DNA from: Vulcanimicrobiota bacterium | GTDB taxonomy: Bacteria; Vulcanimicrobiota; Vulcanimicrobiia; Vulcanimicrobiales; Vulcanimicrobiaceae | Assembly (NCBI GenBank): GCA_963777315.1 | Contig: CAVZQC010000001.1 | Span: 160,001 to 224,000 of the forward strand | Direction of reading: 5' to 3' | DNA length: 64,000 bases | Shown here: positions 1 to 64,000 of the stretch, piece after piece | How the letters are laid out: every line of letters begins with the position of its first letter | How positions within the stretch are numbered: position 1 is the first letter of the stretch | Translations under genes and position numbers: made by a program | Notes under the pieces: generated by a model | The model's database searches: none | Seen by the model: only the letters and a program-made list of their open reading frames with translations | Told to the model about the DNA's origin: nothing

Positions 1-1
1 G

Positions 2-1405
2 TCGCCGGACGCACCGATAAACGGCGAGATTCCCAGCGCCCAAACGCTGCGCGCGATGCAGGTGTTCGTGAATCTCATGGGCATGGCTTTGACCAACGCG
101 CGTTCGCAAAGCCGCCTGCAGTACGACGCCACGCACGACTCGCTTACGGGCCTGCCCAATCGCACCGTCTTTTCGCTGGAACTTGCCGGCGCGCTTGGGG
201 CGGTTCAGCGCGGAGAAGCGCTCGGAGGCCGCACCGTTCTGTATCTGGACTTGGATGAATTCAAATCGATCAACGACACGCTGGGCCATCTTGCCGGCGA
301 CGACGTGCTCAAAGAAGCTGCGGCCAGGCTGCGCGCGGTCGTCGACGAGCGTTTCATCGTGGCGCGAATGGCAGGCGACGAATTCGCCGTTCTGCTGGCT
401 GAAGATGCTCCCGAGCGCATCGCCGGCGTGCTGGACGTCGTGCACAAAACGCTGCGCCGTCCCTATCATGTCGCCGGCAGAGAGATCGTGATGACGGCCA
501 GCATCGGCGTCGCGCCAATCGATCGGCATTACGCCTCGATAGCCGACGTGATGCGCGATGCCGATACGGCCATGTATCACGCGAAGGGGCAAGGCCGCAA
601 CCGCAGCGCGATTTTCACCCCCAGCATGCACGAAGAAGCGCTGCGCCGCTTGTCGCTGCGGATGCATCTCCGCAGCGCAATCGAGCACAAGCAGTTCGTC
701 GTGCTCTACCAGCCGATAGTCACACTTGCCGACGCAAAGATCTGCGGCGTGGAAGCGCTGCTTCGCTGGCACCATCCCGAACAGGGATATCTCGCGCCTG
801 CCTCGTTTCTGCCGTTGGCCGAAGAGATGGGACTGATGGTTCCGGTCGGGCGGTTCGTGCTCGAGAGCGCCTGCGCTCAATTGCGCGAATGGCACCAGGC
901 TCGCGGAGAGCGCAACTTGCAGATGCACGTGAATCTTTCGGTGCAGGAAGTGCTCCAGCCCGATTTGCCCGAGTTCATCGCTGAATTGATCGAGCGCAAC
1001 GGGATCGAGCCCGGGCAGCTCACGCTGGAAATAACCGAGACCTCGATTTTGGAGAGCGAACTGCGCGCCGCGGGCGTGCTCGGTCAGCTCAAAGCGGCGG
1101 GCGTCAAGTTATGCATCGACGATTTCGGTACGGGATACTCGTCGTTGCGCTACATCAAGACGCTGCCTGTGGACGCTTTCAAGATTGATCAGACGTTCAT
1201 TGCCGGCGTCAACGACGCAAAAAGCGAACAGATCATCGAGTTGCTGGTCCGCTTGGGAGATGCGTGCGACTTGCGCGTGACCGCCGAGGGCATAGAAACC
1301 GCCGCTCAGGCAGAGCGGCTGCTCGCGCTGGGCTGCACCTACGCCCAAGGGCTGTACTTCAACGGGCCGATGGAAGCCGGAATCGTCGGTACGCTGCTGA
1401 GATAG
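2..1405 (+). CDS. GGDEF-EAL diguanylate cyclase/phosphodiesterase, 5' truncated by window edge
   Basis: HDSLTGLPNR, DLDEFKSINDTLGH, RMAGDEF, EALLRW, IDDFGTGYSSL motifs; frame is open back to position 2. Confidence 0.93.
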   Translation, partial: SPDAPINGEIPSAQTLRAMQVFVNLMGMALTNARSQSRLQYDATHDSLTGLPNRTVFSLELAGALGAVQRGEALGGRTVLYLDLDEFKSINDTLGHLAGDDVLKEAAARLRAVVDERFIVARMAGDEFAVLLAEDAPERIAGVLDVVHKTLRRPYHVAGREIVMTASIGVAPIDRHYASIADVMRDADTAMYHAKGQGRNRSAIFTPSMHEEALRRLSLRMHLRSAIEHKQFVVLYQPIVTLADAKICGVEALLRWHHPEQGYLAPASFLPLAEEMGLMVPVGRFVLESACAQLREWHQARGERNLQMHVNLSVQEVLQPDLPEFIAELIERNGIEPGQLTLEITETSILESELRAAGVLGQLKAAGVKLCIDDFGTGYSSLRYIKTLPVDAFKIDQTFIAGVNDAKSEQIIELLVRLGDACDLRVTAEGIETAAQAERLLALGCTYAQGLYFNGPMEAGIVGTLLR

Positions 1406-1433
1406 ATTTCGCGCGAATGGGTACTATGGCCGC

Positions 1434-1631
1434 ATGGTTCTTGCTAAGGAACGGGCCGCCTCGCGCTTGGGAACGCCCGCAAACGTCGTCGAGCGCGGCA
1501 CGATCGGACAAGACGGCTCCAGCTTCGTACGCCGCTGGAATTGGGCGTGCGGGTGCAGCGGTGAAATCATTGCCGGTCCGCTCATGGAATTGGCGTGCTG
1601 CGCAGGCCATCGCGCAGCGCCGCCGCGATAA
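1434..1631 (+). CDS. possible small Cys-containing hypothetical protein
   Basis: 65-aa ORF with CGC and CC..H filling the gap after the EAL gene; overlaps the hpnG 3' end; no family recognised. Confidence 0.3.
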   Translation: MVLAKERAASRLGTPANVVERGTIGQDGSSFVRRWNWACGCSGEIIAGPLMELACCAGHRAAPPR

Positions 1632-2208
1632 CGCGCGCGGCGATCGCCGCACATCGCGGCCCTTCCCGGGCTAGAAACGGCACGTCGATCCAAGCACGCG
1701 GACTGACGAGAACGCTTCCCGGACGTTGCCATGCCGCGGAAATTTCTCGCTGCGGCGTGTCGAGCACCACGCGCACGCACGCGAGCGCCTCGCAGTCGAT
1801 GAACCCGCTCTCCATGTCGGCGCCCGCATAGCCTCGCTCCGCCCACGTTTTCCGTTCGCCTTCACGCACCAGCGCGGCGCTGCTCAAAAGCGGCGCATCG
1901 ACGGGAGCGTAACCCAGCGCGCGCGCTGCGGCGGCAAGCGACTCGACCAGGCTCTCCTCGCACACGATCTCTACGCCGTCGGTACGGTGCACCACGCGCG
2001 GAATCAACACCGTACCGGTCGGCACATCGTCGCGCAGGCCTCCGGCTAAGCCGCAGCTGATCGCTATCCCTGCGATGCGCGCGCGCGTTGCGCGCAGCGC
2101 GATCCCGGCTTGCACGACGCGAACCGTAGGCGCCAGTGCTTTTCGCGCGGCGAGGGTCTCGACGCCGGTGGCCGTGACGACGGTAACCGGCCGATCAGAG
2201 ATATCCAT
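1582..2208 (-). CDS. hpnG: hopanoid-associated nucleoside phosphorylase-like protein (HpnG-like)
   Basis: ISCGLAGGL and ADMESG PNP/MTAN-family motifs; start re-called at ATG 2208 (MDISDRP), overlapping the hpnA stop; last gene of the hpn operon. Confidence 0.75.
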   Translation of the reverse strand: MDISDRPVTVVTATGVETLAARKALAPTVRVVQAGIALRATRARIAGIAISCGLAGGLRDDVPTGTVLIPRVVHRTDGVEIVCEESLVESLAAAARALGYAPVDAPLLSSAALVREGERKTWAERGYAGADMESGFIDCEALACVRVVLDTPQREISAAWQRPGSVLVSPRAWIDVPFLAREGPRCAAIAARVIAAALRDGLRSTPIP

Positions 2209-3172
2209 GGCGGCCGTACCAGCGCACTGCACGATCGAGCGCTTCCCGAACCGAGCCGGCGTGAAACCCGAGCTCGCGACGAGCCTTGGAGTTGTCGACG
2301 AACATGCGCTCGCGCGACATGCGCAGGCCCTCGAGCGGAACCAGCGGCCGGGCGCGCCGGTGCAAGCGGCAACGCACGTCGTCGGCGTAAGCGATCGCGA
2401 ACAGCAGCGCATCGGGAACGCGGACGGCGGGCAGAGGTTTTTGCGTCACGCTCGCGAGCAACTTCCAAACGTCGTCGAGCAGCAGATTCTCGCCGCCTAA
2501 AATGTAGCGTTCGCCCGCTGTGCCGCGCTCCAGCGCTGCGACGTGCGCGCGGGCGACATCCTCGACCGGGACCAGGTTCAATCCGCCGCCCGGGGGTTTG
2601 GCGAACATTTTACCGCGCGCAAAGTCCACGATCATTCGGCCCGTCGGCGTGGGTTTCCAATCGCCGGGACCAACCGGCGCGGTCGGCAGCAGCGCTACGA
2701 CCGGAACGCGGCCCGCAAATGCGGCGCGCTCTTGTTCCAGCTTGGAGTGATGATAGCCGCGAGCGCGCCCGTCCGCAGCCCAGTCGTCTTCGGTGCGCGG
2801 CTTTGCCTCCGTGCATGCGCCCAGCGTTGCCGAGCTGGACGTCAGTACGATGCGCTCGACTCCTGCAATGCGCGCGGATTCGACCAGGCTCGCCGTTCCA
2901 CGAACGTTGACTTCCTGGACGAGCTTGCGATCCGCGGGCGCAAACGAGTACAGCGCCGCGCAATGCATCGCGTATCGGCAGCCGTCGAGGGCGCGTGCAA
3001 ACTCGCCGGGCGCGCGCAGATCGCCTTCGACGGCTTGAACGCGCGGATCGTCGTGCCGCCAAGCCTCGTTGCGCGTCAGCGCCCGCACCCGGTACCCCGC
3101 GCCGAGCAATTCGCGCAGCACGTGACTGCCGACGAACCCCGACCCGCCGGTAAGAAAGACGGTATCGCTCAT
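2195..3172 (-). CDS. hpnA: hopanoid-associated NAD-dependent epimerase/dehydratase
   Basis: TGGSGFVG Rossmann motif, YHHSK catalytic motif, PVGPGDWKPTPTG; hpn context. Confidence 0.88.
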   Translation of the reverse strand: MSDTVFLTGGSGFVGSHVLRELLGAGYRVRALTRNEAWRHDDPRVQAVEGDLRAPGEFARALDGCRYAMHCAALYSFAPADRKLVQEVNVRGTASLVESARIAGVERIVLTSSSATLGACTEAKPRTEDDWAADGRARGYHHSKLEQERAAFAGRVPVVALLPTAPVGPGDWKPTPTGRMIVDFARGKMFAKPPGGGLNLVPVEDVARAHVAALERGTAGERYILGGENLLLDDVWKLLASVTQKPLPAVRVPDALLFAIAYADDVRCRLHRRARPLVPLEGLRMSRERMFVDNSKARRELGFHAGSVREALDRAVRWYGRHGYL

Positions 3173-3273
3173 CCTGCCAGCGTCAATTGCCTTGTGCGAT
3201 TCGCAGTGCCTGTTCGTGCCCGAACCGTCTTGGGGAACGGCGGTGAAGTTACGGAACTTCCCGGAGTGACGTA

Positions 3274-4281
3274 CTAGTGCGCCAGCGCCGCGCGAACGCT
3301 CTCCTTCATCGAGCCGGTCGTCTTTACGACGGCGGTCGGTTCGTAGCCGCAGTGCGCCATGCAGTTCTCACACTTGGGATGCTTGCCGCGACCGTACTTG
3401 GACCAATCCGTTTCGTCGATCAATTCTCTGTACGTTTTTGCGTACGCTTCGTCCGACATCAGATAGCACGGTCGCTGCCAACCGAAGATCGAGTACGACG
3501 GAATGCCCCACGGCGTGCACTCCATGTCGAGTTTGCCCTCGAGAAAATCCAAGAACAGCGGACTGTGATTGAGGCGCCATTTTTTGCGCTTGCCGCCTGA
3601 GAACGCTTCGCGGAAGATGGCGCGCGTGCGCTCGACGCCCAGGAAGTGCTCCTGGTCCGGAGCCTTTTCGTAGGCATAGCCGGGCGAGATCTGCATCGAG
3701 TCGACCTTCAGATCGTCGTTGAGGTAGTCCAGCGCGGCGCGAATCGTCGCCGCATCGTCGGGATCGAAAAACGTCGTATTCGTCGAAACCCGGAATTTTT
3801 TGGCCTGGGCGGTCTTAATCGCGGCAACGGCCTTGTCGAACGTTCCTTCTCGGCACACGACCTGATCGTGCCGCTGCTGCAGACCGTCCAGATGGACCAT
3901 CCACGTGAACAGCGGATGCGGTTTGAACTTGTCGATTTTCTTTTCCAGCAGCAGCGCGTTGGTGCAGACGATGACGACCTTCTTGCGCGCTATCAACTCG
4001 TTCACCAGGCGCGGCAGCTCTTCATAGACAAGCGGCTCGCCGCCGGCGATCGAAATCACCGGCGCGCCGCACTCCTGCACGGCGGCCAGGCAATTTTCGA
4101 CCGATAGGCGCTTGCGCAGCGTATCCATCGGATACTGAATTTTGCCGCAGCCCGCGCAGGCAAGATTGCATTGAAAGAGCGGCTCGAGTTCCATGACCAG
4201 CGGATACTTGGTCTCTCGCCTGATCTTCTTGCCGAAGATGTATTTGGCGATTTGGGCCTTCTGTGCGAACGGGGTGCTCAT
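3274..4281 (-). CDS. hpnH: adenosyl-hopene transferase, radical SAM
   Basis: LEPLFQCNLACAGCGKIQYP CxxxCxxC, SPGYAYEKAPDQEHFL, CENCMAHCGYE; ATG 4281 overlaps the shc stop (ATGA). Confidence 0.95.
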   Translation of the reverse strand: MSTPFAQKAQIAKYIFGKKIRRETKYPLVMELEPLFQCNLACAGCGKIQYPMDTLRKRLSVENCLAAVQECGAPVISIAGGEPLVYEELPRLVNELIARKKVVIVCTNALLLEKKIDKFKPHPLFTWMVHLDGLQQRHDQVVCREGTFDKAVAAIKTAQAKKFRVSTNTTFFDPDDAATIRAALDYLNDDLKVDSMQISPGYAYEKAPDQEHFLGVERTRAIFREAFSGGKRKKWRLNHSPLFLDFLEGKLDMECTPWGIPSYSIFGWQRPCYLMSDEAYAKTYRELIDETDWSKYGRGKHPKCENCMAHCGYEPTAVVKTTGSMKESVRAALAH

Positions 4282-6167
4282 GAAACGGTAACCTGCTCCC
4301 TTGAGGTAATTTGACCGGTATGCGCGTGATGAGAATAGCGCGCGTCCATCGCGAGCGCCATCATCGGAAAGAGATGCCGGTACATGTGATAGTTGAGATA
4401 GAAATCGCGCGGAAAACCTGTACCCGTAAAATAGGGTTCGTCCCACGTGCCGTCGGAACGCTGGCGGTCGCGCAGGAATTCCAGGCCTCGGCGCGCCGCG
4501 CCATGCCGGCCCATTCCGGCCCACTGCAGCGTCATCACGGCCCATGCAGTTTGCGAGCACGTGCTGGTGCCTACGCCCGCGAACGACTCGTCGACGTACG
4601 AATGGCAGCTCTCTCCCCACCCGCCGTCGGCATTTTGTTTGCCGATCGTCCAGCGCGTGGCTTTGGCAATCATGTCTCGGCCGACCTCGAGCTGCGCGAG
4701 CGCGGAGACCACGCACCACGTGCCGTAAATGTGATTGACGCCCCAGCGTCCGAACCAGGACCCCCACGGTTTTTGCGCGCGGCGCAGATACTGCAAACCG
4801 CCTGCCACGTATGGATCGTTCTCGCCGGCGCCCAGCATCGCCAGCATTTCCAGCACGTGGGCGGTCACGTCTTCGGTGGGCGGATCGATCATGGCGCCGA
4901 AATCGGAAAACGGCATGCGGTATAAAATTTCGCTGGTGTTGTTTCGATCGAACGAAGCCCATGCGCCGTTGGACGAGCGCATGGCCAGCGTCCACTTCAC
5001 TGCGCGCTCTACGGCGGGCCGAACCAGTTCGGACCGTCCTCCTTCGAGCAGCGCGCACACGATCGCGGCGGTATCGTCCACGTCCGGGTACGCATCGTTG
5101 TCGAATTCGAACGCCCAACCACCGCCTTCGACGCCTTTGCAGCGAATTTGCCAGTCGCCCGGCGCACCGGCCGGAATCTGTTCGCTCAAGAGCCAGGCGA
5201 CGGCTTTGCGCATCGCCGGATGGTCCGATCGAAGTCCGGCTTGATAGAGCGCCCGCACGGCCCATGCGGTATCCCAGACCGGCGACATGCAGGCTTGAAA
5301 ACGCCAGCCCGAATCGTCGGAAAACGCGAACCGCTCCATGCCCTGCAGCCCTTTACGCATTACCGGATGATCCAATGCGAAGCCCTGCAGGCTGAGCGCA
5401 ATCAGCGAATACACCCACGGCGGCTGAATGCCGCCCCAGCTGCCGTCGGATTCTTGGCGCTGCACGATCCACTGCGCCACCTTCTCGCACGCCGCGTCGC
5501 GTCCGGGCTTGAACGGCGAAGCCTCGTAGAGCTTGAGCACTTTGTCGGCGTACCGGAGCGGGCCGCTGCCGGGTACCGAATGCGTGCGCGCCTGCGTTCC
5601 GGGATTGACGATCTCGCCGACGGCCACGCCGAGCTCGCGCACGGGCCGCCGTGCGATCACGATGCACAGCGGCGCGACGGTGCCGCGGGCCCAGCAAGAA
5701 AAATCGTACAGATTGAACGGCATCCACGCGGGAAGATGCGCGATCTCCGGCGGCATCGTGGGAATGCCGTCCCACGGGTAGGCGCCGAACATCGCCATCC
5801 AGATCTTCGTGAAGACGCGAGTCTGCGTTAAGCCCCCGAGAGTTCGAATGACGCGCAGCGCGCGCCGCATCGGATCGGCCAAGGGATCGACACCCAACAC
5901 CTTGAGCGCCACGTAGGCTTCGATGGTCGTGCTCAAGTCGGCAGGACCGTCGTAATAGAGCGCCCACGAACCATCCGCGCGCTGGTGGTGAAGGATGTGA
6001 TCCACGGCGCCTTGCCGGATCGAATCGTGCGGAACGCCCAAAAACCGCAGCAGCAGCACGTGCTCGGCCGTCATGGTCACGTTGGTTTGCAGTTCGTCGG
6101 TCCACCAGCCGTCCGCATGTTGGGTGGCCAGCAGCCGATCGACGGCTTTTGCAAGATGGTCAGGCAT
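4278..6167 (-). CDS. shc: squalene-hopene cyclase
   Basis: DVDDTA (DxDD) catalytic motif, several QW repeats (QxxDGSW), GTGFPRDFYLNYHMY. Confidence 0.97.
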   Translation of the reverse strand: MPDHLAKAVDRLLATQHADGWWTDELQTNVTMTAEHVLLLRFLGVPHDSIRQGAVDHILHHQRADGSWALYYDGPADLSTTIEAYVALKVLGVDPLADPMRRALRVIRTLGGLTQTRVFTKIWMAMFGAYPWDGIPTMPPEIAHLPAWMPFNLYDFSCWARGTVAPLCIVIARRPVRELGVAVGEIVNPGTQARTHSVPGSGPLRYADKVLKLYEASPFKPGRDAACEKVAQWIVQRQESDGSWGGIQPPWVYSLIALSLQGFALDHPVMRKGLQGMERFAFSDDSGWRFQACMSPVWDTAWAVRALYQAGLRSDHPAMRKAVAWLLSEQIPAGAPGDWQIRCKGVEGGGWAFEFDNDAYPDVDDTAAIVCALLEGGRSELVRPAVERAVKWTLAMRSSNGAWASFDRNNTSEILYRMPFSDFGAMIDPPTEDVTAHVLEMLAMLGAGENDPYVAGGLQYLRRAQKPWGSWFGRWGVNHIYGTWCVVSALAQLEVGRDMIAKATRWTIGKQNADGGWGESCHSYVDESFAGVGTSTCSQTAWAVMTLQWAGMGRHGAARRGLEFLRDRQRSDGTWDEPYFTGTGFPRDFYLNYHMYRHLFPMMALAMDARYSHHAHTGQITSREQVTVS

Positions 6168-7467
6168 GCGTTAAATCGTTCGCTTGTTGAAAAGTACCCG
6201 CGCAGGCGCTCCGCTCAAGCACCTGTGCCGCGCGCAGCCCGCTGCGAACGGCCGACTCCATCGTATCGGGCCAGCCCGTATCGGTCCACGCGCCCGCGAC
6301 GGCGACGTTTGCAAGCGCGCCCTGCGCCTGCGGCCGCACGGTTCCGGGGGATGCGAGGTACGTTCCCTCGGGATTGCGGGTGGCCGCTCCCAGCACGAGG
6401 CGTGCACCCGCGAAATTTGGCAGCGCCCGGCAAACTTCATTCCAGGCCAGGGCCACGACTTCGGACGTCGGCTTGGCGATCAGATTGGCGGCCGCGCTCA
6501 TACTGGCGCACAAGTATCCCGGCGCTTTTTGAAATACCCACTGCACCGGCGAATCGAGAATCGCCGCGAAGTCGCCGTCCAGGCCGGCACCGTCGTGCCA
6601 AAGATGCACGTCCATAATCGGAAACGGCTCGTACGCGTCCAGCTGCGCAAGGCCCAGACGCGAGTGCTCGCCCACCAGCCGCGCCAGCGCGCGCGGCGAA
6701 ACCGCCAGCACGGCGGCATCGAATCGGGATTCGGTTTGCGCGGTGCGCAGGACGACCCGGTGCTCGTCCGCATCGAACGCCAGCACCGCGCTGGAACGAT
6801 GCACGGCGTCGAGCGCCGCGGCGGCGTTCTCCATGATTTCCGCCAGCGCAACGGTGCAGTAGCCGAAGCGCGCGCCGTCGCGATCGTGCAAAAATGCGGT
6901 CGATAGGACGAACGCCGCTTGGGCTGCGCTCATCCGGTCGAGCGGCGCGTTGAGCGCGGGAACCATGAACGGCTCCCAAAAGGCACGCAGCGTGTCGCGG
7001 CTTTGCCGGTGCTGCTGCAGCCAGCGAGCGAAGCTCAGGTCGTCGCGGGCACCTGCCGGATCCAGCATGAGCGCAAGCAGCGCGAACGCGATCCGGATTT
7101 TTCCCGCAAACGATATATGGCGATACCGGACGAACGACGCGAACAGATGCAGCGGCGGCGGCAGATCCGCCGCGCGCAGCTCGCTGCGGACACCGTTCTT
7201 GTCGTAAACCGCAACGCTGAAACGATCTTGCAGGTGCAAGGCGTGACCCATGCCGATGCGTTCCACGAAGCGTACGAATTCGGTACAGCAGGCCAAATAC
7301 ACGTGCTGGCCGTTGTCGACGACGCGCCCTTCCACTTCAAACGACGTGGCCCGCCCGCCCAGCAGCCGGCTGCGTTCGAAAAGCTCCACTCGCCAGCCGG
7401 CTTGCTTGAGCTGCGTTGCTGCGGCAAGGCCGGCCAGGCCGGCGCCGACGACGGCTGCGCTGCGCAC
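6160..7467 (-). CDS. hpnE: hydroxysqualene dehydroxylase (FAD-dependent)
   Basis: VVGAGLAGL, LGGRATSF, DNGQHV, GWPDTMESAVRSG; start re-called at GTG 7467. Confidence 0.9.
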   Translation of the reverse strand: MRSAAVVGAGLAGLAAATQLKQAGWRVELFERSRLLGGRATSFEVEGRVVDNGQHVYLACCTEFVRFVERIGMGHALHLQDRFSVAVYDKNGVRSELRAADLPPPLHLFASFVRYRHISFAGKIRIAFALLALMLDPAGARDDLSFARWLQQHRQSRDTLRAFWEPFMVPALNAPLDRMSAAQAAFVLSTAFLHDRDGARFGYCTVALAEIMENAAAALDAVHRSSAVLAFDADEHRVVLRTAQTESRFDAAVLAVSPRALARLVGEHSRLGLAQLDAYEPFPIMDVHLWHDGAGLDGDFAAILDSPVQWVFQKAPGYLCASMSAAANLIAKPTSEVVALAWNEVCRALPNFAGARLVLGAATRNPEGTYLASPGTVRPQAQGALANVAVAGAWTDTGWPDTMESAVRSGLRAAQVLERSACAGTFQQANDLTHA

Positions 7468-7468
7468 G

Positions 7469-8380
7469 TCAGTCCCAGCTCGACGGACGCAGCCACGAAC
7501 CGAGCACGACGCGCAGTTTCTCTCTTTTGGAAAGCGCGGCACGTTCTCGCAGCGGCAGCTGCGGATCGCGTTCGATTTTCTGCAGGATCCCTTCGTAGAT
7601 GCCCGCCATCGTTTGCACGCACGCGCCGGCACGTCGTGGAATGTACCGCAAAACTTGATAGCCGCTTTCAAACAGTTGCCGCGCGCGCTGCGTTTCAAAC
7701 GCGATCAGTGCATCCCATCCGGCACCGGGATTTTCGAGAATCGTTTCGTCGGTTATCCCGAATCGCCGCAGGTCTTGGGCGGGAAGATAGACGCGGCCCA
7801 TTTCGGCGTCCTCGCGCACGTCGCGAAGAATGTTCGTCAACTGCAGCGCAAGCCCCAAGTCGTCGGCGCGCGCCAGTGCCGCCGCGTCGGTAAAGCCGAA
7901 GATGCGCACGCACATCCGGCCTACCACCGATGCGACCAAATAACAATACTCGCGCAGCGCTTCCCACGTTTCGTAGCGGGTGCAGATGCAGTCCCGTTCG
8001 ACGCCGTCGATCAGCGCGAGCAATTCGTTTTGCGGTATGTCGTAGCGCGCCACGGCTTTGGACAGCACCTGAACGACCGGGTCGCCGTCGCCGTGCGGCG
8101 CCGGCAAGCTGCCGAAACACGCGCGCACCCGTTCGCGCTGCGCTGCCAGCCTGCGGGGAATCAGCGCCGGGGCGGGCGCACCGTCGACTTCGTCGTCGAC
8201 CTGACGCGCGAAATCGTACAGCGCGTAAATCGCCATCCGCTGCTCGTGCGGAAGGGAAATGAAACCCCAGTAAAAGTTCTTGGCTTCGCGCCGCGCCATC
8301 TCACGGCAAAACCGTTCGGCTTCTTCTTCGACCGTCTGCGGACGGCGCACATAGCGAACCGCGTCAAGCGGTTTCAGCAT
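7469..8380 (-). CDS. hpnD: presqualene diphosphate synthase (squalene/phytoene synthase family)
   Basis: NFYWGF, RQVDDEVD, LQLTNILRDVREDA motifs. Confidence 0.88.
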   Translation of the reverse strand: MLKPLDAVRYVRRPQTVEEEAERFCREMARREAKNFYWGFISLPHEQRMAIYALYDFARQVDDEVDGAPAPALIPRRLAAQRERVRACFGSLPAPHGDGDPVVQVLSKAVARYDIPQNELLALIDGVERDCICTRYETWEALREYCYLVASVVGRMCVRIFGFTDAAALARADDLGLALQLTNILRDVREDAEMGRVYLPAQDLRRFGITDETILENPGAGWDALIAFETQRARQLFESGYQVLRYIPRRAGACVQTMAGIYEGILQKIERDPQLPLRERAALSKREKLRVVLGSWLRPSSWD

Positions 8381-9209
8381 CGTTCACCCCGGGCCCGCGC
8401 CCGCTCGCTTCCAACGCCGCTCTCACGAGTAACCCCATTTTGGTCCGCTTCGATACCGAAGGCCGCTGAACATCCGTTCTATAGCCGATGCGGCGAATCT
8501 GGTCGCAAATCGCAAGGCCGCCCAACCGGTACAGCGCGAGTTGCATGCGCAGCGGGCGCGGAGCCATTGTTTCCAAGACCCTGCCCGATGCCAGCAAAGT
8601 GCGCGCTCGATCGACCAGCGATTTGACCGCGCCGTGAATCCCCACTCTCTGGATGTCTTCCTGCAGCAGATAACAGCGCCCCATCCTTTCGTCGCGGCTC
8701 ACGTCCTGCGCGTGATTGGCAAGCTGCAAGCCGATGCACACGTCGTCGGAAAGACGTTCGGACTGCGCGTCGGCCATTGCGAAAAACCGCAGCACTACGC
8801 GACCGACGGGTGCCGCCGACAACATGCAGTATGCCTGCAACGCGGGCCAATTGCGGTACGCGAACGTCCGCTGATCCCACTCGTTGGCCTCGATGAGATC
8901 GACGAACGGCTGCTTGTCCAGGCCGTAACGGTCGACGGTTTCCCGCAGCGCGATCAGCACGGGATGCACCGGCGAGCGCCCCGCAAAAAACGCCTGGGTC
9001 TGTTCGCGCCAGGATGCCAGCCGCTCGAGCGCCTCGTGCGGCGACCCGCTCTCGTCACCCAAGTCGTCGGTCGTACGGCAAAAGGCGTAAAAGCGCATCA
9101 AATCCAGGCGAATGCGCGCGGGAACCAGTCGCGAAGCCACGGCGAAATTCTCGTAATGCTCGTTCGCGAGCCGTCTGCAGTATGCATCGGCACTGTGCAA
9201 CTCGGTCAT
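8364..9209 (-). CDS. hpnC: hydroxysqualene synthase HpnC
   Basis: HYENFAVAS, RTTDDLGDE, LQLANHAQDV; start re-called at ATG 9209. Confidence 0.9.
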   Translation of the reverse strand: MTELHSADAYCRRLANEHYENFAVASRLVPARIRLDLMRFYAFCRTTDDLGDESGSPHEALERLASWREQTQAFFAGRSPVHPVLIALRETVDRYGLDKQPFVDLIEANEWDQRTFAYRNWPALQAYCMLSAAPVGRVVLRFFAMADAQSERLSDDVCIGLQLANHAQDVSRDERMGRCYLLQEDIQRVGIHGAVKSLVDRARTLLASGRVLETMAPRPLRMQLALYRLGGLAICDQIRRIGYRTDVQRPSVSKRTKMGLLVRAALEASGRGPGVNDAETA

Positions 9210-9214
9210 CGATC

Positions 9215-10264
9215 TTACAGCTTCTCGCCGGCGCGCACGATGCGGGACGAACCCCGCAGATCGCCTATCGTGCGTACGCCCAGCGCGAACATTGCGATGC
9301 GAAGCACTTCCTGCAGCTCCTCTGCGAGCTGTGCGGCGTGCTGATATCCCTGCGCGGCAGCCCGCAAAAACGGTCCGGCGATTCCGACCAGATCCGCGCC
9401 CAGCGCCACGGCTTTGACCACATCCAAGCCCGAGCGGATTCCGCCGCTGGCAATCAGTATGCTCCCGGGCGCCACGCGGCGGGCGGCCGGCAAGCACTGC
9501 GCGGTCGCGATGCCCCATCCGGCGAACTCGGCAGCGGCGCGCGCGCGCCACGGTTCTTCGATGCGATGGCGTTCGACCTCGCTCCAGGACGTGCCGCCGG
9601 CGCCGGCGAGATCGACCGCCGCGACCCCGGCCGCGAACAGCGCGCGCACATCGTCGGGCGCGATGCCCCAGCCGACTTCCTTGACGATCACCGGAACGCC
9701 GATTTGCCTGCACACCTGCGATATCTTTGCCAGCAAACCGCCAAAGCACGTGTCGCCTTGCGGTTGAAGCGCTTCCTGAACCGCGTTCAAATGCAGCACG
9801 AGCGCATCCGCGCGCAGCAGATCGACGATGCGCCGGCAATCCCGTACGCCGTAGCCCTTGTTGAGCTGCACGGCGCCCAAATTGGCGAAGAGCAGCACGT
9901 CCGGCGCGAGCGATCGCACGTCGAACGTATCGAGCAGTTGCGGATTTTCCAGCAACGCGCGTGCCGAACCCAAACCCATTGCCAAGCCGCGCTCCTGCGC
10001 AACCTGCGCGAGCGCGCGATTGATGGCGCGCGCCGCGGATGTCCCGCCGGTCATGCACGAGATGAGGATCGGCACGGCCAAAGCTCGCCCAAACAGCGTC
10101 GTGCTCGTATCGACTTGCGCGAGGTCGATCTCCGGCAAGGCGCAATGAATCAAGCGGTAATCGTCAAATCCGCTTGCTTCCTTTGAATCCACGTCGCGTT
10201 CGAGGTTGATGCGGACGTGATCGTCTTTGCGAGACGGCGTACCGTTTGCGAGCTCAGTCAACAC
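9215..10264 (-). CDS. fni: type 2 isopentenyl-diphosphate delta-isomerase (FMN)
   Basis: RKDDH, SCMTGG, HLNAVQEALQPQGD, KEVGWG, GAGGTSW, SGGIRSG; start approximate (GTG 10264). Confidence 0.92.
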   Translation of the reverse strand: MLTELANGTPSRKDDHVRINLERDVDSKEASGFDDYRLIHCALPEIDLAQVDTSTTLFGRALAVPILISCMTGGTSAARAINRALAQVAQERGLAMGLGSARALLENPQLLDTFDVRSLAPDVLLFANLGAVQLNKGYGVRDCRRIVDLLRADALVLHLNAVQEALQPQGDTCFGGLLAKISQVCRQIGVPVIVKEVGWGIAPDDVRALFAAGVAAVDLAGAGGTSWSEVERHRIEEPWRARAAAEFAGWGIATAQCLPAARRVAPGSILIASGGIRSGLDVVKAVALGADLVGIAGPFLRAAAQGYQHAAQLAEELQEVLRIAMFALGVRTIGDLRGSSRIVRAGEKL

Positions 10265-10339
10265 AAACGCGCTTGGCCGCGTCGCTCTGCGAAGCCTTCC
10301 GGCATGATTGCGGCACGAACGCGCCGCATTAGCTGCGAT

Positions 10340-11203
10340 ATGCGCCGGCTCATCGTTACTGCGGACGACTTCGGCTTGGCGGTCGAAGTCAACGAGGCCG
10401 TCGAGCGCGGCCATCGCGAAGGCATTCTTTCTACGGCCAGCCTGATGGTCGCGGCGCCCGCAACCGAGGATGCGATAGCGCGCGCGCGCGCGCTGCCGTC
10501 GCTGCGCGTGGGGCTGCACGTCGTACTGGTCAACGGCCGCCCCACGTTGCCTCCCGAAGCGGTGCCCGCCCTGGTCGACGCCAACGGCGAGTTTGCCGCG
10601 GATCTCTTTGCCGCCGGGGTGCGCTATTTTTTCACGCCCGGCATACGCGCGCAGCTGCGAGCCGAGATCCGCGCACAGTTCGCGGCTTTTGCGGCAACGG
10701 GGCTCGATCTGGATCACGTCAACTCGCAAAACCACATGCACGTGCATCCCACGGTGCTCTCGATTCTGATCCAAGTCGGACGCGAATACGGCGTGCGCGC
10801 GATCCGCATTCCACGCGAGCCGTTTTGGCCGTCCTGGCGCGCCACCCGAACCGATGCGCCCGTGCGTTTGGCGAATGCGGTTTTCCTCGCGCCGTGGCTG
10901 TGGCTGATGAGGCGCAGACTGCGCACTGCGTCGATTGCGGCCAACGACTACGTATTCGGCATGAACGACAGCGGCCGCATGAATCCCCAGCGGGTCCGCG
11001 CTTTCCTCACAAATCTGCCCGCCGCGACGAGCGAACTGTACGTGCACCCGGCAACGCGCGCGTGGCCGCAAGCTTCGCCGCCGGACTACGATTTCACCGG
11101 TGAGTTCGCGGCCCTGGTCGACCCGCAGGTTCGCCGCACGATAGCCCAATGCGGCATCACGCCGTTCACCTTCGCGCAATTGGCGGCACGCGATGTCGGC
11201 TGA
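10340..11203 (+). CDS. hpnK: hopanoid biosynthesis deacetylase (YdjC family)
   Basis: LIVTADDFG, GLHVVL, DHVNSQNHMHVHP, ELYVHP; start re-called at ATG 10340. Confidence 0.88.
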   Translation: MRRLIVTADDFGLAVEVNEAVERGHREGILSTASLMVAAPATEDAIARARALPSLRVGLHVVLVNGRPTLPPEAVPALVDANGEFAADLFAAGVRYFFTPGIRAQLRAEIRAQFAAFAATGLDLDHVNSQNHMHVHPTVLSILIQVGREYGVRAIRIPREPFWPSWRATRTDAPVRLANAVFLAPWLWLMRRRLRTASIAANDYVFGMNDSGRMNPQRVRAFLTNLPAATSELYVHPATRAWPQASPPDYDFTGEFAALVDPQVRRTIAQCGITPFTFAQLAARDVG

Positions 11204-12371
11204 CGTTCGCAGGCTCATTGCCGGCGCGGCGCTGGCATTCACCGGCGCAGGCATGGCGTATGCCGCCTTTTCCATCGCGCAAATGCGCCGGTTTCGTGCA
11301 CGCATGGCGGAACCGCCGCCTCGCTTCATGCCGCCGATCACGATACTCAAACCGCTGCGCGGCAACGAGATTGGATTGTACGAAAACCTGCGTTCGTTCT
11401 GCGATCAGCGATACGCACGGTATCAGGTGATATTCGGTGCAGCCGATGCAAACGATCCGGCGCTCGAGGTCGCGCGCGCCGTTCAGCGCGAGCATCCGCA
11501 GACGGACGTCAAAATCGTCGGCGGCCGCGCGGTGCCGTCCAACAACCCCAAGATCGGCAATCTGCTGGGCACGATCGCGCACGCCAAATACGAGCTGCTC
11601 GTGGTTGCCGACAGCGACGTTCGGGTGGGGCCCGGCTATTTGGCGGCCGTTGCGGCGTGTTTTATCGACCCGAACGTGGGAGCCGCCACGTGCACTTACG
11701 GCGGAACGCCCACGGGCGGCGTTCCGTCACAGCTGGGCGCGATGTTCGTCAACGAACATTTCTCGCCGTCCGTTCTCGTGGCAAGCGCGCTCGAGCCGCT
11801 CTCGTATTGCTTTGGCGCGACCATGGCGGTTCGCAAGGACGTGCTCGAACGCGTCGGCGGTTTGGGCGCGCTTTCCGACCGGCTGGGGGATGATTATTTT
11901 TTAGGTAAGCTCGTTGCGGCGCAGGGCTGGATCGTCGACCTCTGCCCATACGTAGTGCGCACCTCGATCGCCGAACGCGATCTCAAATCTCTGTGGCTGC
12001 GCGAGTTGCGTTGGGCGCGCACGATTCGGGCCCAACGGCCCGTAGGCTACGCCGGATCGATCGTAACGTACGTTTTGCCGTTTGCGTGGCTATTCGCGCT
12101 GGCGACCCGCTCGCGGACGCTCGGCTGGGCGGTGGCCGTGACGGCGAGCGTTCTCCGTCTCGCCGTCCAATTCCAAGCGCTCAAGACTTTCGGCCCCGAG
12201 CTGCATGCGGCACCTTGGCTCATACCGGTCCGCGATGCCCTAGGCGTGGGGGTCTGGTGCGCCAGCTTCGCGGGACGCAACGTGACTTGGCAGCAGGCCC
12301 TGTACAGCGTGAATGCAGGCGGAGAGATCGTCGTACCGCCGGGCAATTGTAACGATTCTGTATACCGTTAG
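11193..12371 (+). CDS. hpnI: bacteriohopanetetrol glucosamine glycosyltransferase (GT21/GT2)
   Basis: ILKPLRG, NPKIGNL, DSDV, GDDY, RWARTIR; adjacent to hpnK. Confidence 0.88.
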   Translation: MSADVRRLIAGAALAFTGAGMAYAAFSIAQMRRFRARMAEPPPRFMPPITILKPLRGNEIGLYENLRSFCDQRYARYQVIFGAADANDPALEVARAVQREHPQTDVKIVGGRAVPSNNPKIGNLLGTIAHAKYELLVVADSDVRVGPGYLAAVAACFIDPNVGAATCTYGGTPTGGVPSQLGAMFVNEHFSPSVLVASALEPLSYCFGATMAVRKDVLERVGGLGALSDRLGDDYFLGKLVAAQGWIVDLCPYVVRTSIAERDLKSLWLRELRWARTIRAQRPVGYAGSIVTYVLPFAWLFALATRSRTLGWAVAVTASVLRLAVQFQALKTFGPELHAAPWLIPVRDALGVGVWCASFAGRNVTWQQALYSVNAGGEIVVPPGNCNDSVYR

Positions 12372-12453
12372 GGCGATGGACCTAACCCGAATGCAAGTTG
12401 CACATTTCAACGCCGATAGCATACGGTAAGTGAATGGAAGTAAAGGAGCGGAT

Positions 12454-12618
12454 ATGAACGGCCACACGCTGGTTGCGCTTGACGCGGATGACTCATATTT
12501 CAACGACTGGATGATCGACCTGTTCAGTCTCGAACGCTTTGCTTCCGACCGCTGGAACGAAAAGATGTGGACGGGCGTCAAGCCCACGTACGCGTCACTG
12601 CTGATCCGGCAAAATTAG
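12454..12618 (+). CDS. small hypothetical protein (54 aa)
   Basis: AAGGAG RBS upstream of ATG 12454; fills the intergenic space and is followed by a terminator hairpin. Confidence 0.6.
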   Translation: MNGHTLVALDADDSYFNDWMIDLFSLERFASDRWNEKMWTGVKPTYASLLIRQN

Positions 12619-12641
12619 ACGCAGGCACGAACCGTTTTGAA

Positions 12642-12672
12642 CGAAAGCCCCGCTCGGCACGCGGGGCTTTCG
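12642..12672. terminator. probable bidirectional intrinsic terminator
   Basis: 12-bp perfect stem CGAAAGCCCCGC/GCGGGGCTTTCG with 7-nt loop between convergent genes. Confidence 0.75.
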
Positions 12673-12673
12673 A

Positions 12674-14104
12674 TTATGCCGGACCGGTCATCTTCGCCGG
12701 AACGACGTACCGGTCGAATTCCTCAGCGGTGACGTGGCCTAATTCCACGGCGGCTTGCCGCAGTGTGGTCTTGCGGTGATGCGCGTGTTTGGCGATCTCG
12801 GCGGCTTTGTCGTAGCCGATCTTGGGCGAAAGGGCGGTTACCGTCATCAGCGATTCGTTCAGGTACCTGCCGATGACGTCTTCATTTGCCGCCAGCCCTT
12901 CGACGGCGTGTTCGCGAAACATCGTGCAAGTGTCGCGCAGCAGCGTACACGAATGCAGAAAGTTGTAGATCATCACGGGGTTGAACACGTTGAGTTCGAA
13001 GTTGCCCTGTGAGGCACCGAAACTGATCGCAAGATCGTTGCCGTACACTTGCGCCACCACCATGGTCATCGCTTCGGACTGCGTGGGGTTCACCTTTCCC
13101 GGCATAATGGACGATCCGGGCTCGTTTTCGGGAAGGATCAGTTCGCCGATGCCCGCACGCGGGCCCGACGCGAGCCACCGGATGTCGTTGGCGATCTTCA
13201 TGAGCGCAGCCCCGAGCGTTTTCAGGGCCCCCGAAGCGAACACGAAATCGTCGTGCGAGGCCAGCGCGGTGAATTTGTTGGGATGCGAGCGGAACGGCAG
13301 CCCGGTCAATTCCGCAATTTTCGCCGCTGCGCGCTGCGCGAATTCCGGGTGAGCGTTCAGGCCGGTGCCTACCGCCGTACCGCCGATTGCCAGATCGTAG
13401 AGCGGATCCAGCGCCGATTCGCACGCCTTGACGGCGCGGTCGAGCTGCGTGACGTATCCGGAAAACTCCTGGCCAAGCGTCAGCGGCGTTGCATCCTGCA
13501 AATGCGTGCGCCCTACTTTGACCAGCCGGTTCCACGATTGTGCCTTGGCGTCGAGCGCATCGCGCAGTTGCTTTACCGCCGGCAGCATGTCCACCATCGC
13601 TTCGGCGGCCGCCATGTGCATCGCCGTTGGAAACGTATCGTTGGAAGATTGCGACATGTTGACGTGATCGTTGGGATGGACCGGTTTCTTGCTGCCCATC
13701 TCGCCGCCGGCCATCTCGATGGCGCGATTGGAGATGACCTCGTTCACGTTCATGTTCGTCTGCGTGCCCGAGCCGGTCTGCCACACCCGCAACGGAAAAT
13801 GCGCGTAGAGTTTGCCGGCGATCACTTCATCCGCGGCTGCAGCGATCAGCCGGGTCTTTTCCTCGTCGAGCTTGCCCAAGTCGCGGTTGATCAGCGCTGC
13901 GGCTTTCTTGAGCACGGCCATGGCCTTGATGACCTGGCGCGGCATAACGTCGCGCGGCGCCGTGCTCTCGCCGATGTCGAAATGAATCAGCGAGCGAGCC
14001 GACTGCGCGCCGTAGTACTTGTCGTCGGGAACTTGGATCTTGCCCATGGAATCGGACTCGGTGCGGGTATTGACGCCGCTCGCCGGAAGATTGGTCGTAG
14101 TCAT
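12674..14104 (-). CDS. fumC: class II fumarate hydratase
   Basis: [40 protein letters not shown] signature. Confidence 0.97.
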
Positions 14105-14176
14105 GCTGCTTATCTTCGCTGGGCGCCCGCAAAATCTGCCCGGATAAACGTCGCAATGCGCGGGCGGCGCGCCGGC

Positions 14177-14722
14177 TCAGCCGCGGCCCTTGAACGCTGC
14201 GCGGCCCGTCGTAACGCCCATTTCCCGCGTCTGCACGATTTCGATGACGCTCAGCGGGAAGCGCGAGTCATAACCGCGTTTGCTGCAGCGCCCGCAACTC
14301 ATCGCAGTCGACGGCAAGCGCCGGCGCAGCAGTTCGAGACCGCACTTGTCGCAGCGCAGGATGTAACGCTTGCCGCTTTCGTTGTAGGGCTTGACGTTGC
14401 CGAGATCGTGATAGATCGAAGCCATGCCGCAATCGCGCATCTTTTTGCGAAACGCCGAGCCGTGGCCCGTGTCGCCGGAGCGATCGTACAGCCAGGCGTG
14501 AATCATTTCGTGCAGCAGCGTTTCCCGCAGCGCCTGCGGGTGGTGCTCGAAGTGTTTGGGTGAAAGCTCGACCAGCAGCGGGCGTTCGCTGTACGTTATC
14601 CGGCCCGCGGAGTTGGAAAACCGGGCATTGTACCGCAGGCGGCACACCGGCACCTCGCCGTTGAAATAGTAGTTGTTCAACTCGGCGAAGAGCAGCTGAA
14701 GATCCGTTTCCGAGGGCAGCAC
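14177..14722 (-). CDS. SprT-like zinc metalloprotease
   Basis: LLHEMIH HExxH, GHG..F, C-terminal CxxC...CxxC zinc ribbon. Confidence 0.85.
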   Translation of the reverse strand: MLPSETDLQLLFAELNNYYFNGEVPVCRLRYNARFSNSAGRITYSERPLLVELSPKHFEHHPQALRETLLHEMIHAWLYDRSGDTGHGSAFRKKMRDCGMASIYHDLGNVKPYNESGKRYILRCDKCGLELLRRRLPSTAMSCGRCSKRGYDSRFPLSVIEIVQTREMGVTTGRAAFKGRG

Positions 14723-14757
14723 GAAGAGTTGGTTCGTCGCGCGTCCAAACGAGTCTT

Positions 14758-15189
14758 GTGCCCTCCCCCGTCCGGCGCGGTCTTCCGCCGCGCGCTTACG
14801 TTCCGATCGTCGTCGTCGTTGCGGCGATCTTTTTGGGCATCATGGCGTGGCTCGTGCACGCGGGTTTTACCACCGGCGGTTCCGTCTTCGGCGCCGGTAC
14901 TGGAGCAAGCAATCACACAGCCGTCGTGAACGCCGGTCCGCCGGCGGTCAGCGTTGAAGGCGGACCGCCGGCGGGCGTTCGCGTCGCGCTGCAGGAACTG
15001 CGCGATCGCATCGCGCGCAATCCCAAGGACGACGTCGCGCTCACGCAACTGGGCGACATGTATCTGGCCGTGGGAAAATATGCGCAGGCCATTCCCTACT
15101 ATCGTCGCGCCCTTGCCGTCAATCCCGGCAACGCCGCCGCGAAGGAAGGCCTCGCACAGGCACGCAGCGGACTACAAGGCTCGCAATGA
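14758..15189 (+). CDS. membrane-anchored TPR protein
   Basis: N-terminal TM helix, C-terminal TPR (LGDMYLAVGKYAQAIPYYRRALAVNP); ATGA coupling to the next gene. Confidence 0.75.
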   Translation: MPSPVRRGLPPRAYVPIVVVVAAIFLGIMAWLVHAGFTTGGSVFGAGTGASNHTAVVNAGPPAVSVEGGPPAGVRVALQELRDRIARNPKDDVALTQLGDMYLAVGKYAQAIPYYRRALAVNPGNAAAKEGLAQARSGLQGSQ

Positions 15190-16019
15190 AGCTCTATATT
15201 TCCTGCGATATGGAAGGCACGGCCGGCGTGTGCAGCTGGATGCAGTGCGATCCGTCCAACGCGCGCGAATACCCAATCTATCGCCGCTACATGTCGCAGG
15301 AGGTGCGCGCCGCGATAGACGGCGCGCGCAGCGCCGGCGTCACGCAGGTGCTGGTCAACGATTCGCACTGGGATATGCGCAATCTGCTGTGGGACGAATT
15401 GCCCGACGACGTTCGAGTGCTCAGCGGATCGCGCAAGCCGTTCTCGATGACGCAGGGACTCGACGCCGGATATGCCGGCGCCTTCTTTACGGGGTATCAC
15501 GCCAAGGTCGGAGACGCCGACGGCGTCCTCGCGCATACGTACACTGCCGAAACGCTCTACAACGTTCGCATCAACGGCATCGCCTGCAGCGAAGCGCTTC
15601 TCAACGCCGCCATGGCGGGATATTACGGCATTCCGCTGCTGCTCGTCAGCGGCGATCGGGTCGTCGTCGATCACGTTTGCGAGCATATGCCCTGGGTGCG
15701 CGGCGTCGCGGTCAAAGAAGGCATCGGCCATTATTCCGCCGATTCGATCACGCCCAAGGCGGCGCAGGCGCTGCTCGCGCAGGCCGCAGCCGAGGCAGTG
15801 CGCGCTGCTGCCCAGGCAAAACCGTTCACGTTCTCCGCGCCGATCACGCTGGAGTTGGATACCGCGCGCGCCGAACAGGCGGACTTCATCGAGCTCATGC
15901 CGGGCTTCCGGCGAACCGCCGGGCGAACCGTGCTCTTTGCACACGACGATTATTTGACGGTGTTCCGCGCGTTCGTCGCTGCATTCCGTCTAGGCGGCGC
16001 GGCCGGCGCCATCGCTTGA
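15186..16019 (+). CDS. M55 family D-aminopeptidase (DppA-like), copy 1
   Basis: YISCDMEG, NDSH, FTGYH, HT, SGD motifs. Confidence 0.92.
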   Translation: MKLYISCDMEGTAGVCSWMQCDPSNAREYPIYRRYMSQEVRAAIDGARSAGVTQVLVNDSHWDMRNLLWDELPDDVRVLSGSRKPFSMTQGLDAGYAGAFFTGYHAKVGDADGVLAHTYTAETLYNVRINGIACSEALLNAAMAGYYGIPLLLVSGDRVVVDHVCEHMPWVRGVAVKEGIGHYSADSITPKAAQALLAQAAAEAVRAAAQAKPFTFSAPITLELDTARAEQADFIELMPGFRRTAGRTVLFAHDDYLTVFRAFVAAFRLGGAAGAIA

Positions 16020-16029
16020 TGCCGCCACG

Positions 16030-16866
16030 ATGAACCTTTACATCTCGTGCGACATGGAAGGCACGGCGGGCGTTTGCAGCTGGCAGCAGGTCGACGCGCG
16101 CAACCAGACCGCCGACTACGCGATCTATCAAAAGTACATGACGGGCGAAGTCGCCGCGGCCGTCGAGGGCGCGCGAGAATCGGGTGCGACCGGCGTGCTG
16201 ATCAACGACTCGCACGGCCCAATGCGCAATCTACTCTTGGACGATCTTCCGCACGACGTTCGCGTACTGTTCGGTAGCCGCAAACCCTACTCGATGACGC
16301 AGGGAATCGAGGGCGGATACGATGCGGTGTTCTTCACCGGCTACCACGGCGCCATCGGGGACGCCGATGCAACGCTGTGCCACACGTACACGCCCTCGGT
16401 CGTCTACGACGTGCGGGTGAACGGCATCCGCTGCAGCGAAGCGACTCTCAACGCCGGCCTTGCGGGCCATTACAACGCGCCGGTGCTGCTCGTTACGGGC
16501 GATCGCGCCACCGTGGAAAGCGCCCGAGCGCAGATGCCGTGGATAACCGGCGCCGTCGTAAAGGAGAGCATCGGGCACTACGCGGTCGATTCGATGTCTC
16601 CACGCGCCGCGCAGCAGGCGATACGCGCCGCAGCGGCACGAGCGTTCCGCAGCATGTCCAACGCTAAACCGTACGTGTTCCAACGGCCGATTGCGCTGGA
16701 GATCGACGTGGCTCGCGTGGAACAGGCGGATCTGATCGAATTGATTCCGGAATTCCAACGGCTGGGGCCGCGGCGCGTGCGTTTCGTGCACGAAGACTAT
16801 CCCACGGTGTTCAAGGCGTTCGTAGCGGCGTTTCGGATGGGGGCGCTGGCGGACGGTCCGGCGTAG
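16030..16866 (+). CDS. M55 family D-aminopeptidase (DppA-like), copy 2
   Basis: Same motifs; clear paralog of the preceding gene. Confidence 0.92.
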   Translation: MNLYISCDMEGTAGVCSWQQVDARNQTADYAIYQKYMTGEVAAAVEGARESGATGVLINDSHGPMRNLLLDDLPHDVRVLFGSRKPYSMTQGIEGGYDAVFFTGYHGAIGDADATLCHTYTPSVVYDVRVNGIRCSEATLNAGLAGHYNAPVLLVTGDRATVESARAQMPWITGAVVKESIGHYAVDSMSPRAAQQAIRAAAARAFRSMSNAKPYVFQRPIALEIDVARVEQADLIELIPEFQRLGPRRVRFVHEDYPTVFKAFVAAFRMGALADGPA

Positions 16867-18760
16867 CCGCCGGCACGTATTTTTCAAACCACGCGAGGAT
16901 TCGCGAGCAGTAGTCGACGTACGCTTCGAAGCGTCGAATGCCGTGCCCCTCCTGCGGGTAAATGACCAGCTCGCAGACCGCTCCGTTGAGCACGAGCGCG
17001 CGATGAAACGATCGCGCCTGAGCCGGATCGCAGTTGGTATCCAAAGCGCCGGCGATCGAAAGCGTCGGAGTGCGCACGCTGCCCGCATACCTGATGGGGC
17101 TGCGTGAAACGAACGGGCCGTTGGAGTCAAACGGATCGCCGCCCAAAAACAGCGCATCGCCCAGCGCATTGTCCGATTCGAATCGCATTGAAAACCAATC
17201 GGTGATCGGAAAGGCGCTTACGGCAGCCGCGAACATGTTCGTCTGCGTAACCAGCCACGCGGCCATGAATCCCCCGTGACTGCCGCCCATTACCGCCAGG
17301 CGACCGGCTTGGGCAATCCCTTGACCGATCAAGAACTCTATGCCGCACAGTATGTCGTACGTCTCTTCTCCGCCCACGTCGCCGCGCACCATTTGCGCAA
17401 ATGCTTGGCCTCTGCCGGCGCTTCCGCGCGGGTTGGGAAGCAGCACCGCGTAACCGCGGCTCACCAGCAATCCGGTCAACTGCTGGGAAAGCGCCCACGA
17501 GTTGGTATGCGCGGAAACCGGGCCGCCGTGAACGAGGACGACGAGTGGAAACGGGCCGTCCGCACTCGGTCGTGCCAAGTATCCGTGAATGGACAGACCG
17601 TCGCGCGCTTTCCAGGAAATTTCCTTGAGATCGGCCGTCGTTTCGGCGACGTACGCGCTGCCGGCGTGTGCGAAGCCATGCAGCGAAACGGCAGGCTCTG
17701 CGCCGTCGAAGTACACCAGCGATGGAGCGTTCGCGTACGAATGGGCAACCGTGACGTACCCTTTACCCGCGCGCGCCGTGGCCGGATATGTGCGAAGCCA
17801 TGTCTCTCGCGCGCGACGCGCGATGCGCGCGCGCGCACTGGAGGTGTGGATTACTCCGGCTGCCACTTCGAAATCGCAAAGGCCGGCAAAATCGAATTCC
17901 CCGTTGCCGGCGGCTTGCAGAAACGTCACGTCGACGCCGTGCGTATCGACGGCGCGCCTTTGCCAAGCGCGCCCGCGTTCGAAGAGCTGCACGTCTCCGG
18001 CGACCAGCCCGCGGTCGCTGCAGCACGCCTCCACCACTGCAACGAACGCACCGTCGGGCGTGGCAGCCGGTAGGCCGAGCTCGTATTCCGGCCGGTAGAT
18101 CGTCCGGCACGCGTCCGCGGACAGCGGTAGATGAACCAGCCGCGTTTCGTGCCAAGCGCCTTCACGCGGGTCGTCGGATACGATCGCGGCGACGGCGTCG
18201 TTTCCGCACCAGACCGCTTCCCAAAACGTCAGGGCGTGCGGGTGGATCGCTTGGACGCAGCCATCGGCTACCACGTACGCGAAAATGCGCCGCCACTGCG
18301 TGCAGGCATTCGGCGGTTCCGTTTTGGGAAACCACTCCGGGTGCTCGTTGCGCGAAGCCGTAACGGCCGTTCGCAGGAGAATTCGAGCACCGTCGGGCGA
18401 CCAGCTGAGCGATTCGGCCGATCCCGGCACTTCGGAAGCCTCAGGACGAATCATTCCGTTCGTATCGGCGACGTACAACCGGAACCGCCCCGGACTGCCT
18501 CGATCGGAAAGAAAGGCGAGTTGGCCGGACGGCGACCAACGCGGCCCGATATCGTTGCCGCCGCTTTCGAGCAGAGACAGCGCGCAGGCGGCGGTGTCGA
18601 ACACGCCGATTCGCGATGCTGCAACGCCGCCGAGCTGCTCGTAGACGGAGCCGGCCAGCGCGACGTAACGCCCATCGTGCGATGCGCTCACTTCGCGCAC
18701 GTCCTCGAGCTTGCCCAAACCCGGTTCGTAGATCCGGCGAAAATGCTCGAAGACGCTCAC
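16811..18760 (-). CDS. S9 family serine peptidase (prolyl oligopeptidase/acylaminoacyl peptidase-like)
   Basis: WSPDG propeller repeats, VHGGP, NPRGS, GGSHGG nucleophile, D (LDTNC), EGHG; GTG 18760 overlaps the upstream stop (GTGA); no signal peptide seen. Confidence 0.9.
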   Translation of the reverse strand: MSVFEHFRRIYEPGLGKLEDVREVSASHDGRYVALAGSVYEQLGGVAASRIGVFDTAACALSLLESGGNDIGPRWSPSGQLAFLSDRGSPGRFRLYVADTNGMIRPEASEVPGSAESLSWSPDGARILLRTAVTASRNEHPEWFPKTEPPNACTQWRRIFAYVVADGCVQAIHPHALTFWEAVWCGNDAVAAIVSDDPREGAWHETRLVHLPLSADACRTIYRPEYELGLPAATPDGAFVAVVEACCSDRGLVAGDVQLFERGRAWQRRAVDTHGVDVTFLQAAGNGEFDFAGLCDFEVAAGVIHTSSARARIARRARETWLRTYPATARAGKGYVTVAHSYANAPSLVYFDGAEPAVSLHGFAHAGSAYVAETTADLKEISWKARDGLSIHGYLARPSADGPFPLVVLVHGGPVSAHTNSWALSQQLTGLLVSRGYAVLLPNPRGSAGRGQAFAQMVRGDVGGEETYDILCGIEFLIGQGIAQAGRLAVMGGSHGGFMAAWLVTQTNMFAAAVSAFPITDWFSMRFESDNALGDALFLGGDPFDSNGPFVSRSPIRYAGSVRTPTLSIAGALDTNCDPAQARSFHRALVLNGAVCELVIYPQEGHGIRRFEAYVDYCSRILAWFEKYVPAATPDRPPAPPSETPLRTP

Positions 18761-21546
18761 GCGCGGGCAGGTCTTGTGCCCAGTGCTTCCTGCACCGCGC
18801 GCTGTTCGCTCCATGCGGCACCTTCGCTCGCGCACGCATCGCGCTCGGACGGCGTCAGCTTTGCCGCGAGCTCGCGCTCGATGCTTTGCCGTCCCCATGC
18901 CTCGGTCGCTTCGCGTTCGACGGCACTCGAGTCGAAATACGCGTCCACGTATGCGCACAGACGCGCGGCCAGGCGCGCGTCACCCTCCAGCGCTTGCGCT
19001 AGGGCGACGTGCTGAAGTGCGATGGCGGTCTGATAGCTGTCCTGCGTGCCGGCAAGCATACCGATCGCAGCGACTGCATCGTCGGCGCCTTGCGCGCGCT
19101 CGCCCTGCGCTATGCGGTAGATCGCCAGATTGCAGCGAAGGTTCGCAGCCAACCGCGCGGCGCCCGCGTTTTGCGAGGGCAGCAGCGCTTCCAACGCGTG
19201 CCGGACCGCGCCCTTGTAGTCGCCGCATTGAAACTCCAAGTCCGCCAAGTACGCATGCGTCTGACCGATCGCATATTCGCCGCCGTGGCTGAGCGCCGCG
19301 TCCAGCGCTTGGCGATGAATCGCGCGGGCATCTTCGATCTGACCGCTGCCCGCAACGATCGAGCCCAGCGTGTTCGAGGCCACTGCAAATCCGGAAACGT
19401 CGCCGGCCTCCTGCAGCAGCGTTGCGGCCCGGCGCGCCGCCGTCTCGGCCGCGGTCCACCTGCGCGCGCGACGCAGCGCCAACGCCCGCTGGCGCAGCGC
19501 ATATCCTAATCCGCGACGATCGCTAACGGCCTCGTAGAGCTCGCAAGCGCGTTCGGCTGCCTCCAGCTTCTTGGCAGCCTGCAAGAGAACCGCTCGGGCC
19601 AAATGCAAACGCGCCGCAACACCGGGTTCGAGCGCTTCGTCGAGCGCCGCCAGCCCGCATTCGATCCAATAGAGCCCTTCGCCCAGGTGGCCGGCGTCGA
19701 ACCAAAAACGCTCGAGCGACCCGGCGATGGTGCCGCCCAGCACGGGATCGTTGCGCGCATCCAGCGCCCACAGCAACGCCGCCCGCACGTTTTCGTGCTC
19801 GCGCGCGAGCTGCGCAAACCACTGATACTGCGGCATCGCCGTCTCTTGGTCGCCCTTTTGCGCAAAGTCGCGAAAGAACTCCGCGTGTTTGCGCGCCGCG
19901 AGCTGGCGTTCGCCGTTTTCCGCCAGCTTCTCCAACGCGTATTCGCGACTGGATTCGAGCAGATCGTATCTCTCGTGGCTGCCCTCGGTGTGCGCGACCA
20001 CGAGCGATTTTGCCGCCAGTGACGCGAGCAGATCGAGCACTTCGAGCGCGTCGCCGCAATTCTGCCCGCACGTCGCAGCTGCGGCGTCCCACGAAAATCC
20101 GCCCGCGAATACGCCGACGTGCCGGAAGAGCGCTTTTTCGCGCTCGTCGAGCGAGTTGTAACTCCAATCGATGAGCGCGCGCAGCGTTTGATGATGCGGC
20201 AAATCGTCGCGGCTTCCGCGTGTGAGCAAACGAAACCGCTCGGTAAGTCCGTCGCTCAGACGCGCGACGCTCAAAACTCCGATGCGCGCCGCAGCGAGTT
20301 CGATTGCCAGCGCGATGCCGTCCAGCCGCCGGCAAATGTCGCCGACGATGGGTGCGGTTTCTTGCGTCAATACAAAATTTTGACGGACCGCAGCGGCGCG
20401 CTCGGCGAACAGCGCAACCGCGCTGTACTGCAGCGCATCCTGCGCCGTTACGGCCGAGCCTCGGGGCGGGTACGTCAGCGGTGGGACGCGGTACACCTGT
20501 TCGCCGGCCAGTCCGAGCGCTTGGCGGGACGTGGCGAGGACGTGCAGGCCGTTCGAAGCACGCAGCAGCTCACGGCAAAACTCGGCCACCGCTTCAATAA
20601 GGTGCTCGCAGTTGTCGAATATCAACAGCGTGGAACGCGCCGACAGCGCGGCGGCGATCGACGCATTGAGCGAGCGATCCGGCGATTCGTGAATCCCCAG
20701 AGCGGCTGCGACCGCATTGGGGACGAACTGGTCGACGGTGATCGGCGCCAGCTCCACCAGCCACACGCCGTCGGGAAACGTCTGCAGCATCTGCGACCCC
20801 ACGCATACCGCGATGCGGGTCTTGCCGATGCCCCCGCTGCCGGCAATCGTGACGAGCCGATTGTTCTGCACGCATGCCATGAGCGCCGCGACTTCTTCGT
20901 CGCGTCCCACCAGCCGCGTGAGCTGCGTGGGCAAATTGTTGCGCGAGGGCTGCGAAAGCGGGGACAGCGCAAATTCATCTCGCAGCTCCGGAGCGCACAA
21001 TTGAAACACGCGTTCGGGCGCGGCGACGTCGCGCAGCGTGAAATACCCCAGTTCCCGAACGCTGACATGCGCGCCCAGATGACGCTCGACCATGTCCGCA
21101 GTCACGGACGTGAGCAGCACCTGGCCGCCCTGCGCAAGGCCCATCAGCCGAGCGACGCGGTTGACCGCAGGACCGAAATAATCGCCGTCCCGTTCCTCGG
21201 TTTCACCGGTATGAACGGCCATACGCACGCGCACGCCGCTTACGGCGCTGAAATCCTCCTGCGCCAAGCGGCGCTGAGCTTCTAATGCCGCGTCGACGGC
21301 GTTCTTGGCTCGATCGAAAACCGCGCAGCACCCGTCACCGAGTTTTTTGAATACGATGCCTGCGTGCGCCGCCACCGCCGAATCCATGATGGCATTGTGA
21401 CGCTCGAGTGCCGCGCCCATCTCACGGCCGTGCGCTTCCCAGCGCAGCGTGCTGCCTTCGATGTCGGTAAATAAAAACGTCACCGTGCCCGTGGGAAGGG
21501 TACGGGTACGCGCCGAACTTTTGAGCTGGGTAGCCGCACGCGGCAT
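18757..21546 (-). CDS. class III nucleotide cyclase-NB-ARC (STAND) ATPase-TPR protein
   Basis: FLFTDIEGST, LGDG, DYFGPAVNRVARL cyclase motifs; GSGGIGKT P-loop; LLIFDNCEH Walker B; LDGIALAIELAA; TPR-like C-terminus. Confidence 0.92.
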   Translation of the reverse strand: MPRAATQLKSSARTRTLPTGTVTFLFTDIEGSTLRWEAHGREMGAALERHNAIMDSAVAAHAGIVFKKLGDGCCAVFDRAKNAVDAALEAQRRLAQEDFSAVSGVRVRMAVHTGETEERDGDYFGPAVNRVARLMGLAQGGQVLLTSVTADMVERHLGAHVSVRELGYFTLRDVAAPERVFQLCAPELRDEFALSPLSQPSRNNLPTQLTRLVGRDEEVAALMACVQNNRLVTIAGSGGIGKTRIAVCVGSQMLQTFPDGVWLVELAPITVDQFVPNAVAAALGIHESPDRSLNASIAAALSARSTLLIFDNCEHLIEAVAEFCRELLRASNGLHVLATSRQALGLAGEQVYRVPPLTYPPRGSAVTAQDALQYSAVALFAERAAAVRQNFVLTQETAPIVGDICRRLDGIALAIELAAARIGVLSVARLSDGLTERFRLLTRGSRDDLPHHQTLRALIDWSYNSLDEREKALFRHVGVFAGGFSWDAAAATCGQNCGDALEVLDLLASLAAKSLVVAHTEGSHERYDLLESSREYALEKLAENGERQLAARKHAEFFRDFAQKGDQETAMPQYQWFAQLAREHENVRAALLWALDARNDPVLGGTIAGSLERFWFDAGHLGEGLYWIECGLAALDEALEPGVAARLHLARAVLLQAAKKLEAAERACELYEAVSDRRGLGYALRQRALALRRARRWTAAETAARRAATLLQEAGDVSGFAVASNTLGSIVAGSGQIEDARAIHRQALDAALSHGGEYAIGQTHAYLADLEFQCGDYKGAVRHALEALLPSQNAGAARLAANLRCNLAIYRIAQGERAQGADDAVAAIGMLAGTQDSYQTAIALQHVALAQALEGDARLAARLCAYVDAYFDSSAVEREATEAWGRQSIERELAAKLTPSERDACASEGAAWSEQRAVQEALGTRPARA

Positions 21547-21563
21547 TGTAACCTGAGCTTCTC

Positions 21564-21592
21564 TTGCCTGCTCCTTTTTTCCGCGCTATAGA
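21564..21592 (+). promoter_or_regulatory. candidate sigma70 promoter for the borosin genes
   Basis: TTGCCT-17 bp-TATAGA in the 79-bp divergent intergenic region; AGGGAG RBS before 21626. Confidence 0.35.
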
Positions 21593-21625
21593 GCGCTTGT
21601 TTGGCCGCTTACAGGGAGAACACTG

Positions 21626-21895
21626 ATGGCGACACCCGTTACCGACTACGTTCTGCGTCTGGCACGCGATCGCCAAGAGGCTGAGAAATTCAAAACGTCC
21701 CACGCGTCCGCCAAGCAGTCCATGACTGCTGCAGGCCTGGACGAGCAACAGCAAGAGCTCGTGCTCAGCGGCGACGCCAACCGGTTGGGCGAGGCGATGC
21801 AGAGCGAAATGTCGGTCCATGCGCAAGTTAACGCTGCGTACAATAACGTGCAGTGTAAGATGACTATTCCGATACCGCACCCTCCGAAGCAGTAG
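21626..21895 (+). CDS. split-borosin RiPP precursor peptide (LigA-like borosin-binding domain + C-terminal core)
   Basis: Helical leader DYVLRLARD...KF...AAGLDEQQQELVLSGDANRL resembles SonA-type leaders; good RBS; 12 bp upstream of the borosin methyltransferase. Confidence 0.8.
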   Translation: MATPVTDYVLRLARDRQEAEKFKTSHASAKQSMTAAGLDEQQQELVLSGDANRLGEAMQSEMSVHAQVNAAYNNVQCKMTIPIPHPPKQ

Positions 21896-21907
21896 GAAGC
21901 AGCCGGC

Positions 21908-22792
21908 GTGCCCGCCGGGTCGCTCAGCGTGGTCGGCACCGGTATTCAAGTCGTCTCGCAGACCTCGCCCCAGGCTGCAGCATGCATCGAAGCGGCGGAT
22001 ATCGTCTATTTCGTTTCGGCCGACGCGCTGACGGCGGTCTGGATCCGCCAAATCAATGCCAACGCGCACTCGCTCAACGGATTGTACGCCGAGGGCAAAG
22101 ATCGCGGCATCACGTACGAAGAAACGATCGATCGGGTGCTCGAATCCGTATTCGCAGGACAAGACGTTTGCTTTGTCAGCTACGGCCATCCCGGCGTTTT
22201 CGCGTACCCCACGCACGAGGCGATTCGACGCGCCCGAGCTGCAGGACACCGCGCCCAAATGCTGCCTGCCATATCGGCCGATGCGTGTCTATTTGCCGAT
22301 CTCGGCATCGATCCGTCGTCGACGGGATGCCAAAGCTTCGAGGCGACGGATTTTCTGCTGTACGGCCGCCGTTTCGACTGCCGGTGTTCGCTGCTGCTCT
22401 GGCAAATCGGCATCATCGCGGAGATGGGCCATTTCGACAGCTTCACTCTCTGGAACCGGGCCGGAGTTGTCACGTTGGTGGAGGTCTTGCGCCGGGATTA
22501 TCCCGCCGAGCACACCGTAACGGTGTACGAAGCTCCACGATACGCCTGCTGCGAACCGCACATCGAGCATGTCGCGCTCGCGGAGTTGGCAAACGCGAAT
22601 ATCACTCCGCTGTCCACGCTGTACGTCCCGCCCTACGGAAAAGCCGAACCCGACCTCGAGATGGCCCGCCGGTTACTCGATCAGACGTCGGGGCGCGCCG
22701 GCCGCGCGCTGCTCGCAAGCGCTCCGCCCACGAACGCGCCGACGCCGCCGAGCAGTGCAGCCGCGTACGGATACCAGCTGGGAAAGGGCTGA
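21908..22792 (+). CDS. borosin alpha-N-methyltransferase (OphMA/SonM family)
   Basis: GSLSVVGTGI, LY..GKDR...Y (catalytic Tyr/Arg/Tyr equivalents), YGHPGVF, MLPAISA..CLFADLGIDP, GCQSFEAT, LWQIG, STLYVPP. Confidence 0.92.
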   Translation: MPAGSLSVVGTGIQVVSQTSPQAAACIEAADIVYFVSADALTAVWIRQINANAHSLNGLYAEGKDRGITYEETIDRVLESVFAGQDVCFVSYGHPGVFAYPTHEAIRRARAAGHRAQMLPAISADACLFADLGIDPSSTGCQSFEATDFLLYGRRFDCRCSLLLWQIGIIAEMGHFDSFTLWNRAGVVTLVEVLRRDYPAEHTVTVYEAPRYACCEPHIEHVALAELANANITPLSTLYVPPYGKAEPDLEMARRLLDQTSGRAGRALLASAPPTNAPTPPSSAAAYGYQLGKG

Positions 22793-23073
22793 TGCGGCGG
22801 AGGTTTGGAGATCGCGGCCGCCAGCGCCGTAGCGGACGCAATGGCAAAGCCCAGGGCGGTAGCATGGCTCAAGGGACGTGAGGGCGCCAACCGCGCAGTA
22901 ACCGCACCGGCGACGATGCCCGCAGCCAAGGCGACGATTTCGCCGCCGATGATGGCCTGCGGCCCCATCCGCCCGTGCATTGCAGCACTCAGCATTGCGG
23001 CGCCGACGAGCTCGAGCACGATCAGCGCGAGGTACCCGGCCAGTACCGCCAAGATGGTGCGGCTCGGATTCAA
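22681..23073 (-). CDS. small integral membrane protein (about 4 TM)
   Basis: Four hydrophobic segments; 6 bp downstream of the DRE-TIM gene. Confidence 0.7.
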   Translation of the reverse strand: MNPSRTILAVLAGYLALIVLELVGAAMLSAAMHGRMGPQAIIGGEIVALAAGIVAGAVTARLAPSRPLSHATALGFAIASATALAAAISKPPPHQPFPSWYPYAAALLGGVGAFVGGALASSARPARPDV

Positions 23074-23079
23074 GAGCGA

Positions 23080-24480
23080 TTAACCGGCTGCAGCGGCTTT
23101 GGATTGACCGAGCGCAACCGCGATGTCGACGACTTCGTCCTCCCCGATCGACAGACGGCGCATCGCGTCTTCGTAAAGCGCGATCGTTTCTTCGCTCTTG
23201 CTGCTTGCAGCTCGCTCTTCGCGCAGGCGTTTGATCTCTTCGGTAACGTCGTGCGAGAGCTGCGCAGTCACTTCGACGCCGTGCGAAGCCAGCTGCCCCG
23301 CGTGCTTGCGCAGCGTGTCTTCGACGAGCGCGACGCCCGAGTGCTTTCCGAAAATCCACGACGTCCGGCCGCCTACCATCGCCGCCGGCACCGCTTCGTA
23401 CATGCGCCGGTCGATGAGCATGGCATGCGTGTGTATGCCCGATTCGTGCGCGAACACTTTCGAGCCGACGATGGGCTCGTGCTGCTGCATGGGAATGCCG
23501 GTCATGCGTTCCATGAAGCGCGCCAAATCGCGCAGCGCTTCGTACTTGAATCCGGGAATCTCAACGCCGTAGAGAACGCGCAGCGCCGTCACGAATTCAT
23601 GCAGCTTCACGTTGCCTGCCCGCTCGCCGTATCCGTTGGCCGTAACGGAAACGACCGTAAAGCCGCATGATACCGCCGTTATGGCGTTGATCGTCCCAAG
23701 CCCGTAATCGTTGTGAAAATGGCAGACCATCGGCAGACCCTTGGGCATGGCGCGCACGATGCGCGAGCAGTACCACTTTGCCGCCTCGGGCGTCAGGCAG
23801 CCGACGGTGTCCGGCCATGCAGGCCGGTCTCCCCCCGCCGCAAGCGATTCCTTGAAATAGCGAATGAAGTAGTCGACGTCGCCTCGGCTTCCGTCTTCGG
23901 CTCCGAACTCGACGCGGGTCACGCCCCGCTCGCGCGCGTACCGGATCGCGTCGCACTGCAGTTTGATGTTGGCGGCGCGATAGAACTCCAGCGGAAGGTC
24001 CAGCCATTCGCTTTCGGCGCGGCCCTCGAGTTTGAGGAGCGTCTTTCCGATCTTGTACTTTAAGTGCAGATCGCTGCCGCTGGTGAAAATGAAGAACGTG
24101 ACCTCGGACGGCGACACGTCGACCTCATCCAACGTGGCGATCGTGACGTCGATGTCTTTCGGATTGCTCCGGCACATCACGACGATCTCGACTTCACCCA
24201 GTTCGCCGCGGCGTTTTGCCTCCATCACCAGCTGCAGCGTCTTGCGGTCGCCCGCGGACGCGGCCGGAAAACCGACGCTCATGACGTGCACGCCGATGTC
24301 GGCCAAGCGCTGCGCGATACGGTACTTCTGCTCCGGAGTAAAGCACACGCCGGGCATCTGCTCGCCGTCGCGAAGCGTTTCGTCGTAAATGCGTATCTGC
24401 GACGGATCCGGAAAGTTCAGCTGCGCGGTAAATTCGCGCGGATCGCGGATGAGTCGCTCGATGGGCTCGCGGAATTCCAT
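23080..24480 (-). CDS. DRE-TIM metallolyase (homocitrate/isopropylmalate/citramalate synthase-like)
   Basis: DETLRDGEQ, HFHNDYG, GYGERAGN, HESGIH, GKHSG; no LeuA regulatory domain. Confidence 0.88.
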   Translation of the reverse strand: MEFREPIERLIRDPREFTAQLNFPDPSQIRIYDETLRDGEQMPGVCFTPEQKYRIAQRLADIGVHVMSVGFPAASAGDRKTLQLVMEAKRRGELGEVEIVVMCRSNPKDIDVTIATLDEVDVSPSEVTFFIFTSGSDLHLKYKIGKTLLKLEGRAESEWLDLPLEFYRAANIKLQCDAIRYARERGVTRVEFGAEDGSRGDVDYFIRYFKESLAAGGDRPAWPDTVGCLTPEAAKWYCSRIVRAMPKGLPMVCHFHNDYGLGTINAITAVSCGFTVVSVTANGYGERAGNVKLHEFVTALRVLYGVEIPGFKYEALRDLARFMERMTGIPMQQHEPIVGSKVFAHESGIHTHAMLIDRRMYEAVPAAMVGGRTSWIFGKHSGVALVEDTLRKHAGQLASHGVEVTAQLSHDVTEEIKRLREERAASSKSEETIALYEDAMRRLSIGEDEVVDIAVALGQSKAAAAG

Positions 24481-24498
24481 AGCTTGGCAAAAACCTCT

Positions 24499-25827
24499 TC
24501 ACAGGTTCCTGAGCATAACCTCCTCGCGCGCGGGCAGTCCTGCATCGGACGCCGCGCTGGACTGCGCGCGCCGGCTATAGACGCGCAGTTCCGAGATGTC
24601 GCGCGGGAACGCAAGCTCCAGCGTCCAGTCGAACGCCACGCGCAATTTCCGTTCCAATCCCGGCAAGCGCAAAAGGTAATACGTGCGCCACAAAAACCAT
24701 GCGGCAAATCCCGTCAGTACGCGGTTACCCGGCAACTCGGCAACGGCTTTACGCGCTCCCAGCGAGGCCATCATCCCCAGCGATTTGTACCGGAACGGGC
24801 GCGTCGGCTTGCCGCCCAACGCGGCAACGATGTTGTCCGCGAGCACCGGGCCCTCGCGAATGGCGTGCTGCGCGGTCGGCGGATAAAAGCCGCCTTCGCC
24901 GTTCGGAATGGCGGCGCAATCGCCGATCGCCCAAACTCCGGGATGCCCGGCGACGCTCATGTCCGCCTGCACCGCAATCGTACCGTTCTTCCCGCGCGGC
25001 AGCTCGCCGCTGCCGTCGAGCGTTCGCGCGCGCACGCCGGCACTCCATACGATCGTGCGCGTTTCGACGCGCTTGCCGCTTTGCAGCGTTAAGCCGTCGT
25101 CGTCCGCCATTTTCACGCCGTCGCCCGTAATGACGCTCACGCCGCGACGCCGCAAATCGTGCAGGGAATACTCGCCCATGCGCGCGGGCAAACCGGGCAG
25201 CAGCGTCTTGCCGCCTTCGATCAGGACGATGCGGATGTCGTCTTTGCGAACGTTTTTGTAAAACCGCCCGACGCTGCGGAACAGCTCCACCATTTCTCCG
25301 GCCGTTTCCACTCCCGTAAATCCGCCCCCGACGACGACCAGCGTGAGCAGCCGCTTGCGCTCGTCGTCCTGCTGCGTCGTGTCGGCCAGTTCGAGCAGCC
25401 AGATGAAGCGATTGCGCAGCGTGCCGGCATCCTCGAGCGTTTTAAGCGCAAAGACGCGCTCGGCCACGCCGGGCAATCCGAACGTCGACGTCGCCGCGCC
25501 GATGGATATCACCAGCTGATCGTACGGCATCTCCAGGCGGTCGCCGGTGAGCGTGTGCGTATAGCGCACCATACGCCCCTGCACGTCGATGCCGGTGACG
25601 TCCGCCAGGATGAACTGCGTGCGGCTGAGCTGCGCTCGAATCGGCGTGACGATGTGACGAACGTCCAGCGCGCCCGAACTGACTTCCGGCAGCATCGGCG
25701 TGAACAGCGAGAAGTTCTCACGGCTGATCAGCACGAGCTGCGCTTGACTATCGCGCAATCGCTTCTCCAACCGATGAGCGACTGCTATGGCGGCAAATCC
25801 GCCGCCCAGGATGACGATGCGCTTCAC
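24499..25827 (-). CDS. type II NADH dehydrogenase-like FAD oxidoreductase
   Basis: VILGGGFA, LFTPMLPEV, VVGGGFTGVE, WAIGD, PPTAQHA; start re-called at GTG 25827. Confidence 0.9.
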   Translation of the reverse strand: MKRIVILGGGFAAIAVAHRLEKRLRDSQAQLVLISRENFSLFTPMLPEVSSGALDVRHIVTPIRAQLSRTQFILADVTGIDVQGRMVRYTHTLTGDRLEMPYDQLVISIGAATSTFGLPGVAERVFALKTLEDAGTLRNRFIWLLELADTTQQDDERKRLLTLVVVGGGFTGVETAGEMVELFRSVGRFYKNVRKDDIRIVLIEGGKTLLPGLPARMGEYSLHDLRRRGVSVITGDGVKMADDDGLTLQSGKRVETRTIVWSAGVRARTLDGSGELPRGKNGTIAVQADMSVAGHPGVWAIGDCAAIPNGEGGFYPPTAQHAIREGPVLADNIVAALGGKPTRPFRYKSLGMMASLGARKAVAELPGNRVLTGFAAWFLWRTYYLLRLPGLERKLRVAFDWTLELAFPRDISELRVYSRRAQSSAASDAGLPAREEVMLRNL

Positions 25828-25840
25828 AAACGGCTGCGTT

Positions 25841-26032
25841 CGGTGCTGTAGTCGGCCGCCCCGGCTAAGGGCACGCTCCAGGTCGCCACTGGAAAATCCA
25901 CTTCCTGTGGATTTTCCGCTCGCCCGCATTTTTGGCACAGCAAGCCTGGAAGCTGCCATCCGTGGCAGGGCCAAAAATGTCGGAGCGCGCCCCGAAGCAT
26001 GCCCTTAGCCGGGGCGGCCGACTACAGCACCG
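25841..26032. repeat. 192-bp element with 37-bp terminal inverted repeats and internal hairpins (REPIN/MITE-like)
   Basis: 25841-25877 is the reverse complement of 25996-26032 (36/37 match); internal stems at 25891-25917 and 25927-25979. Confidence 0.8.
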
Positions 26033-26082
26033 CATTGAGCGTACCGGTAAGAGCTTGCGCAGCGATATGAGAACGGAGAAGC

Positions 26083-26985
26083 GTGAACTCGCCGCACAAA
26101 CCCGACGGCCCGAAGAGCGGCTGGGCCGAACGTCCGGACGACAAGCAATACGACGTAGCGCAAGGCGACGCGCAGCCGCGCGAGCAGCGAGCGCAAAATA
26201 CTGCCGCTAAAGGCCTGGGCGCGGCCGGCATCGGCATCGCGGTGCTGCTTGCCAAGTTCAAGACGCTGCTGCTCGTTTTGCTGAACTTCAAATGGGCGTT
26301 CGTGCTGCTCAAGGTGCTGTCGTACGGCGGATCGTTCCTTATTTCGCTGGTATTTTACGCGCTATTCTGGGGCTGGAAGTTTGCGCTCGTATTCGTCTTG
26401 ATGATCCTCGCGCACGAGATGGGGCATTACGTTACCATTCGCAACTACGGGCTGCCCGCAAGGCTGCCGATGTTCGTGCCGTTCATGGGCGCATACACCA
26501 TGGGTGGCGTGCCGCAGTCGCTCGAACACGACGCATATATCGCGTTGGCGGGCCCGCTGACCGGACTGGGCGTTTCCGCGGTGTGCCTGGCGTACGGCCA
26601 TCAAACCCACGATCAGTTCTGGTACATGGCTGCCAACGTCGGTGCCTTCATCAACCTGTTCAACATGATTCCGGCGCTGCCGTTCGACGGCGGCCGCATT
26701 GCCGGAGCGCTATCCCCGATTCTCTGGGTGTTCGGGTTTGCCGCCTTTCTCGGACTGTCGATTGCACTGCACGTTCCGTTCTTTTTCATCATCATCTTCG
26801 GTCTGCTCGCGCTGCCCAGCGCGATCGCCGGCTGGCGAGGTTACGTGGATCCGCGCTACGCGACGATGTCGCGCGCGGGGCGCGTGCGGGTAGGACTGTG
26901 GTACCTGGTCACGCTGTTCGCGCTCTTCTATCTGATGACGATCTCGCACGTGCAGGTTCCCCACGGGAGCGGTTTGCGGCTGTGA
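26083..26985 (+). CDS. site-2 protease (M50 family)
   Basis: HEMGH, AGP, NLFNMIPALPFDGG; multiple TM helices. Confidence 0.9.
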   Translation: MNSPHKPDGPKSGWAERPDDKQYDVAQGDAQPREQRAQNTAAKGLGAAGIGIAVLLAKFKTLLLVLLNFKWAFVLLKVLSYGGSFLISLVFYALFWGWKFALVFVLMILAHEMGHYVTIRNYGLPARLPMFVPFMGAYTMGGVPQSLEHDAYIALAGPLTGLGVSAVCLAYGHQTHDQFWYMAANVGAFINLFNMIPALPFDGGRIAGALSPILWVFGFAAFLGLSIALHVPFFFIIIFGLLALPSAIAGWRGYVDPRYATMSRAGRVRVGLWYLVTLFALFYLMTISHVQVPHGSGLRL

Positions 26986-28400
26986 CGCGCTGGGTTTTGC
27001 TGGTAATCGCGGGCGCTGCGGCAGCTGCCGCGTTACTATTTGCGCGTCCGCACCAAACGCCGGGACCGCCGATGCGCGATTTCGAAGCCTATTACGCCGC
27101 CGGTGCTGCTTGGCGCGCGGGCGAAGATCCGTACGGCGCGGCAATTTGGCGGTACGAAAAAGTCCTGGCCGGCGTGCAGCCCGCACGCTACGAGCTGCTG
27201 CCGTTCGTCGGGCCGCCCGCCATACTGCCGTTGTGGAGCGCGGTCGCGCGCTTGCCGTTCGCAGCGGCCAACCTTGCGTGGCGCGCGCTGCTCGTGCCCT
27301 GCGTTGCCGCCCTCGTGCTCGTTGCGCTGGGCTTGTGCAGGATACGGATTGCGCCGTTCTCGTTTGCTGCGGTTGCAGTCGCCGCGCTGGGCTTCGGTCC
27401 GATCACGAGCGCTGTTGCGCTGGGCCAAATCGCGTTGCCGTCGTTCGCCTGTGCGGCGCTGGCGCTGCTGTGGGCGCCCGCCGGAATCTTTGCCTGGGCG
27501 CAGCCCAACATCGCGCTGACGCTTGCATCGCAAGTGCCGCGCCGTGCGGGCGCGATCGCTTTCGTCGCCGGCATCGCCGCGTTCGCGTCGGCGTGCCTTA
27601 TCGTGGCCGGGCCGCAAGGTTGTCTGCGTTACCTGGCGGTTCTGCGCGCGCACGAACTCGCCGAGCGCTTTGCGCTCATTCAAATAACGCCCGCTGCGGT
27701 CGCCTATGGTTTCGGCGCGTCACCGGCCGCCGCAGCGACCGTCGGAATTGCCGTCAGTGCGTGCGCAATTGCGCTGTGGGTACTCTTCATGCTCAAACTG
27801 CGCGATAGCGCCGCTCGCTTTTGCGCTACCTGTGCGCTCGTGCCGGCGGCGATGCCGTTCTTTCACGAGCACGATCTGCTGATCGCTTTTCTGCCGGCGC
27901 TGTACTTCACCATGCGCTGCAGCGCGCGCGTGTGGCCGCTGGCTGCAGGCGGCGCCTTATTGTGCGCCACGGACTGGTTGGGTCTCGCGCAGCGCCCCGA
28001 TGGTATGCCGCAGACGCTGCTGCTCGTCGGCGCCGCCGGTATCGCGCTGTTTGCGCTGCGAAACGATCTCCACGCGCGCGCATTGGCAGCGCCCGCCGCG
28101 GTTCTGGCTCTCGTCGGCATCGCAGGCGCGTTCGCCTACGCGCATCCCGCGCCGGTTTGGCCGGACGCAATGCGAGCATTACCTGCGACGGTTCTGCACG
28201 GCAACGCCGCGCAGGTTTGGAGCGCCGAGCAGATCGCGGCCGGTCTGCTGGCGCGCAATCCGTTTTGCGCTATCCTGCGCTGCGGGTCGCTTGGGGGCTG
28301 CGCGCTGCTTGCGCTGGCCGCGTGCCTTCGGCGCCCCGACCGCGGCGATCAAATGTCGACGTTCATCATCTCGTCGAATTGCGTAACTGCGCCGGGGTGA
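26982..28400 (+). CDS. GT-C fold membrane glycosyltransferase (GT87/DUF2029-like)
   Basis: DFEAYYAAG..GEDPY, F..PP, GQ, HEHD; polytopic; GTGA overlap with the M50 gene. Confidence 0.7.
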   Translation: MTRWVLLVIAGAAAAAALLFARPHQTPGPPMRDFEAYYAAGAAWRAGEDPYGAAIWRYEKVLAGVQPARYELLPFVGPPAILPLWSAVARLPFAAANLAWRALLVPCVAALVLVALGLCRIRIAPFSFAAVAVAALGFGPITSAVALGQIALPSFACAALALLWAPAGIFAWAQPNIALTLASQVPRRAGAIAFVAGIAAFASACLIVAGPQGCLRYLAVLRAHELAERFALIQITPAAVAYGFGASPAAAATVGIAVSACAIALWVLFMLKLRDSAARFCATCALVPAAMPFFHEHDLLIAFLPALYFTMRCSARVWPLAAGGALLCATDWLGLAQRPDGMPQTLLLVGAAGIALFALRNDLHARALAAPAAVLALVGIAGAFAYAHPAPVWPDAMRALPATVLHGNAAQVWSAEQIAAGLLARNPFCAILRCGSLGGCALLALAACLRRPDRGDQMSTFIISSNCVTAPG

Positions 28401-29986
28401 AAGCCGCGCAGATCTTTATTGAAAAAGAAGATGTCTTCCGAGCCATAGATCACGACCGCCGGCGTGTCCTTTTGCAATTGGCGTTCGACGATTGCCACGT
28501 CCTGGTTTCGCTGCGCTTGATCGTAGTGGGCGAACAGGTCGTGCATCGCTTTATTGGCAGTGGGATTGCACCATCTGACGACGTTCTGCCCGTTGGGCGG
28601 GATCTGATCGCAGGCGTAGAGATTGGAGAAGTCGCCTATCGGGTCGTCGCCCCAGTTGACCAAAGCGACGTCCCATTTTCCGTTGTACAGTATGCCGCCG
28701 GCTTGATACGTGTCGAAGTACAGGTTGGCCGGATAATGCTTGACGACGAGACCGACGCCGATCTGCTTCCACCATTGACGTACCAGTTCGATCATGCGAT
28801 CCGTGTCGGGGGTGCCGATCGACGTAGCAAATTCCAAATTGAGTTTTTGCCCCTGCTTTGCGCGAACGCCGTCCGGACCGCGTTTCCAGCCTGCGGCATC
28901 CAACGTCCGGTTCGCTGCGGCAATGTCGAAGGGCACGAGCGCAATGCCGGGCTGCCAGTAGGGTGACGTGTGGGGAGCCGGCTGTTCCTGAAGGTAATTC
29001 GCACCGAACCGGATCTTTTGAATGATCGTGCGGCGGTCCATCGCTTGTTCGAGCGCATGCCGCACAGCGGCATCGCGCATGGCGGGTCGTTGAACGTTGA
29101 ATTCCATGTACGCCGTGTAATAGGCCGGCTGAAGTATGGCCGTGAAACCCGGGAGCGTGTTGAGGTGCTGTCCGATGTAGTAACTGCCGGGGACCGGGTA
29201 CCACAAATCCAGTACGTGCGCTTGCAGCGACGTCATCACCGTATTGCGATCGGGGATGATGTCGAAATCGATTTCCTTGAGCTTGGGCATGCCACGCCAA
29301 TACAGCGGATTGGGCACCATTACGACGCGCTGCGCACGTTCCCAAGCCTTGTACTTGAACGGCCCGATGCCGATCGGCAAAGAGTTGTACGCGACGTGGT
29401 TGATGTTCGGATATTGCGCCAGCAGGTGCTTGGGCAGTACGCACGGATTGGCGCCGCCGCTGGAGAAAAACGTCGTGACGAACGGTGAGTACGGTTTGCC
29501 GAGGTGGAAAACCACTGTGTACTTGTCGGGCTCGGCTGCCGTGGTGATTCTATCCCAGCCCGCGCGGCTGACGATATTGTTGGCCGGGTTCATGACGGCG
29601 TGATACGTCCACACGACGTCGTCGGCCGTAAACGGCGCCCCGTCGGACCATTTCACGCCCTTGCGCAGATGATACGTGATGGTCAGACCGTCGCGGCTCA
29701 CGCCGCCGTTCTGCATTGACGGCACCTGCGTCGCCAGTTCGGGGAAAGGATGGTTGTTGCGATCCCACTTCACCAGCCACGCCATGGTCAGCGAGGACAT
29801 CATGCCGAGCGTGGTTTGTTGGATCAGCAGCGGATTGAGCGATGAGACGTCTTCGGCGGTCGCGTAGCGCAGCACGTGCGGGCGCGTCCACGAATTGAAC
29901 CGCTCCTGCGTACCGCCGCCGCCTTGTTTGGAACACGCGGCGAACGCGAACGCGACGGCCAAAGCCAGTCCGAGGATGCGTCTCAT
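28349..29986 (-). CDS. peptide/nickel ABC transporter substrate-binding lipoprotein (family 5)
   Basis: Lipobox FAAC, LRKGVKWSDGAPFTADDV, IGIGPF, LDAAGW; ATG 29986 coupled to the upstream stop. Confidence 0.92.
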   Translation of the reverse strand: MRRILGLALAVAFAFAACSKQGGGGTQERFNSWTRPHVLRYATAEDVSSLNPLLIQQTTLGMMSSLTMAWLVKWDRNNHPFPELATQVPSMQNGGVSRDGLTITYHLRKGVKWSDGAPFTADDVVWTYHAVMNPANNIVSRAGWDRITTAAEPDKYTVVFHLGKPYSPFVTTFFSSGGANPCVLPKHLLAQYPNINHVAYNSLPIGIGPFKYKAWERAQRVVMVPNPLYWRGMPKLKEIDFDIIPDRNTVMTSLQAHVLDLWYPVPGSYYIGQHLNTLPGFTAILQPAYYTAYMEFNVQRPAMRDAAVRHALEQAMDRRTIIQKIRFGANYLQEQPAPHTSPYWQPGIALVPFDIAAANRTLDAAGWKRGPDGVRAKQGQKLNLEFATSIGTPDTDRMIELVRQWWKQIGVGLVVKHYPANLYFDTYQAGGILYNGKWDVALVNWGDDPIGDFSNLYACDQIPPNGQNVVRWCNPTANKAMHDLFAHYDQAQRNQDVAIVERQLQKDTPAVVIYGSEDIFFFNKDLRGFHPGAVTQFDEMMNVDI

Positions 29987-31632
29987 ATCGAATACTCCCA
30001 CGGATTCCAGAACGCCGATATCACCGGCGAGGGAAGAAAGTTCTTCAGATCGGTGTTGTAGACGTACGGCTCTTTCCAAAAGAACAGAATGATGCTCGGA
30101 ACGTCCTTGGCCATCTGCTGCTGAACGATTGCGTAGTCGCGCCTGCGCCGGTTTCGGTCGAGCGTTTGCAATGCGTCGTTCATTGCCGCCGTTGCGACGG
30201 CGTTCGTCCAAAACAAGGCGTTTTGCCCGTGCGGGGCAAGGTTGTCCGCCGAATAGATCGCCGAGTCGTCGGGATCGGCCGATGCGCTCCAGCTGTAAAG
30301 TGCGGCATCGTAGTGGCCGCCCTGCAGCGTACCCGTCGTGCCGTTTTGAAACATCAGTTGCGAAGGCACGTTTTTCACGATCGCTTCCGCGCCGATCTCG
30401 TGCCATTGCCGCTGCAGCAGCGTTTGGATCTGGCGTGCGTAGTTGGCCTCCGCAATGCACGTGAGGTCGAAGGATAGGCGCCGGCCGTCTTTGACGCGGA
30501 TGCCGTCGCGGCCGCGGGTCCATCCATCCGCCTGCAAGATCTGCGAGGCTTTGGCCGGATCGAACTCATGATGTTCGAATGCATTCGTGTACGCCCAGGA
30601 GAGCTGCGGCGATTGGTCGGTCTGCGCCGCCACCGCCGAACCGTGCATCACTTTGTCGACCAGCTCCTGACGGTTCGTCGCGTACGCCAGGGCCACCCGG
30701 ACGCTGCGATCCGCGAACAACGGGCGACGCAAGTTGAAGTCGATGTGCGTGTACAGAAAGCTATCGACGCGGACTGCCCTAAGGCCCGAGCCCGGCCCGC
30801 TGATCTGCACGTACCTCGGCCAGCTCAGGCCCGTTCCGCGCGCGAGCAGGTCGATCTCGTGCGTCTGCAGCGCGGTAACCATCGTGTTTTCGTCGGGCAT
30901 GTAACGGAACACGATTTCCTTGAGCTTGGGCTTGCCCAAGAAATAGCGCGGGTTTGCCTCCAAGCGTATCTCGCTGCCGCGCTGCCACTGCAGAACCTTG
31001 AACGGACCGCTGCCGATGGGCATCGACTGATAGGGCGCGCTGTTGAAGGAGCCTTTGTCGTCGTTGTACTTCGCCAGCAAATGTTCGGGCAGGATCGCCG
31101 CGTTTCCGTTCACGCCCCACAGCTGCTGCAGATATGGCGCGTACATGCGTTTCATGTGAATGACCGCAACGTACGGATCGCTGCAGTCGATGTCGTTGAT
31201 GTCTTTATAGCCGTCGGTCGTGACGACGTTGTTGTGCGTGTTCATGACGGCTTGCCACGTAAAACGCAAGTCCCGGCACGTGAGCGGCTGACCGTCCTGC
31301 CACGTGACGTTATGCCGCAGCTTGTATTTGAGCGTGCGGCCGTCTTTGCTCACGTCGCCGTTCTCAACCGTGGGAATCTCCGAGAGCGCATCGGGAACCG
31401 GCTGCGCCTTGTCGTTGTAGCGCACGGCGTACGAATAGATGAACATCGACAAGTCGCCGGTGATCGCCGACGCGTTGAGCATCGGATTGAGCGACGACGG
31501 TTCGGCGTTTTCGGCAAACCGCAGGACGCCGGGGTGAGTCCACGCGTTTCCGCCGCCCGACGCGCCGCCTTGTTTGGTGCACGCGGCCAGCATGACGGCG
31601 GCGGCCAGCGCGGCCCCAAGGCGACTGTTCAT
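29983..31632 (-). CDS. peptide ABC transporter substrate-binding lipoprotein (family 5)
   Basis: Lipobox LAAC, WQDGQPLT, IGSGPF, NPRYF. Confidence 0.92.
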   Translation of the reverse strand: MNSRLGAALAAAVMLAACTKQGGASGGGNAWTHPGVLRFAENAEPSSLNPMLNASAITGDLSMFIYSYAVRYNDKAQPVPDALSEIPTVENGDVSKDGRTLKYKLRHNVTWQDGQPLTCRDLRFTWQAVMNTHNNVVTTDGYKDINDIDCSDPYVAVIHMKRMYAPYLQQLWGVNGNAAILPEHLLAKYNDDKGSFNSAPYQSMPIGSGPFKVLQWQRGSEIRLEANPRYFLGKPKLKEIVFRYMPDENTMVTALQTHEIDLLARGTGLSWPRYVQISGPGSGLRAVRVDSFLYTHIDFNLRRPLFADRSVRVALAYATNRQELVDKVMHGSAVAAQTDQSPQLSWAYTNAFEHHEFDPAKASQILQADGWTRGRDGIRVKDGRRLSFDLTCIAEANYARQIQTLLQRQWHEIGAEAIVKNVPSQLMFQNGTTGTLQGGHYDAALYSWSASADPDDSAIYSADNLAPHGQNALFWTNAVATAAMNDALQTLDRNRRRRDYAIVQQQMAKDVPSIILFFWKEPYVYNTDLKNFLPSPVISAFWNPWEYSI

Positions 31633-31717
31633 GAGCCGCTATTAGTTAGCAGGCCCGTGAAAAAATCCCCGCACGGTTCTCGCACCCCGCTTTTGGGCGC
31701 TTTCGGCGTTGGCGGTC

Positions 31718-33100
31718 CTATGGCGAGGTCGGGTTGATCGAGCTTTCGCCCAGCGCATACACGTAGGTCTGTTCGGATTGACGCAGCGTGTACACCGCGG
31801 TCAGTTCGCTGGTTTCGGCCGTCGTCAGATTCGTTTGCGCCTGCAACAACGAAAACAGCGTCGTAACGCCGGCGCGGTATTGCGCCTGCGTCGCGCGCAA
31901 GCTTTCCTGAGCGGCGGCCAATGCGGCCTGAGTCTGCGTCACGGCGGCCTGATCGGAGATCAGCCCCACCAAAGCCTGCTGCACGTTCAGCTCGACGCCG
32001 AGCTTGCTTTGCGCCAACTGCGCGCCGGCGAGATCGAGCTGCGCCTGCGCCTGTTCGGTTTGCGCGCGCGTGATGCCCTGATCGTACAGTGGAACGCTCA
32101 ACGTCAAACCCACCGAGCCGCTGGACTGAAAATCGGTGCCGGCTGCAGTCGTCGAATTGGTGCCGTACGATGCGCTGCCGTTGATGGTGGGATAGTATCC
32201 GGCGTGCTGAGCCTGCACGTTGTATTGCGCTGCGAGCACCGCGCTCTGCGCGGACAGATAATCCGGCCGAAGCGCGAGCGCGCGCGAGAGGGCTTCGTCG
32301 TACGGAAGCACCTTGACCATCGTTTGGGCGGGATTAGCCGGCGTGTTGTTGATCGGAAGCACCAGCGTGTTGGCGTCCAGGCCCATCGAGTTGGCGAACG
32401 CGCCGAGCGAAGCGGAACGCTGCCCTTGCGCTTGGATCAGCGCGACCTGCGCCTGCACCGTGGGCACGTGCGCCGTGACGAGATCGACTCGCGGCGCGAC
32501 GCCCGTGCGCACTTGCGCGGCGACCAGTGCTTCGTTGGCTTGATTGAGCTTGACGAGCTGCTCGTCCACTTGCGTGGTTGCCTGCGCCTGCAGCGCTGCA
32601 AAGTATGCCTGCGAAACGTTGAAAGCGAGCGTTTCGAGATCACGTTCGTACGTGTCCGCGCCAGCCACCGCGTTGGCGCGAGCTTGATGAATCTGCGCGA
32701 TCGTCTTGCCGCCGTCGAAAATCAACTGGCGCAGCTGCGCGTTGATCCCTTTGCTCGTGAACGAGTTGCCTAATCCCGCGCGGGAATTGCCGCTGCCCGT
32801 GCCCCCGGTGCCGTTCGTGTTGTTGAACGACGAGCCGCTGGTGGAGTGGTTGATCGTAGCGGTAGCGCTGATGTTGGGGAATATTGCCGTGCGCGCGAGC
32901 TCTACGGGTATCTGCGTGAGCCGGTAATTCGCGCGCGCCGCGGCCAGCACGGGCGATTTTGCCACGGCGACGTCGATCGCTTGCTGCAAGTCGACGTTCT
33001 GCGGAACGCCTGCCGCAGCGCGCGGCACCGGCATGGGCGCGCCGGTGGGCGCCGGCGTGGGCGCGGCCAGCGCCGCCGCTAAAAGTATCGCTTCAATCAC
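31718..33100 (-). CDS. TolC family outer membrane efflux protein
   Basis: Signal peptide, two OEP repeats (QLIFDGG; SVPLYDQG; QYRAGV). Confidence 0.9.
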   Translation of the reverse strand: MIEAILLAAALAAPTPAPTGAPMPVPRAAAGVPQNVDLQQAIDVAVAKSPVLAAARANYRLTQIPVELARTAIFPNISATATINHSTSGSSFNNTNGTGGTGSGNSRAGLGNSFTSKGINAQLRQLIFDGGKTIAQIHQARANAVAGADTYERDLETLAFNVSQAYFAALQAQATTQVDEQLVKLNQANEALVAAQVRTGVAPRVDLVTAHVPTVQAQVALIQAQGQRSASLGAFANSMGLDANTLVLPINNTPANPAQTMVKVLPYDEALSRALALRPDYLSAQSAVLAAQYNVQAQHAGYYPTINGSASYGTNSTTAAGTDFQSSGSVGLTLSVPLYDQGITRAQTEQAQAQLDLAGAQLAQSKLGVELNVQQALVGLISDQAAVTQTQAALAAAQESLRATQAQYRAGVTTLFSLLQAQTNLTTAETSELTAVYTLRQSEQTYVYALGESSINPTSP

Positions 33101-33102
33101 CG

Positions 33103-34353
33103 CTATTGCCCGCGCGGGCTTCCGGCAATCGCCACGGCGCTTCCGTTCTGCAGCGCGTCCGGCCGCGTGGTAATCACCAGCGTTCCGGCGGTGATCCGCG
33201 GGCTATGCACTTCGCTCAGCGTATCGGTCTGCACGCCGAGCTGCACCGGAACCTCCTGTGCCTTTCCCTGCGCCGAGCCGTTCGAATGGCCGGTCACGAT
33301 AAAAACGTTTGCGCCCTGATCGGTTTGCGCGACCGCTTGGCGCGGAACGACGATGACGTTCTTGTGGTGCTCTTTTTGAACGGTGACGCTCACGAGCATT
33401 CCGCCGCGCAGCGACGCATCGGGGTTGGGCTGCCGGATGCGGGCTTGGTACGAGAGGGTGCCTTGCGTCGGTACCGCGTTGACGGTGTTGATCGAACCGG
33501 TGAACGTGCGCGCCCCCAGCTGCGAAGAGGTGAACGTCACCCGCGTGCCCGCGTGCACGTAGGACAGGTCGTCGTCCGGAACGTTCACGTTGACCCACAC
33601 GGCATTGACTTGCGACACGCGCAGCACCGGCGTGCCCGGCGTCGCCATCGCGCCAGGATCCGCCAGGCGCGCGGTCACCACGCCCTCGAACGGCGAGTAC
33701 AGCGCAGTTTGCCCGATCTGGGTGCGCAGAATATTGGCCTGAGCGCGCGCAGCGTTGACGGCTTGCCGCGCCGCTTGCGCCTGCGAGCTCTGTACGCCGG
33801 TGGTGCCCTGATTGGAAAGCGCGGTCTGGTAGGCGGACTGCGCCGCCACGTATTGCGAACGGGCCTGCTCCATCTGCGATTGCGAAACGTATCCTTGTTT
33901 GTACAGCTGCGCGTCCTGGTCGTACGTCAGCTTGGCGTTCGCGAGCGCCGCTTTGGCCGACGCTACGGCCTGTGACGTGTTGGCCTGGGTGATGGGCACG
34001 TTCAACGCGGACGACTGCGCCTGCGCGGAGCTTTGCGCTATCTGCGCCTCCGCGGCCGAAAGCTGGGCGCGCAGGTTTGAATCGTCGATCTTTGCGAGCA
34101 GCTCCCCGGCGCTCACGCGGTCGCCTTGATTGACGTAGATCGCGGTGATGGGTCCGGATTGCTGAAAGGAGAGCGTGGAGTCTTGCAGCGGAGCAACTTG
34201 GCCGTCCAGCGTCAGATACGTCGCGATATCGCGCCGTTGCGCCTGCGCCACCTCCACGTCGAGCGCCATCGGCCCGCGCTGCTGCTGCGGCTTGCCGCAG
34301 CCCGTCAAAAGCAAAGCGACGGCGAGCGCGCCCGCATACCGGTTATACTGCAT
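33103..34353 (-). CDS. efflux periplasmic adaptor (MFP) lipoprotein
   Basis: LTGC lipobox, GDRVSAGELLA lipoyl half-motif, coiled coil, SPFEGVV; ATG 34353 preceded by GAGGAG. Confidence 0.9.
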   Translation of the reverse strand: MQYNRYAGALAVALLLTGCGKPQQQRGPMALDVEVAQAQRRDIATYLTLDGQVAPLQDSTLSFQQSGPITAIYVNQGDRVSAGELLAKIDDSNLRAQLSAAEAQIAQSSAQAQSSALNVPITQANTSQAVASAKAALANAKLTYDQDAQLYKQGYVSQSQMEQARSQYVAAQSAYQTALSNQGTTGVQSSQAQAARQAVNAARAQANILRTQIGQTALYSPFEGVVTARLADPGAMATPGTPVLRVSQVNAVWVNVNVPDDDLSYVHAGTRVTFTSSQLGARTFTGSINTVNAVPTQGTLSYQARIRQPNPDASLRGGMLVSVTVQKEHHKNVIVVPRQAVAQTDQGANVFIVTGHSNGSAQGKAQEVPVQLGVQTDTLSEVHSPRITAGTLVITTRPDALQNGSAVAIAGSPRGQ

Positions 34354-34485
34354 GTAACTCCTCTTGAAGGTAACCGAACTCACCGAGTATACAGTCCCCG
34401 GCGGCCTTTTGATTCACTTACTACCGCGCAAACCTTAAAACCCGCCCGGGAAGGCGCGACGAGCGCGTTGTATTGTTCACGGGCC

Positions 34486-34881
34486 ATGCGCGCCAAACCG
34501 GACATCGGACGAACCTTCAGCAGGCAAACTCGCGTCGAGGAGTGGATGACCGCGGAGAAGGCCGGCAACAAGGGCGTGGACGTGCTCTCGACGCCCATGC
34601 TCGTCCAGCTGATCGAAGACGCGGCCATGGCATGCGTTTCTCCGTTGCTCGAGCAAGGACAAATAACGCTGGGCACGCACATCGACCTCGAGCATCACAA
34701 ACCCGTTCCGGTCGGCTTTATCGTGCGCACCGAAGTCGAAGTCGTGCTGGTGGACGGCCCGCGCATCAGCTTCGCCGTTCAAGTCTTCGACGAGCAGGAG
34801 GCCGTCGCCGAAGGCACCCACGAGCGCTACATAATGGAAAGAGCAAAATTCCTGGCAAAGCTTGAAGAGAAGCTCGCTTAA
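34486..34881 (+). CDS. hotdog thioesterase (fluoroacetyl-CoA thioesterase FlK-like)
   Basis: VLSTP, E, GTHIDLEH, GTHER motifs. Confidence 0.85.
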   Translation: MRAKPDIGRTFSRQTRVEEWMTAEKAGNKGVDVLSTPMLVQLIEDAAMACVSPLLEQGQITLGTHIDLEHHKPVPVGFIVRTEVEVVLVDGPRISFAVQVFDEQEAVAEGTHERYIMERAKFLAKLEEKLA

Positions 34882-35065
34882 CGCTACCTTTATAGACGAA
34901 CGGAGATGCCCGCCTGCATTATTCTGCAGGGGGGGCAACCTGGTCCACGAAGGATTAGCTCCGCTTGCTTTCGGGTATCTGCGGCATAACGCTTGGTTTG
35001 CCGCAGGCTCACGTAAAAACGAGCTCCCTGCAAAGCCAAGGTTTCATTCTAGCTAGGAGGATAAC

Positions 35066-36607
35066 TTGATACGACTGAGCACCGGAGTCCTTGCCGCCGT
35101 TTTAGCGGTCGGCATGGGACTTAGCGCGGTCGCAGCTCCGTCCTCGGCATCGCATGGCAACATTGGACTCAACGCGATTGCCCAGGCAACGGCTGCACCG
35201 TCTCCGGCAGCGAGCGCACCGGCTTCCCCGGCACCCGCGGGCTCCATGGAACCCACAACGGCACCCTCCATGGAAGCATCGGCGACGCCGATGGCTTCCC
35301 CGGCGCCGGCAGCTCCTGCCCCGGCGGCACCAGCGGCAAACACACCGCCGGCGAACTTCGGTTCCCCGCCGTCCGGACAAATCCCGATCCTCTTCAACGA
35401 CCACCACGTCTACGCCAAACCCGACCGGCTCAAGCAAGGCCGCGTCCTGGCGGCGCTGGTCCGCGGTGGCACCATCCTCATACCGTTGCGTTCGATGTTC
35501 GAACAAATGGGCGCGACCGTTTCGTACAACCCCGGCTCCAAGACGGTAGACGTCACCAAGCCCGGCGCGGACGTAAAGGTAACGGTTGGTAAACCTGAAG
35601 TGGTCATCAACGGCGAGACCCGTCCGCTGGACGTTCCGCCGGAAATCTATCAAGGTCACGTCGTCGTGCCCGTCCGCGTCATTTCGGAAGGCATGGGGGC
35701 TTACGTTCAATGGGTTCCGGACCGCCGCATAGTGGTCGTCCGCTACCTGCCGCCGACTCCGCCGCCGCCGCCGGCCCCGCCGGCGCCATCGGCAGCGCCC
35801 GCAACGCCGGCTCCGACCCCGGTCCCGACTCCGGCCATCACGGCCTTCGTCGCCGGCGACTACATCATCTCGCCCAAGGTCTACAACGAGTTCAGCCCCG
35901 GCAACACCGCTTCGAACAACAACGGCGGCTTCTCGTATCGCATCCATGGCGCATGGGAGTTCGATCTCGGCAGCTTGCCCTGGATGATCGAGGGCGATTA
36001 TCGGCAGTACAACTACCCGCACAATCAAGGCGTGGCAACGGATACGACCGGCGCAGCCGGCGCGATCCCGGGCGCGCAGTGCGGCACCGGTCTGCCGGGC
36101 AGCGCTCCAAGCGGCGATCCGGGCTGCGTCACCGCAATCGGCGGCCAGTTCCAGACGTTCGTTCCGGCGTTCACCGTGCGCGACTACGATTTGGATGCGC
36201 GCCTGGGTCTGAAGATCCTCGACCCGCACATCTACATCGGCGTCGGCTACATGTGGCGCTCGGGCAACTACGGCTATCCGCGTCTGACGGGCGTCGGAGG
36301 CGGTATCGAGAAACTGCCCGATCTCAACCAGAACGGCTTCACGTGGTTCGGCAGCGCGTACTACTATCCGAACGCCAAGGGCAACGGAACCGGTTGCCTC
36401 ACGCTCGGATGCGTACCGCCGGGCAACTCGTACACCCTTGCGTACAATATCTTCAAGTACGACATCGGCGGCGCGTTCACGTTCGGCGCCAACACCCCGC
36501 TCTACGTCGAGTTCGGCTTCTTGGGAGACAAGGGCACGAGCAGAACCAACGCTCCAATCGACTTCACGCACTCCGGTCCGTACGTCGGTTTGGGTCTCAA
36601 GTTCTAA
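35066..36607 (+). CDS. exported protein: Pro/Ala linker, Cu-amine-oxidase N-terminal-like domain, probable C-terminal beta-barrel
   Basis: AGGAGG RBS with TTG start; signal peptide; LIPLRSMFEQMGATVSY and VPVRVISEGMGAYVQW repeats; aromatic-rich beta strands ending GLGLKF. Confidence 0.8.
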   Translation: MIRLSTGVLAAVLAVGMGLSAVAAPSSASHGNIGLNAIAQATAAPSPAASAPASPAPAGSMEPTTAPSMEASATPMASPAPAAPAPAAPAANTPPANFGSPPSGQIPILFNDHHVYAKPDRLKQGRVLAALVRGGTILIPLRSMFEQMGATVSYNPGSKTVDVTKPGADVKVTVGKPEVVINGETRPLDVPPEIYQGHVVVPVRVISEGMGAYVQWVPDRRIVVVRYLPPTPPPPPAPPAPSAAPATPAPTPVPTPAITAFVAGDYIISPKVYNEFSPGNTASNNNGGFSYRIHGAWEFDLGSLPWMIEGDYRQYNYPHNQGVATDTTGAAGAIPGAQCGTGLPGSAPSGDPGCVTAIGGQFQTFVPAFTVRDYDLDARLGLKILDPHIYIGVGYMWRSGNYGYPRLTGVGGGIEKLPDLNQNGFTWFGSAYYYPNAKGNGTGCLTLGCVPPGNSYTLAYNIFKYDIGGAFTFGANTPLYVEFGFLGDKGTSRTNAPIDFTHSGPYVGLGLKF

Positions 36608-36626
36608 TCATCAACGACGAGAACGC

Positions 36627-36660
36627 AAAGAGCCTCGCAGCGATGCGAGGCTCTTTTTTT
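36627..36660 (+). terminator. intrinsic terminator
   Basis: AAAGAGCCTCGCA-GCGA-TGCGAGGCTCTTT followed by a T run. Confidence 0.9.
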
Positions 36661-36665
36661 GTCGT

Positions 36666-37736
36666 TTAGTGCGGTTTGCCGGGCCGGCGCGTCGGCCGCT
36701 CCATCGGCGAAGCGGTCGGCGACGGCGTCGCGGAGGACCCCGGTAACGGCGTCGCAGCCGGTGTTGGCACTAGGCGCGGGGATGGTGTCGGCCCGGGCGA
36801 GGGCGTCGGGCCGGGCAAGGGCGTGGGACCCGGCGACGGCGTCGGACCCGCGGAGGGCGCCGGAGCGGGCGAAGCGCTCGAACCGGGGACTGGCGAACCC
36901 GTCGCAGCCGGCGCGGGCGAGCCCGTTGCAGCCGGCACCGGGGCGAGCGAACCCGTCGGCAGGGGCGTCGGCGTGGGTACCGGGGCCGGAGACGGCGTGG
37001 GCGTAAGGCACGGAACGGGCAGAATCTCGACCTTGGGGCCGCCGGGCGCGGTCGTCGGCGTAGGCGTAGGCGTTGGGGTGGGGGTTGGCGTGGGTGTCGG
37101 ACTGGGCGACGGCGTCGCGCGGCCGCCCGGCGACGGCGAACCCGAAGGCGCCGCAGTCGGCAGGTCGGCACACGCGACCGGCGTGGCGAAATAGTGCTCG
37201 GTAAAACCGACGGCCAGATCTTTCTTGAGCGCTTTGCCGAAGAAACTGTTCGGCCACTTTTCGATCACGATGTGCGCGTACCGCCATGCCTTGTCTTGGT
37301 ATTGCTGTATCCACACCTTGCGGTACATTTGGAACGCCAAAAAATACGAACGCGCCAACTGCGGATCGTTGGGATACTTGCGCGCCCATGCTCCAAGCGC
37401 CTCGTCGGCGAATTCGGCGTGACCGATGATGCCCGGATCGGTAGTGTACGCGCCCGAGCGAATCAGCTCGTCGTGAAACGTGTTGTTGATGCCCAAATAG
37501 CTCATCTTGAGCCGGCCGAAATATTCGTCGCCGGGAGCCGACGCGTGCAGCATGTCCTCAATGTGCTGCTGCCACTTGGACAATTTCGGCGGCGCATCTT
37601 TTTTGCGCGAGGCGGGCGTTGCCCGCGTTTTCGGCGCAGGCTTGCCGGCCGGACCGGGGGCTGCGGCGACGGAGCCGATGATGCTAAGCCCAATTGCTGC
37701 AGCAGATGCGGACACGAACGCGCGTTTCAAATACAA
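36666..37736 (-). CDS. secreted hypothetical protein with Pro/Thr/Ser-rich tail
   Basis: Signal peptide, helical core (APGDEYFGRLKMSYLGINN), PT/PS low-complexity repeats; GAGG RBS. Confidence 0.75.
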   Translation of the reverse strand: MYLKRAFVSASAAAIGLSIIGSVAAAPGPAGKPAPKTRATPASRKKDAPPKLSKWQQHIEDMLHASAPGDEYFGRLKMSYLGINNTFHDELIRSGAYTTDPGIIGHAEFADEALGAWARKYPNDPQLARSYFLAFQMYRKVWIQQYQDKAWRYAHIVIEKWPNSFFGKALKKDLAVGFTEHYFATPVACADLPTAAPSGSPSPGGRATPSPSPTPTPTPTPTPTPTPTTAPGGPKVEILPVPCLTPTPSPAPVPTPTPLPTGSLAPVPAATGSPAPAATGSPVPGSSASPAPAPSAGPTPSPGPTPLPGPTPSPGPTPSPRLVPTPAATPLPGSSATPSPTASPMERPTRRPGKPH

Positions 37737-37819
37737 CCTCCGATGAAGCGTCCGGTTCGTCGAAGAACGTTACGAATGCCTGCAAGGAGCGCGCCTGCCC
37801 GAACGAACACCTTCATCGG

Positions 37820-39073
37820 ATGCCCCGGACGATTAGGGCCGCTGCAGTCCAGCTGCGTGCGCACGATCGCGGATCGTTTGAAAAGGTATGGCCATCGATC
37901 GCGGTGCGAGTACGGGAAGCGGCCGGTACGGGGGCGCAGCTCGTCGTCTTGCCCGAGGGCACGCTTCCGGCGTACGTGCTCGGACACGAGCGATTCGAGC
38001 AGGCGCAAATCGAGCCCGCGCTCGCGCACTGCCGGGAAATCGCGCGCGCACACAGCTCCGTTATCGTCATCGGCGCTGCGCGGCGTCAAGGCGAACGCGT
38101 CTTCAACACCGCGCTGATCGTCGATTCCGATGGATCGATCGCGGGAACTGCCGACAAGCAATTTCTTTGGCACTTCGACCGTCAATGGTTTTCGCCCGGA
38201 GAACGCTTGGAGCCGGTACAGACGTCTTTGGGCGCAATCGGCGCCCTGGTTTGCGCCGACGGGCGCATTCCCACGATTGCCGGCGCGCTCGCGGACAAGG
38301 GAGCGGATGTGCTGGTGATGCCGACCGCCTGGGTGACGAGCGGACGGGATCCGCACGACCTCGAAAACGTGCAGGCAGACCTGCTCGCGCGGGTTCGTGC
38401 GCGCGAAAACGGCGTGCCGTTCGTTGCGGCCAACAAATGCGGGGTCGAACTGGGCTGCGTCGCATACTGCGGCAAAAGTCAAATCGTGCGGCGCGACGGA
38501 ACGGCTGCCGCTTGCGCATCGCAGGATCGCCCGGAAACGATCGTTGCAGAGATCGAAATCGGAGCGCCGGCTAATCGACGGACGAACGCAGCCGCCTTTG
38601 TCCCGGCTCCAATCGAAAGCCGTGCGGCGCGCATTGCGCTAACGCCGCGCACCGGCCTGCACGACTCCGACGAGCGAATGCGCATAGTGCAGGCCGATCT
38701 GCTGCTTGCGCCGGATCGCCCGCATGCAAACACGGCCGGCGACGAAACCGTGCTGGATCCGGCGGGGCTGGTGGCGGCGCGCCTTGCCGGCATGGATTTG
38801 GTGGTTTGGAGCACGTCCCACGATCCGCAGTGGCAGGTCACAATCGCGCGAGCGCGCGCGCTGGAGCTGAGAATGTATGTCGTCGTCATCGACGCGGCGC
38901 ACGATCGCGCGTATGCCGTCGATCCCGACGGCAGCGTGCTGTGCGGCACGTTCGGCGGTTACGACATGGCGAGCTTTGCGTACGATCCGGCACGCGCGCG
39001 GCAGACTATCGTCGCTCCGGAAACCGACGTGCGGGAAGGGTTGCAAAGCGCGCATCGTCATGCGGCGCGCTAG
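37820..39073 (+). CDS. carbon-nitrogen hydrolase (nitrilase superfamily)
   Basis: LPE, DK..L, VCAD Glu-Lys-Cys triad; extra C-terminal region. Confidence 0.85.
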   Translation: MPRTIRAAAVQLRAHDRGSFEKVWPSIAVRVREAAGTGAQLVVLPEGTLPAYVLGHERFEQAQIEPALAHCREIARAHSSVIVIGAARRQGERVFNTALIVDSDGSIAGTADKQFLWHFDRQWFSPGERLEPVQTSLGAIGALVCADGRIPTIAGALADKGADVLVMPTAWVTSGRDPHDLENVQADLLARVRARENGVPFVAANKCGVELGCVAYCGKSQIVRRDGTAAACASQDRPETIVAEIEIGAPANRRTNAAAFVPAPIESRAARIALTPRTGLHDSDERMRIVQADLLLAPDRPHANTAGDETVLDPAGLVAARLAGMDLVVWSTSHDPQWQVTIARARALELRMYVVVIDAAHDRAYAVDPDGSVLCGTFGGYDMASFAYDPARARQTIVAPETDVREGLQSAHRHAAR

Positions 39074-40295
39074 ATTTCTTGCCCGCTGCGCGGTCGCAGC
39101 GGCTCTGCTGGGAGCGCTCGGTACGGCGCCGCATCGCTCGATGCATGTGACCGGTTCGTTCAAACTTGCGATCGCATCGGGACCGTTCATTTCCGGAAGC
39201 CGGCTTGCAATCGATGCGGCCGGCATCAGCGGCCCGCTCGCGCTCGCATTGGTGGGACCCGGCGCGATCGACGGTTCCCAACTGATTCTCCCCACCGTCG
39301 ACCGAGCCGCCGACGTAACGCTCGTGGCGGCAGCGCGCGGTGCAACGGCGTACAGCACCGTTCGCGTCGTGCCGCCGCCTGCACCCGGTGCGCCGCTGCT
39401 GGCCGTGGCGACGTACGACGACGGAATCGCACTTCACGATCCCAAGACGTTCGCGCTGTTGGGTTACGCGGCTATCGGCGGACCGGTCGGAGACGTTGCA
39501 TTCTCACGCAGCGGCGAATTGCTCGCGCCAGATACCGACGGCGATACGCTGGCGAGAATCGTGCGCGCGCCGTGGAAAACCACGTCGGTGCCCGGCGTTG
39601 CTTTGGGAAACGAAGTCGCGGTCGATCCGGTCACCTCCGACACGTTCGTTACCGATCGCGCGGTCGGCAATACCGGTGCCCTCACGCGAATCGCCCCGGA
39701 CGGACGCGTGACGCGCGCGATCACCGGCGATACGTCGGAAGGCCTGGCGATCGACGCCGCACGCTCGACCGTCTATGTCGGCAACGTCAATGACGCCACC
39801 GTTACGCAAGTCGACTCCCGGTCCATGGCGGTCGTGCGCAGAATCCGCAGCGTCGAGCGCACGTTCGGCATCGCGCTCGACCCGAAACGCCGCCGGTTGT
39901 ACGTCGTTTCCAATCTGAGTCCGACGATGCGCGCTTCGGGCGGATATGCGGCGGCCATCGACCTTGCACGCCGAGGCGCGCCGATCGTTGCGCGCAGCGG
40001 CTCGATGGAATTTCCGCTCGGCGCGGCGTTGGACACGGCGCGAAACCGGTTATTCGTTACCGACGAAGGGGCCGATCGCGTCTATGTGCTCGATGCGGCC
40101 ACGCTGCGCGTGCGGCGCGCGCCGCTGCGAACGTGCCGCACGCCGTGGCGACCGCGCGTCGCAAAGGATCGGCTGTACGTCCCTTGCGCGCGCTCGAACG
40201 CAGTCGACGTTTTCGATCTTCGCACCCTGCACCGCGTTGCGCACGCCCCCTTTGCTACCGGAGGGTTCCCGCTGAGCGTTGCGCTATGGCCCTAG
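39060..40295 (+). CDS. exported YncE/YVTN-like beta-propeller protein
   Basis: Signal peptide; repeated G[LI]A.D....[LV]YV blades. Confidence 0.75.
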   Translation: MRRARFLARCAVAAALLGALGTAPHRSMHVTGSFKLAIASGPFISGSRLAIDAAGISGPLALALVGPGAIDGSQLILPTVDRAADVTLVAAARGATAYSTVRVVPPPAPGAPLLAVATYDDGIALHDPKTFALLGYAAIGGPVGDVAFSRSGELLAPDTDGDTLARIVRAPWKTTSVPGVALGNEVAVDPVTSDTFVTDRAVGNTGALTRIAPDGRVTRAITGDTSEGLAIDAARSTVYVGNVNDATVTQVDSRSMAVVRRIRSVERTFGIALDPKRRRLYVVSNLSPTMRASGGYAAAIDLARRGAPIVARSGSMEFPLGAALDTARNRLFVTDEGADRVYVLDAATLRVRRAPLRTCRTPWRPRVAKDRLYVPCARSNAVDVFDLRTLHRVAHAPFATGGFPLSVALWP

Positions 40296-42400
40296 CGGGT
40301 CTGATTTTGGCTCTTGCCGGCGTGCTTGCGATGTCGCCGCGGCCGGCGGCGCCTTTTCCCACGATCGTTACCGACGCAGCGACCGTCGTCGACGTCGCGC
40401 CCGGCATTGCGTACGGCGATTATGAAATGCGCACGAACGACGGCCCGCTATCGATTCACGTCGTCGCCGTGGACTTGCACGACCCCGCCGTCAGAATCGG
40501 AACGGCTCTCGCTCACGAGCGTTTGGTCTCGCAGGGCGAAACGCTGTCGTCGATGGCGCGGCGCACCGGCGCAGTGGCCGGCATAAACGGCGACTACTTC
40601 GACATCAATCAAACCAATCAGCCGTTAAACATTCTGGTGGAAAACTCGCAGCTGGTTCGCATGCCGATGCAGCGCTGGGCGATCGCGTTCGACAAGGACG
40701 ACAATCCGGCGTTTGCGCAATTCGACATCGCGCAAACCGCGCTGCTGCCGCAAGGAACGCTGCCGCTCAAGACAATGAACGACTGGCCTCCCCCGGGGGG
40801 CGGCGCTGTGCTCATCACCCCGCGGTACGGCCCGCTGCGTCCCGTGCCGAACGTTACCGAACTGGCACTGCAGCCTTCCGACGGCACGCCGCCGTTTGCA
40901 ACGTACCGCGTGAGCGCGATCGCGGACAACACGCTCCCGCAGCAAGCGGGTTACTATCTGGCTATCGGTCCGAACGCGTACGACGTCGTTCCGCTGCCGG
41001 CTTTGGGCGATCCGGTCACGATTTCGGGCACGTCGGTTCCTACGCTGAACGGAATCGCTTGGGCTATTGGCGGAGGACCGCTGCTGGTCAAAGACGGCGC
41101 ATGGTACGCCGATCCGTCAGGGCCGTCAAAAGGCGAATTCGCAACCCACATGCCGGCCAGCGCGGTCGGAGTTACTCGATCCGGAATGCTGCTGCTTTTC
41201 GAAATAGACGGACGCCAGCCGTCGCTTTCGATCGGCGTTCTCCAGCCGCAGCTCGCATCGCTGATGATCGCATTCGGCACGGTGACCGGCATGCAATTCG
41301 ACGGCGGCGGCAGTTCCACGCTGGTCGCTCGGATGCCGGGCGATGACGTTGCCCAAGTGCAGAATTCGCCCTCGGACGGCACGGAGCGGCGAATCGCCGA
41401 TGCGCTGCTCGTCTACAGCGACGCTCCCTACGGACCGCCCGCGCGAATCTCCTCAATGCCCCAAGGCGTTCGCGCGATGCCGCGAGCCCGCGTGCCGGTG
41501 CGCGTGGCGATAACGGACGCGGGCGGCCATCCGGCGCGCAACTGCTGCGCCGTTACGATGCAGGTCGTGCCCGGCGCCGCAGGCCGGATGGACGGCATGA
41601 CGTTCGTGGCGGGCGCCCATCCGGCAAACGCGCAGATTCGCGTGCACGCCGGCTCGCTGTACGCACGGATTCCGGTAAATGTGACCACCACGGCGGCCTT
41701 CGTCCAAATTCTTCCGCAGAATCCCACCTTGCCCGTCGGAGGAACGCTCAAGTTGCAGGCGCGCGCCTTCGACCCGCACGGTTATCCGATAGCTCTGCCC
41801 TCAACCTTGCCGTGGGCGACGAATTCGGGCCGCATCGACGCGGACGGCCTGCTGCACGCCGGCGATCGCAATGCCGCGGTGCAAGTCGCCCTTGGAGATG
41901 CGCAGGCGCGCGCGAACGTCATCGTGGGCGAACACGCCGTTGCTTTTCCGCTGCAGCGCTATGCCGCGTTTGCGACCGCACCCGGCGGCCGACCCGGCGG
42001 CATCGATGCAGGCGCGCCGTGTCCGGCGTGCACGACGCTGCGCTACGATTTCACCGGCGACGAGCGCGCGGCGTACGCCCGAGCTTCGATCCCGCTGCCG
42101 CAGCGCGCTCTGGGAATCGACGCCGACGTCTACGGCGACGGCAACGGAGAAATTTTGCGAATCGCGGTCGACAACGCGATCCACGAACGCTTTCTGTATA
42201 CCGTCGCTACGATCGACTGGCGCGGGCGGCGCCACGTCGAGTTTCGTTTTCCGTCCGCACTTCCACAGCCGATCACCTTCAAAGCCCTCTACGTCATCAA
42301 TCGTGTAGGCCCGTCGCGGCCGGTGCACGCAGCGGGCTCGGTTGCGTTTGCTCACGTTCGAATACTGCTGGCAGGCAGGCTCGACGACGCTCCCAAATAG
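40286..42400 (+). CDS. phosphodiester glycosidase (NAGPA family) exported protein with Ig-like domains
   Basis: AGINGDYF, GGGPLLV, IDGRQ, FDGGGSS, NSPSDG.ER motifs. Confidence 0.85.
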   Translation: MALAGLILALAGVLAMSPRPAAPFPTIVTDAATVVDVAPGIAYGDYEMRTNDGPLSIHVVAVDLHDPAVRIGTALAHERLVSQGETLSSMARRTGAVAGINGDYFDINQTNQPLNILVENSQLVRMPMQRWAIAFDKDDNPAFAQFDIAQTALLPQGTLPLKTMNDWPPPGGGAVLITPRYGPLRPVPNVTELALQPSDGTPPFATYRVSAIADNTLPQQAGYYLAIGPNAYDVVPLPALGDPVTISGTSVPTLNGIAWAIGGGPLLVKDGAWYADPSGPSKGEFATHMPASAVGVTRSGMLLLFEIDGRQPSLSIGVLQPQLASLMIAFGTVTGMQFDGGGSSTLVARMPGDDVAQVQNSPSDGTERRIADALLVYSDAPYGPPARISSMPQGVRAMPRARVPVRVAITDAGGHPARNCCAVTMQVVPGAAGRMDGMTFVAGAHPANAQIRVHAGSLYARIPVNVTTTAAFVQILPQNPTLPVGGTLKLQARAFDPHGYPIALPSTLPWATNSGRIDADGLLHAGDRNAAVQVALGDAQARANVIVGEHAVAFPLQRYAAFATAPGGRPGGIDAGAPCPACTTLRYDFTGDERAAYARASIPLPQRALGIDADVYGDGNGEILRIAVDNAIHERFLYTVATIDWRGRRHVEFRFPSALPQPITFKALYVINRVGPSRPVHAAGSVAFAHVRILLAGRLDDAPK

Positions 42401-42407
42401 CGCTGCG

Positions 42408-43859
42408 ATGAACTTCGACGCCTCAGCCGCACGCGCGCTCGATACGGCCACGCAGCGCGGCGCGCACTACGCCGACATCCGTTTCGAAAACGATCGCACC
42501 CAGCGCATCGAGGTTCGCAACGGCGTCGTCGCGGCGCTCTCGGACTCGACCAGCAGCGGGTACGGCATTCGAGCGCTCGTCGACGGCGCCTGGGGATTCG
42601 CCGCGAGTTCGGATTGCACCGACGCCGGCATCGACCGCACCGCAGCCCTTGCCGTGCAGATCGCACGGGCCGGCGCAAGCGTTTCTCGCGGGCCTTTCGG
42701 CCAAGCCCCTTCGCAAGCGTATCGGGACGCGTTTCGAACGCCGATCGTCGACGATCCGCATGACGTTCCGCTCGGCAAACGCGTCGCGCTCTTGCTGGAT
42801 GCCGAAAAAGCGTTGCACGTATCTCCCAGCATCAGCGCCGGACGTGCGTGGATAGATCTGTGGACTACGGACAAATGCTTTTACAGCACCATCGGCTCTC
42901 GAATCGAGCAATCCTTGATGCAAACCGGCAGCGCAATCGAAGCGATGGCCGTCGGAGACGGCGACGTGCAAATCCGTACGTTCCCCGGCGACATCGGCTT
43001 GTACGCTTGCGGCGGCTGGGAAGTGGTCGAACGGGCGCAGCTGCAAGAAAACGCGCAGCGCATCGCAGAACAGGCTCACGCGCTGCTGACTGCGCCGCAG
43101 TGCCCGAGCGGAACGTTCGACATCGTCTTAGGCGGTTCGCAGGTTTCGCTGCAAATTCACGAGTCGTGCGGCCATCCCGCCGAACTCGATCGCGTCATGG
43201 GATGGGAAGCGAACTTTTCGGGCGTGAGTTTTTTGGACGTCGCTCAATTGGATCGGCTCAAATACGGTTCCGATCTCGTGACGATCGTGATCGACAACAC
43301 GCTGCCGCAAGGTCTAGCCACCGTCGGCTACGACGACGAAGGCAGCAAGAGCGTCGTCTCGGACGTGATTCGCAACGGCGTCCTGGTCGGCTACGAGACG
43401 AGCAACGACACCGCCCGCAGCATCGGACGGTCCAGCAACGCTTGCGTGCGCGCGCAGGACTGGCAATCGATTCCGATGATCCGCATGTGCAACTTGAACC
43501 TGCTGCCGGGAACGACGCCCTTCGAACATCTTTTCGACGACGTCGACGACGGCATCTACATGGAGAGCAACCGTTCGTGGTCCATCGACGACCACCGGCT
43601 AAACTTCCAGTTCGGCTGCGAAATCGCTTGGGAGATCAAACGGGGAAAGCGCGGCAGAATGCTCAAGAACCCGACGTACGCGGGCATCACCCCGCAGTTT
43701 TGGAATTCGTGTGATGCCGTCGGCGACGAACGATCCTGGACGGCATGGGGTACGCCCAACTGCGGCAAGGGCGAGCCGATGCAGACCGGCCGAACTGCTC
43801 AGTGCGCAGCGCCGGCCCGCTTTCGCGGCATTCGAGTGGGCGTTGCCTACGATGGATAG
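42408..43859 (+). CDS. tldD: TldD family metalloprotease
   Basis: HESCGH HExxxH, YDDEG, RMCN, CGKG. Confidence 0.9.
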   Translation: MNFDASAARALDTATQRGAHYADIRFENDRTQRIEVRNGVVAALSDSTSSGYGIRALVDGAWGFAASSDCTDAGIDRTAALAVQIARAGASVSRGPFGQAPSQAYRDAFRTPIVDDPHDVPLGKRVALLLDAEKALHVSPSISAGRAWIDLWTTDKCFYSTIGSRIEQSLMQTGSAIEAMAVGDGDVQIRTFPGDIGLYACGGWEVVERAQLQENAQRIAEQAHALLTAPQCPSGTFDIVLGGSQVSLQIHESCGHPAELDRVMGWEANFSGVSFLDVAQLDRLKYGSDLVTIVIDNTLPQGLATVGYDDEGSKSVVSDVIRNGVLVGYETSNDTARSIGRSSNACVRAQDWQSIPMIRMCNLNLLPGTTPFEHLFDDVDDGIYMESNRSWSIDDHRLNFQFGCEIAWEIKRGKRGRMLKNPTYAGITPQFWNSCDAVGDERSWTAWGTPNCGKGEPMQTGRTAQCAAPARFRGIRVGVAYDG

Positions 43860-45183
43860 CGCGCCGCGCGAGCGGCTGGCGCAGCGCGTTTTGGCGCTTT
43901 CTCCGGTCGATCAAACCGAAGTCACCGTATACGGCCACAATAGCGGTCTTACGCGGTTCGCTCGCGGCATCGTTCCTCAAAACGTCGCAACCGAGGACGT
44001 GACGGTAAAGGTGCGCGCCGTCGCCGGCGGACGAACCGGCGTGGCTGCTTCGAACGCGCGCGACGATGCCGATGTAGGCGAGGTCGTGCAGCGCGCGGTT
44101 GCGATGGCACGGCTAGCGCCCGTCGATCCCAATCAGCCGCAATTGCCCGCGGGCGCTCCGACGCAAACGCCCGCGAGAGCATACGCCGCTTCGACCGCGC
44201 AGGCGACGCCTGCGCTACGCGCGGAGTTGTGCGATGCGATCCTGGGAACTGCCCAGGCTGCGGATTACTGGTGCGCCGGCTTTGCGAGCACGAGCTGCAG
44301 CGGCGTGACGATCGTCAACTCGAGCGGCGCGGCTGCATCGTTCGACGGCACCGACGCGGCGGTCAACGTCAAGATGAGCGCCGCCGATTCGACCGGTTAC
44401 GCGGAGCACTACAGCAACGACGTAGATGACGTCGATGCAAAAAGTGCGGGCGAGATTGCGGCGGCCAAAGCGCGTGGTTCGGCCAATCCGCGCGCCGTTC
44501 AGCCCGGCGAATGGACCGTCATTCTCGAACCGGCGGCCTTCGGCGAGCTGCTCGCGTATCTGACCGATCATTTTTCGGCGCGAACCTTCGACGAAGGCTC
44601 CTCGTTCTTGAGCGATGGACTCGACCGCCGGTACTTCGGCGAAAACGTCACGATAACGGACGACTACGCGCATCCGCTGCTGCAGGGCATGCCGTTCGAC
44701 TATGAAGGCCAGCCCACGCAGCGCTTACCGCTGATTCGCGGCGGCGTAGCGGTCAACGTGGTCACCGACAGCTACTGGGCGCACAAATTGGGGCGCCCCA
44801 ACACGGGCCACGCACTGCCCTCCCCCAACGCGCGCGGTCCCGCGCCCTTGCACGTAGCCGTTTCGCCCGGAACCAAATCGATCGACGAACTCATCGGCCA
44901 AACCGCCCGCGGTCTACTGATAACGCGCTTTTGGTACATCCGCCCGGTCGATCGAAAACGGGTCATCGTCACCGGCATGACGCGCGACGGCACCTTTTCG
45001 ATCGAGAACGGCGAGATCAGCGGGGGCGTGCGCAATATGCGTTTCAACCAGAGCATCCTTGAAACGCTGCGCCGCTGCGAACTGAGCAATACGCTCAAAC
45101 GAACCGGCAGCTACGCCTATTCGCTGGCCGTTCCCGCCGCCAAGGTCGAGGGCTTCAGGTTTTCGAGCGGTACGGAATTCTGA
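43852..45183 (+). CDS. TldE/PmbA family partner subunit
   Basis: LTRFA, PGEWTVILEP, FDYEG, TGMTRDG, NMRF; no HExxH; coupled to tldD. Confidence 0.88.
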   Translation: MDSAPRERLAQRVLALSPVDQTEVTVYGHNSGLTRFARGIVPQNVATEDVTVKVRAVAGGRTGVAASNARDDADVGEVVQRAVAMARLAPVDPNQPQLPAGAPTQTPARAYAASTAQATPALRAELCDAILGTAQAADYWCAGFASTSCSGVTIVNSSGAAASFDGTDAAVNVKMSAADSTGYAEHYSNDVDDVDAKSAGEIAAAKARGSANPRAVQPGEWTVILEPAAFGELLAYLTDHFSARTFDEGSSFLSDGLDRRYFGENVTITDDYAHPLLQGMPFDYEGQPTQRLPLIRGGVAVNVVTDSYWAHKLGRPNTGHALPSPNARGPAPLHVAVSPGTKSIDELIGQTARGLLITRFWYIRPVDRKRVIVTGMTRDGTFSIENGEISGGVRNMRFNQSILETLRRCELSNTLKRTGSYAYSLAVPAAKVEGFRFSSGTEF

Positions 45184-46039
45184 CCAGAGCACCGGCCGCA
45201 AGCGCAAGCAGACCGGCCGCGAACACCGGCAAATACGGAGCCGATGCAACGACCACGGCGGGATAGGTGCCCACCGTTCCGCGCAGCAGCAGATCGCCGA
45301 TCCGTTTTTGCTGCCCGGAAGCGGCAAGCGCAATGCCTCCGCGCACGATGCGATCGTTCGCATCGGAAACCGCAAACAGCACCGCGGGCTTGCCGACGAT
45401 CGGCGGATCGGCGCGCAGCTGCTCGGCCTGTTGCGAACTGAAGAGGACGGCCTTGACGCTGCGCCCGCTCGCCGGCACGGAAAAAGTGTCGAAGCGCACG
45501 TCCATGCCCGCGATCGTCGTCGATTGCTGCATCAGCAGCACCGGCGAAAGAAACGACGCGTTCGTGGGCTGCGTTACGGTGAGATGGTTGCCGGCCGAGT
45601 CCGCTGCGTCGACGTACACGACCTTGCGCGGGACGCGCCACAGCACGAAACTGCCCGTATAGCGCCTGCCGCCTGCAATCGACACCGCGCCGCGTCCACT
45701 CTGCAGTTCGATCGGCGCGTTCGATTGCGCGAGAGGAAACACCAGTGAGCCGTTGACGTCGTCGTTGTGAACGCGCGCGCCCGGAGCGCCGACGACCGTC
45801 TGCGTGTCCGGCCCCATCAAACCGCTCGCAACGCCGGCAAACACTACCGCGGCGCAGCCGAATGCCGCTACGATCGACGCGCTCGTGGCGCGTTTGCGAA
45901 CACCGGCGACTGCGACGACGAAGAGACCGGCGTCGATCGCGTTGTACCATCCGTAATGGTACACCGCTTGACCGGGATACACGACTTGCGCTGCCACCAT
46001 CGCGACGGCGCATCCCGCGAACAGCCAAAAACCGGTCAC
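45155..46039 (-). CDS. membrane protein, possibly degenerate ResB/Ccs1-like
   Basis: N-terminal TMs with VYHYGWY, large soluble loop, C-terminal TM; coupled to a ResA-like gene. Confidence 0.5.
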   Translation of the reverse strand: MTGFWLFAGCAVAMVAAQVVYPGQAVYHYGWYNAIDAGLFVVAVAGVRKRATSASIVAAFGCAAVVFAGVASGLMGPDTQTVVGAPGARVHNDDVNGSLVFPLAQSNAPIELQSGRGAVSIAGGRRYTGSFVLWRVPRKVVYVDAADSAGNHLTVTQPTNASFLSPVLLMQQSTTIAGMDVRFDTFSVPASGRSVKAVLFSSQQAEQLRADPPIVGKPAVLFAVSDANDRIVRGGIALAASGQQKRIGDLLLRGTVGTYPAVVVASAPYLPVFAAGLLALAAGALVRIPYRSKT

Positions 46040-46572
46040 GTATGCTTGCCGAGCAACGGCGTTATTGCTTCGACCATTTGGTCGAAGGATATTTGACCGT
46101 CGAACCCGCGCGCCACGATGCCGGCCGGATCGACGACGATCGTCGTGGGCAGCCCGAGCGCAGTGTACACCCGCCCGTACTGCTGGCGTTCGTCGAGCAG
46201 AATCGGATAATGGATGCCCAACGCGCGCGCAAACGCCGATACCTGCTTTGCCGACTCCCCTTGATCGACGCCGAGCACGACGACGTTGCGCGATTGGTAC
46301 CGGCTATACAGCCGCTGCAGTTCCGGCATTTCCGCGCGGCACGGCGGGCACCACGACGCCCAAAGATTCATGACGACGATGCGTCCGCGATAGGCTTGCA
46401 GACCGGACGTACCGCCCGACAAAGAGGCGGTTTCAAAACTCGGCGCGGGGCGTCCCACCAATGCCGTCGGGCCGGTCGTCTGCGCGTTGCCGCCGCGAAA
46501 ATACACCCCTAGAACGATCGCCGCAATCGCCGCTCCGGCAAGCCAGTACATCCATTGCGCGCGCCCTTTCAC
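46036..46572 (-). CDS. TlpA/ResA family thiol-disulfide oxidoreductase
   Basis: N-terminal TM, NLWASWCPPCRAEMP, GLPTT. Confidence 0.92.
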   Translation of the reverse strand: MKGRAQWMYWLAGAAIAAIVLGVYFRGGNAQTTGPTALVGRPAPSFETASLSGGTSGLQAYRGRIVVMNLWASWCPPCRAEMPELQRLYSRYQSRNVVVLGVDQGESAKQVSAFARALGIHYPILLDERQQYGRVYTALGLPTTIVVDPAGIVARGFDGQISFDQMVEAITPLLGKHT

Positions 46573-46841
46573 CAGTCTCCCATTCGGTCCGGATCGACCT
46601 CGCCCTCGAACGCCACCATTCCCGGCGGCATGACGGCCGCGCTCACGCGCACGCCGTCAAAGCGCAGCAGGCGTCTGTGGCATTCGTCGGGTCGTTCGAA
46701 AATTTCGCAAAAGCGCTCGAGGGCGTCGGGACTGCACAGCACGTGATTGGGGCGCACTTGGTACATCTGCTGGAAGCTGCGGAACGCGCGCTCGAATTCG
46801 ATCGGACCGTAGTGCCGCCCCAGACTCACTTCACGACGCAC
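46569..46841 (-). CDS. hypothetical protein (about 90 aa)
   Basis: Stop overlaps the TlpA start (GTGA); fills the gap before folD; start uncertain. Confidence 0.55.
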   Translation of the reverse strand: MRREVSLGRHYGPIEFERAFRSFQQMYQVRPNHVLCSPDALERFCEIFERPDECHRRLLRFDGVRVSAAVMPPGMVAFEGEVDPDRMGDW

Positions 46842-46883
46842 GCGTTCCAGGGGACGCTCCTCTCGCAGACGAATGCGCGTGCC

Positions 46884-47738
46884 GTGCCCGCACGCATTTT
46901 GGACGGCCGCGCGGTCGCTACCGAACTGCGCGCCGAATTGCTCGTCAGAAGCAACGAGCTTCGCGAACGGGGAGTTCATCCCCGGCTCGTCATCACGCTG
47001 GTAGGTGAGGACGAGTCTTCGCTTGCGTACGTCCGCAATCTCACCAAGAGCGGCGAACGCGCCGGCATCGCGATCCACGTCGACGAATTGCCCGAATCCT
47101 CCAGCGCCCGCACCGTTCGCGAGCGCTTGGAACGCTTGGGCAACGATGCCGGCGTGCACGGCGTCATGCTGCAGCAGCCTCTGCCGGCACACCTTTCGAT
47201 ACGAACGCTCGCGGATTCCATTCCGCTGCACAAAGACGTCGACGGCAGCCATCCTACCAATCAAGGGCACCTGGCGTTCGGAAGCGGCGCAGAGTTCGTC
47301 CCGGCGACTCCCGCGGCGGTGATGCTGCTGCTCGAACGCAGCCCGCATTGGCCGCTCGCCGGCCGCCGAGCCGTGATGATCGGCCGTTCGATCGTCGTGG
47401 GCGCCCCGGTTGCCATGCTGATGCTTTCGCAGGACGCAACGGTGACGGTTCTGCACAAAGAATCGATCGATTTGCAGCCGTACGTGCGTATGGCGGAGAT
47501 CGTCGTCGTTGCAACCGGCGTACCGGGATTGATCGGAGGCGCGGACATCGCGCCCGGCGCCACCATCATCGACGTCGGAACGACGGTCGTCGACGGAGAG
47601 CTCAAAGGCGACGTCGATTTCGACAGTACGCTGGCCGTTGCAGGCGCCGTCACGCCGGTTCCGGGGGGCGTCGGACCGGTAACGAACGTCGCGCTGCTGC
47701 GCAACGTCATAAAAGCGGCTCGCCTTAGTTTGCGCTGA
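46884..47738 (+). CDS. folD: methylenetetrahydrofolate dehydrogenase (FolD family)
   Basis: ILDG, QQPLP, KDVDG, PATP, GRS.VVG.P, DVG, TPVPGGVGP. Confidence 0.93.
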   Translation: MPARILDGRAVATELRAELLVRSNELRERGVHPRLVITLVGEDESSLAYVRNLTKSGERAGIAIHVDELPESSSARTVRERLERLGNDAGVHGVMLQQPLPAHLSIRTLADSIPLHKDVDGSHPTNQGHLAFGSGAEFVPATPAAVMLLLERSPHWPLAGRRAVMIGRSIVVGAPVAMLMLSQDATVTVLHKESIDLQPYVRMAEIVVVATGVPGLIGGADIAPGATIIDVGTTVVDGELKGDVDFDSTLAVAGAVTPVPGGVGPVTNVALLRNVIKAARLSLR

Positions 47739-48435
47739 AATACTTGCCGAAGTAACGCTCTTGCCGGCTGCGCCGGTTTTGCTCGTTCCTGCGATCGCCT
47801 GCGGCCCCGAGCTCGGCCCTACGCTCGAGCAGCTTGCGCACCTGCGGCAACAGCTGCTGCAGGAGATCGTGTTCGAGCATCAGCCTGCGCCGCGTACTCG
47901 CCGCGGCGAGCAGCTGCTGCTTGACGGCGTCCGCGATTTGCAAGGCGTCGGCAACGATGAAGGACAGGCGGCTTGGATCCTGCGGTAAATCAATTTCCGG
48001 CTTCTCACCGCTGAACTCCACGATCGCATCGCGGTATTCGCAAAATATGCCGCGCACGCGCTCGCGCAATCGCGCAAGCTCTTCGCCGGCTGCATCGTTC
48101 TCCGGAAGAATATCCGCTTCGACGGTCAAATAGGGTTCGCGGCTCAGGATGCGCCGGATGCGAAACCGTTCGCGTCCGATCGTGGAAACGTAATACCGTC
48201 CGAACGGCAGAGGCTTTGCCTCGCGGATTTGCGCGGTCGTTCCCACGTCGTGCGGCTCGACGGCAAAATCGCCCGTTTCGCTGCCTTGGCGAATGAGCGC
48301 GACGCCGAAGCATTCGCCGGACTCCAAACATTCGCCGATCAAGCGTTTGTACCGCGATTCGAAAACGTGCAGATTGAGCACCGTGCCGGGGAAGAGCACC
48401 GCGTTGAGCGCAAACAGCCGCAGACGCCGCAGCAT
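47725..48435 (-). CDS. Lon N-terminal (substrate-binding) domain protein
   Basis: LFALNAVLFPGTVLNLHVFESRY, FGV, GRERF; no AAA+ or protease domain. Confidence 0.85.
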   Translation of the reverse strand: MLRRLRLFALNAVLFPGTVLNLHVFESRYKRLIGECLESGECFGVALIRQGSETGDFAVEPHDVGTTAQIREAKPLPFGRYYVSTIGRERFRIRRILSREPYLTVEADILPENDAAGEELARLRERVRGIFCEYRDAIVEFSGEKPEIDLPQDPSRLSFIVADALQIADAVKQQLLAAASTRRRLMLEHDLLQQLLPQVRKLLERRAELGAAGDRRNEQNRRSRQERYFGKYFSAN

Positions 48436-48537
48436 GAATTCGTTGGCTTCCGCCGCCAACGCAAACGCGCCTGCCCGCGGCGGCGCGGGCTTTCGCGTAT
48501 CAAGGATTCGCCGGACCGTACACAAAGATGACCACGA

Positions 48538-49122
48538 ATGCACGAGGCGTTCGGCTACCTTCGGGCGGCGCATCCCGATCCGCACCCGCTTCTGCTCGAA
48601 CTCGAGCAGTACGGCCGTAAGGAAGAAGTCAGCGCCGTTCCGCGCGAAGTGGGGCGGCTGCTCTCCACGCTCGTGCACGGCATGCAGGCCAACCGCATTC
48701 TGGAGATCGGCACGGCGTACGGCTACGCAACGCTATGGATGGCGCTGGCACAGCCGCCGCTGGGCAAAATCTGGACGTTCGATCCCGATATCGAACGCAC
48801 GCAGGTTGCGGTTTCGTACTTCAAACGCGCGGGAGAGGACGATTTCATCGAAGTCGTCAACCAGCCCGCGCTGCAAGTGCTGCCGGTGTTTCCACAGCGC
48901 AACATGGACGTCGTGTTCGTCGACGCGCCCGCGGCGGATTACGAAGCGTACCTAGAGCACTGCTTGCCGCTGCTCAAACTTTCCGGACTGGCCATCTTCA
49001 ACAACGTGCTGGCGGCGCAATCGGCACGCCCGTTCAACCGCGCGTTTTTGCATCACCCGGACCTGGACGCAACGATCATCCCGCTCGGGGGAGGCCTGGG
49101 CATCGGCGCGCGCAAGCGGTGA
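48538..49122 (+). CDS. class I SAM-dependent O-methyltransferase
   Basis: ILEIGTAYGY, DVVFVDA. Confidence 0.88.
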   Translation: MHEAFGYLRAAHPDPHPLLLELEQYGRKEEVSAVPREVGRLLSTLVHGMQANRILEIGTAYGYATLWMALAQPPLGKIWTFDPDIERTQVAVSYFKRAGEDDFIEVVNQPALQVLPVFPQRNMDVVFVDAPAADYEAYLEHCLPLLKLSGLAIFNNVLAAQSARPFNRAFLHHPDLDATIIPLGGGLGIGARKR

Positions 49123-49616
49123 ACGTGCCTTCACCGCCCAGCGCCCAAGCGTTCAAAGCGGCCATGCGCCGATTTCCCACGGGCGTTACAGTCGTTACGA
49201 GCGTGCGCGAAGGCGAGCCGCGCGGCGTAACGGTCAGTTCCTTTGCCAGCGTCTCGGTCGATCCGCCGCTGGTGCTGATCTGCATCAATCTCCAAGCGCG
49301 CAGTTATTTGTACATCTCCACCTCGCGAATTTTCTGCGTGAACGTTTTGAGCGGGCGCCAGCGCGCGCTTGCCGAGCGGTTTTCGGGTAAACTGCGCGAG
49401 AATCAGTTCGAACACGTGCAGTACGGCGTCGACGTCACCGGAGCGCCGGTGATCGACGGCTGCGTTTCACACCTGGACTGTGAAGTGGCGCAAGAACACC
49501 ACGCGGGCTCGCACAGCATTTTTATCGGGCGCGTGCTCTCGTGCCGCTCGCGTGCAGGATCGCCGCTGGGATACTACAACGGAGACTTTCACGATTTCGG
49601 GATACGGATAGAATAA
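49119..49616 (+). CDS. flavin reductase domain protein
   Basis: FPTGVTVVT, SVSVDPPLVL, GSHSIFIGRV. Confidence 0.9.
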   Translation: MNVPSPPSAQAFKAAMRRFPTGVTVVTSVREGEPRGVTVSSFASVSVDPPLVLICINLQARSYLYISTSRIFCVNVLSGRQRALAERFSGKLRENQFEHVQYGVDVTGAPVIDGCVSHLDCEVAQEHHAGSHSIFIGRVLSCRSRAGSPLGYYNGDFHDFGIRIE

Positions 49617-49621
49617 TCCGC

Positions 49622-50365
49622 GTGCGCATTCTGGCTCTCAACGTGAAAGCCGGCGGCACGAGCGCGAAAATTGATGCGCTGCTCGAACGCGTGCTCGGAC
49701 ATCGGGCCGACGTCCACGTGTTCGGCGAGTTCCGCGATTCGGCCACCGGCGCGCGTATCCGCGAAACGCTCGCCCGGGCGGATATTCCGCACCACGCGTA
49801 TTCGCCCGGGCATCGCACCAACGGGGTGCTCGTGGCGGCGCGCGAGCCGTTCACGCCGGTGCGCAACCCGTGCGGATTGCCCGAAGACTCCTACCCTAAC
49901 GCGATGATCGAATGTATATTTCCCGGCGTGCACATTATCGGCGTGTACTTGCCCGGGCAGGATCGCAAACGCCCCCATCTCGAGTGCTTGATTCGCTTGG
50001 CGCGGTCCATGGACGAGCACAACGTCGCTGCGACCGTCGTGGGCGATTTCAATTCCGGACGCAATGAAACCGACATCGAAGCCAACGTCGGCAAACGCCG
50101 GTTGGCCGACGAGTTCAGCACCGCCGGCCTCTACGGCCTACTGGAGCGGCAATGGCGCGAGGCATGGCTGTACGAACATCCCGATGCGTTAGAGTTTTCG
50201 TGGTATCCTCGAATGGGGCCGCCGCAACGCAAGAACGGCTGGCGTCTGGACAAAGCGTTCGTATCTCGAGCTTTGCTTGCCGGACTGCGCGGCGCATTTT
50301 ACGATCACTCGTTCCGGTTGGACGCGCTCACCGATCACTCCGCGCTGATCGTAGACTTCGGTTAG
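49622..50365 (+). CDS. endonuclease/exonuclease/phosphatase (Xth-like) protein
   Basis: LNV, E, GDFN, GWRLD, DH motifs. Confidence 0.82.
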   Translation: MRILALNVKAGGTSAKIDALLERVLGHRADVHVFGEFRDSATGARIRETLARADIPHHAYSPGHRTNGVLVAAREPFTPVRNPCGLPEDSYPNAMIECIFPGVHIIGVYLPGQDRKRPHLECLIRLARSMDEHNVAATVVGDFNSGRNETDIEANVGKRRLADEFSTAGLYGLLERQWREAWLYEHPDALEFSWYPRMGPPQRKNGWRLDKAFVSRALLAGLRGAFYDHSFRLDALTDHSALIVDFG

Positions 50366-50369
50366 GCCG

Positions 50370-50885
50370 CTAACGAGGCAAATACGGAAGAGGATCGACC
50401 GGCGTGTCTCCCACGCGAACTTCGAAATGCAGATGCGGACCCGTGGAACGCCCAGTCGAGCCAACCGCGCCGATAGGCTGTCCCTGCGCGACGGTTTCAC
50501 CGACTCGCGCGTAGATCTGCGAGCAGTGCGCGTAGCGCGTCGTCACGCCGCTGCCGTCGTCAATCACGATGAGGTTGCCGTAACCGCCGTCCGGTCCGGC
50601 AGATACGACGCGCCCGGGCGCCGCCGCCGAGATCGGGGTGCCGGCGTCGGCCGCGATGTCCAGGCCCGGGTGAAAGTCGTTTCCGGCTCCCAGCGGATTT
50701 TTGCGCATCCCAAAGCCGGAGGTTATGTCGCCGGAGAGCGGCCATTGCATTGCGGTTTGCGAGCGCGCGGGCGGGAACACCGAATTGACCAGCGACGCAA
50801 AGGCGCCGCCGGCGGCTGGAGCTGCCATGGGCGCGATGCCGCCCGAAATCTGCGCGATCCGCTGCTGCACCGCTGCCAGGTCCAT
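50370..50885 (-). CDS. M23 family peptidase
   Basis: HPGLD, GYGN, YAH, GSTGRSTGPHLHFEV; start uncertain. Confidence 0.9.
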   Translation of the reverse strand: MDLAAVQQRIAQISGGIAPMAAPAAGGAFASLVNSVFPPARSQTAMQWPLSGDITSGFGMRKNPLGAGNDFHPGLDIAADAGTPISAAAPGRVVSAGPDGGYGNLIVIDDGSGVTTRYAHCSQIYARVGETVAQGQPIGAVGSTGRSTGPHLHFEVRVGDTPVDPLPYLPR

Positions 50886-50967
50886 CTGGATATCCACGTT
50901 TTGCTTATCGGCAAGCGGCGCGGCGCGCCACAGGGTCGCAGGCGCGCAGCGCAGTAACGAGCGCCGC

Positions 50968-51606
50968 GTGACGATCGAAACCTTTGCAGTCGGCCCGTTG
51001 GGATGCAACTGCACCATTCTGGCCGACCGGCGCACGGGTGAGGCGATCGTCGTCGACGGCGGCGATGGGGTCGACGAAGTGGTGCGCAGGCTCGCCGCGC
51101 GCGGGTTGCGGGCCCGTTATCTCGTGCACACCCACGCGCACATCGATCACATCGGCGATCTCGGTTCGCTCCGCGAAAAAACCGGCGGCCGCGGATTGCT
51201 TCATCCGGCCGATCTTCCGCTGTACCGAACGCTGGCTGTGCAGGCATCGTGGCTGGGACTGCGCCGCGCACCCGAAATAGTGGAACTCGACGGCGAGTTG
51301 CGCGACGGCGACGCGATTTGCGCGGGCGAGATGAGCCTGGAAGTACTGCACACGCCGGGGCATACGCCGGGCAGCGTGTGTTTTGCGCTGCGCAGCGAAG
51401 ACGCCGTTACGATTTTTTCCGGAGACACGCTCTTTGCCGGGTCGATCGGGCGCTGGGATTTGGGCGGTACGTCGATGGAAGACATCGTGAACAGCATTCA
51501 CGCAAAGCTGCTTGATTTCGCGGACGCAACCGCCGTCATACCGGGCCACGGACCTTTTACGACGATCGGCACGGAACGGGCGTCGAATCCGTACCTGCAA
51601 CGTTGA
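50968..51606 (+). CDS. MBL-fold metallo-hydrolase (glyoxalase II-like)
   Basis: THAHIDH, TPGHTPG, SGDTLF, PGHG. Confidence 0.92.
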   Translation: MTIETFAVGPLGCNCTILADRRTGEAIVVDGGDGVDEVVRRLAARGLRARYLVHTHAHIDHIGDLGSLREKTGGRGLLHPADLPLYRTLAVQASWLGLRRAPEIVELDGELRDGDAICAGEMSLEVLHTPGHTPGSVCFALRSEDAVTIFSGDTLFAGSIGRWDLGGTSMEDIVNSIHAKLLDFADATAVIPGHGPFTTIGTERASNPYLQR

Positions 51607-52160
51607 TGCCCAATCGCCCCAAGCTGTTCGCGGGAATCGAACTCGACGCGGGCACGCGCGCGCAGTGCGCGGCGGTGGCAGCGCGGCTGCAGGCGCAGGG
51701 CGTGCCCGCGCGCTTCGAAGCGCCCGAGAAATTGCACTTCACGCTGGCGTTTTTGGGATGGGTGCAGCCCGAGCGCGTGGAGCCGATCCGCAACGCGCTG
51801 CGATCGCTGGCGGCTCGAACGCCGGTCTTTGGTTTGGTGCTGAATACGCTGGGAGCATTCCCCAACGAACGCAATCCACGCGTGGTTTGGATCGGCGCGC
51901 GCGAGCAAGGCGCCGCGTTTACCGCCCTAGCCGCAAACGTCCGCAGCGAATACGGCGCGCTCGGATTTCGCTTCGACAAGCACGCAGTGGCACACGTCAC
52001 CATCGCGCGCATCAAAGAGCCTCGCGTTCACCTGCCGATGCTCGACGTTTGCCCGATACCGCTCGCGGTGAGGGAGCTTACGCTGTTCGAATCGGTGCCG
52101 GATTCGCGCACGACCCGGTACGAAATCCGGGACCGTACGGCCTGCAGATTGCCGGACTGA
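51606..52160 (+). CDS. thpR: RNA 2',3'-cyclic phosphodiesterase (2H family)
   Basis: Two HxT motifs (LHFTL, AHVTI), PRVVW; TGATG coupling. Confidence 0.85.
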   Translation: MPNRPKLFAGIELDAGTRAQCAAVAARLQAQGVPARFEAPEKLHFTLAFLGWVQPERVEPIRNALRSLAARTPVFGLVLNTLGAFPNERNPRVVWIGAREQGAAFTALAANVRSEYGALGFRFDKHAVAHVTIARIKEPRVHLPMLDVCPIPLAVRELTLFESVPDSRTTRYEIRDRTACRLPD

Positions 52161-52205
52161 GCAGCTGCGCGCAAGAATGCCCCGGCGGGCTTGCGGATCG
52201 GGAAA

Positions 52206-52703
52206 CTAATGCAGCTTGATCAGCATCTTCCCGTCGTCGCTATGCGGCGGAGGCGGCGTCGGAAGCGTTTCGGCCACCGGCGCAACGCGGCGCTCCAACG
52301 GCGGCATCGCGCCGTAGTCGGGAATCGCCCCGGACGCGATTTTGCCCTTGTAGTCGTCGATGGCGACGTGCAGCGCTTCGATCGCGCGCTGCGGGTAGTC
52401 TTTTTTCTTTTCGGGATAACCGCCGAGCGCGCTTTCGATGTCGCCCGTGGAAATCGCAAGCGCCTGGTCGACCGTTTTGCCCTTGGCCAAATCGACCATC
52501 AAACTGCACGTTGCCGTTCCGAAACCGCATCCGGTGGTGAAATACGAAATGTCCTCGATGACGGCGCCCGGTCCGATTTTTAGGAAGAAATTATACATGT
52601 CGCCGCAGGAGTCGCTGAAATACTCACCGCTGGCCGTCGGCTCGTCCATCGTGCGAAAGCCGCTACGTTCTTCCACCAATCGCTGGAATTTCGGAAAGTC
52701 CAT
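52206..52703 (-). CDS. atypical IscU/NifU-N family protein
   Basis: SCGD and GCG motifs, LAKGKTVDQA; C-terminal HC replaced by KDYP. Confidence 0.8.
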   Translation of the reverse strand: MDFPKFQRLVEERSGFRTMDEPTASGEYFSDSCGDMYNFFLKIGPGAVIEDISYFTTGCGFGTATCSLMVDLAKGKTVDQALAISTGDIESALGGYPEKKKDYPQRAIEALHVAIDDYKGKIASGAIPDYGAMPPLERRVAPVAETLPTPPPPHSDDGKMLIKLH

Positions 52704-52742
52704 TCTTACAGGCGCTCCAATCTGAAGTTTGATGCGGCGATG

Positions 52743-53372
52743 CTATCCCGCTTTGACTTCGAACCGGCACTGGGTGCCGCCGGTTGCAATCGACTCGGTT
52801 TGCACGTGTTCGCCGCCGATCGTTTCGTCGAGCACGTGGTGGATGACCGAGCACACTTCGGGATGTTCCTTGGCGACTTCGGAATAGGGACAGTTGTGCT
52901 CGCGAAGCTCGAATCCGCCGTCGATTAAACTGTATTCGGCGAGCACGCCACCCTCTCGCAGCACTTGGGTCAGCTGCTCGAGCTTGGCCTGCGGGTCCGC
53001 GGCGGTCACGCGCTCTTTCGCTTTGGCGACCGTGCGTTGGGCAATTGCGTCGAAAACTTGAGTGACGCCCTCCTGCCCGAACTGCCGCTTCATCTCACGC
53101 AGCACGGCGCCGAGCATCTTGTCGTACCGTTGCGGAAAGAGCTTCTCGGCTGCGTCGGTCAGCGAAAATTCGTACGTCGGTTTCGTGCGCCCACGCCGTA
53201 CGGACTTCTCGGCCACCAGCCCGTCGCGTTCCAGCACCACCAGCTGCTGGCGCACGGCGTTGGGCGAAAGCCCGAAAACACGGGCCAAATCGACCGCCGA
53301 GGCCGATTTGCTGCGCCGCAGTTCTTCGACGATGCGTCCGCGCGTAGACTGAAAAAAACGATCGGCTTGCAT
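52743..53372 (-). CDS. SufR-like HTH Fe-S responsive regulator
   Basis: wHTH (LSPNAVRQQL..LERDG), HNCPY...VC...C cysteines; divergent from suf genes. Confidence 0.82.
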   Translation of the reverse strand: MQADRFFQSTRGRIVEELRRSKSASAVDLARVFGLSPNAVRQQLVVLERDGLVAEKSVRRGRTKPTYEFSLTDAAEKLFPQRYDKMLGAVLREMKRQFGQEGVTQVFDAIAQRTVAKAKERVTAADPQAKLEQLTQVLREGGVLAEYSLIDGGFELREHNCPYSEVAKEHPEVCSVIHHVLDETIGGEHVQTESIATGGTQCRFEVKAG

Positions 53373-53396
53373 GTTCTCCCGTGAGACTAACATGAA

Positions 53397-53449
53397 ACCC
53401 CAAGATAGTCCAGGTTTTCCTTGACTTTCTCTTGGGGTAAGTCTAGCAT
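53397..53449 (+). promoter_or_regulatory. sigma70 promoter of suf operon with overlapping inverted repeat
   Basis: TTGACT(53421-26)-17 bp-TAGCAT(53444-49); ACCCCAAGA(53397-405)/TCTTGGGGT(53430-38) inverted repeat. Confidence 0.65.
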
Positions 53450-53493
53450 TACAAGCGGGTCCGCTTGGACCAATCCACACCGAGGAGAACCAC

Positions 53494-54264
53494 GTGTCCG
53501 ATAGGGGCCTTGTCGTCCGCGACCTGCATGCCGGCGTCGCCGGCAAAGAAATTCTCAGGGGAATCGATTTGGACGTCGAGCCCGGACGCGTGCATGCGTT
53601 GATGGGCCCCAACGGCAGCGGCAAATCGACGCTCGCCTTTTCGCTGACCGGGCATCCGAATTATTCCGTTACTTCCGGCACGGCGACCCTGGACGGTCAC
53701 GATTTGCTGGCAATGGCTCCCGACAAACGCGCCAAGGCCGGGTTGTTTCTGTCGTTTCAATATCCCGCCGCAATCCCGGGCGTGAAAGTCGCCAATTTTC
53801 TGCACGCCGCGCGTCAGGCCGTGCGCCCCGGGGATCTGACGCCCAGCAAATTCCGCGCGTTGCTCATGGAGAAACTCGAAGCGCTGGACATGGATCCCGC
53901 GTTCATGGGGCGGTACTTGAACGACGGCTTTTCCGGCGGTGAGAAAAAGCGGCTGGAAATGCTGCAGCTTGCCGTGCTCGCTCCCAAGTACGCGGTGCTC
54001 GACGAAACCGATTCCGGCTTGGACATCGACGCGCTCTCGGCCGTGGGCGAATCGGTCAATGCGCTGCGCCGCAGCGATGAAGGCAAGGACATCGGATTCC
54101 TGATCATCACGCACTATCCGCGCATTCTCCAATACGTTCGGGCTGACGTCGTGCACATCATGATTGAGGGCCGGATCGTCAAGCAAGGCGATGCGGAACT
54201 CGCCAATCGTATCGAGCGCGAAGGATACGATACGGTCCGCGCGGAGACCGAACAGATTGCCTAG
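53494..54264 (+). CDS. sufC: Fe-S assembly ATPase SufC
   Basis: MGPNGSGKST, FQYP, GFSGGEKKR, LDETDSGLD, ITHY; GAGGAG RBS. Confidence 0.96.
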   Translation: MSDRGLVVRDLHAGVAGKEILRGIDLDVEPGRVHALMGPNGSGKSTLAFSLTGHPNYSVTSGTATLDGHDLLAMAPDKRAKAGLFLSFQYPAAIPGVKVANFLHAARQAVRPGDLTPSKFRALLMEKLEALDMDPAFMGRYLNDGFSGGEKKRLEMLQLAVLAPKYAVLDETDSGLDIDALSAVGESVNALRRSDEGKDIGFLIITHYPRILQYVRADVVHIMIEGRIVKQGDAELANRIEREGYDTVRAETEQIA

Positions 54265-55450
54265 CGCCATTGCGCGAGCCGTCGCGCCCGAGAATCTGGA
54301 AGATGCGATAGCCGCGCTGGACCAAGCCGTGCTGGACGCGCCGGCCCGCAAGGCGCTGCTGTCACGCTCGTTTGAACTTCCCTCCGGCCGCGAAAAGCCG
54401 GGGCGCTTCTGGAAGATCGATCTCGAGGCGCTGGATTATACGACGCTTTCGGTGCGCCCGGCATCCGCGCCGCGCATAACCGCAACCCAGGTGCGCGGGC
54501 TCACTGCATGTGATTTGGCTGGAGCGGTTCGCTCGCACGGCGAGCTGGTGTCGCGGGCGTTCGAATCGGCCGCTCCGGCAGGCAACAAGTTTGCAGCGCT
54601 CGCGGGCGCGCTGTGCAATACGGGCGCATTCGTCCACGTGGCCGCCGACGTTGCAGTCGATGCTCCCGTCGAAATCGTTTACGACGCGCAGGAGCCGCTG
54701 TTTCCCTACACCGTGATCGTTCTCGAACGCGGAGCGAGCTGCACCGTGATCGAGCGATTCGAAGGCGCCGAAGGCGTCTTCGTTTGCGGCGCAGCCCAAC
54801 TCATCGCCGGCGAAAACGCTTTCGCCGCATATGCGGCCGAACAGCAGCTGCCGCAGGGCGCCCGCGCGATCTTCACTCGCACGTTTCGGCCCGGTCGATC
54901 TGCCAACGTCGTATGCTCGGTCGCCGATCTGGGCGCGGAGCTGGCCGTGGGAACGCTCAACGTAGCGATAGAGCAGCCGGGCGTCGACGCGCAGGTCAAC
55001 GCGCTGTTCTTCCCGTGCGGCAACCAGCACGTCGACCTGATCTCGACGGTGGAGCACGACGTCGGCGATTCGCAATCGCAAACGCTCGTCAAGTCCGCAG
55101 CCAACGGACGCGGCCAAGCGCGCTACCTGGGCAACATCCGCATCGCGCCGGGCGCTCAGGCTACGCTGGCATCGCTGCGCGACGATGCCCTGCTGCTGTC
55201 CCGCCACGCGCACATCGACTCCGTACCGGCGCTCGAAATCGCGGCCAACGACGTAAAGGCCTATCACGGCGCAACGGTCGGTGCGCTGGACGCCGAGCAG
55301 ATCTTCTATATGACCAGCCGCGGCATCGCACCGGGCGACGCCGAGAAGATGATCGCGTTGGGTTTCTTCGAGCCGGTTATCGAGCGCTTTCCCACGAGTG
55401 CGCTGCGCGAACGGCTGCGCTCGGCACTGCAAGCCAAGGTCGGCGAATGA
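54257..55450 (+). CDS. sufD: Fe-S assembly protein SufD
   Basis: PALEIAANDVKAYHGATVG, FYMTSRGI; HGA pattern of SufD rather than HEA of SufB. Confidence 0.85.
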   Translation: MPSAIARAVAPENLEDAIAALDQAVLDAPARKALLSRSFELPSGREKPGRFWKIDLEALDYTTLSVRPASAPRITATQVRGLTACDLAGAVRSHGELVSRAFESAAPAGNKFAALAGALCNTGAFVHVAADVAVDAPVEIVYDAQEPLFPYTVIVLERGASCTVIERFEGAEGVFVCGAAQLIAGENAFAAYAAEQQLPQGARAIFTRTFRPGRSANVVCSVADLGAELAVGTLNVAIEQPGVDAQVNALFFPCGNQHVDLISTVEHDVGDSQSQTLVKSAANGRGQARYLGNIRIAPGAQATLASLRDDALLLSRHAHIDSVPALEIAANDVKAYHGATVGALDAEQIFYMTSRGIAPGDAEKMIALGFFEPVIERFPTSALRERLRSALQAKVGE

Positions 55451-56706
55451 TCCATCCCGTGCCGCCCATCGCGAGCGATGCCAAAGCCGAGCGCATCGTT
55501 GCGGATTTTCCGATCCTCGCACGTCCGACGTCGCGCGGCAAACGCCTAGTGTATCTGGATTCGGCGGCGACTTCGCAAAAGCCGCAGTGCGTCATCGACG
55601 CGCTGGTGGACTACTACACGCGCTACAACGCGAACGTCCACCGCGGCGTGTACGAGCTGGCCGAACAAGCCAGCGACGCGTTCGAAGCGGCCCGCGGCAA
55701 GGTCGCGCGATTCCTCAACGCGCAGGCTGCGGAGATCGTGTGGACGCGCAACACGACCGAAGCGATCAACTTGGTTTCGTATTCTTGGGGGTTGTCGAAC
55801 CTGAGCGCCGGGGATGCGATAGTGACGACGCAACTCGAGCATCATTCCAATTTGGTCCCGTGGCAGCTGCTTGCGCAAAAGACGGGAGCGCAGCTGCGCT
55901 TCATTCCCGTCGACGATCGCGGTCTGCACGTGCTCGACGATTTGGACCGGCTGCTGCAGGACTGCAAGCTCGTCGCGCTCTCCCACGTGAGCAATACGCT
56001 AGGTACGATAGCGCCGTTGGAAACGATCGTCCCCAAGGCTCATGCCGCCGGAGCGCTCGTGCTGGTGGACGGCGCGCAAGCGGCGCCCAACATGCCGGTG
56101 GACGTGCAATCGCTCGATGCGGACTTTTACGCCTTGAGCGCACACAAAATGTGCGGTCCCACGGGAATCGGGGTTCTCTACGGCAAGCGCGCGCTGCTTG
56201 AAGCGATGCCGCCGTTTCTGACGGGCGGGGACATGATTCGCAAGGTCGAGTACGCGAGCACTTCGTTCAACGAATTACCCTGGAAGTTCGAGGCCGGCAC
56301 GAGCAACATCGCCGACGCAATCGCATTCGGGGCGGCGATCGATTATCTGCAGGAGATCGGCATGCAGTGGGTTCGCGACCACGAGCGCGCGATCGTGGGT
56401 TACGCGCTCGACCGGCTCGGCGGCCTGCGGCGGCGCGGCCTTGCGATCTATGGGCCGGCGGATTCGAACCTGATTGCGGACGTCATCTCCTTCAACTTCG
56501 GCGACATTCACGCCCACGACTTGGCTTCGCTGCTCGATACGCAAGGGGTTTGCGTTCGGGCCGGCCATCATTGCACGATGCCGCTGATGGAAAAAATGGG
56601 CTGGCCCGCCACCGCGCGCGCGTCGTTCTACATCTACAATACGCGGCGCGACGTCGACGCGCTCGTCGATGCGCTGGAGAAGGCGGCGGATGTCTTCAAG
56701 CTGTAA
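55447..56706 (+). CDS. sufS: cysteine desulfurase SufS
   Basis: YLDSAATSQKP, EHHSN, SAHKMCGP, RAGHHC. Confidence 0.96.
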   Translation: MIHPVPPIASDAKAERIVADFPILARPTSRGKRLVYLDSAATSQKPQCVIDALVDYYTRYNANVHRGVYELAEQASDAFEAARGKVARFLNAQAAEIVWTRNTTEAINLVSYSWGLSNLSAGDAIVTTQLEHHSNLVPWQLLAQKTGAQLRFIPVDDRGLHVLDDLDRLLQDCKLVALSHVSNTLGTIAPLETIVPKAHAAGALVLVDGAQAAPNMPVDVQSLDADFYALSAHKMCGPTGIGVLYGKRALLEAMPPFLTGGDMIRKVEYASTSFNELPWKFEAGTSNIADAIAFGAAIDYLQEIGMQWVRDHERAIVGYALDRLGGLRRRGLAIYGPADSNLIADVISFNFGDIHAHDLASLLDTQGVCVRAGHHCTMPLMEKMGWPATARASFYIYNTRRDVDALVDALEKAADVFKL

Positions 56707-56720
56707 ACGCGCCCCATAAC

Positions 56721-57113
56721 ATGGACGACTTCTACCGCGACTTCATCCTGGACCATTACCGCAATCCGCGAAACTTCGGCCACCTGGAGCAGCCCGACGT
56801 GTCGGCCGAAGATCTCAATCCGCTATGCGGCGACCGCATTCGCGTCGAACTGGCGGTCGATGCCGATCGCACGATTCGCGACGTTCGGTTCTCCGGAAAG
56901 GGCTGCGCGATCAGCCAGGCGTCGATGTCGATGCTCAGCGAGGAAATCAAGGGGAAAACCCTCGAGGAGGTCGCCACGCTGCCCAAGGAAGCGGTACTGG
57001 AAAACGTCGGAATCGGCATTAGTCCCACGCGCATGAAATGCGCGATGCTCGGGCTGAAGGTTCTCAAGAGCGCGGCCGTGGGCGAGCTCGCGGCGTGGCC
57101 GGACGAAGGCTGA
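56721..57113 (+). CDS. sufU: SufU-type Fe-S scaffold/sulfurtransferase
   Basis: DHYRNPRN, NPLCGD, GCAISQAS, RMKC. Confidence 0.88.
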   Translation: MDDFYRDFILDHYRNPRNFGHLEQPDVSAEDLNPLCGDRIRVELAVDADRTIRDVRFSGKGCAISQASMSMLSEEIKGKTLEEVATLPKEAVLENVGIGISPTRMKCAMLGLKVLKSAAVGELAAWPDEG

Positions 57114-57119
57114 TCCCCT

Positions 57120-57914
57120 CTACGGCTTGATCGCCGTCTTTTCCAAGATGCGAGGCGCGCCCGAATCGGCGGCGACGACGAACGTTTCGAAATATTCGCC
57201 CTTGGCGGTTTGCATGTCGACCGCCACCTTGTAGCTGCCGTCTGCGTTGCGGGTCGTCGTCAAACTGACGATTCGCGTGCCGGCATCGATGAAGTCCTCA
57301 TCCGGAACGCCGTTGGCCAAGTAGGTCGCAGCTGCTTGCGGGTCGCCTCGCCGCAGCGCTTGGACGTACGAGCGCACCGCATCGCCGGCGGGATTTCCTT
57401 GCGGCGCTTCGGCGCGGCGCGCGACCGGAAGCGTCGTGCGCGCGGCCGGCGTGGTTGCCGGCGCAGCGCTCGGCGCGCGCGGCGAAAGTGCAGGCGCCCG
57501 CGTCGGCAGCGGTGCTGCCGTGGGCGCCCGAGTTTCAGCCGTCGTTGCGGCCGGAGTTGCAGCCGGCGTTGCCGTTGGCGCCGGCGTTGCGGCCGGAGTG
57601 CGCGCGAGCGTGGGCGCAGCCGTCGGCGCGGGCGTCGGCGTCGCCGGGGATGGGGATTGCGCAGCGACACTTTGCGCGGGCGATGCAAGGGGCGTGACGA
57701 CCGGCGCGGGCGTGGGAATGTGCGCGACGCCGGCGCTCTGCTTGGGGCTGAGCCAATGCGCAAGGCCTTGGCCCAAAAACCAGCCGCCCAGTATGACGAC
57801 GATTGCCGCGATGAAGGTAACTATCCAGGGATTGAAATTGTTCGGTCCGCCCGAAGCCGTGCGGCGTGGTCCTTTCCCGGTCAGCCGGCGCCTACGGCGC
57901 AAATCGCCGCTCAT
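57120..57914 (-). CDS. membrane-anchored Pro/Ala/Thr-rich protein
   Basis: Single TM, low-complexity linker, small C-terminal domain; ATGA coupling. Confidence 0.7.
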   Translation of the reverse strand: MSGDLRRRRRLTGKGPRRTASGGPNNFNPWIVTFIAAIVVILGGWFLGQGLAHWLSPKQSAGVAHIPTPAPVVTPLASPAQSVAAQSPSPATPTPAPTAAPTLARTPAATPAPTATPAATPAATTAETRAPTAAPLPTRAPALSPRAPSAAPATTPAARTTLPVARRAEAPQGNPAGDAVRSYVQALRRGDPQAAATYLANGVPDEDFIDAGTRIVSLTTTRNADGSYKVAVDMQTAKGEYFETFVVAADSGAPRILEKTAIKP

Positions 57915-58306
57915 CGCTCCAGAAGGCGCGCCGCGATTGCCTCAGGCAGCGGCGGCGCAAGCTCGCCTACGATCTCGGGACGGCGCTCGACCAGCGCACC
58001 GGCGGCTTCTTTGAGTAATCCCGAATTCGTTTTGGCATAGCTCACCAACGCCCGCACGGCCGCGGGATCGCCTTGGGCCGCGGCATCCAGCACGGTACCG
58101 GCCGCTTCGACCGCATCTTCGGACGATTCGCCGCGCTGCCGAAACGCATCGAAGATCGCTTCGACCAGCAGCGTACGGCCCGCCGGGGAGAGTGTCCGTT
58201 CGCTTTGCTCGACGGCTGCTGCGAGGTCGCGCTCGTCCATCTTTGCAATGAACTTTCGGGCCGCATCCGCGACCGCGGCCAACGCATAGTTGCCGAAAAC
58301 CGACAT
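57911..58306 (-). CDS. hypothetical helical protein
   Basis: Start re-called at ATG 58306; coupled to the next gene. Confidence 0.65.
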   Translation of the reverse strand: MSVFGNYALAAVADAARKFIAKMDERDLAAAVEQSERTLSPAGRTLLVEAIFDAFRQRGESSEDAVEAAGTVLDAAAQGDPAAVRALVSYAKTNSGLLKEAAGALVERRPEIVGELAPPLPEAIAARLLER

Positions 58307-58369
58307 CGGTCGAATCCTTACTCTCCGCGGCAGGCGGCTCCTCGAAAACCCGCAAAGAGATGGGGCGAA

Positions 58370-58681
58370 ATGATCCGTGTTCGGGTGCCGCTCGACATTC
58401 ATGCCGTGGCTTGCAGCGGTTGCGGGGCTTTCGCACTGGCCACGCCCCTGCGCGTGCGCGATCTGCTCTCGCTTGCCGTTCGCCAAGCGATCGGCTCGCG
58501 AGCGCCGCACGACAAGTTCGCGCGAAACTTGCGCGCTACGCTGCTCGGACTTTCCGGCGGCCGGTTCACCGTCGACGTCGACGGCCGGCACTTTAGCGAT
58601 CCCGAACAAGTCGTCGTTTGTGAAGGGGTCGCGGACGTCCGGTTCTTCCTGCCTTCCCGCCGGCTCCCCGTTCATCATTAA
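58370..58681 (+). CDS. hypothetical protein with CxxC
   Basis: 103-aa ORF filling the gap; CSGC. Confidence 0.5.
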   Translation: MIRVRVPLDIHAVACSGCGAFALATPLRVRDLLSLAVRQAIGSRAPHDKFARNLRATLLGLSGGRFTVDVDGRHFSDPEQVVVCEGVADVRFFLPSRRLPVHH

Positions 58682-58709
58682 AGACGTTCCCTCGTACCGG
58701 CCCATCGGT

Positions 58710-59378
58710 TTGGTCGCGGCGCAAATCTTCGTTCGCCGTTGGCCGCTGTATTTGGCATCGTGCGCTGCGGTCTTCGGACTGGAAGCGCTGTTCTGCAGGT
58801 TCGTGCACGTCCGGTTTGCAAGCTTTTATGCCGAATTGATCGGCTCGCCGCTGATAAGCGCCGTGGTTTTGGTGAACGTGGGCTGCGATGCGGCGCAAAC
58901 GCTGCAGCGGCGCGGGGAGCGGCTCGAACGGATCCTGGAACGAGCGTGGGCGATCATCGTCATCGACGTGTGCATCAGTTTGGTGATGAAAATGGGCTTG
59001 GAGAGCATGAGCTCGGCGGATGCCGGCGACATATTCCTGGGAATCGCCGTGATGTTTCTAGCCGCCATGCTGGCATACGCCGAACCGTATGCGGCGCTGG
59101 AAGAGGGGGCCGCTACGCTCACGGTCGTCCCGCTGGCGATTCTGCGCAGCATGATGCTCGCTTGGGTCAACATCTCGCGCATATTTTCGCTGTTCGCGAT
59201 ACAGATCGCGCTCTCGATAGCGGAAATCGCTTTACTCAAAGCCGTTGCGGGATGGGGAGAACAAACTTTGGCCACGCTCGACTTGGCGTACGTCGCGCTG
59301 GCTACCGCGCCGCTTTCGGCGCTGTTTGCGATCGCCTATCTCGATACGCTCGCGCAGGAGCGCCGCACGAGCCCGTAG
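58710..59378 (+). CDS. polytopic membrane hypothetical protein
   Basis: About 6 hydrophobic segments; start uncertain. Confidence 0.7.
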   Translation: MVAAQIFVRRWPLYLASCAAVFGLEALFCRFVHVRFASFYAELIGSPLISAVVLVNVGCDAAQTLQRRGERLERILERAWAIIVIDVCISLVMKMGLESMSSADAGDIFLGIAVMFLAAMLAYAEPYAALEEGAATLTVVPLAILRSMMLAWVNISRIFSLFAIQIALSIAEIALLKAVAGWGEQTLATLDLAYVALATAPLSALFAIAYLDTLAQERRTSP

Positions 59379-59393
59379 ATCCAGTCTCCCGAG

Positions 59394-60680
59394 CTAGCGG
59401 GCCATCGACTCCAGAACGGCCGGCAGACGTCCTTGGCGCCCGAGCATCATCTGCGCGAACAGGGCGTTCGGCCAAGCGAAATCCGCGCGCGTGTACGACT
59501 CGGGCCAATCCGAGTTGAACGACTCGTGCAAACGATGGTCGCCGGTATCGGACGCCGCAATATACCCCATGACGCGATTGATTTCGCTTTGGTCGGTCGA
59601 GGTGAGCGCTTGCATGACCAGCGCGAGCGGCCACACGTAGCCGTGCGGCGTGTGAGGGCTGCCGATGCCCGACGCGTATTTGCCGGTGAAGTAGTATGGG
59701 TTGCGCGGCGATAGGATGAACGTGCGCGTCGCTTGGTATACGACGTCGTGCACGCCGACGTAGCCGAAATACGGAATCGACAGCAGCGAGGGAATGTTCG
59801 CGTCGTCCATCAAGTTGGCGTGGCCGTAGCCGTCGATCTCGTAGGCGTAGATGCGCCCGATGCCGCGAATGTTGACCTGGCCGTAGCGCTCGATGGCGCG
59901 CTGAATTTCCACTGAGAGTCCCCAGGCGTCCGCCGCCACGCGTCCGTTGCGATACACCGTTTTCTCGATCTCGGTGAGGTCGCGCAGCACGACCACGCCG
60001 AACATGTTGTCCGGAATGTTGTACTGGTAGCGCGCCGCATCGTCGGACGGCCGGAAAGCGGTCCAGACCAGGCCGGTGTAGGCAACCGGCGTGCCTTTAC
60101 CCCCGTTTGCCAGCTCGGGGTGGCGGTAATGCGACCGTTTGTCGTGATGCTGCTCGGTGCGCAACGTGGTCAGAACCGTTTGGAAAGCGCGCTGCACGTC
60201 GGGCGTGAAGATCGAGTTATCGCGCGTTGCCTTCCAATAGAGATACGCAAACCAGACGGGATAGAGCAGCGAGTCCATTTCGAACTTGCGCTCGGCGACG
60301 CGATAGTCGTCGGTGAACGCATCGGCGTACGGGTCGATCTGTATGTAGCGCGCCTGCCGGGCAATCGTGCCGCGCAGCATCGTGCGCACGTACGGGTCGG
60401 TCACCGCCAGACCGATGTACGGCGTCATGACGGCGCTCGAATCGCGCAGCCACTCCATGGCGATGTCGCCCGTGGAAACGAACGTCGTGCCGTCGCGCTG
60501 CTGCGTGGCGTGACGGCTGTACGCCTCGTCGTACGCGCGCTGATAGATCTTCTGGAGCGTTACCGAAACGGCCGCAGGACGAACGGGGGTCTCGGCCGTG
60601 GGATTAGCCGGAGCGGGAACCGATGCAGCGGCAAAAAGGATCGTCAACGATAGGACGCCGGCGATCCGAACCGCTCTCAT
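59394..60680 (-). CDS. glycoside hydrolase family 125 (exo-alpha-1,6-mannosidase-like), exported
   Basis: TGDI..WLRDS, KFEMDSL, FRPSDD, MDDANIPSLL, HESF, FAWPN; signal peptide. Confidence 0.9.
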   Translation of the reverse strand: MRAVRIAGVLSLTILFAAASVPAPANPTAETPVRPAAVSVTLQKIYQRAYDEAYSRHATQQRDGTTFVSTGDIAMEWLRDSSAVMTPYIGLAVTDPYVRTMLRGTIARQARYIQIDPYADAFTDDYRVAERKFEMDSLLYPVWFAYLYWKATRDNSIFTPDVQRAFQTVLTTLRTEQHHDKRSHYRHPELANGGKGTPVAYTGLVWTAFRPSDDAARYQYNIPDNMFGVVVLRDLTEIEKTVYRNGRVAADAWGLSVEIQRAIERYGQVNIRGIGRIYAYEIDGYGHANLMDDANIPSLLSIPYFGYVGVHDVVYQATRTFILSPRNPYYFTGKYASGIGSPHTPHGYVWPLALVMQALTSTDQSEINRVMGYIAASDTGDHRLHESFNSDWPESYTRADFAWPNALFAQMMLGRQGRLPAVLESMAR

Positions 60681-60860
60681 GCTTGCAAGGTACCCATGGC
60701 CGGCTTTTTCATACGTACTCCTCTACTTGTATCGGCAGCTGCCGTAACGGCCGCGCCGGAGAAAAACGTTCTGCGGGGCGTTTCGCGGCGTTCGATTTCC
60801 TGGGATAATACTGTACGGATACCCTTGGAAACGACCCGGAAAGAGAGCTGACGCCGCCGT

Positions 60861-61613
60861 ATGCGCATCCAGACTGCCGCCCTGGGCCTGGCTACGGTGT
60901 TCGCGCTGGCTTTACCCGCCGAGGCAGATCAGCGCTATGCCGTCAGCGGGAACGACCGCTATCAGGTCGGCGGCGCCGAGCTGCACACCAGCATCACCTA
61001 CGCCGGAAGACAGCAGCTCACGATCCGCAAGGACGGCGCCCAGACGCGCTTCATCGCCCAGGCGCACTACACGCGAACCGACGCTTCGGGCAAGGTTCCG
61101 GCCCAGGCCACGTTCGTTCAAGTAATGACGCCCGCGGGCGACCTGCGCGACAAAACCGACCTGGATCCCGATTATTTGACCGTACTCAACCAGCCGTTTG
61201 CGGTGCAGTTGGATGGGGCGACGCTGCACGATCTCCTGCGGCTGCGCGGCCGCGTGCCGTTCGAGTTTCCCGCTCCAATGATGGGCGGAACGCTGCGCGG
61301 ATATTTGGAACGCGGCAGCGTCGGCCGGGTCGATTCGCGTCCCGCGCTGGCCGTGCAGTTCGGCGCGTCCGGCGCGATGAAGGGCCCGTTGCCGGGACAC
61401 GCGGACATGTCGATTGCCGGCACGATGCGTATGAGCGGAACGGCGCACTATGCAGTGCGAGGTCCTGCGCTGCTTTTAGCGTTGAACGAAACGCTGACCA
61501 TCTCCGGCACTCTGAACCGGCAAGGACGTTCGTCTCCCGTGACGATCGTGTACCGGCGTTCGATCAAAGCAGACGATTCGGCACCCGCTTCGACGGAAGC
61601 CGACTCGCACTAG
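60861..61613 (+). CDS. secreted hypothetical protein
   Basis: Signal peptide (AEA), beta-rich. Confidence 0.7.
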   Translation: MRIQTAALGLATVFALALPAEADQRYAVSGNDRYQVGGAELHTSITYAGRQQLTIRKDGAQTRFIAQAHYTRTDASGKVPAQATFVQVMTPAGDLRDKTDLDPDYLTVLNQPFAVQLDGATLHDLLRLRGRVPFEFPAPMMGGTLRGYLERGSVGRVDSRPALAVQFGASGAMKGPLPGHADMSIAGTMRMSGTAHYAVRGPALLLALNETLTISGTLNRQGRSSPVTIVYRRSIKADDSAPASTEADSH

Positions 61614-61617
61614 CCTC

Positions 61618-62016
61618 CTAGACCGCCGCGGGTAGTTCGACCGTGAGAGGGTGCGTGAACGGCTGTTCGGTCAATGCGACCAGCGGGGTGAAGGCCAGAT
61701 GATTCTGATGGCAGTCGATCAGCATCTCGATGCCGCGCTTCACGCTGCCGTTTTCTTCGATGTACTTGTCGAGCTTCTTCGAAAAATACGATTGCGGATT
61801 GCGCAGCACTTTGGCGTAATACGGATCGTCGGTCAAACCGCGCGGGCTGATGCCGTGTTTTGGAACCAGCCACACGAACCACGGATCTTCCCCATGGCGG
61901 TATCCGATGAGCAGCAGCGGAACGGCACGTGACGAATCCAAGTTCGGGAGAAAACTGCACATCGTATACGCGTCGAACAAAACTTCACGAGGTTCAATGG
62001 CAGCGGCCGGCTTCAT
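61618..62016 (-). CDS. hypothetical protein
   Basis: Start re-called at ATG 62016; divergent from the ECF sigma. Confidence 0.6.
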   Translation of the reverse strand: MKPAAAIEPREVLFDAYTMCSFLPNLDSSRAVPLLLIGYRHGEDPWFVWLVPKHGISPRGLTDDPYYAKVLRNPQSYFSKKLDKYIEENGSVKRGIEMLIDCHQNHLAFTPLVALTEQPFTHPLTVELPAAV

Positions 62017-62081
62017 GGCGGAGGCTTCCGTCGCGGCGGGGCTGAAACCTTTGGGCCCTTGCGTGGTGTTGGGACGCGTGT

Positions 62082-62732
62082 ATGAGCGTGCTCGCAGCAC
62101 CACTCCTGACTTGGGAGTATATTGTGCCACCGTCGGCCGCCAAGAAGGCAGCCCCTTCGACCGAACGCTTCGATACGATCGTCGGCGAGTACCAGCGCCG
62201 GCTGTACGGTTTCGCCCTGCGCATGACGGGCAATCGCGAAGATGCCGAAGAGATCGTGCAGGACGCATTCGTGCGGGCATATCGCGCGCTCGGCAAGATG
62301 TCGTTCGAGCAGCGGGCCGAACTGCGTTTGCAGCCCTGGCTGTATACGATCACGCTCAACGTCACGCGCAACCGTCTGCGCAGCAAGCGTCCGGCCAACG
62401 TCGCGCTCGACGCACTGGCCGATCCGGACGCACTGCTGCGCGGCGCCCACCGCGAGACGCCGGCACAGCCTGAAAAAATCGTCGAGCAGAACGCCGACAT
62501 GGCGCTGGTGGAGCGTGCGCTTTTGCAACTTCCGATGCACCTGCGCGCCGCCGCCACGCTGAGGTTCATCGAAGGGCGCAGCCATCCGGAGATCGCCGAA
62601 ATTCTCGATCAGCCGATCGGCACCGTGAAATCGCACGTGCATCGCGCCGTGCGGATCCTGCGGCGAATCCTTGGGCCTCAAATCGGAAAAATCGCACCTG
62701 AAGGGGGAGCAGCCATTCATGCGTTGTCGTGA
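62082..62732 (+). CDS. ECF RNA polymerase sigma factor
   Basis: DAEEIVQDAF, WLYTITLN region 2; EIAEILDQPIGTVKSHVHRA region 4; alternative GTG start at 62124. Confidence 0.92.
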   Translation: MSVLAAPLLTWEYIVPPSAAKKAAPSTERFDTIVGEYQRRLYGFALRMTGNREDAEEIVQDAFVRAYRALGKMSFEQRAELRLQPWLYTITLNVTRNRLRSKRPANVALDALADPDALLRGAHRETPAQPEKIVEQNADMALVERALLQLPMHLRAAATLRFIEGRSHPEIAEILDQPIGTVKSHVHRAVRILRRILGPQIGKIAPEGGAAIHALS

Positions 62733-63456
62733 AGTCGAGGCGTTGTGGGACGACCTGCGCGACGGCATGCCGTCGATGCGCCAAGCCGTGACCGCGCATC
62801 TGCGCGAGTGTCCGCCGTGCCAAGATCTCTACGAACAATACGAAGGCGTGGCATACTGCCTCTCCTGCCTGCCTAAACCCGAACCGTCGTGCGACCTGGC
62901 CAAAAAGGTCGTCGAGCACATCGCTTCCATGAAACACCGTTATCGTACCGAACCCATTTCGCTCACGTCGGTGCAGACTCCGATCGGGCGCGTGTACGTC
63001 GGCTTCAAGCGAACCCGCATCGCGTTCATCGGACTGGATCGCGGCGAACACCCCGAGCAAGTGCGCCGGCAGGTGGAACACCGGCTGCGCCGCCCGGTGA
63101 TCTCCGCCGGTACGCCCGATTGGCTGGGGAAGCTGTTCGACGAATTCTTTACGACCTGGCACGTCGACGAAGACGCCGTGGACATCAGCGATCTAACGCC
63201 GTTCGAGCAGGCCGCGCTCAAGGCCGCAGCGCGCATTCCGCCGGGCGAAGTGCGAAGCTACGCTTGGGTCGCCGCGTCGATCGGGCGCCCGCGCGCCGCG
63301 CGCGCCGTGGGTCAGGTGATGGCGCGCAATCCGCTTCCGTTGTTTTTCCCTTGCCATCGCGTCGTCGATTCGAGCGGTGACCTGCATAACTACGGCTACG
63401 GGATCGAAATGAAAGCGCGGCTGCTCAGCATGGAGGGGTATTCTTCGCGGCGCTGA
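62719..63456 (+). CDS. zinc-finger anti-sigma (ZAS) domain fused to methylated-DNA-protein-cysteine methyltransferase
   Basis: MRC...HLRECPPC (HxxxCxxC); then TPIG, IPPGEVRSY, ARAVG, PCHRVV, K..LL..E; GGGGGAG RBS; overlaps the sigma gene. Confidence 0.9.
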   Translation: MRCREVEALWDDLRDGMPSMRQAVTAHLRECPPCQDLYEQYEGVAYCLSCLPKPEPSCDLAKKVVEHIASMKHRYRTEPISLTSVQTPIGRVYVGFKRTRIAFIGLDRGEHPEQVRRQVEHRLRRPVISAGTPDWLGKLFDEFFTTWHVDEDAVDISDLTPFEQAALKAAARIPPGEVRSYAWVAASIGRPRAARAVGQVMARNPLPLFFPCHRVVDSSGDLHNYGYGIEMKARLLSMEGYSSRR

Positions 63457-63565
63457 ACATCGGCAAGACATTCGTCCGCAGCTCCCTCAGAGATAGACGA
63501 ACGAGGGCAAACGGCCGGACAAAAGGGGGTGGTCGTCGTTAGTACAGACAGTAACACGATGATTG

Positions 63566-63600
63566 GAGGTGCCGCGCGTTAGCGCGGCACCTTCTTTTTT
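63566..63600 (+). terminator. intrinsic terminator
   Basis: AGGTGCCGCGC-GTTA-GCGCGGCACCT followed by TCTTTTTT. Confidence 0.88.
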
Positions 63601-63651
63601 GTTCGCGGGCGCTACCAGGGGAACGGACGAACGCGGTTAACTTTTTCAAAG

Positions 63652-64000
63652 GTGGCCACACCGCTGAACGACCCGCGTCTCACCGCCATTCCCGACGTTC
63701 ATGGGCACGCAAAGGGCGAACACAAACCCTTTGTCGAGGAACGTCCCATCGCATACTCCGCCCGCATGCTGTTCTTGTGGTTCTATCATGCGTGCCAGCG
63801 CGGAGCTCCGCTCTTCCTGATGGTCAGCGACCACATCAATTACCTCACCTTTGAAGATCCCGGCGCGGTCCATACGGTGCGCCGCGCGCTCAAACTTGCG
63901 CAAGCCGGCGACCTGTACGGGGCGGCAGAGACCGCCGGCGTCGAAGTCGGGCACGCGCACGTCGTTTCGCAGGCAATGCGCCGCGGGATGCGCTTTTCCA
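63652..64000 (+). CDS. PHP-domain phosphoesterase-like protein, 3' truncated
   Basis: Hand translation from GTG 63652: ...IPDVHGHAKG...MVSDHINY...; DxHxH and DH motifs; runs off the window. Confidence 0.6.
   Translation, partial: MATPLNDPRLTAIPDVHGHAKGEHKPFVEERPIAYSARMLFLWFYHACQRGAPLFLMVSDHINYLTFEDPGAVHTVRRALKLAQAGDLYGAAETAGVEVGHAHVVSQAMRRGMRFS

Follow-up and report, generated by a model that had tools for sequence, protein, structure and literature searches.

More than 2,500 borosin clusters have been predicted, mostly in bacteria, and the accessible portions of two reports count a single isolated bacterial product (PMC10549244; bioRxiv 2024.01.09.574750). Shewanellamide A had no antibiotic activity, according to the available sections of one of these papers (PMC10549244). 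Among split borosins, type IV is the commonest, accounting for 746 of 947 sequences, and GGDEF signalling genes occur in 56% of split-borosin clusters (bioRxiv 2021.12.24.474128). The available text of one source names only OphP and SamP as characterised borosin proteases (bioRxiv 2024.01.09.574750), and in that of another a peptidase is usually lacking from borosin clusters (PMC11395268).

The closest described relative of the locus presented here is the SonM/SonA pair of Shewanella oneidensis MR-1 (PDB 7LTC; PMC8429565, PMC10549244). As far as the available parts of these sources describe it, that system has a separate enzyme of about 260 residues, with the same active-site residues as ours, and a short precursor in which a binding domain of five helices is joined to a C-terminal core. 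The son cluster also includes a signalling gene, a GGDEF gene there, where our locus has a cyclase-STAND-TPR neighbor instead; it has no protease in the text available, whereas the block described below has an S9 peptidase and no efflux pump. The core differs from that of SonA, with a cysteine, alternating hydrophobic residues and a proline-rich end. The sam cluster of Shewanella amazonensis (shewasin A/SamP), in the accessible part of its description, likewise joins a type IV pair to a cluster-encoded protease, although SamP is an A1 aspartic peptidase and the candidate for precursor cleavage here is an S9 serine peptidase (bioRxiv 2024.01.09.574750). In the omphalotin pathway, OphMA is homologous to our enzyme (E 1e-48) and has a partner, OphP, of the prolyl-oligopeptidase family. 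OphP belongs to family S9; it is, however, a macrocyclase serving a fused fungal precursor, while the peptidase here is acylaminoacyl-peptidase-like, and macrocyclization is not implied. Type X borosins, which are TPR-TM-GGDEF-methyltransferase fusions, also combine the methyltransferase with a TPR sensor and with a cyclase for cyclic nucleotides (bioRxiv 2021.12.24.474128), but they are fused, membrane-spanning and make c-di-GMP, whereas the sensor here is a separate cytoplasmic STAND protein with cAMP as its predicted product. STAND regulators of the MalT and AfsR type share the combination of an ATPase with a TPR-type sensor, and MalT is activated by ligand binding at its sensor, according to the portion available of its source (PMC4381067). 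HaaT (NF041717), from cyclophane RiPP clusters, is a further STAND-TPR protein of RiPP clusters. The present sensor differs from MalT, AfsR and HaaT in its cyclase output, and its NCBIfam matches to HaaT (47 bits, cut-off 1125) and to AfsR fall far under the cut-off. Few bacterial STAND regulators have known ligands.

The window, by which we mean the whole stretch of 64,000 nucleotides that was analysed, contains a precursor-enzyme pair that, by itself, is of an ordinary and known kind (Table 1). The original prediction had described a frame of 89 residues with a good ribosome-binding site, 12 bp before a methyltransferase frame of 294 residues; the coordinates and an AGGGAG sequence agree with this, and all five of the methyltransferase motifs that it quoted were found in the translation, which includes YGHP and CLFAD. 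Its identification of the enzyme as a borosin N-methyltransferase is borne out by a search of PDB sequences, in which residues 4-250 matched SonM at E 2.4e-55, the value for OphMA being about 1e-48, and all 25 matched sequences were borosin methyltransferases. By NCBIfam, YabN reached only 8e-10 and cobalamin methylases 8e-6 or weaker, all under cut-off, and TP_methylase (E 8.8e-16) was the sole Pfam match. These scores side the enzyme with SonM and OphMA and not with precorrin or YabN methylases. The SonM active-site residues Y58, R67, Y71, Y93, F99, E146, W166 and Q167, as given in the accessible part of PMC8429565, correspond here to Y60, R66, Y70, Y92, F98, E145, W165 and Q166; among 90 aligned relatives, R66 is conserved in 89 and Y70 in all. 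The enzyme occurs in a single copy in the genome.

Table 1. Positions in the window of the cassette, its genes and their parts.
Feature	Position	Strand	Basis or remark
Inserted four-gene block (S9 peptidase, cyclase-STAND-TPR sensor, precursor, methyltransferase)	16865..22709		DNA homology breaks
S9-family serine peptidase, beta-propeller plus hydrolase, acylaminoacyl-peptidase-like, 649 aa	16811..18760	-	Pfam, PDB
Sensor, 929 aa, cytoplasmic: class III adenylate-cyclase domain, STAND/NB-ARC-like ATPase, TPR	18757..21546	-	Pfam, PDB
TPR sensor region, residues 561-929, proposed peptide-binding part	18760..19866	-	Clade of borosin-adjacent copies
Cyclase domain, residues 19-156	21079..21492	-	Six canonical positions; alignment to Ma1120
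Divergent spacer, 79 bp, between sensor operon and borosin operon	21547..21625		Sequence
Type IV borosin precursor, 89 aa	21626..21895	+	AGGGAG ribosome-binding site; sole such gene found in genome
Borosin-binding domain, five predicted helices (4-14, 16-24, 26-36, 40-48, 51-66)	21635..21823	+	AlphaFold2, SonA fold match
Predicted core, residues ~72-89	21839..21892	+	Conserved Cys77, alternating hydrophobics, Pro-rich end
Borosin methyltransferase (SonM-like), domain part	21908..22681	+	SonM E 2.4e-55, active site conserved, one copy in genome
Full methyltransferase open reading frame	21908-22792	+	GTG start, 294 aa
Read-through tail, 36 residues, antisense to convergent membrane gene, probably functionless	22682..22792	+

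The predicted length of 294 residues holds for the open reading frame but probably exceeds the functional part of the protein. The methyltransferase domain ends near residue 258, the median length of its relatives being 259 residues, and the enzyme consists of this 258-residue domain plus a tail, with no fused binding domain or core. Residues 259-294 are the antisense of the final codons of a gene for a 130-residue membrane protein (22681-23073, minus strand), and the tail matches elsewhere in two related genomes, G001 and G011 (L020, L021), at sites of that membrane gene where no borosin gene is present. Because of this overlap and these matches, the tail is taken as read-through, and its candidacy as a functional extension was rejected.

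A separate substrate with a helical, SonA-like binding domain had also been predicted, and the results agree. The AlphaFold2 model of the precursor (mean pLDDT 74) places helices over residues 4-66 and leaves the C-terminus unstructured. SonA was the top match in both fold searches, a weak one (E 0.76 in one; Z 6.8 with rmsd 2.0 over 52 residues in the other, a Z in the common range for helical bundles and by itself not decisive). Searched alone against PDB sequences, the precursor retrieved SonA in seven of seven rows, again weakly (E 0.35-0.64). A profile built from 49 of the 64 precursors found, the window's included, reached E 1.3e-9 with SonA and 0.01-0.1 with the OphMA clasp region. TAL-repeat entries that ranked above SonA in the profile search were rejected, being sums of short repeats in which no single stretch passes. 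When the precursor was searched against a protein database, it matched itself and nothing else; relatives were found by genome searches, and of 94 loci scanned, 63 have a related small frame upstream of the enzyme. Within the genome, the binding domain was matched in the small frame only.

From this evidence, the pair is almost certainly a type IV split borosin, and the enzyme is predicted, by analogy, to methylate the backbone of the precursor core in trans. A tetrapyrrole or YabN-type methylase beside an unrelated small frame is a scarcely credible reading of the pair. TP_methylase as the only Pfam match, and the weakness of the single-sequence (E 0.35) and fold matches to SonA, are what such a reading would lead one to see, but it has to contend with the wide gap between the SonM and YabN scores, with intact borosin residues, with the profile match of the precursor family to SonA, and with the recurrence of the small frame before the enzyme.

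Cys77 is conserved in all eight precursors from cassettes of the type described below, whose linkers (63-71) are 0-22% identical to one another. A pattern C-x-h-x-h-x-h occurs within the last 30 residues of eight of eight cassette precursors and one of 56 others; because it was defined post hoc from those same eight, it is descriptive and provides no test. In variants of SonA and OphMA the residue before a proline escapes methylation, and SonA is methylated at alternating positions, according to the part available of PMC11751858. By analogy, methylation here would likely fall on V75, C77 or M79, and not on I81 or I83.

In treating the locus as a precursor-enzyme pair, the original prediction was right about the pair but overlooked its travelling companions, the sensor and peptidase genes. 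DNA homology with G001, a genome of the same genus, ends at 16864 and restarts at 22710, and the flanks are contiguous in G001. The intervening 5.85 kb, which hold the four genes, lie between a pair of M55 aminopeptidase genes and the 130-residue membrane gene. Among five relatives in which the same site was found, the block is absent from four (G001, G393, G015 and G011) and present in G181; G393 and G015, like G001, have the flanks without the block at the homologous site. The GC content of the block equals that of its surroundings, a Pfam scan of the block found no integrase, transposase or exporter, and no terminal repeats at the block ends appear among the repeats listed. The four genes are one inserted cassette with defined ends.

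The site itself has some features of its own. In G011, two other S9 genes occupy it, beside the M55 pair (L181:5838-8546, G011:C19), and it is possibly an insertion hot spot. The tandem M55 D-aminopeptidase genes (window 15186-16866), 60% identical to each other, lie after genes for a SprT-like protein and a small TPR protein, and are conserved in five of the five relatives checked. Farther along, outside the insert (window 28349-31632), are two tandem genes that resemble those for family-5 peptide-binding proteins of ABC importers.

Divergent from the pair is the sensor gene. Its product matches Guanylate_cyc in Pfam (E 5e-11) and, weakly and under cut-off, AAA_22 and NB-ARC, with TPR_12 and TPR_MalT matched in orthologs; it matches class III cyclases in PDB (E 1e-17), while no PDB sequence match was obtained for the STAND-TPR part. 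A Walker A motif lies at residues 236-243. Residues D28, K67, D71, D122, N129 and R133, which we take to be the canonical catalytic and ATP-selecting positions of class III cyclases, are invariant in the six cassette cyclases that were aligned. The protein is thus predicted to be a STAND ATPase whose output is a class III cyclase with the full adenylyl-cyclase catalytic set, making cAMP. The G011 sensor keeps the ATPase and TPR regions (54-59% identical) but has a BTAD activator domain where the others have the cyclase; by sequence, the input is retained and the output swapped. A complex prediction for the TPR region with precursor residues 56-89 scored 0.00 and counts neither way. The promoter scan found no consensus promoter in the spacer, and a sigma-70-like pair seen there by eye failed that scan. 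The genome, of 2.83 Mb, has eight NB-ARC-type STAND loci; besides the sensor there are, at C1, C2, C3, C4 and C5, seven STAND-TPR paralogs of this type, six with a cyclase domain, and none is beside a borosin gene.

Sensor, precursor and enzyme occur in the same divergent layout in eight genomes (G000, G181, G011, G001, G015, G232, G393 and G297). When the DNA flanking six of these eight cassette loci was compared pairwise, two pieces of less than 100 bp were in common and no more. The trio is maintained even though enzyme identity is down to 55-59% and the surrounding DNA is different. A tree of 28 TPR regions places the eight divergent borosin-adjacent copies in one clade (100/100) and six tandem borosin-adjacent copies in a second (100/100), apart from 14 borosin-free copies. 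Subgroups of the first clade, namely the window with G011, G001 with G015, and G232 with G393 and G297, reappear in the enzyme tree (74 rows, quick method, three broken enzymes omitted). A search of 401 genomes with the TPR region, scoring four candidates per genome, returned as its six best non-self matches all six borosin-adjacent copies in the sample, the sixth less than 10 bits above the next; the G015 copy scored 226 bits against 217-218 for borosin-free copies. The sensor beside the borosin genes was the top match of its own family in all 15 genomes checked, a result based on identity in G001 and G011 because their sensors are split by frameshifts. These two frameshifts, and one in the G181 enzyme, are either assembly errors or decay. 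The matching trees are evidence of co-inheritance of sensor and pair and carry no direction; the same match would be expected of a sensor that controlled the operon.

This persistence, despite enzyme divergence and changed flanks, bears on whether the sensor and peptidase are passengers on mobile DNA, with the precursor-enzyme pair alone functional. Such an account, which we find improbable, would draw on the fact that the block is an insertion, on the abundance of STAND loci and S9-like genes (about 11 matches) in this genome, and on the other S9 genes at the G011 site. It is opposed further by the block, in which we saw neither integrase nor transposase nor terminal repeats, and by the survey that follows, where three unrelated types of sensor fill the neighboring position across the class.

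Of 401 genomes of the phylum, 69 have the enzyme, and it also occurs in G011. After two genomes were left out, 68 loci were analysed, 63 of them in the window's class and five, with long enzymes, in another class. A sensor gene is directly beside the pair in 57 of the 63 class loci and one gene away in one more, for a total of 58: 15 have an NB-ARC-type STAND, 17 a LuxR-type STAND and 26 a PDZ-membrane-GAF protein. The NB-ARC-type STANDs, eight divergent and seven tandem (one of the seven loci having an enzyme fragment only), carry cyclase, BTAD or XRE outputs. Two of the five class loci without a sensor are at contig edges, and no sensor was found at the five long-enzyme loci of the other class. 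With 16 sensor-type genes in this genome (up to 21 of one family occur in G009), we estimate chance adjacency at about 1-3%. Since kin share neighbors, and the enzyme tree requires at least six changes of sensor type, the 58 cases amount to about six or seven independent associations. Outside the class, a TPR protein lies within about 3 kb in six of 15 loci, by a scan of 54 of 98 listed frames, from which shadows, distant frames and two metagenome loci had been dropped.

The PDZ-membrane-GAF proteins, of about 570-610 residues, are encoded directly after the enzyme in one large clade, at L027:7918-9633 (P0002) and 25 related loci. This unannotated family has no Pfam match at E 0.001 and no evident output domain. 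Similarity is 53-81% among borosin-linked copies and 26-37% for paralogs, with up to 21 matches per genome. For one such protein, Atlas clusters had GAF in 10-25% and PDZ in 10-16% of members, and were commonest in Vulcanimicrobiota.

A sensor this regularly adjacent might be an upstream regulator that answers another cue and switches the borosin genes on, the peptide acting elsewhere; it would work through cAMP and a CRP-type protein here, and directly in the LuxR, BTAD and XRE versions. We consider this unlikely, yet a serious contender. The divergent layout with a common 79-bp spacer would suit a regulator, the genome has six cNMP-binding matches (four above the family cut-off), and STAND regulators, such as AfsR and the LuxR-type large ATPases, are frequent in biosynthetic clusters, the sensor's own AfsR match being under cut-off. 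However, cAMP is diffusible, which would leave the cyclase free to move away from its target, yet it is adjacent in seven genomes. The spacers of the eight cassette loci have no motif in common that could serve as an operator, and the block encodes no exporter. Nor is there a recognizable output domain in the PDZ-membrane-GAF partner of 26 loci, and PDZ domains are known to bind peptide C-termini.

The peptidase is linked to the pair more weakly than the sensor is. It matches Peptidase_S9 (E 1e-42) and PD40 in Pfam, its best PDB matches are S9 and acyl-peptide hydrolases, and its GTG start overlaps the TGA stop of the sensor gene. An S9 gene is present in five of the eight cassette loci and absent from three, one possibly having lost it to a contig end; of nine other genomes with this ortholog, six have no borosin gene within 1.5 kb of it. 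A different S9 paralog is near the pair in six loci of another family, which suggests repeated recruitment of S9 peptidases to borosin pairs. The S9 protein is a candidate maturase or signal-clearing enzyme and no obligatory part of the cassette.

All four block proteins look cytoplasmic, judging by their sequences, a feature that would also fit a guard arrangement, in which the STAND protein gauges the state of the whole precursor (SAM supply, proteolysis, Cys77 thiol redox or phage) and the S9 peptidase destroys the unprotected form. The accessible text on the sam pathway has methylation gating proteolysis and not serving as product decoration (bioRxiv 2024.01.09.574750), and Cys77 is conserved throughout the cassette precursors. 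We nevertheless regard a guard as quite improbable: PADLOC (2023 library, E 0.001) matched no family for any of the four block proteins, and the sensor comes from a large paralog family with ordinary transcription-factor outputs.

We propose instead that the four-gene cassette is a peptide-signalling switch, with the methylated core as the ligand that controls cAMP output by the sensor, and we put the chances of this at about even. The observations behind it are all of genomic context: the identity and order of the genes, the ends of the cassette, the co-inheritance of sensor and pair, and the swap of output domains. By analogy with SonM and SonA, the enzyme would dock the precursor through the five-helix domain and N-methylate amides of the core, using SAM. 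The S9 peptidase would then likely release or trim the core, which would bind the TPR sensor and, as ligands do in MalT, activate the STAND protein, so changing its predicted cAMP output. More tentatively, borosins across the class may be backbone-methylated signal peptides with receptors of their own: in this genome a cysteine-containing core, released by S9 and recognized by an NLR-like, cAMP-making STAND protein, and in relatives peptides acting through LuxR, BTAD or XRE STANDs or a PDZ membrane sensor.

If this is true, bacterial borosins would have their first assigned function, a bacterial STAND protein would have a RiPP as its ligand, and OphP and SamP would be joined by a borosin protease of a third kind. 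The cassette is compact and sharp-ended, and its sensor output is enzymatic, which makes the question of borosins as signals testable by a cAMP assay. We found no report of a borosin with an adenylate cyclase in the open literature searched; among the papers listed there, none pairs a borosin with a STAND protein by title or abstract start, and we saw no account of a STAND protein with a borosin peptide as its ligand. New here are the cyclase as output, the S9 peptidase as candidate maturase and the definition of both ends of the cassette, none of which turned up in that literature.

Several other loci seen in the survey deserve mention. The long borosin-type enzymes of another class (L152-L156; about 540-580 residues), for which no separate precursor was found, are possibly fused types; rhodanese-like genes are neighbors in two of these loci. 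Among Microcoleus borosin-type enzymes (L037-L045), no binding-domain precursor was found upstream, and at L037 two TPR genes follow the enzyme. DUF4760 genes recur near L024, L106, L107 and L149, although the family may simply be expanded. At the XRE-STAND loci L036, L108, L121 and L130, and at L055 from Bacteroidota, a gene for a B12-binding radical SAM protein, a possible second tailoring methylase, adjoins that of the borosin enzyme.
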